A stretch of DNA of 64,000 nt, from positions 24,379 to 88,378 of the forward strand of contig CAXHJY010000447.1 of assembly GCA_964016885.1 (NCBI GenBank). The letters run 5' to 3'. Positions 1 to 64,000 of this stretch are shown here, in pieces. The first letter of the stretch is position 1, and each line of letters begins with the position of its first letter. The DNA is from Eledone cirrhosa. Lineage: Eukaryota. Position numbers and translations under genes: made by a program. The notes under the pieces are model-generated. The model searched no databases. It saw only the letters and a list, made by a program, of their open reading frames with translations, and had not been told where the DNA came from.

Positions 1-294
1 TGTTGTGTGCAATGTGTAAATACAGTAAGTAGGATCAAATCACTGTTGCAGCATATACAATCGTTTCAATATTGATCAGCTCAGGGTACAATCATAATGC
101 CTGGATCCTGACTCTTCCTCAAAATCTCATGAGAAATGCAATTTTATATGTGTAAAGATATATCCAAACTCATACATATATATGTATATTTCTGTTCAAA
201 GTCAGAGGGTGAAGGTTGTTGATATATTTGTCTACTTTAATAGTTTTGTCTCAGGGAAGGGTCATAGGACTCCATAATCGAACTAAGGATCGTA

Positions 295-470
295 AATGTC
301 AGCGAAGCATTCAGTAAGCTGGGGAGAGGAGTCTGGTCAGACAGCAGATTCTTGATTGGCACTAATACAAGTGTCTACCAATCCTGTGTCCTGACTGCTT
401 TCTAGTACTCTTCTGAGACTTGGACCACATACTCTCAAGACATTAGAAAAATTCTATCAAAAATCCCTAA
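295..470 (+). pseudogene. RTE-clade LINE C-terminal fragment
   Basis: Manual translation SEAFSKLGRGVWSDSRFLIGTNTSVYQSCVLTAF*YSSETWTIY matches the AF.KL...W....K..VY....LLYG.ETWT motif of RTE ORFs; contains a stop codon. Confidence 0.7.
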
Positions 471-474
471 GGCC

Positions 475-2535
475 TTGATTTCCAAGATCTTTTACACCTT
501 CATGGTGATATTATCTGCATAAGCCAACACAGCCTTTCGACATGCAAGTGAGAGCAGGATTCCCTGCAACAGCTCCAGCTTCCACAGTAAAGGCTTGAGA
601 GTCAATATGCATGGAAGGGAGGAGATAAGGCATCACTAAAATGGTTCCAAATGAAAGCCTTTAACTTTGACCACCGAGCAGATGCTGCTGTGCATTACAG
701 TGATCCAACCTCTAAAGATGGGACCAAAGCTAGCTGCCTTGAGAACAACCTCCATGTTTCGATGGTTGACCCTATCAAAAGCTTTCAATTGATCGAAATT
801 GATCAGTGCACCAATGAAGCTAGGTTTACACCCACTCACTCTATGATGTATCACATGAGGCAGAGGTTGTCATGTATGGAGCTTGTCTGGATTGTGCAAG
901 CTTGCACTTCTCCTACTAAATCCTCAAATACAAGCGCCAACCTCTTCACTTCAGCAGTGTTTGGGGCACTTTGAAGGTGTAGGTGCCCAAAATCTCCCCC
1001 TCTTTCTCAATGAGTTTAAGTTACAAGAGCCATAAGAATTTTGTTGACCCTTCTTAGTAACATAAAGTTGGGTGTATCTGTTGCTGTTGGTGTCTGCAAG
1101 TGTTTTCTTTTGTGGTTGTGTCGGTGTTGTTGATGGTTGTGGTGTTGGTGTTGTTGTGGGTGTGCCTATGTTTTCTGTTGGTGTATATTTTGTGCTTGTT
1201 GGTGTGTGTGGAGGGGAATTTTTCTTTTGCTTTTATATGTTTTCTATTTTTTTGCTTTTTGGGGTTCCCCCTCATCTTCCCATGGTGATGTGGAGAAACT
1301 GGTGTCAGGGACTCTGTATCAGAGGGGAGTAGAAGTATGTTTGCAGGTGTGTGAATGTTGTTTTGTGTTTGAGTATGTTTGGAAGAGAGAGAGAGCTTGT
1401 TTGGATGACTCGCTGGGTGGTTTTAATGGTTCTTGTTGGTGTTGGTTCCTTTCCTGTTGATGCTGGGGTTGCCTTTTGTCCTGGTACCAGCGTTGGCTCT
1501 AACAGAGGGTTTTGGTCCCCAGAAGTTTTCAGTTCGGGGCCAAAGGATTGCAGGTGTGTGGCTTCAATACAAACGAAACAATGCCGCTGTATGCCCTTTG
1601 TGACTACCTGAATTTTATACCTGTCCGGTAGTTTTATATGGTCCAGGATATTTTTTAAGTCTTCGGATCTGATTTGGAGAAGAATCTCCAAAACGGAGAC
1701 GGACCACCTTTCCCTCTTTGTAAACTTGATGTCGAGGATGGTGTCAGGCCCCCCTGCTGCCATGCATCCCAGGAGCCACAATCATTCCAGTCCCGGTGGA
1801 ATCCTGGGAACATATGCCCTTACTGTCCTTCTCCCCATGTAGGACAGGTATATTATTGTTTGGTCCATTTTGCAGGGGATCACAGAATGCTTCATAGCAA
1901 GGGCCTCAGTTTTAAAGAGCACCAAGATGCTTTCAAATTTTTGGCCCTTCCTATATGATCTATATCATTATTGTTGATGCATTTCAGTGCCGCTTCAACC
2001 TGTCCTTCAGAGGCTGTCTTGGATTTCACTGAAATGCATCTATATTTTAATGCTCTCCTTTCCTTTGCTGCCATTACTGCTGGCAGGATGTTTAAGTTAA
2101 CCTAGGTATTTTCTCTTGTTATAATTGTTTTTGCTTGGCACTAACGTTCGTTTGTCCTGTTAAGTTGATATTGTAAAGCATTTGACTTATTGCCACTGTG
2201 GCTGCGAAAGTACACCTGTTGTCACTGTTCATGTTGTCATTCTTTTTTGTTACTGTTTTGCTGCTTTTCGTTGTTGCTGATAGTGTTGTTGGTGAAGTTG
2301 TTTGTGTTGTCATTGTTCCTGCTGTTGATGGTGTTGTCATTTTTGTTCACGTTAGTGTTCTCACTACTGTTAGTGTAGTTGTTCTTGGTGCTTCTGTTGG
2401 TGATACTGCCTAATGTGGTGTTGGTGTTCATATTTGTTGTGGGAGAGGCAACATTATTTATCTCAACATTCAAGACACTTTCAAGTAACAGTTGACTGAA
2501 CGTTGGGGGTCAGTGGAGCGTCGTGCTCCGTCCAT
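475..2535 (-). mobile_element. Decayed Tx1/L1-like non-LTR retrotransposon (ORF1 remnants plus RT fragment)
   Basis: 636-854 gives LINFDQLKAFDRVNH...FGPIFRGWI...KVKG (L1/Tx1 RT motif DQxKAFDRV). 1305-2074 gives ORF1-like pieces with a degenerate zinc knuckle (CFVC...HL) and a Thr-rich low-complexity N-terminus. The endonuclease region appears deleted. Confidence 0.7.
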
Positions 2536-2589
2536 GTATTTTGAAAATGTTTTTATTAAAGCAAAGTTCGAATATTTAGGCCCAAGGTA

Positions 2590-2925
2590 TGTGATAAAGA
2601 AAAAAAGTTGATAGATATGAGAGGTTAGCTTGAGTGATTAAACAGTTGTGGTTACTGAAAAAGGTGGTAGTAATACCAATAATAGTTGGAGTCTTGGGAA
2701 CAGTGATTAGACATTTGAGAAGTATGTTAAACAAATAGGAATTTCAATATGGATGGAACTCTTACAAAAAGCATCATTACTTAGAACAGCTCGAAACTTC
2801 CAGAGGGTACTAAAGAAATAAGGAGTGTTACCTCAGTTCCCTGGTAGTGAACAGCTAACATTGTAATACATCTCCAGTGTTAAAAACTGAGCAAAGAAAC
2901 AACAACAATAATAATAATAATAATT
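2590..2925 (+). mobile_element. R4/Dong-like non-LTR 3' fragment (restriction-like endonuclease C-terminus) ending in (AAT)n
   Basis: Translation (with frameshifts) KVDRYERLA..IKQLW..KVVVIPIIVGVLGTV...ELLQKASLLRTAR; followed by an AAT repeat. Confidence 0.7.
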
Positions 2926-3305
2926 GTTTCTACTTTTGGCACAAGGCCAGCAATTATCCCAGTGTATTACTGGTACTTTATTTTATCGACCCCGTAAGGA
3001 TGAAAGGCAAAGTTAACCTTGGCGGGATTTGAACTCAGACCATAAAGGGCCGTAACTCTTTGCTGCAAAGCATGGCATCCGACCCTCTACCGATACTGCC
3101 AATCCCCCAATAATAATAATAATTGTTTCTACTTTAGGCACAAGGCCAGTAATTACCCAGTACATTACTTGTACTTTATTTTATCGACCCCGTAAGGATG
3201 AAAAGCAAAGTTAACCTCAGCGGGATTTGAACTCAGATCATAAAGGGACGTAACTATGCTAGAAAGCATGGCGTCCGACCCTCTACCGATACTGCCAATC
3301 CCCCA
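2923..3305 (-). mobile_element. Two tandem tRNA-derived SINEs (2923-3108 and 3123-3304)
   Basis: Minus strand has A box TGGCAGTATCGG, B box GAGTTCAAATCC, central GCCTTTCATCCTTACGGGGTCGATAAAATAAAGTACCAG domain and (ATT)n tails. Confidence 0.85.
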
Positions 3306-5639
3306 ATAATAATAATAATAATAGTTACAATGTAATTCAATTAATTTACATTGAAAAATATTAGCTTTTAGATTTCTTGATACAAACTATTTTTTTTTAA
3401 TATGTCATGTTGACATAACACTTTATGCTTGATTCTTTCATATTTTTATATTTTTTCATTATTATAATTATTATAATTATGTTTGTTATCTTCTAATCAT
3501 CAATCTTTACTAAGAGAAGTTTCTCAGTGAATAATAGAATAATAACAGACCATACACATGATTCTCTTCACTTTCCCTTTTTGCTATTAAAACACTGTAA
3601 TAGAATTATAAATATTAAGTTGAAAACACACCAGCTTTCTTTTGTTTTTGCATTTATTTTAATATATTGTTTTGTTTTTTATGCTTACTTTTAAAACTGA
3701 TATGGATTTCAGCTTATCTTTATTAAATTTACAAGGATTGATAAATAACGATGTCTTTCGTTCATTTCTGCCTTAAGTGCTAATGAAAGATTAAAAAGGT
3801 AGGGGCTCATGTCATACTCCCACAACATATCACCTATCTGTCTTTCATTTTCCTTCACTGATTCTGCCTCTCCTTTTCACTTTCTCACTCTCACTCATTC
3901 AAGTTCTCTTTTTTTTTCACTCCATCCTGGAGACACACACACACATTTACACATAATTTTATCTACTCATTGCTTGCTTCGTTTATCTTTCTTATCAAGA
4001 AAGCTTAACCAGATCTTGACTGAAGGGCTTTACTCTGGGATCAATGAAATAATTGCTCTTTCTATAAACACGCAGTTGAAATTTTCACTATTGTTGATAA
4101 TAGCAATAACAATAGCAACAACAACAAAAATATAAAATAAACTCTCAATAATCATAAAATCCTGTTTTTATTCATTAACATGTTTTACAGTAGTTTACTG
4201 TTTTGTAGAAATGAGATGATGATGATGATGATAATAATAATAATATTGTTACAAACCTGAAATCTTGAAAATAAATATATAAATCATAACTAAAACTATA
4301 TACTGATAATGACAATAACATTTGTTATTGTATTAATTGACAGTTATTATCTTTATTGCTATTACTATCTTCTTTATATCTGTTATCAACATCGTTGTTA
4401 TCATCATCACCATCACCTTCATCATCATAATTATATCATTTAAGTTTACAACTTTTATGTTGTAGAAATTAGTTTCAGGTGTTATTTGTATGGCTTTATA
4501 ATTATTCATCTTCTCTCTCTCTCTCACTGGTTTTAGCTCTATATCTCTTGTGGTTTAAGAAATGACTACAGATTATCCCAACCCATGCAAAAAAGTCAAA
4601 TACAACCCTTTCATCATCATGTTTCTCCTGAAATACACTGCCTACGATTTCCATATAATTTTTTTTTTATATAACCATGTATTTGGAAGAATTTAGCAAA
4701 ATATCTAACTTTGTCATTATTATGTTTAGAGTAACAAAATGTCTTATAGAAAATTAATATGTAATGATTTTAGATAAATATAAAATATAAACCATTTAAA
4801 ACAGTTTTGTATCATAAAAGCAGACCCAGTTTTATGCAGTTTTCAATAAAATAAGTTAAATAATTATTTTAAGTAATTTTATATTTAAATTACCCAACCT
4901 CATCCCCCACCTCACACACACTCCTTTTAACATTCTAACTTCAATATTTACATGCTTGCATCTGTTGAATGGCTTTATAAATTTAAATAGCCAGTTTATA
5001 TCCAGTTTTGAATAGATACAATATATCCATCTATTTTGTAAAAGGCTACTGAACAGGTTGGAACCAGAAAGGATAATTTGCCATATAATATTGCCTTATA
5101 ATAAAACATATAATGAGTATGAAGCTTGTCATGGTGTATCTAAGGCTAGCCACTACTTTAGTAGAAAAGATGGCATAAAAGCTTTATTTTAGTTTATAAT
5201 AGAAATTATTGCAGTTTGAATTTTAACTATATATCTACACTGTAGATTTAGAATATCACAATTCTCTTTTAACTCTTTACCTAATTATATATTCTTTTGC
5301 AAATATTTATTAATATTTATAAAATAGGCATTGAAAAGATAATTTCAGAATTCTATTATTAAATGTGAGAGGAGACTAGCTCATTGAATTACAGCTGATG
5401 CCCATAGTCCTAATAATGCTGCTAATCATCAAGCATTGAAAATAGTGCCCCATGCTGTCATATCAATAGTGTAACTTGTAACTATCTACGAGGACCATTA
5501 ACCACATTGATCTTACTGGACTTGAAAAGCCTGTGAGAGCCATGGATACAACCTCTTCTTTCAGACCAAACTAATACAAATATAAGATTCCTCAGTTGGC
5601 AATAATAAAAAGTTAGTGACAATATTCTTTAAAAAAAAG

Positions 5640-5990
5640 GTAAATGAATATCCATCAGTTTCAATGATGTCAGTACTGTTCCATTTGGTCAATCAACAGA
5701 ACAGTCTCCTTGTTAAACCAATATACAAGTGGTTAAGTGTTTCACAGAAACATGTATCCTAAATGTAAATCTCAGGGTGATTCAGCATGACACAGTAGGT
5801 GACAGTGCTAGCCTTTTGCATTACAATCACACTCCATTCAACTGACTTCGAGTTTCTGTCAACTAAATTTTACCCAAAAGTTTCACTCAAGGCTAGAGTA
5901 AATGTCACTTGCCCAAAATACTATGCAATGGGATTGAACACAGGTTCTTATGATTGTGAAGCAAACTTCTTAACCATTTTGCCATGTTAC
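5640..5990 (-). mobile_element. Degenerate CORE-type SINE
   Basis: Minus strand CATGGC..AATGGTTAAG (A box), GTTCAATCC (B box), TTGGGCAAGTGAC core. Confidence 0.6.
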
Positions 5991-7160
5991 ATCCACACAT
6001 ATATTCTGTAAATTGTATAAGAATAGGTATAAATCTATATTTAGCATGAATTATAATTGATTTTCTCACAAGAAAGCCTCATTTTATTTCCATTGTTTCA
6101 TGCATGCATGGTTGGACGGGTCCTTCTCAGTACAGCATCTCTCCACTTTTCATGTTCCTTTGTAATATCCTCCATGAGCTTTAGCAATATAAAACCAGCA
6201 CTTATCACTTCTATCCAGGTCTTTCTTGGTCTTCCTCTACTGCAGCTTCTTTCACTGGAATATCAAATGTACTTAGTAAGAACCAATATCTTAAAGGTTC
6301 CTTTTAAATTGGCGTAACTAACAATATGAAAAGTCTTCGCCTTATGACCAATGACTACTGACATATATTACTAGAGACAATAAATAAGACATGCATAACA
6401 TAGCCAAGCTAATTTCTGTTATGAGAGAGATAAGAATTGTATCATGTCAAGGGTACTTGTCGTTTTTGTAATCCTAAATTAAACAGATCTCCTGCTTGAT
6501 ATTCGTACCATATAACCCTGTACAGCCTGCTTCATGGACAAGTGGTTTATGACTAAACTGGCTCCTTGACCATACGAAAGTCTGGTGAGGAGGGTAGGTG
6601 GAACCATGGAAGCACAAAAAGCAAGAGTTGTTATAAGAGCAAATAAACGCTTCAGACTCAACGACCATCCACCCCAACGATGAGTTAAATAAGCTCACCA
6701 ACCTGAAATTGGCTAAACATGGTGATTATGGCTATACTTCTGACATAAACAAAACCAAACAGAAAGCAGTGGAAGTCAACCAGTGGGGGATTACTCCAAT
6801 GAAAGTGAGAAAGCTCTTGATTTGATTGGATGGTCAAAAGCATTTCAGCCATGTCCATTTTGCCCTTAATTGTATCTGGGACTACATTGTATAATATATA
6901 TTTATTTATTATAAGATGAAAGAATGCCATTTAAAGGGATTTTGCTGATATTTCTAGCAGGTTGAATGACAGCATAAGTTACAGTTGCAGGGCAAATGTT
7001 ACTTGGAATTGCATCTTTCATTGATGATAAATGCTGTCACTGCTGCAAGCACAAAGTGTTAGCTAAATTCTCACAAAAGAAACAAAATATATATGTATGA
7101 CATATGTCTAAATGTCTAACTCTAAGTATCAGGGAAAATAGACTTTAAATTATGTCAATG

Positions 7161-7222
<62 letters not shown>

Positions 7223-7238
7223 ATATGTGTATGTATAT

Positions 7239-7310
<72 letters not shown>

Positions 7311-7311
<1 letters not shown>

Positions 7312-7428
7312 ATTGTTTCTACATTTGGCACCAGGCCAGCAATTACCCAGTGACTTACTGGTACTTTATTTTATCGACCCCGTAAGGATGGAAGGCAAAG
7401 TTAACCTCGGCGGGATTTGAACTCATGA
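7311..7428 (-). mobile_element. 5'-truncated copy of the 2.9-3.3 kb SINE family
   Basis: Near-identical to 2923-3040; flanked by (CA)n/(TA)n. Confidence 0.8.
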
Positions 7429-8737
7429 CACATATATATATATAATGCTTGTGTTTAATCTTTCTTTGAAGAAGGTTTCTTTTAATTCTTGATATCTATA
7501 TAGATTATATTCATTCAGATTTATGAGCATGTGGACATCAATGTGACAGAGGTTAGAATGCGATTAATTTTGAGCACAACAGCATTGCTTTCATTGTCAA
7601 GCCTAAAGATCTCTCTATAAATATTTGAACACAAAAATATTTTTAAAGCAAGACTAGATATATATTTAGTCAACTCATTTGACTAATACATATATCAGTT
7701 CTGTGGGTGCTGTTTACTTATTGGTGAATCTAAACCAGTGATTAATTGAATTATTAATATCTATATACATTTTATTTAAACTGATTAAAGAGTCAGTCAC
7801 CATGGTGAAATTGAATTATGATACTTTATGTGCGTAAGGATTATCTAGAGTTTCAACCTACATAAAACTAGCTTGGCTGAAACTGGTATGGATCAGGGAT
7901 AAATTTCTACACATTTTAAAGTATTCATATTCAAACCCAAAAATCTTATCAACATTTTATATAAAGAGATTTTAGGGAGTATATCACATGAGTTATATGA
8001 TCACAAAAGGGTTAAAACTAAAACTTCTTCAGTTTTAACCATTTAAATCCTACATAGATATTATCTTACATAGAATTGCTACATTTGTATATAATATTTA
8101 AAAAGAATGTTTCTGGGAGTCTGCATGAAATCTCATCAACTACTATACATGGCAGCTAAATCTGCCTTAAATCACATTCTGCAACTTAAAATAAGGAGGC
8201 ATTTGATAAGATTGAATGTTTATGATCATAGGACAATTTGTTCAGGGCTGATCTATGGCTAAACATCATCAAAAAGAAGGTCAAAGCAACAGTAAAATGG
8301 CAATTAGCAAAACAAATTTAATCAGAGGTTATAAGAATGTGACAAGTTGCAGTATTGGGTGGAAATTATTAATGAAGCAATGACACAGATTTGAGATCTT
8401 TGGCGTTATGCAGTAATACAGAAGACCCACCTTCCCATGCACACAGATTAAAATATATATCTATTATGCACAACTTAACAACTTTCCTCCCTCCCCTTCC
8501 ATACAACACCCACATCCTAACACCCCCACACATATCTGATCACACCATCCTTTACCCATACCTTTACACCCCTGCACCAGTCCCCCAGTTCACACTGTAA
8601 AGTGGTCATGTAGGTGTCACGACAAGAAGCACCCAACCCACATGGTGTGGCACATTGGGAAAGTGACTTCTTCTATAATCTTGGGTTAACCAATACCTTG
8701 TGAGTTAATTTGATAGATAGAAACCCATATATATATA

Positions 8738-9027
8738 TCATCATCATCATCATTGTCGTTTAACGTCTATCTTCTACGCTAGCATGGGTTTAGATGGAAG
8801 TTGTCCCATGTGACACAAGATTGGTGGTCTTGCTCGTATAGGACTGTCTGGCGGGTTTTCTATGGCTGGATGCTCTTCCTAACACCAACCACGCTTACAG
8901 TGTGGACTGAGAGGTTTTTACCGTGTTACCTACACGGCCACATTACAGCGTGGACTGTGTGTTTTTTTGTTGTGACACCTACACGACTTCATTTATTTCA
9001 GACTGGATGTTGTGGCACCGACATAAC

Positions 9028-9028
<1 letters not shown>
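8738..9028 (-). mobile_element. 3' UTR fragment of the RTE family at 59.1-62.9 kb with (GAT)n tail
   Basis: Reverse complement matches 62630-62925 (CGTGTAGGTGTCAC..AAAAAAACACACAGTCCACGCTGTAATGTGGCCGTGTAGG). Confidence 0.85.
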
Positions 9029-9126
<98 letters not shown>

Positions 9127-9127
9127 C

Positions 9128-9275
9128 GGTGGGTTTCTATCTATCAAATTAACTCACAAGGCATTGGTTAACCCAAGATTATAGAAGTCACTTTCCCAAG
9201 GTGCCACACAGTTGAACTGAATCCTAAGTCAAAAGGTTGTGAAACCAACTTTTTAAACACATTGCCATACCAGCA
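9128..9275 (-). mobile_element. CORE-type SINE
   Basis: Minus strand A/B-box-like head followed by CCTTGGGAAAGTGACTTCTA core. Confidence 0.65.
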
Positions 9276-10598
9276 CTTAAGTAGTGAAGATTTTGAATTG
9301 ATAACGATGATAGTGTTGATGATAATTATGATGATAGTACGATGTTGAAGTAGCAACAGTAATGATGATGACAGTCGTGGTGGTTGAGGAGTTGGCAGTA
9401 GCAGTGGTGATAGTGGTGGTGGTAATGGTGATGATAAGGCTAAGGGGTGTAATATGTAAATGGTGACAATGTTTGTCCTTTCCTCTTACTGGAACTGAAA
9501 AATATTTATATAATTTATCATGAATAATATATGTCCAAATATTTCTCAATTAAGACCTAATCTCTCCCAAAGGACATTTCTTTTGCAGAACTATTTTGAA
9601 CAAACAGCAAACAAAAATCAGCAACAACAAGAACAATAACAATAACTATAACGTTGAAAATGTTTCTCAAAAGAAAATTTATCAATCAATTTCATGTGCT
9701 GCAGAATTTTTAGACCAGAAAAATGACCTTACTTTAAAATAAAACAATAATTATTGTTGCTACGGTCACTATGACTACCGCCACCACCACTACCATCATC
9801 ATCATTATCATCATAATTATCACCATCACCACCACCACCATCATCCTCATCATCATTATCATCATTTTATGCTTGCTTTCGATGCTGACATGGATTTAGA
9901 TAGTCTGGGACTAGGCTGGTCGAAGAAACCTGTTTTGTTCATATTTCTGGCATAGTTTATAAGGCTGAATGCCTTTTCTAATATCAAGCAGTTTACAGAG
10001 TGTACTGGGTGCATATCATGGTACCAACCCTATTGCTTTGCAGAGTGTATGAGGTACATTTCATCATGACGCCAAAACTGTCACTTTATTGCAAACAGCA
10101 AAACTACCACTTTATGTTATACACATTCATATGTTAGTTAATTTTCAGTGTTGCATTTTATCACTGTAATCAACAAGCTATGTTGCCGTCAGGCACTCCA
10201 TGTTAGTTTTACTCATCTAAATAAGATATGGTATTGCTAAGACCGGTATCCAGCAGAGTATTGGTATGTTAGTAAATATGAAAACATGGTTCTACATTTC
10301 CATACATCAATTTGTTAAATAACCTATTTAATAAATTAATTCTGTCTTTTGTTGAATCAACAAGTCTGACGAGTGGATCGATGCTAGAGTCAGGTCCATA
10401 GCTTCCATAGGTGACTGTGAGCTATTCATCTGTGAAACGTTCATAACAGGTTCATAATCAATAAAATCATGTAAATGAAACTTCAGTGTTTTATCCTATT
10501 ATATAAATATATATATATACTTTTTGATCCTTGCTGAACCCTCAGTTGTTGTTTGGTATGAGGGAATACACCACACCATATCATCCTCGTTTAACGTC

Positions 10599-10633
<35 letters not shown>

Positions 10634-10656
<23 letters not shown>

Positions 10657-10853
10657 AACAAGTAGGACCCCGACGGCTGAGCTCAAGCCATTTCGATGGC
10701 TAATTCTGGACTCTGAGTCCAGAATTAGCCGTCGAAACGGCTTGAGCTCAGTCGTCGGGGTCCTACTCGTTCCTATTACCCTCTCTACTACCCTAAGTAT
10801 TGAGTACTTTGGTGCGTTATGGTCCACCTGGTTCCTTACCACATTTCCTTCGT
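10634..10853 (+). mobile_element. Fold-back element in (TA)n: ~80 bp arms with 1-nt loop at 10714 plus a ~60 bp tail
   Basis: 10634-10713 is the reverse complement of 10715-10794 with few mismatches; flanked by TA repeats. Confidence 0.85.
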
Positions 10854-10992
10854 TATATATATATATATATATATATAATAAAGAATTCATATCTAGTAAC
10901 ATATATATACATACAGATGCATATCAATGCTAGCAAATATATAGGTTTTGTCTTAATAACAGTGTGGTTCAATGCATGGTGTTGTAGAACAA

Positions 10993-11305
10993 TAATATAA
11001 GAGACGTAAAATAAGAAAATTATAAAATTAACTTACTTACTAAAATATCACTTCCAACTAATTAGTTTCTGAAATGGAGTAAATATATTTTCCGAAGAAT
11101 AATATAGAGAAGCATTCCGTCGTCTGGAAAGTCTATCCTCATGTAAGTTTCCAGGCAAAGGGGGTAGAATAGACTTTCCTGACGACGGAATGCTTCTCTA
11201 TATTATTCTTTGGAAAATATATTTACTCCATTCCAGAAACTAATTAGTTGGAAGTGATATTTTAGTAAGTAAGTTAATTTTATAATTTTCTTATTTTACG
11301 TCTCT

Positions 11306-11312
<7 letters not shown>
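10993..11312. mobile_element. Fold-back PLE 3' end (family A), ~145 bp arms with ~26 bp spacer
   Basis: 10993-11139 is the inverse of 11166-11312; the same sequence recurs at 63452-63545 next to a GIY-YIG ORF. Confidence 0.85.
11173..11255 (+). ncRNA. Type I hammerhead ribozyme (family A); the mirror copy at 11050-11132(-) has a CAGACGA core mutation
   Basis: ACTTTC-CTGACGA-cGGAATG...CATTCCa-GAAAC-TAATTA-GTT|GGAAGT: stems I and II pair and loop III is palindromic. Confidence 0.85.
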
Positions 11313-11394
<82 letters not shown>

Positions 11395-11529
11395 GCAAGT
11401 AAATATTAAGAGGAATATAAGGAAAAAAAACCAGTAAGTGAACATAATTAATGGGACTTTTTCTACTTGTACAGTTTGTGACAAAATCTCCCTGGACTTC
11501 AATCACACATGAGAGCACACAAAAGTACA

Positions 11530-11825
11530 CTTCCTACTGACTTCAGAACATGACAACCAGTTCACACTTATCAATGCCATATATGTCACAAAAAAATGCA
11601 AATTTAAAGGAGGTCTAAAGAGACATTTCAATGTTCATCAAGATCAAACAACTCAGACAGTTGAAGCAATACCAAAACTAAAGTGCAATTTATGCAGACA
11701 ACATTTTAAAAGTATGTCTGGTCTAAAAAGCCACATGGATTATCATGCCAGAACTGAGCTCCTTGTACATTGATGTGGTCAAGCTTTGTATTGAGCAGGC
11801 AACTGTCAGAGAGAGAGAGAGAGAT
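11530..11825 (+). pseudogene. RTE/BovB-like 3' end with C2H2 finger and (GA)n tail
   Basis: CNLCRQHFKSMSGLKSHM..H translation, preceded by a ..KFKGGLKR-like segment. Confidence 0.5.
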
Positions 11826-14800
11826 GTACATGTGTTCCTGACTAACCTTTTTTCACTGTTTGTATATGCTCTGTAACTCAGCAGTTTGACAAAGAGATGT
11901 CAATAAAATAAGTACAGTGGTTAACATGATCAACTAAATTCCTATAATGGCTGTTGTTTAATGACATAATCAAGTAAAAGAAAAACTCTACTCAGATATT
12001 GCTGCCGTTGTTTAACAATAAGTCAGCGAAAATTGAGCAAACTAATGATAAAAGTTATTTCAACCTTGACCATCACATCTTTTCAGACATCTTATTTCAG
12101 GTTAAATAATCCACTATGTCTTATCATTCTTTTACAGGAAGGAACGAATGTAGAGTGTTATTTGAGAGAGATTTGCCTGTTATTTCTAACAGGTTGAACA
12201 GTCACATAGAGGCTCCCATATTGGTCCAATCTACTGAGATATATTTCTATAATACATTTATATAGTTGTTACTCACTTGAAGTTGTGATGCAATTTACCA
12301 TATAATTTATAGAGTAAAAAACAAATATTGAGCACTGTGCATATGACCAAGCTATAAGGTAAATTTCACATTATAACAGTTTATACATCAAAGATAAAAA
12401 GCATAAATAAGCAATGTAATGCTATTTCCCATTTTGAGAAAATAGAAAAACAAAAATCTTGTCTGGGTGATTAAATTTGGAGAAAATTAGATTGACATCA
12501 TATGTCTTTCATCGCATTTCAAGAGATTTCTAAAACTTAATATTATAACATGATTCCGAGAAAATAATGCTGCAATAATTGCATTCTGAAATTGGTTACC
12601 ACACAAAGGAATATTGTAGAATAGACAAGTTAGTTCCAGTCATACTGATTTTGCAACACAGTTTCATTACCTAGATGTAGGAATTTCATTTTATCTAAAT
12701 GGTTAATGCACTTAGAAAAGGTATAATCATCATAACTTTATAAGCTATCTCTATGAATCTGAGGCTCTGTTGCTATGAAAACAAAACACTTTGTGTACTC
12801 TGGATTGTTGAGGAAATGTCTCATTTTTAGTATTTTTGTAAACCAAATATTTCATGATAGTAAGGCTCAAGATTGGTCCCATCGACATTCAGGAATTTAA
12901 GAAGAAATTTTATCTAGATAGATATGGACAGAGGTTTGGCTCCGTTGTTAAAAAGTGTTTAACAACCACATAGACCTGGGTGTGATCCTACTGCTTATTA
13001 TCTTGGGTAAATATATTCTATAGTAGAAGCTGATAGATAGAAACTGTGAAGGAGCCCATCTTTTATATGTACTATGTATTAGATATGTGTATGCCAGTGA
13101 GGGATGTAAACGACAGTGAGCAATAAACAACAAAAAAAACAGGTTCATTTTAGATGAAGATTTTTGTTTTGCATCTGGTATTTCTTCATTGTCATAAATG
13201 CACTGATCTAATCAATGATTGTTCAGTGGAAACATGTAATTAGAATTGGTAACAGCTGCATCGTTGGTTACAGGGTAGTAGTAGGGCCATATTAACCCAT
13301 GGTTGAATCCCTAGGCTTTTACACATTTCCAGTACTCTCTAGCATTTCAATCTTTCCTCCTACTACAGCAAAAAAAAAAAGAAGACATTGAAAAGCCCCT
13401 AGGTTTCAAACTAATCAACATTATAAATAATAGTCCTGGTGAGTTGTCTATTACAAGTAACATTTTGTCAGAAATTCTGGTACATATTTATGACAGCAAG
13501 GATACTAAATCACATTGAATAAAGTGTTTTATATTTTTGCCTTTATTCTTTTTGAACAAAAAGCTCCAGTATTTCTTCATTTGTATTCCTCACTTGCTTT
13601 CAAATCTATTCTCAACATTGTTTTAAGTAATCTATGTGTGTATCTGGTTTTGTATAGATACGTCACATTCTTGTGTGTCACAAGAGGTGATGTTTGGTGT
13701 TAGTAAGGCTATCTGCTTGTAAAACGTTGTTTTCAAAATTACCTTATGAGTAGTATGAAGTCAATCAAAGGGCAACCATGAAGTCAATCGAAGTCACGTT
13801 TGCATTTCATCTATTTGAGGTCAATACAAAAGTATCAATCTAATACTGGGGTTGATTCTTCCTCTATGTTGCTTTCTCACTTCCATTCTCTTACTCTTTA
13901 TCCTTCTTTGGATGAAATCTGTTGTACATATTCAGACTTTGAGAGAAGATGGTCTCCACCATGTTTAAAATGCCATAGAAACCTATGACTCCCTAAGGGC
14001 TATGCATGCATGCACATAATCAACTGTGAGTTGTTAATATTTAACATTCAGCTAATACTGACATTGGCACAGTACTACACATTTTATTGAGAAGAATATT
14101 GTTGATTAACTCAAATGCATTATTTGAAAGGACATCAGAAAGACAAAAAGTATAGTTAACTTCTGTGAAATTTGAACTCAGAATGTAAAGAGAATTAACA
14201 TTGGTTTCTAATATTGTTCTTCAATAAGAGGTGCCATAAGAGGTAATTCCCGAGGCACTAATTCTGTAAATGTCATTTTCATTTCTCACCTATGGTACAT
14301 TATTTCACTTGTGTTGTTAATTGTCTTCAGATGTCATGTATATCATAATCCGGTCATATTTCTCTTTTGATACCAATCAAAAATATTTGCTAATAAACAC
14401 TGTTCTATTATAGAAAACTGTTTTTTCAATTGCACATACAGAATTCCAAGCGATAATATTTGTTAATTGCCTCATAGACCTTTCAACTTCCCTTAAACTA
14501 TAAACACTGAAATAGATTTTATGCCTGTTGGTTTACAAACAAGACATTACAATACATGTAAACCTTTTCAAACTATTCCTTTGATATCAATCTGAAACAA
14601 GAAATCAATACTAATTACTGCATGAGAGCTTATTGAAAATGTTATTGGTTACAGCATGGATTCTAAACCATTTAATAAATAAAACATAATGTAACTGTGG
14701 GAAGGAAGATATTTAATGAGTCTATAGGGAAATTAATAATTGTTGTTTTTTGGATATATTGTGATGGGAAACAAATAATTAATTAAACGCTTATAGCTAG

Positions 14801-15144
14801 TTGCTGTATATTAGTGAAGTATAATGGCTGGGAAGAAATTGTTTGATGTTTTTCATCTTGTCTCTAACAAAGTACTAGAAAATAAAGTACTATTCTTTCC
14901 TTCTTAGCTGATTTGTCTAATACTTGCAAAGGCAGCAATAGCACCAACATTTCTGCTAAATGTCTATATTTGCAGGATTATGTAACCTTTTATTGAAAAC
15001 AAGTGGTAACAATGTATAACACATATACACTCATAGAAATTTCTCATTTATTTATTTACATGTCTATACCTGTATATTTATTTCATCGAGACTTGCAAAT
15101 GTAGGATCAGTCAGATGGAATTTGCAAATGAGATGGAACTTCTT

Positions 15145-15400
15145 AATTCATCAGAAGGTGATCTCTGACATGTACTTGATAGGTTTGCTGCTGACTGCTG
15201 AAAATAAGTGCTACAAAAACTGAAACACTCATCTTCTCAAAGAAGCATACAGAGTGCACTCTACATGTCATGAGAGTTCTATTGAAGCAGGTGAAGAAGT
15301 TCATACCTCTCAGAGCCATGTTCATGGGTGATGGAAGACTGGAGTAGAATTATATACAAGAATTGCAAGAGTCGGTGCAGTAATGTTCCAGCTTCAGCAT
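15145..15400 (+). pseudogene. Degenerate RTE RT C-terminal fragment
   Basis: SSEGDL*HVLDRFAADC/KISATKTETLIFS...LKQVKKF...DGRLE.E...RIAR. Confidence 0.55.
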
Positions 15401-15664
15401 TCGGCAATCAGGGAGGTAGGTGTAAAAGCCAAACTAACTATCTTCAGTTTGGTATTTGTGACAACAAACTATGATCAAATATTAGTTTTATATGTATTTT
15501 ATTGATGAATGCACATATTTTATTATACAAAGCATATAATAAATTTATAGTAGAATAACATAACAAATATGTTTTAAATATATACATAAATAACATTACA
15601 AATGCTTAGATAACATTATAAATTGCACGTGATTCCTTCAGAAAGATATATTCTTTTAATGTTG

Positions 15665-17310
15665 CAATATTAAAGAAAATGTAAAGGAAGGGGTGAACAA
15701 TCAAGCAAACACCAGAGCAAAAGACAGCAGCATTGCGAGGAGTACAAGGCAACTTCCCTAATGATTTTTGAGGCAAGCCAGCACACTCGCAGCATTGCCT
15801 CAGGTGATGGAAAAGCTAATGCATTGGAACAACCAAGCGCCCTCGCGAAATTCGAAGAGAGGAATCTCGCAGTCAGCGGCTCAACTCCCCCAAATGTCTC
15901 AAAAACCACAGTATTTGAGGGTCTTACTCTGCTCGGCTGCAGAAGCTGTGGCTCTCATCCAAATCGCAGCATCCAGGATGTGGGAAGAAGTAAAAGAGTT
16001 ACTAACAGTGACGTCCCAGACAACACACCTGCCTCTCGACCAGGGGCATAAGGTAAGGCCATCAGGTTTTTGCCGTCACTTCTGGACAACCAAGATGGTT
16101 CTAAGATTGAAGGGATGTTCGCCTGGGCTAAAGCTCTCTTGAGAATGAGGTTTAGCTCTGTGTTACGTGCAAAGTGGCTGGCATTCAGGCAGCAAGAAAG
16201 ACTGTGGAGGCCTGCGGACTCAAGGAGTTTGCCGCATTGGCACCTCAAACCCATGCAGATGTCAGCTCCCACTCTGAGGGCGATGGAGACACGAAGTTCA
16301 TCCAGGCTGAGTAGGCCACCAACGTTGGCCACAGGTCGGGCATCAACTCAGTCACCTGAGTATTTGGTGCTGGCAGATAGTAAGCATCACCTTGCAAACT
16401 GATCCGACTGGATGAAGAAGGAGTCGAAGGTGGCCTTCAAACTTATGCTGTCCCAAGTTCTCTGACTTCGACTGTCCTCCATCTTCTCAGGAAGAGACAA
16501 GCCCAACTCGCACCATTGCTGGAGAGCTTCACGCCACTCCCTGTTGGAACTAGTCCATGTTGGAGAGGAGAGGATGCTGCTCACCAGGGTGGAGCAAGCG
16601 TGGGTGGAGGAAAGGAAGCAGGGGAGAGAGAAGGACGAACACTTACAAAGACCAAGACCCCCAAATCACTTGGGCAACCCAGCCTGATCGTGGGACTCTG
16701 GAGAGAGTCTCACATTGACCAGGCACTCGAGTCTCTCGAAGATTAGGTTGTCGAAGCATTGGAAGCAGGACGGAAATCTGTGAGAGGGGCTGACCTTGAG
16801 CAGATAGAGAAGCTTAGGAATAGACAGGTAGTTCCTGAGTATAAAGAAACCTTGATGGGGTTCGATAACTTCAATATTCTTCAGCAGCTGCTCAAGGCCA
16901 ACCATCTTCGATTGGAAGATTGACTCAAAGGCAAGGTCTGTGATTGGTGCTCCTAAGGAGCACCAAGCTGACAGGGGAGGGACCGCGATGGAAGAGAAGG
17001 ACTCTGCAAACAGGTCGATTAGCTGTTGGTGTTGAGAAGCCGGGTGGTTGAGGATCAAGAGCTCACATTTGGAGCTATTGACCTGGAGACCCCGGTGGCC
17101 AAGTTCCCTAACCATTTTGTTGGCAGTGGCGAGAACCATATCCAGAGTTCTCCCCATACAAGCATCGTCAGGGTACCAGACATTGAGGTCCAACTCAACC
17201 CCCATGTTGGTGACATCATCAATGCCCAGTGCAAACAGAATGGGCCCGAGTGGGTCACCCTGTTGGACTCCTGAGGCAGAGGTGATGAATTGTGGAAATG
17301 TTCAGAATAC
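15665..17310 (-). mobile_element. CRE-clade-like non-LTR retrotransposon, 5'-truncated and frameshifted (RT plus REL endonuclease)
   Basis: SGVQQGDPLGPILFAL, LNVWYPDD (WYLDD-like), CQCG...HSLSC zinc knuckle, PDGLTLCPWSRGRCVVWDVT, VFETFG, GNAA: the motif series typical of CRE elements. Confidence 0.85.
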
Positions 17311-18399
17311 TAACCGTTCAATGCATGAATTCAATATAGTTGTATATATATTCTTCTATTTATTATTATTTTTGAAGTGGATCATATATTTTATTCAATT
17401 AATCCATTTAAATACAGTTGGAATTAAAGATGATGGTAGTGATGACACTATTTTATTTAAAGGTAAAGGATATGTGTTTATTTCTAATATGAAAATAGAA
17501 GAGAATTCTTACAAATTATGTTAGTATCATTGCATTGCATTTTCTCACATGGAATAGCAAACCACAGCACTAATATATGCATCAATCGATATCACCTTCC
17601 CAAAGAAGTCAAGGAGTTGGCATCAGACTGAAACACACTCCAACTCAAAATCTTGTGTGCAATTTCCTCCCTTGATAATGCTTGTAGTCATCTTGACATG
17701 GTTACGAGAGACACTCACACCATCGAACATGCAGTGATTGGTAAGAAAGAGCTCTCAATAAAACCAAATGTCTTTTCATTGAACATTACTGTCAAACAAC
17801 AGTCTTTCTTTCAAGCCTTCATGTTATTCAGTTAAATTTCTACAGATTGTTAACCATGAAATGGTATTGATACACTCATACAGACACACACTCATATATA
17901 CATACATACAAAATTGTGCAATGTAAAACATTCCAAATATTCTGCATGTACACATGTACAGATACAAAACATATGCATATGCACATATAACTCAAAACAT
18001 CTACATCCAAATATACAATAACATCCTTACCTGCACACATGCAGACATTCTGACATATCTACCTAGTTGATGTTGTCTAAATTCCAATGAAAGAGTCTTG
18101 TGTCTATGTTAGAAACTGACTATCTCTCTATTAATAAAAATTTATAAAATCATAAAACAAGAAGAACATACATACAGATATGTATATATAAATTACACAT
18201 TGTTACTATTGGTTCCATATATGTGTAGTATCTCAGACAATTTTCAGATGATATAGAATTAATACCTAATCATCATCATCTTTGCAACCACAGTCAAACA
18301 TTCCTGACAAAGTCTCTCCACAATTCACAATTTCCCATTGCTACTGGCAAGTGCTCCTTACTGAAGATTGCTCTACTGTGTCTCATGTGAGTTGATTCC

Positions 18400-19400
18400 C
18401 ACGATTGTGACTTGTGTATAATTTCCTGCTTACTTCTTCAGCAATGTCCTGTAAATTGTAACCATCTTTGAGCCATTGTAGTTGTTATCTTGGGCACATT
18501 TCCATATAAATTTTAATTTGCAATATGTTGTCACCATTTCATGTTTGTACAGCCCTAAGCTCAGGAACTTCTTCATAAAGTTGGATAATCTGCCAGGCAA
18601 ATTACTCTACACATAAATGTTACCAAGACAGAATACATTTCACTAAATCAAGAAGATGGAAATCTTGGCACACTAGATGGTGGAATACAGTGATGCATCT
18701 TTCTATGATGTGGATGCAGAAATTCTGGACCTTGATGACATGGCCAAAGTATTGTAGCTTTCACTTCCTTATGGTCACAGCCACCTGCCTCTCTGTTCCC
18801 ATCTACTCAAGGACTAGCTTGTCATTTTTGTGGTCCATCCAGCTGATATATTTTCTTGCCTGTAACATGCTCTCTCAAATAACATCAGTTTCTTAATATT
18901 AGTGGTTTTCAGTGTCCAGGTGTGTAGCCATACAGTGCTGTCAGCCACATTAGTGTCTCCAGAAGATTCAGCTTAAAGCTCTTGTAAAGAATGTGATCTT
19001 TCCAAAAGGTGTTGAAGGACCTAAATGCAGATGTTGCTTTCCCTTGTCAAGTTTGATTTTATGACTCCCATTTGCTGTTTAATCTATGATGGATTCCCAG
19101 TACTTGAGTTTTTCACCAACAGCTAATCGACCTGTTTGCAGAGTCCTTCTCTTCCATCGCGATCCCTCCTCCATTGGCTAGGTGCTCCTTAGGAGCACCA
19201 ATCACAGACCTTGCCTTTGAGTCAATCTTCCAATCGAAGATGGTTGGCCTTGAGCAGCTGCTGAAGAATATTGAAGTTACTATATGACATTGAATGCCTA
19301 ACTGCACTGGTCTCTTTTTTGATGCCATAACTCTCGTCTTCCTGCTGTTGATTTCAAGCTGATACTCACCAGAGACCCTTTCTACCTCGTCAAGCTGTTA
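18400..19400 (-). pseudogene. Decayed RTE-like RT C-terminal region interrupted by a CRE-derived insert
   Basis: Minus strand shows KYLGSII, GKATSAF, ALYGYTPWT-like motifs with frameshifts. Confidence 0.55.
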
Positions 19401-19989
19401 GGAAGAACAACATTTTGTCACATATTGTTATCTTCCTCCATGTTTTAATACTTATCATTTTCTGCTTATTTCCATAGATAGATAACCATTAAAATATACC
19501 AAACAAATATACATTAAAGTATATTTATAATACTTTATCAATGAGAATGAAAATGGAAGAATAAATAAGATGGTGATTGTGGTGTGTAAGTTGTCTTATA
19601 GATATTGGCTGGTGATTATAAAGAATAAGAATATGAGATATGTGGGTTCTGCTTTTATAATTCAACTTGGCAATGTCATAAGAAGAAAGACCTGTTGTTC
19701 TGCAGCAAGCTGGCAGTTTTGTCCTAGCATGATGCTATTTTACATCACAAAGTCCTTAATACAATCAATCTATATATTCCTAGTTTTCTTTTTGGCCTTT
19801 TAGCCAAATAAGTTTGTGATATACACACGATGGACTAGTTGTTAGGTTGGCATTCTCTTGATGTGTCTGGACAACTGTACTCATGGCTGTTCTATGTGAT
19901 GATGTACTGGTGCTCTCCCCACCATCTTTCTGATTTCATCAACGCTATTTATATCTTGTCTAGTATTTTGAATTGAAAATATCTTGCTT

Positions 19990-20480
19990 AGGATGTGGTT
20001 GTGCCTAGTAACTATCTTTTGCTCTGCATGGGATGGTGTAAGTGCTTTTTATGTTTTATATCCTTTTTTTACCATAGCTAGAGTACCAACAATTATCAGT
20101 ACCACTTTTCCTTTGATATAACTAATTTGGAAACCATTTTAATTTGTTGTTTAGAATTATTTTACTGTGATTATTAGGTCTTAAGGGATCAAGATATGTA
20201 TAAGGATACATAAATTATTTTCGTTCTTACTAATAATTATATCTTGACAATTTTCCTTCATCTTTTGTCAATATGGATAAGGTATATCTGAAATCAAAGT
20301 TTGTTTCCTGTTGACTCCATAACTAAGTTTTTACATTAGTTTTGGCATATTGCTTATTGTACATAACTGCCAACTCTTTGTGTTTGTGTGGTATGTAATA
20401 TATATTCTGACACTGTAAGGTTTAGATAGCCAGAAATGATGTGGTGAATTCTTGACTGTGCTGATTGCATAGCCAGCAGT
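19990..20480 (-). pseudogene. Decayed R4/Dong-like zinc knuckle/REL fragment
   Basis: Minus strand C.LC...IHHIISG and IIVGTLAMV-like segments. Confidence 0.45.
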
Positions 20481-22442
20481 TAAAGTTGTTATTTTGTTTA
20501 GCCCTTGGTAAACTCTTTTTAAACAGACTCATGATCAAAACCATTCCAGCTGTGATTGTACCATCTTTTTAGGAGCATGTCTATGACTACATTATCTAAT
20601 TTGTTCTTTCCTCATTCAAGGCTTTATGCTATAGCTTGAGGAAAATTAAGCTGCTATTTCTAACAAGTCGAGCAGTCACATAGGAGCTCCCAAGTTGACG
20701 TGTATTTTACTTTTTATTTTTTATTGTTTACTTATACATATATTTATATATATATATATATTTTTTTTTGTAGATTGATCTTAGACCTTCTTTTCTTCTA
20801 TTGGTCTATGCTGACTTACGTTCTTTATATCAAGGCCTATAAAGATGATTTTTCTCTTAAATAATATTGTTGTCAATAGTTGGTAGCTTTACAAAATTTT
20901 GCCAAACTCAAGGAAGAAAGCAAAATTGAAATAAGTATGAAATTAATAAATTATTTATAAATGTTAGAATGACTGGATTAGTGTTTAAAAGGCTTGATAA
21001 AATAATTGTAAGTGAAGTAAAGAATTAATTCATTGTTCTTTGTCTCTGCTTGAGAATTTCTATATTCTTGAATAGTGACAAAGTTGAATTATATTGTCAT
21101 AAATTTTATCTCATCGTACATTTATATATCAAAATCAGGTCTATGGAAAGTTGTCAGTTTGGTTGGGTGGTGTTGGCTTTATGTAGAATACTGGCACTGT
21201 AAATTTTTTTTGGGGGGTGGGGTGGGGTGGGGGGGTATTTTGTATAAAATACTGGTAAGCTTGGTGATGAAGCCGGTATATGGCCAATTAAACTGCTAAA
21301 AATAGCAGCTAAATATCCCTCAAATTGCACTTTACAATCTTAAAAATAGATACATAGAGAGAATGTATTGCAAGATATATGGAAAAGGATATTCACAGCC
21401 TTTGGTCATAGATCTGCTTAATTACAGTAGAAGTTTCAAAAATATTTAGAAATAATATTTTGCCACAAATATGACAGTCATGTAGTTTGTCTCCTGTGTG
21501 AATGCAATTAAGAGTAATTAAGGAAATTTCTTTAGAGAATAATTTATCACAAACCTCAAAGTGATACGTTTGTCATGTTCTATTATTGTGTAGGTTGTGA
21601 TGCATTACATTATCTTAGCATAATCTATATTTATATTACATGTGTGGTTAAAGATATTCTGTTACTTCTGTTAAACTGTCTCCCATGCTATTCATTTTGA
21701 CTAAGACACAAGATTGCTTTTCCACTATCTTTGGTAAGCTGATTTTATGACATTATGTGATGGGTAAAGTTTGGTAGTAAAGAAAGCCTTTATAAACTTT
21801 TACGTATTTGGCTCCAATCAATTTCTGGCTAACTTGTTTGTTTGTGCTGTTATTTTGACTTAGTTATGCAGAGAGATTGTCCATCATTGTGTGCTCCCAC
21901 TTGGTTAAGCAGCATTGTCAAATTGCTTTCATGTTTATTTTGTAATTCCAAAGATTCTGTGAATTACATTGCTAGATGAAAACTCAGGAAATTGATAGGT
22001 ATAAAATATTCATAAAAGTTTAATCAATACCCAAGTAAACTGGAAATGCTAAAACCTTTCCCTTATAAAACTGTTTACCAAACTTATCAATCCAATTCAA
22101 CAAATCTTATTCATCAAATGTTGTACTCTAATTGAACACAAATGCTATAAAGTTATGATGATATCAGTATAGTTCTAAATCAGCCTTGATAAAGCAGATC
22201 TTTGATTAAAAGTGTTCCATTTCTAGCCATCCCATTTTAAATTTTAACCACAGTTTCCTTCATTTCTTTTTATGGTGGTTGGATGAAGTTTGAGAGTAAT
22301 ACTAGGAAAATGCTAATCAAAATTTAAAAGCACTTTTCTTCACTTTATATCCTTTAGTATGACCAAAAATTCAAAAGTGAAACTTTACAAGTGGCTATTT
22401 GAATATGTTGGTAGGAAATAAAATATTGATAGACTTTTAAAC

Positions 22443-22592
22443 CTCCACCTACAGTTGGTACTCATTTTTAGCTGAGTATACTGGAGTAATGTGAAATAAA
22501 GTGATTTGCTCAAGATCACAATCCAGTCCTGGAATCGAACCCACAACATTATGTTTACAAGTCTAACACCTTTACTATTAGGCTACGTGCCT
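22443..22592 (-). mobile_element. CORE-type tRNA SINE
   Basis: Minus strand GTAGCCTAATAG (A box), GGTTCGATTCC (B box), TGATCTTGAGCAAATCACT core. Confidence 0.7.
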
Positions 22593-23810
22593 CGACAAAA
22601 CAAGGAAAATTTAATAGAAAATAAATAACTTTGTAGACTTAGCATCTTTTGGAAATAACGTTTGAAGGATATCGTCAGCTATTTGTTGCTAACTATCATT
22701 TTATCTGTGGTGAAGTTCCAATTTGTCCATGGTAGCAGGTAGGCCATGGCAGGATTTTAATTCTGAATACAAAGAATCTGAAAACATAATGTAATATATC
22801 CCATTTGACATTGTAATGATTCTGTTCAATTAATGGATTCAGTTCCACTGTGTGGTATTTGGGGAAAGTGTCTTTCAATATAGGTTTAGATTGGTCAAGG
22901 CTGTTTGAATGAAATTTAGTAGATGGAAGCTGTCTATCAAGTTATGTGTGTATGAATCCATCTGTATTTATGTTTAATGTATGTTTATGTCTTCTAATTT
23001 AGTAGTTTGGCCAATAGAGATCAATATAATTTATACAAGACATTAAAAAATGAGTACTTTAATCACTATATGATTAGTGAATTTCCTTCAAGGCAGTATC
23101 CCTACATGACCACAATCAAATGACTGAAACAAGTAAAAGGAAAAAAAAATAATACTGATGCTCACACATTTATAAATAGCAACAAACCTGAAATGGCTTT
23201 TTATGAATTCTAAATGGATATTTATCTTATTTATTTCATTATTGCATTTATTTAAATAATTACTATCATAGTATTTCAGTTAACACATCTTTAATGTATG
23301 TGTTACTAGGTGTATGAGAGCACAAGAAAATGATCAGCTCTTTACAAGTTATTGCAAGTTGTGGTTTGTTTTTCTTTCCGATTTGAATCAATTTAGCATT
23401 CTAATTTATCACTAATGTCTTTGTAAATATATGAAGATCAAATAATCTTATCAGAGCTTGTGAGAGAAATATGAGAGTGTGTAGGAGACACAGCATTGAT
23501 GAATATATCTCAATTGATTTCAACAACTAAACAATTTAGTTTCTTGTCTAATTTAATTATTGTCATCTTGATTAGTGTTTACTTTATAATTTATTAAAAT
23601 CTCCTTCCTTATTCTTCATCAATATGTTGTTTCAGTCACATTTTTTTGTTTAAATATATCATTTCTGTGATGTAAAGAAAGATAAATATATATGCACTTC
23701 ACTTAAGTATGTATGTTCGAGTGTTTGTGCATAATTATGTGTGAGTGTTTGAATGTAACTGAGTGTATCAAATATTGGTAGCTGACATGACATTCAACAT
23801 TAGTGGATAT

Positions 23811-24140
23811 AGGCATGACCCAGTGGTTATCAATTTTGCTTTGCAATCAAAAGGTCCCAGGTTCGATTCTATTGTGTGACATATTGGGCAAGTGTCTTTT
23901 ACTATAACTTCAGATTGATTCAAGTATTGGGAGTGAAATTACATAGCTAGAAACTGCACAGAAGCTCATAGGATGAATTGTATCTATAATGCAAAGGTTA
24001 AATATGTCACTCTGATTGAGACTGAAAAGTAAATTAAGGGGACACATGACTGTGAAACACTCAACCGTTTACACATTAATTCAACAAAAAGATATTCCAT
24101 TGAAAGATATTCCATTGAAAGATATTCCTCATTGAAACTG
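23811..24140 (+). mobile_element. Degenerate CORE-type SINE (similar copies at ~22820-23140, ~24310-24600, ~26822-26985)
   Basis: GGCATGACCCAGTGGTTA (A box), GGTTCGATTC (B box), TTGGGCAAGTGTCTT core. Confidence 0.6.
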
Positions 24141-27100
24141 ATGAAGAATCAATCATCATTAGTCATTTCACTTATTTATGAACATATAGAAATTATTATT
24201 ATCATATTTGAAATCTAAGTTAAATATAATGAATGAGATGTTTCGAAATTTCATGTGAGGTTCCTGAATAACTTTTTATAACAAATTTCCTATACATTAT
24301 TTATGGTTGCAGCATGGCTAAATTGTTAAGAAGTTCTCTTTATAATCAGGAGTTACTGAATTTAGTTACTGTATGGTATTTTGAGTAAGTGTCTTTTCCC
24401 TAAACCAATGAAATTGGATAGACAGAAAATGTTTGAAAGCCTGTTGGATGGGCTCTACTTATAAATTCAAAACACTAGCCATGTCACACACTATTTCACA
24501 CTGAATGTCTCTGAGAATGACATGCACATATCTGTGAAATATTCAGCCACTTATATAGTAATTTAACAGGTAGGCTGTTCTATTAACTGGGAAGCTACAA
24601 CATTCAGTGTCAACACTGAGGGAAGTCCATATATATATATTTTGCTATACATTAAAATAATTCCGGTTGTTATCATTTGAAATGTTACCAGGTGCTCACT
24701 GTACTCTACTAGCTGCATATTACAGGCAATTGACAGTCAACATAAGCATTCTATTGGTGTATTGGAGTAGCGTATGAGCAACACTTACCTAGGAGTGCTT
24801 CTAAGTGACAGCATGGGAGTCTGATTAGTTTCTCGTGATCTCACTTTTTGACTCGTGTGTGTAATAGTGAAAACTTTCATGTACTGCATATGTTTTTGTT
24901 TGTAATAATTTTTATGACATACCAAGCATCATCTATTGACACATTTGATAATGTAGTGTTTGATATATTCCACATAAACAGATGGAATGATGGTCACAAC
25001 TGGAATGCTTTTCATCTTAGGTCTTCTTGTTCAGAGATGACCTGGACCTAAAAGTTAACAACTGAAATATTCTATGGTATAAATGTCCCCATTTTTGTGT
25101 ATTCATGGGGACATTGCCAATAATGTTCACAAACATCATGTATTGCAGATATTTTTAACAAGGTTGACCAGCACAAGGAAATCAACATACATCGGATGAT
25201 AAATAAAAATGATGTTGATGGTGCTGTTATCCTAATATAGCTAACTATAGCTAATCAGCCCTCAGGTATTGCAGACATTGATGCAAACATTATATCAAAA
25301 GTATTCCAGACATGACTATGCAGTCTTTATTTATACCAGGAGCTAAATTGTCTAATATATTCTTCTATATTTAAGATGATAGAATTTGATGTGGCTGGTA
25401 TTTATAGCAAGCAATTAAACCCTATAGTAACTTCCTTGTTGATAATGGTGATAATAAGAATGATATAAATATATTCCGTGTATAAACATGCATATACTCA
25501 TTCAGGCTTGATCAAAATTCATATAAGTAAAGTTATTGAACCAAGTAAGTTAAGATTACTCATGGTTTCTTCTCAGATTGTATGTATGTGTGTGTATATG
25601 TGTGTATGTGTGTGTACATATGTGTGTATGAATGAATGTATAGTTGTATGTGTGTATGTATGTACATATGCATGTACATTCAACAGTATGATACAACCTG
25701 ATCATTCTAATCAACATCAAATTATTCACAGAACCCATGTGAGAACAGAGTTTACAATTTAGAAGTTGCTTTTCTTCTCACAGATATATCACTCCACTTT
25801 TCACTGTAGCTAACGAACCCTATCCATCTCTCTCCAGAATAGATGCTTTGATAAAGACTAAAGATTTCATGTAGTTTTACAAGCTTGATTATTTAACAAT
25901 GCAGGTATTTCTATGTTCCTGCATACTATTGCTATATAGACCCCATGCTGTGTTCATTTGTCCAGTAGGCTGTCTTGCTTTTGCCTTGCTAGATTTCTAG
26001 TAGCCATCCCCTTTTGTGTACTTAGTGATGGTACTGGATTGCATGCTACTCAAGGTAACCTCAATAAAAAAAATTGATTACATCCAATGCATACTACTCG
26101 AATAGTAAACAAACTTCCACTCATATTAGCATGTCAGTGTCTGGGTATCCACAGAATCTTTTACTCTTCACATAATTCAAAGTAATATTCATCATGACAC
26201 ATAGTGTGATAAGGTTAACACTGAATTAAAAGTACAGTCTATCCAAACAGTTCCAGTCTTCCCACTTCCTTTTCAAGTCTTAGTTTAATCCATGTAAGAA
26301 AATACTTCACAAAGATACATCAAGTGAGATCAAACCAGCAACCTCATGGTTGTGATATAAACTTCTCAATCATTCAGTCATGCTGACTCCATTGCTCCTA
26401 TTTTGGGTTTAAATGTAACACATTAACATAAAGCAAACTTTTTATCTTAGTGAAAATAACAATTATATGTAAAGACATTTTAACTTTTGCTAAACTATCC
26501 CTGATCTAGTTTTCTTTGAACATTTGAACATCACTGACTTTCAAGAAAACTCTGCAAAAAGCAATTTAAAATGGCAAATTAATGTAAATTAATGATGTTG
26601 TTTAATGATAGCTTCTTTTATCTTTCTAGTTTGTGTTTCTCAAATATTAATGTGCCTACTGAAAATATTATTATGTAAAAGAAAATGCTAGAAAATATAC
26701 ATTATTTGAGAATCAATAGAAAAAATAGGATTGGTTGCTATATTCAAAACAATTTTCTTTGATTTTGTATGACAAAAGCAAAAGAAATATATGTACACAC
26801 CCAACGCCATACACTGACAGGTGCAAGCATGACGATGTGGTTAAGAAGTTCACATCACAACTACATTACTTCTGTTTCAATCCAACTAACATGAACCTTG
26901 GTCAAGTGTCTTTTGCTATAGCTTTGGGCCAACAAATGACTTATGAGTGTAATTAGTAGATAGAAAGTACACAGATGCCTGCCATATATATATATATATA
27001 AGTCTGTGTGTGTGTGTGTATTTCTCTCCATGTTTGTTTTACCTTCTATTGGAGCATGTAGAAACTAACAGAAAAGAAAAAGAACGGTGTAAAGCATTAA

Positions 27101-28258
27101 AACTTGCATAGCAATAGCCACTTCATAATCGTGGGCACCTGGTCCACTTTTTGTTTCTGATCTAACCTGGGCCAGTGGTTGCTCTTTATCTTCAGTTTCT
27201 TTTACTTTTCAACCCCAACTCTTTATTTGAACTTTACACCTTGCTTTAATTTCTTATTTGGAACCCTGGCTCTTTCTATCACCCTACACTGATTCTAGGC
27301 TTCATCTTTCCTCTTTGTCCACCTCACATCTGTAAATTATGAACTACTAGTTCCTCCTTCCCCACCACTCTTTCAACTCCTTCAATTTCTTTCATACTCA
27401 TATACCTTTGGCACAGATAGCAATACCACATTTTAGTCTTATCCCCCTTCTCACTCTACTTCTATCTACCATCTATCTATCTATCTATTTTTCTTTCTCT
27501 CAGACTAAAGCAATATCTAAAACTTTAGAATCTACACTTTTCACAGCAAAAACATTTACTGAGCTTCCTCATAAATATACACTGGTTGCACTGTCAAAAT
27601 TAGTTTAGGTTAACATTGTTAATGTTTTGTTTAACATGGAAAGACAACAATTCCATGGAAAGTACTCAATTCATAAAATAGAGAAGATATATATTTATTT
27701 ATTGAATTCATTATGAATTCTTAAAGAAAACAGAACTTATGCTATGCAACTCATTAATTAAATGAAATAAAAGTATTTAGACAAAAAATCCAAATTAAAA
27801 ATAGAAAAAATATACACAACATATAAACAAGCAAAGTAGTGTAAAATAATCATAAATACTACAGCAGAGAAAACAAGTATTAATAAGACGAAAAGTAGGG
27901 CGCTTTTTTTTAATGAACAGAATAAATAGACTTATTAGAATAGTTATAAAAGGATTTTGAATACAGGATAAATATACAAATTTGAGAAGTCAATTTTTTC
28001 AGAAAAATGTATCAAACTCATGAGAAATATAAAGGAAAAGAATAATTTGGTGTTTTGTAAGTGTGTTTAGATATGACCATATCAGAAAAGATTAAATTTG
28101 ATGATAAGTGTATCAAGTTGATTGGCAACAATGGTATAGAAATAGAAAGGTGAATGTGAAAGATTTTATTTATCCTAAATTCAATATATCTTGTGTTTTG
28201 TATATATACTCGGATAATGATATATATATATATATGTATATATAAATATATGTATATA

Positions 28259-28333
<75 letters not shown>

Positions 28334-28337
28334 CTAT

Positions 28338-28530
28338 CTAAGGCGGGTAAAATTCCTGAGATCCATGGACGAGTTCTCTCCAGCGGTCTCTGTCCCTCAT
28401 TATCGCTGCCATATCCTGCATCTCCAACAGACCAGTGTCTGTCCTTAGGGCATCAACATATGTTAACCTTGGTCTTCCTTTTCTAGTGTGTCCATGTAGG
28501 GGCACCAAAAGGAGAACTGAGTGCAATGTC
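28338..28530 (-). mobile_element. 3' fragment of the RTE family at 34.1-34.8 kb inserted in (TA)n
   Basis: Translation [30 protein letters not shown]...EFYPP is nearly identical to the end of ORF 34219-34797. Confidence 0.85.
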
Positions 28531-29140
<610 letters not shown>

Positions 29141-29248
29141 TAAAATAACAGATTAAAGTTTAAGCAAAGAATCGCTGATTTCACCCTTAACGGGATCTTC
29201 TGAAATTGACAAAGTCAATCTGTAAACGCGTTTACAGATTTACTTTCT

Positions 29249-30293
<1,045 letters not shown>

Positions 30294-30294
30294 G

Positions 30295-30393
<99 letters not shown>

Positions 30394-30414
30394 TTATATA
30401 TATATACTTATATA

Positions 30415-30649
<235 letters not shown>

Positions 30650-30666
30650 ATATATGTATATATATA

Positions 30667-31405
30667 CCGAAAACGATAAATGTAATAGAATGAAACGAAA
30701 TTTTATTTCTCACTCTTAGTATGGCACTTACTTAAATGTGAGTATGTATTTATACGTACATACGTATATGTATACAGACGTACAGTAGTATGTATATATA
30801 TATACATACATGCACACATATATATATATGCACGTATCGGTTTACCGAACATTTATTATAATGCTCGGTTTGATTGTTTGTAAACAAATAGCCTGAATTA
30901 CTCCGTACAGTATTTTGGCAACCCCGTCACCTTTTTGTTCAACACTGACACAGGAACGATGTATGTCGTTTTCGGTGCGCCCAGCCGACTGAACTCACTC
31001 GATATGCAAATTAGGCTGCTCAGCTGTTAATATGCATAAGGAAAGTATATAATTTCAGACGTTCAACCATCTGGCAGGAAGGTATACGATGCTGACGATA
31101 GCTAATAAGCTTGAAACTAGTACATCGTTCCTGTGTCAGTGTTGAAGAAAAAGGTGACGAGGTTGCCTAAAAACTGTACGGCGTAATTCGGGCTGTTTGT
31201 TTGTTTACAAACAAACAAACCGAACATTATAATAAATGTTCGGTAAACCGATACGTGCATATATATATGTGTGCATGTATGTATATATATACATACTACT
31301 GTACGTCTGTATACATATATGTATGTACGTATACATACATACATACTTACATTTAAGTAAGTGCCATACTAAGAGTGAGAAATGAAATTTCGTTTCATTC
31401 TATTC
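30667..31405. mobile_element. Fold-back element (family B), ~280 bp arms
   Basis: 30684-30963 is the inverse of 31121-31404; the spacer contains the HHR 5' half; a second copy is at 45690-46213. Confidence 0.85.
31086..31128 (+). ncRNA. Minimal type I hammerhead ribozyme (family B)
   Basis: ACGATG-CTGACGA-tAGC-TAATAA-GCTt-GAAAC-TA-GTA|CATCGT; palindromic ACTAGT stem III. Confidence 0.88.
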
Positions 31406-31441
<36 letters not shown>

Positions 31442-31447
31442 AATATG

Positions 31448-31530
<83 letters not shown>

Positions 31531-31531
31531 G

Positions 31532-31594
<63 letters not shown>

Positions 31595-31617
31595 TTATAT
31601 ATGTATATATATATGTG

Positions 31618-31672
<55 letters not shown>

Positions 31673-31695
31673 TTATATATGTATATATATATGTG

Positions 31696-31790
<95 letters not shown>

Positions 31791-31800
31791 ATATATATAC

Positions 31801-31910
<110 letters not shown>

Positions 31911-31937
31911 ACATATATAAATATGTATATATATATG

Positions 31938-31968
<31 letters not shown>

Positions 31969-31972
31969 GTAC

Positions 31973-32005
<33 letters not shown>

Positions 32006-32006
32006 C

Positions 32007-32039
<33 letters not shown>

Positions 32040-32075
32040 CATATATATATACATATACATATATATATACATACA

Positions 32076-32487
32076 GTATTTACGTATCGAGAAAGAGAAA
32101 AAAGGGGAGGATAGGTGATACATATAGTTATTTGCCAAGTAGCGTATGCCAAAGGTGCTCGATACTAGTGCCGGCAGTATTAAATATTCGAAGTGTTAAT
32201 ATTTAGTGGGCTAGAGAGTTAGCAGAGCGTAAGCTCGTGGGAAAGTAAAAAATCGGAGAATAGACCGTTAAAACATGTTTATTTAAAACAGCACCTACGT
32301 ACGTTTCGCCCAGTTGGGCTTCTCAAGGGCATAAATAATCACAAGTGTTCCTTATATTCCGAGCAATATAAGGAACACTTGTGATTATTTATGCCCTTGA
32401 GAAGCCCAGCTGGGCGAAACGTACGTAGGTGCTGTTTTAAATAAACATGTTTTAACGGTCTATTCTCCGATTTTTTACTTTCCCACG
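32076..32487. mobile_element. Fold-back element (family C), 123 bp arms, 6-nt loop, ~160 bp tail on the left
   Basis: 32236-32358 is the inverse of 32365-32487 (one mismatch seen); flanked by TA. Confidence 0.88.
32393..32432 (+). ncRNA. Hammerhead ribozyme with variant core UUGAGAA (U3:A8); mirror copy at 32291-32330(-)
   Basis: GCCC-TTGAGAA-GCCCA-GC-TGGGC-GAAAC-GTAC-GTA|GGTGC; stem I is short and bulged. Confidence 0.7.
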
Positions 32488-32585
32488 TATATATAAATAT
32501 ATATATACATATCTATACATATATATATATATACATATATATATACATATATATACATATATATGTATGTATGTATGTATCTATG

Positions 32586-32635
<50 letters not shown>

Positions 32636-32637
<2 letters not shown>

Positions 32638-32915
32638 TCATCATCATCATCATCATCATCATTATCATTTTACGTCTGCTTTTCCCTGCTTGCAAGGGTA
32701 GGGCGGGTCCGATTCAGCATCTCTCCACTTGTCACGGTCCTTCGTCATCTCCTTCGTGAGTTTCAGCGATCTTGAGGTCTGCTCTCACCACCTCCGCCCA
32801 TGATGTTTTCCTCTATGCATCTTCCTTCTACTGGGATTTCTCGGCACTTCTTTACTCAGTGGTCATCCTCCATGCGCATCACATGTCCATACTATTGCAG
32901 TCTTCTCTTATGGAA
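32636..32915 (-). mobile_element. RTE-like 3' end with (GAT)n tail
   Basis: Minus strand RLQ*YGHV.RMEDD...W.EVVRADL...AE...RDKWR, then a (GAT)n tail. Confidence 0.65.
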
Positions 32916-33584
32916 CGAAGCTTAATAAATACAATGTACACAGCATCGATCATTTCCTCCTCACTCATTAATTTCATTAAAACCGAATTATTATAATTTG
33001 AATACAACCGATTAGAGTGTACACTTAAACGTTAATCAGTGAGGAAGATGACTTCGTGTGGGTAGGAAGTTTTAGTTACCCGGACTTCTGCACCGGTTTC
33101 TGTGATTCTGAACTGCTGGTGGTGATCTGAATAGAACCACCATTGGCAGAAATTAAATAATGTTAGTATATATTACATAATTAGGCAAGAACTGCTTCGT
33201 CAGGAGAAGGATTCACCTCCATGCAATGGAAAGTTCTGTATGGCTATCTTGTACACCAGGTTGGTGAACACAAGTGCTGTAGTATTAATCTTTAAACTTT
33301 CTGTGACAGGTGACATCACATGACGTGGGAGGTAAGCCAGGCCTGACCAATTTACTGGGAACACATTTAATGAGAAGGAGTAAGAGAACAAGATTTTTTG
33401 CTCTATTTCCTGCTTATTTTCTCTTAGATTGTGGGGAATAGCCTGGAGTGTAGGGAATAACCTCGGAGAAGCCCCTATTGCATAAGGCTATATCATAGTA
33501 AGGAGCTGCCCTATCGAAACTGGCACGGTTAGGAGAGGTTAGATATCTGCTTACTAATATGTGGTATCTCATAGAGCTGGTTTA

Positions 33585-33880
33585 AAAATTGCTTCCATAA
33601 TCAGGAAACAACATTCAGATACGCAAATAAAAGAAACACCACAAATTTGGAAAATAAAATACGGCATCTCAAAGACAAGAATATAGACGTCTCCATCAAA
33701 TGAAAGATACTAGAAAAAGCTTGACTATATATAAATGGGCCTAGAGATTATGCCATGATGAAAAATGATGTATACTGAATAATCTCCACAACAATAACAA
33801 ACTACTAAAGACATGTGCAGATTTCTTCTCACAATGGTCTCATGTTTTTAAGTGACTTTTAAAGAACTGGCCTCCTAAAT
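33585..33880 (+). pseudogene. Decayed PLE GIY-YIG C-terminal fragment
   Basis: TTFRYANKRNTTNLENKIRHLKDKNIDVSIK*KILEKA aligns with SF.DP.KKSSTALS..LWQL...TTWNIV of ORF 56387-57055. Confidence 0.6.
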
Positions 33881-34050
33881 ATTGATTTATGTCTTTTTTA
33901 AACTATAGATTTTTCTAGCTCCTTGTAAATATTAGCTAATCTAGTGTTTGATCATGTTTTTTCGATCAAATTGTCTCCTCTATATCTGCACTGCATCTTC
34001 CAATGCATTGAGTATTCTCATGATTTCTGGTCTCCCTGATCCCAGCAATA

Positions 34051-34137
<87 letters not shown>

Positions 34138-34141
<4 letters not shown>

Positions 34142-34797
34142 AGACTAAAACAAAATATCTGGTAGAGATTGTTGAGAAGCCAGAGGAGATCACTAATGTA
34201 GGCGGGAAGCCGCTAGAATTGGTTGAGGACTTCCTGTATTTGGGAGCAAAGATTGGGAATACGGAAGATGATGTGGTTGAGAGGAAGAGCAAAGCCTGGG
34301 CGGCGTGCCACAGCTTGAGATCGGTGTGGAAGTCGGACCTTCGTAAAGACCTGAAAATCCGTCTCTTCATTGCTGTAGTGGAGTCTGTGCTGCTGTACGG
34401 GTCTGAGACTTGGAGACTGACCAAGAAACTCACTCAGATGGTGGATGGGTGCTACACGAGAATGCTGAGGATGGCTCTGAACATTAATCAGTATACACTG
34501 AGGATGAAAAACTCAGAGCTGTATGGGAGCCTCCCAAAAGTCAGCTCAAAAGTGACACAGAAGAGACTGAGGTTGGCTGGACATGCTCACCGATATCCAG
34601 AGTTGACATTGCACTCAGTGTTCTTGTGGGAGCCCCTACATGGACACACTGGAAGAGGAAGACCAAGGTTAACGTATGTTGATGCCCTAAGGACAGAAAC
34701 TGGTCTGTTGGAGACGCAGGACATGGCAGCGATAATAAAGGACAGAGACCGCTGGAGAGAACTCGTCCATGAATCTCGGGAATTTTACCCGCCCTAG
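34138..34797 (+). mobile_element. 5'-truncated RTE-clade LINE (post-RT C-terminal domain) preceded by (CT)n
   Basis: VEDFLYLG, VESVLLYGSETW, DGCYTRMLRMALN, RRLRLAGH-like, GRPRLTYVD motifs. Confidence 0.9.
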
Positions 34798-34814
34798 AAT
34801 AGAATATACATACA

Positions 34815-35820
34815 AACTCAAATAACACAATAGCTCTGGCTAGTAAAATTTGGCTTGTGGATAACAAACAAGAATAACAAATACTTTGGTCTAAATTATC
34901 TAATGCTAGAGCTTACTCGTACGGAATGACCCAATGCAAATTATGTAATATGGAATTACTCCATATTTTACAATATAATAACAAATTATAAAATAACAAG
35001 ATAGAATGCACTATATATTGTCAGTAGTGATATGCCAACACAATCATAAACTAGAAACCACAATAGATGGGATTCGATCCAATACTATAACTTCCCAGAC
35101 ATAACATTTGAAAACTAAGCGTCACTAGATAGTTTAAAGTACCTTTCTTACAACCATATTAGGATGCCAATATGTATAACTAGCATACCTTATCTTGCAA
35201 ATTTAGCCATTTATCTACCCTTTATCTCAATTGCATCATAAATAATCAAATTACTTAACCAATCAAATGCAACCCACTGCCTCATGGAAGCCATAAATAA
35301 CCCACCAGTCTATCAACATCAAAGGACGAACTCTTTACCAATCAGATGCAAGAGAAGCTGACAATGTAAAGACATACCTACATAGAATCTAAGAACGCAC
35401 TCAATATGTCACCATCTCTTTCCTTCACATCTAGTATCATTTATTTTATTCTATTTCATAACATACTTTATATATCTCATTTTTTATTCTTCACATTCAT
35501 TATATTATTCTATCTTGAATTTTTCACATCTCATATATCACTCCTACAACAAGTTTATTGCCCACCAAACATGTGAGTTGCTAAATTTATTTTAATTTTC
35601 ATTTGATGTTTATATGATTTAATATAAAATCGTATTGCTGATTCCGAAATCAGTGTTTTGAAAATTTGCCTAGTATAAGCAGTATTTAAAACCAAGTTTC
35701 CCAATAAGATTGATACCGATTTTAAAACATAATCAGTTGCATACTAGACAATGAAACATATGTTAATGCTTGGAATAAAACCCTATTGTATCGCTTACCG
35801 TGTTAATCATCATTCATTAT
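34815..35820 (+). mobile_element. 5'-truncated PLE remnant (GIY-YIG C-terminus plus 3' UTR)
   Basis: ALASKIW....E*QILWSKLSNARAYSYGMTQCKLCNMELLHIL (W..A..Y...CxLC..E motif); HHR in UTR; ends in TA. Confidence 0.65.
35652..35770 (+). ncRNA. Hammerhead ribozyme with variant core UUGAAAA and long stem II (family D)
   Basis: AGTGTT-TTGAAAA-tTTGCCTAGTAT...ATACTAGACAAt-GAAAC-ATAT-GTT|AATGCT. Confidence 0.65.
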
Positions 35821-35835
35821 ATATATATATATATA

Positions 35836-36213
35836 ACCTTGATCACCTTGACCGACCAGTCTGTCGGGTGCCATTCGCCGCCGCTGGTCACAGCACGTTG
35901 CTGTTTTAGCCATACGATGACGCCATCCCACTGGCTGGGCGGGCAGGCCATAAGTCTAAAGTCTGTCTTAAGCCAGAAGGCTCATTTAGCCGGTCTTTAT
36001 CCTGGTTTCATGGCGTGAAGCGACTGAGAGTACAAGACTCCCCCCCCCCCCCTTGACAGGACGCCAGTCCATCGCAGGGTTAAACCTCCAGCTATTTCTG
36101 GTACTCATATTCAGCTAAGTAAACTGGAGCAACGTGAAATAAAGGGTCTTACTCAAGGAAACAACACATCACTCGGTCCGAGAATTGAACTCACAACCTT
36201 TCGATTTCAAGCT
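35836..36213 (-). mobile_element. CORE-type SINE with long GC-rich 3' region
   Basis: Minus strand GAGTTCAATTC B box, CCTTGAGTAAGACCCT core and ACTTAGCTGAATATGAGTACC; related to 22443-22592. Confidence 0.7.
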
Positions 36214-36223
36214 TATATATATA

Positions 36224-36392
36224 TAGAAGTGGTTACACAACAGGTGCCACATCCCGAGCTGAAGATCCGCGAAGGTGAAACAATTGTTCTCGGTATGGTG
36301 AACTAACTGTTGTGTAACCACTTCTACCTAACTCGTCCCTTGGACTGAGTGCTCTACCACTACGGATATTACCTTCCAGTGTTCCACCACTA
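36224..36392 (+). mobile_element. Tiny (~170 bp) HHR element in TA with 20 bp inverted 5' end (family E)
   Basis: TAGAAGTGGTTACACAACAG (36224-36243) is the inverse of 36307-36326; HHR lies between them. Confidence 0.75.
36254..36293 (+). ncRNA. Minimal type I hammerhead ribozyme (family E)
   Basis: CCGAG-CTGAAGA-tCC-GCGAA-GGt-GAAAC-AATT-GTT|CTCGG. Confidence 0.88.
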
Positions 36393-36409
36393 ATATATAT
36401 ATATATATT

Positions 36410-37901
36410 TCGTTTCTGAATTTGTTTAGCAAGATTCTTTATCTGAAATCGTGTGTTGAAACCGATATTGTTATACTTTGGGAGGGTCATGTTGCCAATA
36501 AGAAACACACGCACCAGTTGCTTTCACTTCAATTTATTATAATAAATTTATAATAAATTTATAAATTTCTGGTTGGTTGGTTGGTTCCACAACCAGATAG
36601 TTGTTTATATATAGTCATAGTTCTTTTGTCACACACTCTGTGACCTCTTCAGTGACTGGGGATTCCTTTCTTTGTTTCTGTGCCTCTCCTTTGTTCTGTC
36701 CTACGCCATTTTGTTTCTGTGTGTGTGTTGTGACTCAGTCTGCGCATGCGCCACATCCGGGTGTCTGTGTGTGTTTATGTTCATTTATTTATTTGTTTAT
36801 TTACATGTTACTGGTTGGTTGTTTGTTCTATGTGTGTATGTGTTTTCATTTTGTCCTTAATTGTAAGTTGTGATGTTGCTGTTCCACTCATATTTTCTAT
36901 TTAATTTTGGTTGTAATTCTTTTATGTTTATTGCCTCTGTAATTTGTCTAAACATTGCGTCTTTTCTGTGTGTAGATTCTATTTTTATTTCTATGTTCTC
37001 TAATTTACCCTTGTGTTCTATTTTTGCATGTTAGTAGAGTACATATGATTCTTTATTATCTTGAAGGTCTCGCCAGTATTCATTTATCCGTTCCCCTACA
37101 CTACGAGCTGTCTCACCTATGTACACTATATTTTTGTCTCTACATTGTCCTTCAGTACATCTTATGCTATATATAACATTTCTAGTTTTACAGTTAATAT
37201 GGGGGCTTAATTTACAGATTATACATTTCTTATCTTTACAGGGATGTCTTTGAAAAGGGTATGTATTGCTAATAAGTGTTTTTATGGAGGTACCTGGTCT
37301 TTCTACTATCTTACTATTGTGTTTATGTTTATCTAGGGCCCTTCTAAATGTGTAAGCTAATTCACCTCTAGGGGTTGTATCGATGAACATTACACTCTGG
37401 TATTTATTGCTATCATACCATGAGTTTATTCTATTAGCCTTGTTCCTAGTTCTTTCTATTCTATTCCAAAATTTGCTCCTATACACGGGGCAGTTCCCAT
37501 TTATGTCATTATTTACCATTTTTTCCCATTTGGTTCTGGCTCCTCTATACACTCTGATTTTATCTCTCTGATTGTAGCCAGAGAACTGCATACGGTGGAT
37601 GAAGTGTTGTATGTGTCTCCCTAGTTCTTCGGGGTTGCACATGCGGGACACATTTATCATCACCCGTACCAAATCCGCAATCAGTATGTTGATTTTGGTA
37701 TGGTCCGAAACGGCCGAGTTTCGGTGGATCAGATGTTTGGAAGTCATGGGTTTGGCATAATGGGAATGGAGGATTTGTTTTTTGTTATTAATGGTATCTA
37801 ACCAGAGCTCTGTGTCTAGTACAGGTAATCGATGGTTGGGGTGTTTACTTGGGTAGTCTATAGTAACTCTAATGCTCTGGTGGATGGAGTTTGCTATTTG
37901 C
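36410..37901 (-). mobile_element. 5'-truncated PLE (family F): RT thumb plus GIY-YIG endonuclease, ORF ~37901-36857 with one premature stop at 37031, then 3' UTR
   Basis: IANSI...VTIDYPS..RLPVLD (RT motif E region); CxxxxCxxC..NCKTRNVIYSIRC...VYIGETARSVGERINE; continues past the TAA as HAKIEH...RQITEAINI...LNRKYEW. Nematis-like clade is inference only. Confidence 0.9.
36613..36657 (-). ncRNA. Hammerhead motif (family F) with GAAA mutated to AAAA
   Basis: Minus strand AGTCA-CTGAAGA-GGTCACA..TGTGAC-AAAAG-AA-CTA|TGACT; the copy at 51737-51779 keeps GAAA. Confidence 0.65.
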
Positions 37902-37917
37902 TGTCTGATTTTGAGTT

Positions 37918-37992
37918 TATCTCCTGATGATCCCAACTCTGGATAATTCATATTTGGATGTCCTAAATAAGGAAGAAACCATGGTAGAGATA
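37918..37992 (+). ncRNA. Type I hammerhead ribozyme (family G, copy 1)
   Basis: TATCTC-CTGATGA-TCC...GGAa-GAAAC-CATG-GTA|GAGATA. Confidence 0.85.
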
Positions 37993-38582
37993 TAATTACG
38001 GTATGTGCGCATTTCTTATGAGTTTAATTTTACTACTAATTGTGTGTGGTTGATGGTATATTTGGTCGGATTCTGCATGCTGCCGAAATGTTTGATAAAT
38101 AATGGAACGGGGCTGCCGCGAAGAGGCTACGATCAATTGTTTGTCAGAGATTTCCCCGTAAGAAAATTTATTCTTAAAGCTTGCTAGATTTTATTTTGTA
38201 TATGGCTAATTATGCTAATTAGAAGAAGAAATAGTATATATTTTAATATCTGATGATTCTATAGACATGATTTATGATATAATGCTCTGATTTTTTTTAT
38301 TTTAATTTATTAATTCTTCATTGAGCTTAAAAGTGAACAGTTGCAACATATATATATATAATTTTATGTATGTGATAACCTTTATATTTAATAATCTCCC
38401 AATTGGTTGAGATTAAATTTGGCGATATATGGCTGCGCTTTCTAGCAGCAAGCCTACCCGCCGTAAGCAACCAATCACACGCTTTCTCTCTGGCTGGTAC
38501 ACAGCTACGTAGCGATTTTAGCCATTTTTGAATCTAAATTTGGCGCGATCGGTTAGAAAAACTAAATGTCTGATTTTGAGTT

Positions 38583-38657
38583 TATCTCCTGATGATCCTA
38601 ACTCTGGATAATTCATATTTGGATGTCCTAAATAAGGAAGAAACCATGGTAGAGATA
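38583..38657 (+). ncRNA. Type I hammerhead ribozyme (family G, copy 2)
   Basis: Same core and stems as copy 1. Confidence 0.85.
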
Positions 38658-39104
38658 TAATTACGGTATGTGCGCATTTCTTCTAAGTTTAATTTTACTA
38701 CTAATTGTGTGTGATTGATGGTATATTTGGTCGGATTCTGCATGCTGCCGAAATGTTTGATAAATAATGGAACGGGGCTGCCGCGAAGAGGCTACGATCA
38801 ATTGTTTGTCAGAGATTTCCCCGTAAGAAAATTTATTCTTAAAGCTTGCTAGATTTGATTTTGTATATGGTTAATTATGCTAATTAGAAGAATAAATAGT
38901 ATATATTTTAATATCTGATGATTCTATAGACATGATTTATGATATAATGCTCTGATTTTTTGATTTTAATTTATTAATTCTTCATTGAGCTTAAAAGTGA
39001 ACAGTTGCAACATATATATATTTATATATATTTATATATATATATCTATTTATATATATATATCTATTTATATCTATTTATATATATATATCTATTTATA
39101 TATA

Positions 39105-39283
<179 letters not shown>

Positions 39284-39328
39284 ATTTATATATATATATG
39301 TATATTTATATATATATATATATATATA

Positions 39329-39405
<77 letters not shown>

Positions 39406-39468
39406 ATATTTATAAATATATATATATATAAATATATAAATATATATAAATATATATAAATATATATA

Positions 39469-39516
<48 letters not shown>

Positions 39517-39584
39517 TATATATATAAATATATAAATATATATAAATATATATAAATATATATATATATATATTTATATATATT

Positions 39585-39623
<39 letters not shown>

Positions 39624-39633
39624 ATATTTATAT

Positions 39634-40024
39634 GCAAAGTTTTATTTAAATTGTTGGGTTACAACGAGTAAATATTTATAACTGATATAAAAGCACTCAA
39701 CAAGTATTTGGAGTATATTTACGATATTAAATAAATGGAAACTATATTTATAAAACCATAATTATTTCATTATATATATTTCAGGGATATCATATTAAAA
39801 ATATGTTATGCCTTCTTCAGACAAAATACAATATAAACAGTCTTATAAATATATAGATTCGACATACGAAATATATAGTATGTCGAATCTATATATTTAT
39901 AAGACTGTTTATATTGTATTTTGTCTGAAGAAGGCATAACATATTTTTAATATGATATCCCTGAAATATATATAATGAAATAAATATGGTTTTATAAATA
40001 TAGTTTCCATTTATTTAATATCGT
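39634..40024. mobile_element. Fold-back of the family-H PLE 3' end with HHRs at 39763-39828(-) and 39917-39982(+)
   Basis: Arms 39721-39867 and 39878-40024, 10-nt loop. HHR: TATTTTGT-CTGAAGA-AGG..CCT-GAAAT-ATAT-ATA|ATGAAATA. Confidence 0.88.
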
Positions 40025-40233
40025 ATATATTTATATATATTTATATATATTTATATATATATATATATTTATATATATTTATATATATATATTTATATAT
40101 ATTTATATATATATATTTATATATATTTATATATATATATTTATATATATATATATATATTTATATATATTTATATATATATATATATTTATATATATTT
40201 ATATATATATATTTATATATATTTATATATATT

Positions 40234-40266
<33 letters not shown>

Positions 40267-40327
40267 ATATTTATATATATTTATATATATTTATATATAT
40301 ATTTATATATATTTATATATATATATT

Positions 40328-40614
<287 letters not shown>

Positions 40615-40615
40615 T

Positions 40616-41042
<427 letters not shown>

Positions 41043-41253
41043 ATATATTTATATATATTTATATATATTTATATATATATATATATTTATATATATTTAT
41101 ATATATATATTTATATATATTTATATATATATATTTATATATATTTATATATATATATTTATATATATATATATATATTTATATATATTTATATATATAT
41201 ATATATATTTATATATATTTATATATATATATTTATATATATTTATATATATT

Positions 41254-41286
<33 letters not shown>

Positions 41287-41347
41287 ATATTTATATATAT
41301 TTATATATATTTATATATATATTTATATATATTTATATATATATATT

Positions 41348-41622
<275 letters not shown>

Positions 41623-41623
41623 T

Positions 41624-41720
<97 letters not shown>

Positions 41721-41722
<2 letters not shown>

Positions 41723-42100
41723 GATATTAAATAAATGGAAACTATATTTATAAAACCATATTTATTTCATTATATATATTTCAGGGATATCATATTAAGA
41801 ATATGGTATTCCTTCATCAGACAAAATACAATATAAACAGTCTTATAAATAGATAGATTTAACATACCTTACACTTCGACTTCCATTTAAAAAGTTGATT
41901 TGGTAGTGAAAAATGTTAGGGACAGTTATAGAGAAAAAAGAAAAGAAAGAAAGAAAGAAAACGAAGAAAAAGAAGAAATGCATGTAACAAAAACCGAGAG
42001 AGATAGATATAGAGAGATAGATAGAGAGAAGAAATTCATGTAAAGAAAAAGCAGAGAGAGATATAGATAGAGAGAGAAAAAACAGAGGGATATAGATAGA

Positions 42101-42131
<31 letters not shown>

Positions 42132-45100
42132 AAAATAGAGAGAGATAAATATATAGAGAGAGAAAAATAGGTAGTTGGGCACCAGTTGAATGACGTATCA
42201 ATGATATATTTATTTATTTATTTATTTATTTAGTTACAGTATTACGGTAGAGAGAGATATATGTGGTTATGAGAGAAAACAGCCGTTACATAGAGAGAAA
42301 AGAAAAATATTCAGAGATAAACGAGGCAGATTTACAACACTATGTTTCATCAATCTAAAATATCAATTCGTATGAATTAGGTATTATAATGTAAATATCA
42401 GTATTCATGAATGAGACACGTATCAATAATGTGTGAAAAATAATGATCATATGTCTAGTTTAAAATTCCTAGGTCTATAATCAGAACTGAGATAAAACTT
42501 CCAAAAAATTGAAATACATAAGTATATATGCACTTTCATGAAAAAATAAAATAAAATAAAAGAAAATAGAAGGTTATCCCAGATTCGACACTATAGACAT
42601 CCATGTGAATTTACGTGATCAACTCTGCAAATTCTTATTTCACATGAAAACATTCTCATTGTGCTATAAAAATTCTAGTATACATATATGTGTACATAGA
42701 CACAAATATATATAGAATCTACATTAATTTTAAGAATAATATTCTTGCCTTTACTCTACATGATTATCGTTCAAGCATAGAATAGACAACAGATATCAAT
42801 ATATCAATAAAAATATTAAAAATATTAAAAATATTAAAAAATATTAAAAATATTAAAAAATATAAAAAAATATAATTAAAACGCCAAGAAAATTCCCAGA
42901 GTATCTCGGGCCGTAATAAACACAGAAATCTACCCTTCAAATTTATTTGACAATATATTGCCAAGTTCATTATAAGCATCAGAATCAAAAGCAAACAAAA
43001 CCAAAATTATTCACCAAATCCTGTCTAGCAGAAATCATTCCAAAAGTTTATGATACCCATTTGATCTACAGATGGTCTTATATTTATTATAGAAGTTTAT
43101 CTAGTGTAGAATTTATTCGATATATTTGGAGCATCATCTTTTAGGGTAGTTTAATTATTCATGAAGAATGTTTAAAAAAAAAAAAGAAATCGAAAGATTT
43201 ATCGGCGAGTTTCATAAATAATTACAAATCTTAAGTAAATATACAACAATTTTAATTACGGCAACAACTTTAACAACTATAATAGAAATCATTACAATAA
43301 TTCCAAAAGCCAAAAAAGAAATAGAACTAGAAACATAATATGGTTCCCCCCCCCCCCCTTTCTCACTAAACATTAAAACCCACATCGCTAAACTATTTTT
43401 TAATGCTCTTGATAATCGCTTCCCTAGAACACATAAGTATCACTCAATTTTCAATAGACATACTATAAAATTAACATACTCATCCACCAAAAATTTAGCA
43501 CAAAATATTAATAGAATAAATAATAGGAATTTAAAACCTAGCCAAAATACCGATAATAGCCTAAATAATATCCAAGTAAACAAATGTAACTGTAGAGATA
43601 GATCTATATGTCCGTTAAATAACAATTGCTTAGTTAAAAATATAATATACAACTGTAATGTTAAAACGGACTTAAATTCTTTTAACTATGTTGGCTCCAC
43701 CTCGACAGAATTTAAACTTCGCTATAATAACCACAAGAATTCTTTCACAGATCCAAGCAAAAAATCTTCAACATCACTATCAGGCTTACTCTGGCAACTT
43801 AAGCATGACAACGTTGGATATTCGACGGCTTGGAATATAGTCTCAAGAGGGATTCCTTTTAATTCATCTTCTGAGACATGTGACCTCTGCGCGGAGGAGA
43901 TATTCTTTATACTAAAATCTAAAAATTCCCTTAATTTACGGACAAACTTATTCAGTTGCTGCAGACATAGATTGAACTCAACTTTTAAATATAAATATAA
44001 ATTTAAAATGTAGTATATTTACTTAAGATTTGTAATTATTTATGAAACTCGCCGATAAATCTTTCGATTTCTTTTTTTTTTTTAAACATTCTTCATGAAT
44101 AATTAAACTACCCTAAAAGATGATGCTCCAAATATATCGAATAAATTTTACACTAGATACACTTCTATAATAAATATAAGACCATCTGTAGATCAAATGG
44201 GTATCCTAAACTTTTGGAATGATTTCTGCTAGACAGGATTTGGTGAATAATTTTGGTTTTGTTTGCTTTTGATTCTGATGCTTATAATGAACTTGGCAAT
44301 ATATTGTCAAATAAATTTGAAGGGTAGATTTCTGTGTTTATTACGGCCCGAGATACTCTGGGAATTTTCTTGGCGTTTTAATTATATTTTTTTATATTTT
44401 TTAATATTTTTAATATTTTTAATATTTTTATTGATATATTGATATCTGTTGTCTATTCTATGCTTGAACGATAATCATGTAGAGTAAAGGCAAGAATATT
44501 ATTCTTAAAATTAATGTAGATTCTATATATATTTGTGTCTATGTACACATATATGTATACTAGAATTTTTATAGCACAATGAGAATGTTTTCATGTGAAA
44601 TAAGAATTTGCAGAGTTGATCACGTAAATTCACATGGATGTCTATAGTGTCGAATCTGGGATAACCTTCTATTTTCTTTTATTTTATTTTATTTTTTCAT
44701 GAAAGTGCATATATACTTATGTATTTCAATTTTTTGGAAGTTTTATCTCAGTTCTGATTATAGACCTAGGAATTTTAAACTAGACATATGATCATTATTT
44801 TTCACACATTATTGATACGTGTCTCATTCATGAATACTGATATTTACATTATAATACCTAATTCATACGAATTGATATTTTAGATTGATGAAACATAGTG
44901 TTGTAAATCTGCCTCGTTTATCTCTGGATATTTTTCTTTTCTCTCTATGTAACGGCTGTTTTCTCTCATAACCACATATATCTCTCTCTACCATAATACT
45001 ATAACTAAATAAATAAATAAATAAATAAATATATCATTGATACGTCATTCAACTGGTGCCCAACTACCTATTTTTCTCTCTATATATATTTCTCTCTCTC

Positions 45101-45599
45101 TATTTTTCTCTCTCTCTCTCTCTTTTCTCTCTCTCTCTCTCTATCTATATCCCTCTGTTTTTTCTCTCTCTATCTATATCTCTCTCTGCTTTTTCTTTAC
45201 ATGAATTTCTTCTCTCTATCTATCTCTCTATATCTATCTCTCTCGGTTTTTGTTACATGCATTTCTTCTTTTTCTTCGTTTTCTTTCTTTCTTTTCTTTT
45301 TTCTCTATAACTGTCCCTAACATTTTTCACTACCAAATCAACTTTTTAAATGGAAGTCGAAGTGTAAGGTATGTCAAATCTATCTATTTATAAGACTGTT
45401 TATATTGTATTTTGTCTGATGAAGGCATACCATATTCTTAATATGATATCCCTGAAATATATAAAATGAAATAAATATGGTTTTATAAATATAGTTTCCA
45501 TTTATTTAATATCGTAAATATACTCCAAATACTTGTTCAGTGCTTTTATATCAGTTATAAATATTTACTCATTGTAACCCAACAAATTAAATAAAACTT

Positions 45600-45603
<4 letters not shown>
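41721..45603 (+). mobile_element. 5'-truncated PLE (family H): inverted 3' UTR copy (41721-43244), GIY-YIG coding fragment (43245-44013), 3' UTR (44014-45603)
   Basis: Manual translation RNIIWF..P/FSLNIKT...CNC..CPL...CLVKNIIYNC...YVGSTSTEFKLRYNNHKNSF...CDLCAEE...CCRH. The ~1.5 kb arms are inverted. HHRs at 41763-41828(-) and 45408-45473(+; cleavage triplet mutated). Confidence 0.92.
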
Positions 45604-45682
<79 letters not shown>

Positions 45683-45689
45683 TTATAGT

Positions 45690-45800
45690 TGTAATAAAAT
45701 GAAAACGAGATTTCATTTCTCACTCTTTGTACGGCACTTACTTAAATGTAAGTATGTATGTATACGTACATACATATATGTATACAGACGTACAGTAGCA

Positions 45801-45856
<56 letters not shown>

Positions 45857-46213
45857 TACATACAGGTACACATACATATATGTACGTATCAGTTTAGCGG
45901 ACGCTTATTATAGCGCCCGCTTTGTTCGTTTGTAAACAAACTGAACAGCCTGAATTTATGCCGTACGGTGTTAAGGCAACCACGTCACCTTTTTGTTCAA
46001 CACTGACACAGGAACGATGTACTAGTTTCAAGCTTGTTAGCTATCATCAGCACCGTATACCCTTCTGCCAGATGGTTGAACGTTCGAAAGTATATACTTT
46101 CCTTATGAAAATTAACGGCTGAGCAGCCTAATTTGTATATCGATACGTACATATATGTATGCTACTGTACGTCTGTATACATATATGTATGTACGTATAC
46201 ATACATACTTACA
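45690..46213 (-). mobile_element. Family B element with HHR at 46014-46056(-) and a short inverted end
   Basis: Homologous to 30667-31405. Minus strand ACGGTG-CTGATGA-tAGCTAACAAGCTt-GAAAC-TA-GTA|CATCGT. Confidence 0.85.
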
Positions 46214-46221
46214 TATCTATT

Positions 46222-46340
<119 letters not shown>

Positions 46341-46372
46341 ATTTATATATATATATATATATATTTATATAC

Positions 46373-46560
<188 letters not shown>

Positions 46561-46561
46561 T

Positions 46562-46596
<35 letters not shown>

Positions 46597-46599
46597 ATT

Positions 46600-46675
<76 letters not shown>

Positions 46676-46719
46676 TACATATATATATTTATATATATAT
46701 AGTTATATATATATATATT

Positions 46720-46850
<131 letters not shown>

Positions 46851-46914
46851 ATGTGTGTGTGTATGTATGTGTATATATATGTAGGTATATATATGTATAT
46901 ATAAATATATGTAT

Positions 46915-47895
46915 ATCATTTTTATATTTTTTTAATCTCCCCTCATCCTTAACAGCACTTTTCAACTGCTTCTAACTCTTATTTATTACATCTATATGTA
47001 TTAGTATAATTTTATCAATATATATATATATATATATATACCCATCAATTAAATTAATTTTATATCCTTTTCATAGATGTATTTTTTCACTAACATCCTT
47101 ATCTTAAAACTCTGGTCACCCTAGATATTTGTCTTGGCATCACTATTTCATAACAGCAACTGCTTGTATACCTTCTACTGACCACCTGACCTAATTACAC
47201 CCCTAAAATAAGTTTCAATTACTACCATTTTACCATTTGGCCAAATGTTAACTTTCTATTGGTTAATTCTAAACCTCTTACCAAACAGACAGAATATATT
47301 TGATCTTTGTTGGTTTTATTCAATGAACAAATAAAATTATTTCTGAGGTCAGCATATGACCTACTTCTTCCCTAAAGTAATCCTTCATTCATAATACCCT
47401 TTTCCATCCAAAACTGAAATCTACTTCCCCTACCCATAATTTAAGGTTCTCCTAATGCTATATCACTATCTTGACCCTCACTATCTCCTGATTGGTCAAT
47501 TCAAAACCTGTTCCCAAACAGACCTATTGTATTGAATCTTTGTTCTTATCAATAAACAAGTATCATTATTTCTGAAGACAGCATATATATGTGAAGGTAT
47601 GTATATTCCCTCTGATAGTTTGTATAAATATTGTACATAGATCTATAGAATATGCATACCAATTCTAACACATATATATCCTAGAAACGATCGTAAAATA
47701 ATGAATTTTTTTTGTTTAATATAAGGAACTGTTTCTTTGTTTATTCATTATTTTTTTAATAATTTATCTTGACTCTGTTTTCCGTTTATTTTTCACCGAA
47801 AGTAGTTTTTGAATGCATCTTCTCTTTTCATGATATCCGGATTACATTGAGTTCTTCATACGGATTGGACACTACCGTAAACTTTTGGTAGATTT
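46915..47895 (+). mobile_element. Non-coding PLE-like 3' segment between TA tracts (family I) carrying an HHR
   Basis: TA-bounded; internal diverged duplication (~47255-47360 vs ~47490-47590); HHR at 47563-47704. Confidence 0.6.
47563..47704 (+). ncRNA. Type I hammerhead ribozyme with ~105 nt stem II (family I)
   Basis: TCATTATTT-CTGAAGA-cAG.ATATATATGTG...CACATATATAT.CTa-GAAAC-GATC-GTA|AAATAATGA (9 bp stem I). Confidence 0.85.
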
Positions 47896-48006
47896 ATCTA
47901 CATATATATTTATATATATATATATATTTATACATATATATTTATATATATATATATTTATATATATATATATATATATATTTATACATATATATTTATG
48001 TACATA

Positions 48007-48917
<911 letters not shown>

Positions 48918-48930
48918 ATATATATATATT

Positions 48931-48963
<33 letters not shown>

Positions 48964-49052
48964 ATTAATATATATATATATTTATATATATATATTAATA
49001 TATATATATATTTATATATATATATTAATATATATATATATATTTATATATA

Positions 49053-49994
49053 TGTAAGTCTTATATTTTTATATGAGCTGATAGATGACGGTTTAAGGAT
49101 TTACAGAAACCCAAGAAGCTAGATATTCCATCTCTCTAGTGGGTCCGGGTATGCATTTTACATTCATTTCATTTATTGATTTATTGATATTTATCTGAGT
49201 GTCCCGAATCTTCCATATCGAACTTATCGGTTATTTGGTTGATTGTAGACATATTCTACGTGTGACGGTATTTAACGATAGTTATAGCTCTAATTTATTT
49301 GAATTATAGAGCCCTCTGCCGCTCATCTCGAATTTTGTTTATCGTGAACTCGTGCGCCGATTTTTCGATACTCGATTATTCTACTATATTTAGCTCTAGA
49401 CTTAGCTATTGACCAGTTAATTTTATTGTTCATTTTTTGTCGATTCTATTAAATGATGAATAGCCCCTGTTTATTTTAACATGTCTATTGAGCACTCTTA
49501 TTCGATATGTGTTTTTGCCACACTTTTCCGAATATTTTTGCGGATATAAAGGTTATCTCCCTTGCTGAAATCCATGTGCGTATTTTTAGCCTGGGTCTTG
49601 TCTTTCCATCCATTCGGACGAAGCTCGTTGATGAAGTAACTCCAGTCCCCCGCTGTCTGTAAGTCTTATATTTTTATATGAGCTGATAGATGACGGTTTA
49701 AGGATTTACAGAAACCCAAGAAGCTAGATATTCCATCTCTCTAGTGGGTCCGGGTATGCATTTTACATTCATTTCATTTATTGATTTATTGATATTTATC
49801 TGAGTGTCCCGAATCTTCCATATCGAACTTATCGGTTATTTGGTTGATTGTAGACATATTCTACGTGTGACGGTATTTAACGATAGTTATAGCTCTAATT
49901 TATTTGAATTATAGAGCCCTCTGCCGCTCATCTCGAATTTTGTTTATCGTGAACTCGTGCGCCGATTTTTCGATACTCGATTATTCTACTATAT
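49053..49994 (-). mobile_element. Family K non-coding 605 bp unit with ~337 bp terminal direct repeats
   Basis: 49053-49389 is repeated at 49658-49994; TA-flanked; diverged homologue of 29249-30155. Confidence 0.78.
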
Positions 49995-50018
49995 GATATA
50001 TATATATATTTATATATA

Positions 50019-50080
<62 letters not shown>

Positions 50081-50099
50081 ATTTATATATATATATATA

Positions 50100-50141
<42 letters not shown>

Positions 50142-50243
50142 TATATATATATATTTGTATATATATATTTATATATATATTTATATATATATATACATAT
50201 TTATATATATATTTATATATATATATACATATTTATATATGTT

Positions 50244-50275
<32 letters not shown>

Positions 50276-50344
50276 CATATATATACATATATTTATATAT
50301 ATATATATATTTATATATATATTTATATATATATTTATATATAT

Positions 50345-51416
50345 AATATTTAATACAATAACAGAGATAGTTTAAAACTAAACTCTGACTGGTAACCATC
50401 TCATTCAACAAACATTAGGTTATATTTAAATATAAACCCAATTTTAGTGTTTGGAGTGCTAACAATATGTATAATGTGGAAAAACCAGTTGTATTATTTT
50501 ATGAGATATAATTAAAGTTAAAGTATATCTCTTTCCAAATAATTGTTTCATTATAAGTTTTCTACAAGTTGGGAGAATGTTTCCAGTTCATGTAGAAGCC
50601 TAATATATATTCATGTAAGAATATATTTAGGTGGGTACTTATAAATCATCAGTGGAAGCCCGTTAAACTTTGATATAAGAACATTATTTCTTACCGCTCT
50701 CAAAAATCGTGTCCGTAAAGTTACTCTCTCTCGCCTCGAATGACCGCCAAATTTGAAATTCTAGCAGTTTTTGGCTGAGGAAGTATCATAGCGACACGAA
50801 GCGGGAAGGGGAGTCAACTCACGATCCACGAAATGAGGAAAAAAAATAATATACACGCGGGTTAATTAGTTTTTTTGAAAACATTATCAATCCAACGTGT
50901 TTAAGAACTCAATTGAAAATAAAAAAATAAATATATGCTTGTATAAATTACACACGCATATAGATATTTTCTTAGGCTAAATCAGAGTTGTACCCGAATA
51001 AGAACCGCTTCTCATAACCGCAGTAAATGCAGAAAGTTATGCTATAAAAGGCAAATGGGAATATAATTCTCCGGCCGAATTAAGAGTAAAATATGAAACA
51101 CACGCGGGTTAATTAGTTATTTCAAAACCAATATTAATTTCTCGTGTAAAGAACTCAATTAATAAAAGAAAATAAATAAGTATATGCATGTAATTATATA
51201 CGTAGGCATATATATTTTTTTTCTTAGGCTAAAAAACAGAGAAGTTACAACCAAAAAAAGCCACAATATTTCACAACAGTAATAAATACGGAAAGTCATA
51301 TTCATAAGGTACCTGGAAATAAACACCTCTGGCCAATCAAGAGTAAATATTTAATACAATAACAGAGATAGTTTAAAACTAAACTCTGACTGGTAACCAT
51401 CTCACTCAACAAACAT
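50345..51416 (-). mobile_element. Family J element: ~1001 bp monomer plus ~71 bp terminal redundancy; HHR at 50533-50657(-); internal ~250 bp subrepeats
   Basis: 50345-50415 is repeated at 51346-51416; ACACGCGGGTTAATTAGTT recurs at ~50853 and ~51101; HHR stem III has a G-to-A change. Confidence 0.8.
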
Positions 51417-51464
51417 ATATATATTTATATATATATATTTATACATATATTTATATATATATAT

Positions 51465-51935
51465 TTCGTTTCTGAATTTGTTTAGCAAGATTCTTTATCT
51501 GAAATCGTGTGTTGAAACCGATATTGTTATACTTTGGGAGGGTCATGTTGCCAATAAGAAACACACGCACCAGTTGCTTTCACTTCAATTTATTATAATA
51601 AATTTATAATAAATTTATAATAAATTTATAATAAATTCATAAATTTATAAATTTCTGGTTGGTTGGTTCCACACAGAAACAAAATGGCGTAGGACAGAAC
51701 AAAGGAGAGGCACAGAAACAAAGAAAGGAATCCCCAGTCACTGAAGAGGTCACAGAGTGTGTGACGAAAGAACTATGACAATATATAAACAACTATCTGG
51801 TTGTAGAACCAACCAACCAACCAGAAATTTATAAATTTATAAATTTATTATAAATTTATTATAATAAATTGAAGTGAAAGCAACTGGTGCGTGTGTTTCT
51901 TATTGGCAACATGACCCTCCCAAAGTATAACAATA
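51465..51935. mobile_element. Fold-back 3' end of the family F PLE with HHR at 51737-51779(+)
   Basis: 51465-51672 matches 36410-36590 and 51673-51935 is the inverse of the 36.46-36.72 kb UTR. GTCA-CTGAAGA-GGTCACA..TGTGAC-GAAAG-AA-CTA|TGAC. Confidence 0.85.
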
Positions 51936-52043
51936 TATATATATATTTATATATTTATATATATATATATTTATATATATATATTTATATATATATTTAT
52001 ATATATCTATATGTATATATATATTTATATATATATATTTATA

Positions 52044-52096
<53 letters not shown>

Positions 52097-52149
52097 ATTT
52101 ATATATATATATTTATATATATATATATATATATTTGTATATATATATT

Positions 52150-52181
<32 letters not shown>

Positions 52182-52237
52182 TATATATATATATATTTGT
52201 ATATATATATTTATATATATATATATATATATATATT

Positions 52238-52302
<65 letters not shown>

Positions 52303-52497
52303 ATATTTGTATATATATATTTATTTATATATATATATATTTATATATATAATTATATATTTGTATATATATATTTATATATATATATATATATTTGTAT
52401 ATATATATTTATATATTTGTATATATATATTTATATATATATATATATATTTGTATATATATATTTATGTATATATTTATATATATATATATATACA

Positions 52498-58638
<6,141 letters not shown>

Positions 58639-58661
58639 ATGTATATATATATATATATTTA

Positions 58662-58692
<31 letters not shown>

Positions 58693-58827
58693 ATATAGAT
58701 ATTTATATATGTATATATTTATATATGTATATATTTATATATATATATATATTTGTATATATATATTTATATATTTGTATATATATATTTATATATATAT
58801 ATAATTGTATATATATATTTATGTATA

Positions 58828-58867
<40 letters not shown>

Positions 58868-59109
58868 CATATGTATATATATATATATATTTATATATAT
58901 AGATATTTATATATGTATATATTTATATATGTATATATTTATATATATATTTATATATATAGATATTTATATATGTATATATTTATATATATAGATATTT
59001 ATATATATAGATATTTATATATGTATATATTTATATATATAGATATTTATATATATAGATATTTATATATGTATATATTTATATATATATTTATATATAT
59101 ATATATATA

Positions 59110-62100
59110 ACGCCACCATACTTAATACGTGGACCAATCATAAGCCAGAGCCCCCCCCCCCCGCATCACCACCATTATTATAAGCCAGAGCCACCCACCC
59201 CCACCCCCACGCATCACCATTATTATTATTACGCGGACCAAATCATAAGCCAGAGGCCTATACTATCGCTTGCCCGGTTGCCTTCGATATACGATGGATG
59301 GATGGATGGATGGATGGATGGACGGACGGACTGCGGAATCCTTGGAGAGTGGAAGGGAGAGAAAAATCTGGACGCCCAGAGCGAAAATGCCAAAGTTAAA
59401 GTCAAATTCACCTCGTGGACGAGAATGCGAGCACTCCTCTTTGTTTCGTCCGCGGATGGCTAACATAACCCTATCTCCTCCCGCCCCCCACCACCCCCAC
59501 CCTCCAAACGCAACCCAAAACTTCAGAGTTGGTACCATAAATGTAGGCACCCTAAAGGGTCGCGCTAACGAGGTTGTAGAAATGCTTGAACGTAAGGAGG
59601 TCGATGTTTGTTGTATTCAAGAGACCAGGTGGAGGGGTGGGTCTGCTAGATTCATTGAGGGTAAAAAACGATGTTATAAGCTTTTCTGGGTGGGAAACGA
59701 CGATGGGCTGGGTGGAGTAGGAATCATGGTAGCAGAAAAGTGGGCAGATAAGATAATAGACGTAAATAGAGTGAACGACAGAATAATTAAAATAAGACTT
59801 GTCCTCAATAGAACTACGGTGACAGTAATATCTGCGTACGCACCCCAATCCGGACTGCCCGGCACTATAAAAGACAGATTCTATGAGACACTGTTGCTAA
59901 CTACCTCCCAAATATCTGACAGTGACTATATAATTATTGCAGGCGACCTAAATGGTCACGTTGGACAACATTGTGACGGCTATGACGAAATCCATGGAGG
60001 CTATGGGTTTGGTACTAGAAATGAGGAAGGCTCCAGAATTCTGGAATACTGTGATGCAAATAACCTAACTATCTGTAACACTAACTTCAAAAAACGTGAC
60101 AATCACCTGATTACCTATAGATCCGGGGAACACACAAGCCAGGTAGATTATATCCTTACCAGAAGACGTGACAGAGTGTCTGTTGTAAACACTAAATCCC
60201 TCCCCCATGAAGAATGCACCTCCCAACATAGACTGATAATTAGCGACCTCATAGTCAGGACGAGACGCACCCGACAGCAGAAGAGGACTATCCTCAGGAG
60301 GAAAATATGGAAACTAAAAGACCCCACAGCCAGAAATAAATTTCAAAGCATATTACTTGATGCTTTCGACAGTAAGGAAGAGCATCTAGAATCGGACAAT
60401 ATAGAGGGACAGTGGAAATTTCTGAAAGCTAACCTGCTGTTGGCGACAGACGAAGTCTGTGGCTGGAGCAGGCCTGTAGGCAGGAGGAGAGTAACATGGT
60501 GGTGGAACAGTAAGGTGGAGGGGTCAATTAAGGCCAAAAAGCAGGCTTGGAAAGTATGGCGGGATGGGGGAAGTAGAGTAGACTATCAAGTGGCCAGGAG
60601 GGAAGCTAGGAGAGAAGTGTACTTAGCAAGAAGGGAAGCTGAGGAAAGAAAGTTCAAGCATGTTCTACAACGCGATGACCAAAAACGTGAGGTGTTCAGG
60701 ATTGCCAGGCAATGCGTCAAGGAAAACCGTGATATTGTCGGGGAGAAGTGTGTACTTAACGATGATGGCATACTTGCCATCACCGACACTGATAAGAAGG
60801 TAGCTTGGAAGTGTCACTATGAAAGGCTACTAAATGAGGAGAATAAATGGGAGAAAGACAGTCTCCCCCATATCGACCCGATAGAGGGACCAGCAGTGTT
60901 AGTCGAGGGGAGTATAATAAGTAAGGCAATCAAGGATATGAAGACTGGTAAGGCGGCTGGGCCTTCGGAAATAGTTGCTGAGATGCTGAAGGCATCTGGC
61001 ACGGTGGGACACACCATGGTCACCCGCATAGTTAACCAAGTCGTACAGAATGGGGTTGTTCCGAAGGACTGGCATAGCAGCATCATCGTTAACTGTTATA
61101 AGGGTAAAGGAGACGCCCTAGATAGGAGTAACTATAGAGGCATTAAATTAATCGACCAGGTCATGAAGGTCACGGAAAAAGTAATAGCGCAACTAATCAG
61201 AGAGAGAATTGATCTAGATGAAATGCAGTTCGGGTTTGTATCAGGCAAAAGCACCACAGACGCTCTTTTCATAGTACGACAACTACAGGAGAAGTACCTA
61301 GCTAAAGGTAAACCCCTCTACTTAGCTTTTGTCGACCTGGAGAAAGCCTTCGACAGAGTCCCCCGCTCCATTATCTGGTGGGCTCTTAGAAAACTAGGCG
61401 TTGACGAATGGCTTGTGAGGGCTATACAAGCCATGTATAAAGAAACAGTCAGCAAGGTTAGAATTAACAACGAATATAGTGAAGAGTTTAGCGTAAAAGT
61501 TGGCGTCCATCAGGGCTCTGTTCTCAGCCCCCTACTATTTATTATTGCCCTTCAGGCTATAACAGAGGAGTTCAAGACAGGCTGCCCATGGGAACTCCTA
61601 TACGCAGACGACCTGACACTCATAGCGGAATCAATGGCCGAGCTAGAGAAGAAATTCCAAACATGGAAGCACGGCCTAGAGTCAAAAGGACTTAAAATTA
61701 ACCTGGCTAAGACCAAAGTTCTAGTTTGTAGGAAAGAAAACAAGGCGGCGGTCCCTTCTGGGAAATGGTCGTGCTCGGTATGTAGGAAAGGCGTAGGTAG
61801 AAACTCCATCTTATGTCCTAAATGCAAAGTATGGGTGCATAAAAGATGTAGTGGGATCACAGGTAAGCTAACTAAGAACATAGACTTTACATGTGGCCGG
61901 TGTTCTGGTGCAATAAGTAGCAGCAAGTGCCCACAAAATACTAGCTCTTTCAATTGCGCAGAGGGTTTTATAGAAATAGTGGACAGCTTCCGTTACCTGG
62001 GCGATAAAATCAGCAGTGGGGGAGGGTGCTCTGAAAGTACTGTAGCTAGAGTCAGAACTGGTTGGAAAAAGTTCAGAGAGCTTATACCACTATTAGCTGC

Positions 62101-62921
62101 TAAAGGGTTCTCCCTAAAAATGAAAGGCAGGTTGTACGATGCCTGCATACGAACAGCAATGTTGCATGGTAGTGAGACCTGGGCATTGTGTGCAGAGGAT
62201 ATACGCAGACTAGAGAGGAACGAAGCTTGCATGCTCCGCTGGATGTGTAACAGTAATATACGTGAACGGCAAAGCATAAACGAACTAAGGAAAAAATTAG
62301 AGATAAGAGGGATCAGATGTTGTTTACTCGAGAGAAGGCTGCGTTGGTATGGACACGTGATGCGCATGAAAGTCGATAGCTGTATTACAAAGTGCAGGGC
62401 AATAAAGATAGACGGTAGCCACGGAATAGGCAGACCTAGAAAAACATGGGATGAGCTGATAAACTCCGACCTCACACACTTACACCTCTCCAAGACAATG
62501 TCACTGGACCGTGACCTTTGGCGGTACTCAGTAACAGAGAAGACCCGCCTTGCCAGTAGGCATCTCTAACAAAATACACCCCTCCCGCCGCCACCCCCAC
62601 CCCATCCACACCACCCCGTTCTATGTAAAGTTATGTTGGTGCCGCGCCATCCAGGCCGAAACAAATGAGATCGTGTAGGTGTCACGACAAAAAAACACAC
62701 AGTCCACGCTGTAATGTGGCCGTGTAGGCAACACGGTAAAAACCTCCCAGACCCACACTGTAAATGTGGGTTGGTGTTAGGAAGGGCATCCAACTGTAGA
62801 AAACCTGCCAGACAGTCCTATGCGAGCAAGACAATCACTCTTGCCTCAAGTGGGACTACCCCCGTCCAAACCCATGCAAGCGTGGAACACGGACGTTAAA
62901 CGTTGATGATGATGATGATGA

Positions 62922-62925
<4 letters not shown>
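59110..62925 (+). mobile_element. Apparently full-length RTE-clade LINE inserted in (TA)n with (GAT)n tail
   Basis: 5' UTR with short repeats (ATAAGCCAGAG x3) and (GGAT)n, a single long ORF, a 3' UTR and a GAT tail. Confidence 0.93.
59270..62569 (+). CDS. APE endonuclease plus reverse transcriptase polyprotein with PHD-like finger (true start probably ATG 59387 or 59456)
   Basis: GTINVGTL, CIQETRW, SAYAPQ, GDLNGHVG, QVDYIL, SQHRL (APE); YRGIKL, QFGF, AFVDLEKAFDRV, GVHQGSVLSPLLF, LLYADD (RT); no stops over 1099 codons. Confidence 0.95.
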   Translation: MPGCLRYTMDGWMDGWMDGRTAESLESGRERKIWTPRAKMPKLKSNSPRGRECEHSSLFRPRMANITLSPPAPHHPHPPNATQNFRVGTINVGTLKGRANEVVEMLERKEVDVCCIQETRWRGGSARFIEGKKRCYKLFWVGNDDGLGGVGIMVAEKWADKIIDVNRVNDRIIKIRLVLNRTTVTVISAYAPQSGLPGTIKDRFYETLLLTTSQISDSDYIIIAGDLNGHVGQHCDGYDEIHGGYGFGTRNEEGSRILEYCDANNLTICNTNFKKRDNHLITYRSGEHTSQVDYILTRRRDRVSVVNTKSLPHEECTSQHRLIISDLIVRTRRTRQQKRTILRRKIWKLKDPTARNKFQSILLDAFDSKEEHLESDNIEGQWKFLKANLLLATDEVCGWSRPVGRRRVTWWWNSKVEGSIKAKKQAWKVWRDGGSRVDYQVARREARREVYLARREAEERKFKHVLQRDDQKREVFRIARQCVKENRDIVGEKCVLNDDGILAITDTDKKVAWKCHYERLLNEENKWEKDSLPHIDPIEGPAVLVEGSIISKAIKDMKTGKAAGPSEIVAEMLKASGTVGHTMVTRIVNQVVQNGVVPKDWHSSIIVNCYKGKGDALDRSNYRGIKLIDQVMKVTEKVIAQLIRERIDLDEMQFGFVSGKSTTDALFIVRQLQEKYLAKGKPLYLAFVDLEKAFDRVPRSIIWWALRKLGVDEWLVRAIQAMYKETVSKVRINNEYSEEFSVKVGVHQGSVLSPLLFIIALQAITEEFKTGCPWELLYADDLTLIAESMAELEKKFQTWKHGLESKGLKINLAKTKVLVCRKENKAAVPSGKWSCSVCRKGVGRNSILCPKCKVWVHKRCSGITGKLTKNIDFTCGRCSGAISSSKCPQNTSSFNCAEGFIEIVDSFRYLGDKISSGGGCSESTVARVRTGWKKFRELIPLLAAKGFSLKMKGRLYDACIRTAMLHGSETWALCAEDIRRLERNEACMLRWMCNSNIRERQSINELRKKLEIRGIRCCLLERRLRWYGHVMRMKVDSCITKCRAIKIDGSHGIGRPRKTWDELINSDLTHLHLSKTMSLDRDLWRYSVTEKTRLASRHL

Positions 62926-63007
<82 letters not shown>

Positions 63008-63102
63008 ATATCTTTATATATATATATTTATATATATATATCTATATTTATATATATATATTAATATATATATATATATATTTTATATATACATATATAT
63101 AT

Positions 63103-63415
63103 AGTTATACTTGGGGAGGGTCATATTTGCGTAATATTGCCAGAATTAATAACAGAACACACTCACTGTTTGGTTGGTTTTCGCTTCTCGCTGTCTTTTA
63201 TATCTGCGATCTAACTTACTTTTATATCTAACGATCTAACTTAGAGTAAGTTAGATCGCAGATATAAAAGACAGCGAGAAGCGAAAACCAACCAAACAGT
63301 GAATGTGTTCTGTTATTAATTCTGGCAATATTACGCAAATATGACCCTCCCCAAGTATAACAATATCTGTTTCGACACACGATTTCATATAAAAAACCTC
63401 GCAAAACTAATTCAT
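63103..63415. mobile_element. Fold-back PLE 3' end related to family F, ~117 bp arms plus ~55 bp tail
   Basis: 63103-63219 is the inverse of 63244-63361; shares ATGACCCTCCC.AAGTATAACAATATC.GTTTC.ACACACGATTTCA with the family F 3' end. Confidence 0.8.
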
Positions 63416-63568
63416 ATATATATATATATTTAGTTATATATATATATATATGAAAGACGTAAAATAAGAAAATTATAAAAATTAACTTACTAAAATTTCA
63501 CTCCAACTAATTAGTTTCTGAAAGAGAATAAACATGGTTTCCGAACGGAACAACATGGAGACACAGAC

Positions 63569-63865
63569 CTATGCCACCAGGCTTACGTCGTATACAGACT
63601 AGAGTGTGACAAATGCAACAACTTCTACGTAGGTAGCACCACCAGACCACTCCACATAAGAATAAAAGAACACCTCAATGCTAACGCTTCCTCATTTAAG
63701 AAACACCTAGTTAAATGCAAAAACACCGACAAAACCATAACAGTTAGGATAGAAACTAAGGAAAGAAACCTCGGCAATCTTAGAATTAAGGAAGCACTAA
63801 TTATAGATAAAACACAACCACCAATGATTAATAGACTAGAACTCAACACCCAATTTATAACCTGA
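63569..63865 (+). CDS. GIY-YIG endonuclease C-terminus of a 5'-truncated PLE (family A), preceded by an inverted 3'-end copy at 63452-63545; not in the ORF track
   Basis: Manual translation LCHQAYVVYRLECDKCNNFYVGSTTRPLHIRIKEH...KHL..C...LRIKEALII....PMINR. Confidence 0.88.
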   Translation, partial: LCHQAYVVYRLECDKCNNFYVGSTTRPLHIRIKEHLNANASSFKKHLVKCKNTDKTITVRIETKERNLGNLRIKEALIIDKTQPPMINRLELNTQFIT

Positions 63866-64000
63866 TAGGGCTTCTAGCCCCATATTTGCACCCCCCCCCC
63901 CCACACACACACACGCACGCACACACACACTCGCTTACACCTCCACTTATTCTCTCTCACACATACATACACAAAACCAGTTCTAACACCAGATAACACC

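Follow-up and report, generated by a model that had tools for sequence, protein, structure and literature searches.

The window, a stretch of 64,000 nucleotides, carries at 50345–51416 on the minus strand an insertion that lies between (TA)n runs and consists of a 1001-bp monomer and a 71-bp repeat of the monomer's own start. The initial annotation had described this architecture, and closer comparison agrees with it: the two copies of the terminal repeat (50345–50415 and 51346–51416) are identical at 70 of 71 positions, the final 2 nt of the overhang being microhomology with the TA run, and the internal subrepeats of about 250 bp (50841–51090 and 51088–51347) are 71% identical. The initial annotation saw possible promoter or packaging modules in these subrepeats; the second is located directly 3′ of the presumed initiation site in a circular or tandem RNA. 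The diverged second copy that had been pointed out (48122–48917) is 93% identical, has the left end in common and retains an intact GUU cleavage site. As also proposed, the element is non-coding, with a longest ATG-started frame of 48 aa on the circularised monomer and a longest stop-to-stop frame of 63 aa on the doubled monomer.

Table 1. Coordinates of the element, its parts and the pre-tRNAs fused to family members (positions without a prefix are those of the window).
Feature	Position	Strand	Remarks
Whole insertion, 1.07-mer	50345..51416	-	read 5′ to 3′ on the minus strand
Monomer without ORF, 1001 bp	50345..51345	-	
Fixed end, monomer positions 1–6, abutting (TA)n	50345..50350	-	putative reverse-transcription start
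Second-lap overhang, 71 bp, at the variable (5′-truncated) end	51346..51416	-	
Type I hammerhead	50533..50657	-	core and stem scan
Subrepeat 1, ~250 bp	50841..51090	-	holds hairpin with compensatory changes at monomer 675–687
Subrepeat 2, ~260 bp	51088..51347	-	71% identical to subrepeat 1
Segment across the monomer junction, 38 nt	51339..51376	-	31/38 match to short 3′ end of Hydra-clade PLE (L117/L339)
Second, independent 0.8-mer copy	48122..48917	-	intact ribozyme (core 48431, cleavage after 48316)
(TA)n-rich target, left flank	49995..50344	.	
(TA)n-rich target, right flank	51417..51464	.	
tRNA-Lys(UUU) with intron, fused	L146:2143-2236		
tRNA-Lys(UUU) with intron, fused	L150:2420-2513		
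tRNA-Lys(UUU) with intron, fused	L208:2199-2292		
tRNA-Lys(UUU) with intron, fused	L225:1476-1569		
tRNA-Lys(UUU) with intron, fused	L255:1503-1596		
tRNA-Lys(UUU) with intron, fused	L303:~1428-1525		
tRNA-Asp(GUC), fused	L191:2436-2507		

The single minus-strand hammerhead with a long stem II, another feature of the initial annotation, is a type I motif with a helix II region of 96 nt. Its core is formed by CUGAUGA (50652–50646) and GAAA (50549–50546), with the cleavage site after 50538, corresponding to monomer position 194. Helix I comprises 5 bp (UUCCA/UGGAA), helix III is palindromic, and helix II is branched and closed by a U·U opposition. The motif rests on our core-and-stem scan, because an Rfam scan of the window reported no hammerhead and returned only microsatellite-driven miRNA noise. 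In the main copy the motif is mutated, with G16.2 changed to A at 50540 (AUU); GUU is found in 178 of the 180 family units that span the ribozyme and the window's AUU in only 1 of 180. The change abolishes the predicted dimeric helix III (−8.8 versus +0.6 kcal/mol). Since it has a single ribozyme, and that one mutated, the window copy is likely an inactive daughter. The insertion, between the same flanks, occurs on contig C730 as well (L002); the neighborhood of the window is present twice in the assembly (contigs C474 and C730, 99% identical), probably as a haplotype duplicate.

Across the family there is one type I hammerhead per repeat unit, with core, triplet and helix III pair intact in 164 of 180 units; among the core positions, N7 alone varies. 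The ribozyme may nevertheless be weak, because U·U replaces the G10.1–C11.1 pair, given as the conserved helix II closing pair of hammerheads in the accessible text of PMC4209133, and because the predicted ribozyme fold lies 3.5–4.3 kcal/mol above the local minimum. We extracted nine natural ribozyme-to-ribozyme units (994–1013 nt) and folded them as circles, in which the ribozyme helices had a probability of at most 0.1 (the constrained fold of one of the nine, L215, gave no energy change and was left out of the count); these models predict a ribozyme that is masked in the circle. The minus-strand circle folds at −233.8 kcal/mol, compared to −186.8±8.2 for 12 shuffles, and the plus strand is likewise more structured than its shuffles (−202.4 versus −177.2±7.0 kcal/mol). 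In alignment folds, pairing is kept at 17 of 20 paired variable sites of the minus strand, with compensatory changes at 675–687, and at 11 of 11 of the plus strand. Further hammerhead families occur in the window (at 11179, 31092, 36259, 37924, 38589 and 46050) and at L007:3762, some of them with a long helix II and a non-canonical closing pair (U·U or C·A). The L007 ribozyme has the same helix III as the element; for this sister group of long-helix-II ribozymes, no PLE (Penelope-like element) ORF was found within 20 kb.

In the 3.0-Gb animal genome that we searched (G000), the family had 2,631 first-look candidates, 39 of which were scored. The terminal 31-mer has 733 exact matches genome-wide and an 18-mer over the ribozyme core 1,001, with none for the controls; by exact match to the ribozyme core, the family thus has at least 1,001 copies, of which we read about 200. 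It comprises at least two subfamilies. On the ribozyme strand, the left end of the insertions corresponds to the 3′ end; it is fixed (positions 1–6), adjoins (TA)n and sits 192 nt downstream of the cleavage site. It was present in all 30 loci found with the last 200 bp of the monomer, i.e. its far end, in 39 of 39 insertions identified by the ribozyme core (40 loci minus one duplicate), in 86 of 87 identified by the terminal 31-mer (78 at once and 8 upon refetching) and in 19 of 20 further loci. The exceptions are L061 (937), L179 (236) and L314 (21).

The opposite end is variable, with insertions ranging from 0.04 to over 2 monomers: 55 of the 87 position-ordered insertions are shorter than one monomer and 32 are longer, with their units head-to-tail. 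Overhangs measure 0–903 nt. A second lap is completed in just 2 of the 67 multimers, so that long rolling-circle arrays are nearly absent. With one end fixed and overhangs of such different lengths, the endpoints, for which the initial annotation had suggested a check for circular permutation, are not permuted, and the 71-bp overhang is one draw from this distribution and no family trait. Most variable ends (148 of 187) reach TATA or ATAT within 8 nt. Three insertions have inverted, head-to-head 5′ arms (L199, L022, L023); in L199 the opposite arm is a second copy of the element and both fixed ends point outward. An alternative start at the inner subrepeat boundary was rejected: the boundary has one pattern match genome-wide, which is not an end. 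The inverted pieces in L054 and L173 are fold-backs around (TA)n. Internal deletions and jumps occur in L076, L146, L160 and L022, and one copy (L217:2206-2437) carries a third subrepeat.

For the origin of the redundancy, we compared the units within 50 insertions that have an overhang of at least 130 nt (49 pairs after one segmental duplicate was dropped). Overlapping units of one insertion differ by 1.8%, compared to 3.9–4.1% between insertions, whichever unit is used (50 pairs), and paired units have 64 rare alleles in common, against 3.9±2.9 in permutations (50 pairs). At 64 segregating sites, they are concordant in 906 of 918 comparisons, where the null discordance is 34% (49 pairs). The differences that do exist are mostly private (260 of 299) and balanced between the units (137 versus 162), with 26 recurrent one-direction differences for 25.6 expected. 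Among the compared pairs there are no separate upstream and downstream unit lineages. This concordance makes it likely that in each multimeric insertion one template was copied twice. A circle is compatible with it, as is an end-to-end jump within one molecule, and it speaks against a stable tandem mother and against random RNA-to-RNA jumps; gene conversion is another possible cause of the likeness. The initial annotation had attributed the redundancy to reverse transcription of a circular or multimeric RNA, of which the copying of one template more than once is supported, whereas permuted ends and a constant 1.07-mer are not. Its broader reading of a non-coding, retrozyme-like family is supported by the lack of an ORF, the ribozyme units and this repeated copying.

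Variable ends also pile up at monomer positions 161–200, just inside the cleavage site. On the first lap, 9 of 72 ends fall into this interval against a background of 4.1% (p=0.003 for the chosen bin), which is not significant after correction for the choice of window (40 of 300 simulations). On the second lap, the interval holds 14 of 45 ends, compared to a background of 11%, and the corrected value is 2 of 300 simulations. TA microhomology, which is also found in this bin, is a confounder.

The monomer junction resembles a PLE. A segment of 38 nt matches the short 3′ end of a Hydra-clade PLE at 31 positions (0 of 1000 shuffles), and the match ends exactly at the short end of this family. Among 122 recurrent TA-abutting ends, the Hydra-type PLE gave the best non-self score (39; next 26, median 14), and among 91 PLE 3′ regions in the fetched DNA, it is the only family that shares the junction. 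The similarity of the 3′ ends over about 38 nt may be taken as modest evidence for a connection. The 3′ ends of the other PLEs of the window (Neptune-type, 36409–38023; Hydra-type, 52510–58450) were not more similar to the element than shuffles. The 5′-truncated ORF of the matching family (L339) has a YRDD reverse transcriptase (RT) core and CxCX5C (linker), CxxC and CxH motifs, corresponding to the Hydra-clade signature in the accessible part of PMC8557442; by this motif signature, we assign it to the Hydra clade. In insertions of L339-type PLEs, a short-end and a long-end arm face each other head-to-head; in L022, a single event, the element takes the place of the short arm and is joined head-to-head to the long end. 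In L023, also a single event, it is head-to-head with a different, Neptune-type PLE, which makes the Hydra-type partner less certain; on these sequence data, we would give that family about an even chance of being the partner.

The Hydra-type PLE at L339:7389-9813 has two 3′ ends at a distance of about 100 nt, the core variant CAGAAGA in its ribozyme and two UTR subrepeats of ~120–140 nt; a fragment of it lies in the window (29016–29229). The element keeps both helix I strands of the L339 ribozyme side by side without the core, possibly as the remnant of a deletion. A second Hydra-type PLE forms inverted pairs in the window (41800–45600 and 52510–58450); its hammerheads lie at about 50 and 140 nt from the ends, and it shares a 13-nt motif with the element junction. 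The young Neptune-type PLE at 36409–37900 and 51465–51936 has a minimal hammerhead and 2,462 first-look candidates; it retains open frames of 847 aa in L275 and L288, and its main arms end about 60 nt further than the inverted ones.

Biochemical work on a purified PLE protein, as far as the accessible text of PMC11167929 goes, found that it nicks AT-rich DNA on both strands, extends both target strands and starts reverse transcription internally, downstream of the hammerhead, and that it needs RNA on the 3′ side of this start. Insertion in vitro did not depend on hammerhead cleavage, none of the RNA reads had its end at the cleavage site, and the main substrate was uncleaved RNA. By analogy, the internal start of this protein would match the geometry of the element.

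We regard the element as a large non-autonomous PLE of the non-LTR retrozyme type that is copied from a circular template, mobilised by a PLE and reverse transcribed from an internal start (probability roughly 70%); the borrowed reverse transcriptase is probably that of a Hydra-clade PLE. A cycle would begin with minus-strand transcription of a rare copy that has at least 1.3 monomers and two ribozymes. These ribozymes, probably dimerised via the palindromic helix III, would excise a monomer, and ligation would give a circle with a predictably masked ribozyme. The PLE protein would then nick (TA)n, and reverse transcription would begin at an internal position of the RNA, 192 nt to the 3′ side of the cleavage site. 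From there, a cut monomer offers only 192 nt up to its 5′ end, so that anything longer than a 0.19-mer requires an RNA that is circular, rejoined or uncut. On the circle, the enzyme would read across the ligation point and leave an overhang in the roughly one third of copies in which it passes its own start; it would often halt at the cleavage site, as expected with cut molecules. Finally, the opposite target strand could be extended on available RNA, be it the element, a PLE or a pre-tRNA, producing the head-to-head 5′ junctions.

Templating by a linear RNA is the closest competitor, which we consider unlikely. The same PLE-type element would be copied from an uncleaved tandem or read-through transcript, or from a cut monomer bridged by an RT jump; its units would be alike because the source arrays are young or gene-converted, and the ribozyme would be a passenger or serve only to trim the 5′ end. 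Stops on the second lap are about three times as frequent as on the first, multimers beyond two laps are as rare as noted above, and 1.19-mers pile up, as from a linear RNA with a cleaved 5′ end, all of which would suit such a template. So would the role of uncleaved RNA as the main in vitro substrate of a PLE, in the accessible text of PMC11167929, and the internal deletions and jumps of the four copies listed above. In DNA, an intramolecular end-to-end jump looks the same as a circle. A stable tandem mother, however, is expected to leave upstream and downstream unit lineages or recurrent polarised differences, and the compared pairs have neither.

That the element might instead be the pseudo-LTR or 3′ UTR of an autonomous PLE, with ORF-bearing copies so rare that the sample missed them, seems very unlikely to us. 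Its geometry is that of the autonomous PLEs in this genome, which have a ribozyme 30–240 nt from the fixed, TA-abutting end and are truncated at the 5′ end, and the copies read are only about 200 out of more than 1,000. Yet on reaching position 1001, the sampled copies all either go back to position 1 or terminate; a PLE ORF follows in none of them, a contiguity that would have made the family an ordinary pLTR, and each lacks a contiguous RT and GIY-YIG ORF. The monomer also does not occur as UTR in any of the 91 PLE 3′ regions, L179 merely abutting a copy.

Seven insertions have their variable end fused head-to-head to a full-length pre-tRNA, six tRNA-Lys and one tRNA-Asp, whose 3′ trailer abuts (TA)n. 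These pre-tRNAs are unprocessed, with leader, trailer and, in tRNA-Lys, the intron retained, and they read in sense on the plus strand. In leader, intron and trailer, four match tRNA genes of the cluster at C1:206 Mb and one those of L253, while another resembles the genes at C2:99 Mb. Clusters of intron-containing tRNA-Lys(UUU) genes are found at C1:206118815-206128215, C2:99.02-99.11 Mb and C19:7.18-7.19 Mb, with variable introns and other intron-containing tRNA genes interspersed. Genome-wide, patterns of the Lys end and a TA run matched six distinct places, all six of them fused, and the Asp pattern matched only the known fusion. Fusions were seen in 4 of 126 position-ordered insertions and 0 of 20 additional ones. 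Six pre-tRNA-like copies stand alone in TA runs (L235, L237, L240, L251, L325, L326). The idea that all TA-flanked pre-tRNA copies are fused to the element had to be abandoned, as two of two C1 tRNA-type matches to a blind pattern (14 places fetched) were unfused, as were L235, L237, L240 and L251. A role of the tRNA as primer was rejected on orientation and position. There is no base-pairing of more than 10 nt between the element RNA and the captured pre-tRNAs. Among 29 loci of Neptune-type PLEs no tRNA was called, and at 20 selected loci Rfam gave no RNA of another kind.

The fusions have the geometry of L199, which makes extension of the opposite target strand on nearby RNA their likely cause; they may thus be the footprint of a poorly understood second-strand step. 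In open-access literature, at the level of search listings, we found no earlier report of such fusions. The sense orientation of the captured pre-tRNAs, together with the many variable ends at TA microhomology, would also suit a template of plus-strand polarity, with the fixed end as the 5′ end of the transcript and with priming either at variable AT-rich sites or, before a template switch, on a pre-tRNA. We consider this highly improbable: it leaves unexplained why position 2 is passed once and is a stop the second time, why ends accumulate at the minus-strand cleavage site and why L199-type pairs have both fixed ends outward. Barely credible is a target-site or local tandem duplication as the source of the 71 bp, an objection already anticipated in the initial annotation, for although the higher-order 1.7-kb repeat of L160 could be a local duplication, the 71 bp are element sequence, what is repeated in the 67 sampled multimers is without exception the start of the element, in phase, and the genuine target duplications consist of short stretches of host DNA (about 22 bp in L034, 8–9 bp in L055). 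L160 itself (C1:343059115-343062557) is an array in which a 711-bp deleted unit and a full unit alternate twice, followed by a short overhang, and stems from either a heterodimeric circle or a local duplication.

Returning to the circle-templated PLE, a bolder version of it, which we hold only tentatively and think rather doubtful, has a viroid-sized RNA circle of 1 kb parasitise the RT of a Hydra-clade Penelope through a copied initiation signal, with genomic copies as records of rolling-circle, target-primed reverse transcription and a second strand that preferentially captures nascent, unspliced pre-tRNAs. Such a preference, if true, would place circularisation and integration of retrozymes beside the tRNA-processing (ligase) machinery. 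A tRNA ligase circularised retrozyme RNA in vitro, according to the available text of PMC7229834; a link of the fusions to this enzyme is speculation.

Among known systems, as described in the accessible parts of the sources cited, metazoan non-LTR retrozymes (PMC7229834; bioRxiv 10.64898/2026.07.22.740005) likewise lack an ORF, carry a type I hammerhead in each of their head-to-tail units, are AT-rich, co-occur with PLEs and have been proposed to use a circular template. Those tested in PMC7229834 are smaller (170–400 nt) than the element (~1,000 nt), which is at the edge of the consensus range of the preprint (51–972 bp), whose tandem-repeat search was limited to a period of 1000. Unlike them, the element mostly forms dispersed sub-monomer or 1.x-mer copies and not arrays, and the available descriptions do not mention a fixed internal start, a helix II of 96–97 nt, subrepeats or pre-tRNA fusions. 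Judged by its DNA, the element would count as a non-LTR retrozyme; structurally it would also qualify as a non-autonomous PLE, having a fixed 3′ end downstream of the ribozyme, variable 5′ truncation and a partial tandem (pLTR), and is presumably mobilised in trans.

With MRC1/Chlamys of Chlamydomonas it shares the partial-tandem pseudo-LTR, microsatellite targeting and 3′-end similarity to an autonomous family; PLEs of that type, in the text available (PMC8557442), generally have no canonical hammerhead, whereas the element has one, and its segment in common with the autonomous family is only ~38 nt. Autonomous EN+ PLEs of the Hydra clade (PMC8557442) and Poseidon PAc (PMC11167929), in the portions accessible, have (TA)n or AT-rich targets, 5′ truncation, a fixed end downstream of the hammerhead and inverted head-to-head 5′ arms in common with it. 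In contrast to them, the element has no RT/GIY-YIG ORF, essentially one start site and no regular 'tail' class (one possible case, L061). Plant LTR retrozymes, in the accessible text of PMC7229834 and the preprint 10.64898/2026.07.22.740005, are of the same size class (600–1000 nt), to be compared with an element whose ribozyme is predicted to be masked in the circle. They have a type III ribozyme, LTRs, PBS/PPT and a 4-bp TSD (PMC7229834), none of which is found here, where the ribozyme topology is type I and the overhang of 0–903 nt does not form two equal LTRs.

The class of the element is already known, and circle-templated copying beyond unit length had been proposed before (PMC4209133, in its available text). 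What is added here is size, population evidence, a candidate partner signal and the pre-tRNA fusions. The family bears on the circular templating of PLEs and animal retrozymes, the role of the hammerhead and the enzyme that moves retrozymes, issues raised in the accessible parts of PMC4209133, PMC7229834, PMC8557442, PMC11167929 and the 2026 preprint, and it does so with genomic evidence at the population level: one template likely copied twice, a fixed internal start and stops at the cleavage site. It also provides candidates for the RT family and, with the 38-nt segment, for the signal, so that the question of the circle becomes directly testable.

The window also contains another TA-flanked element (49053–49994) with a period of 605 bp and a terminal redundancy of about 315–340 bp, of which a diverged relative lies at 29249–30155, and, at 59249–62569, an open frame of 1106 aa from an endonuclease/RT non-LTR element, with an internal PHD finger.
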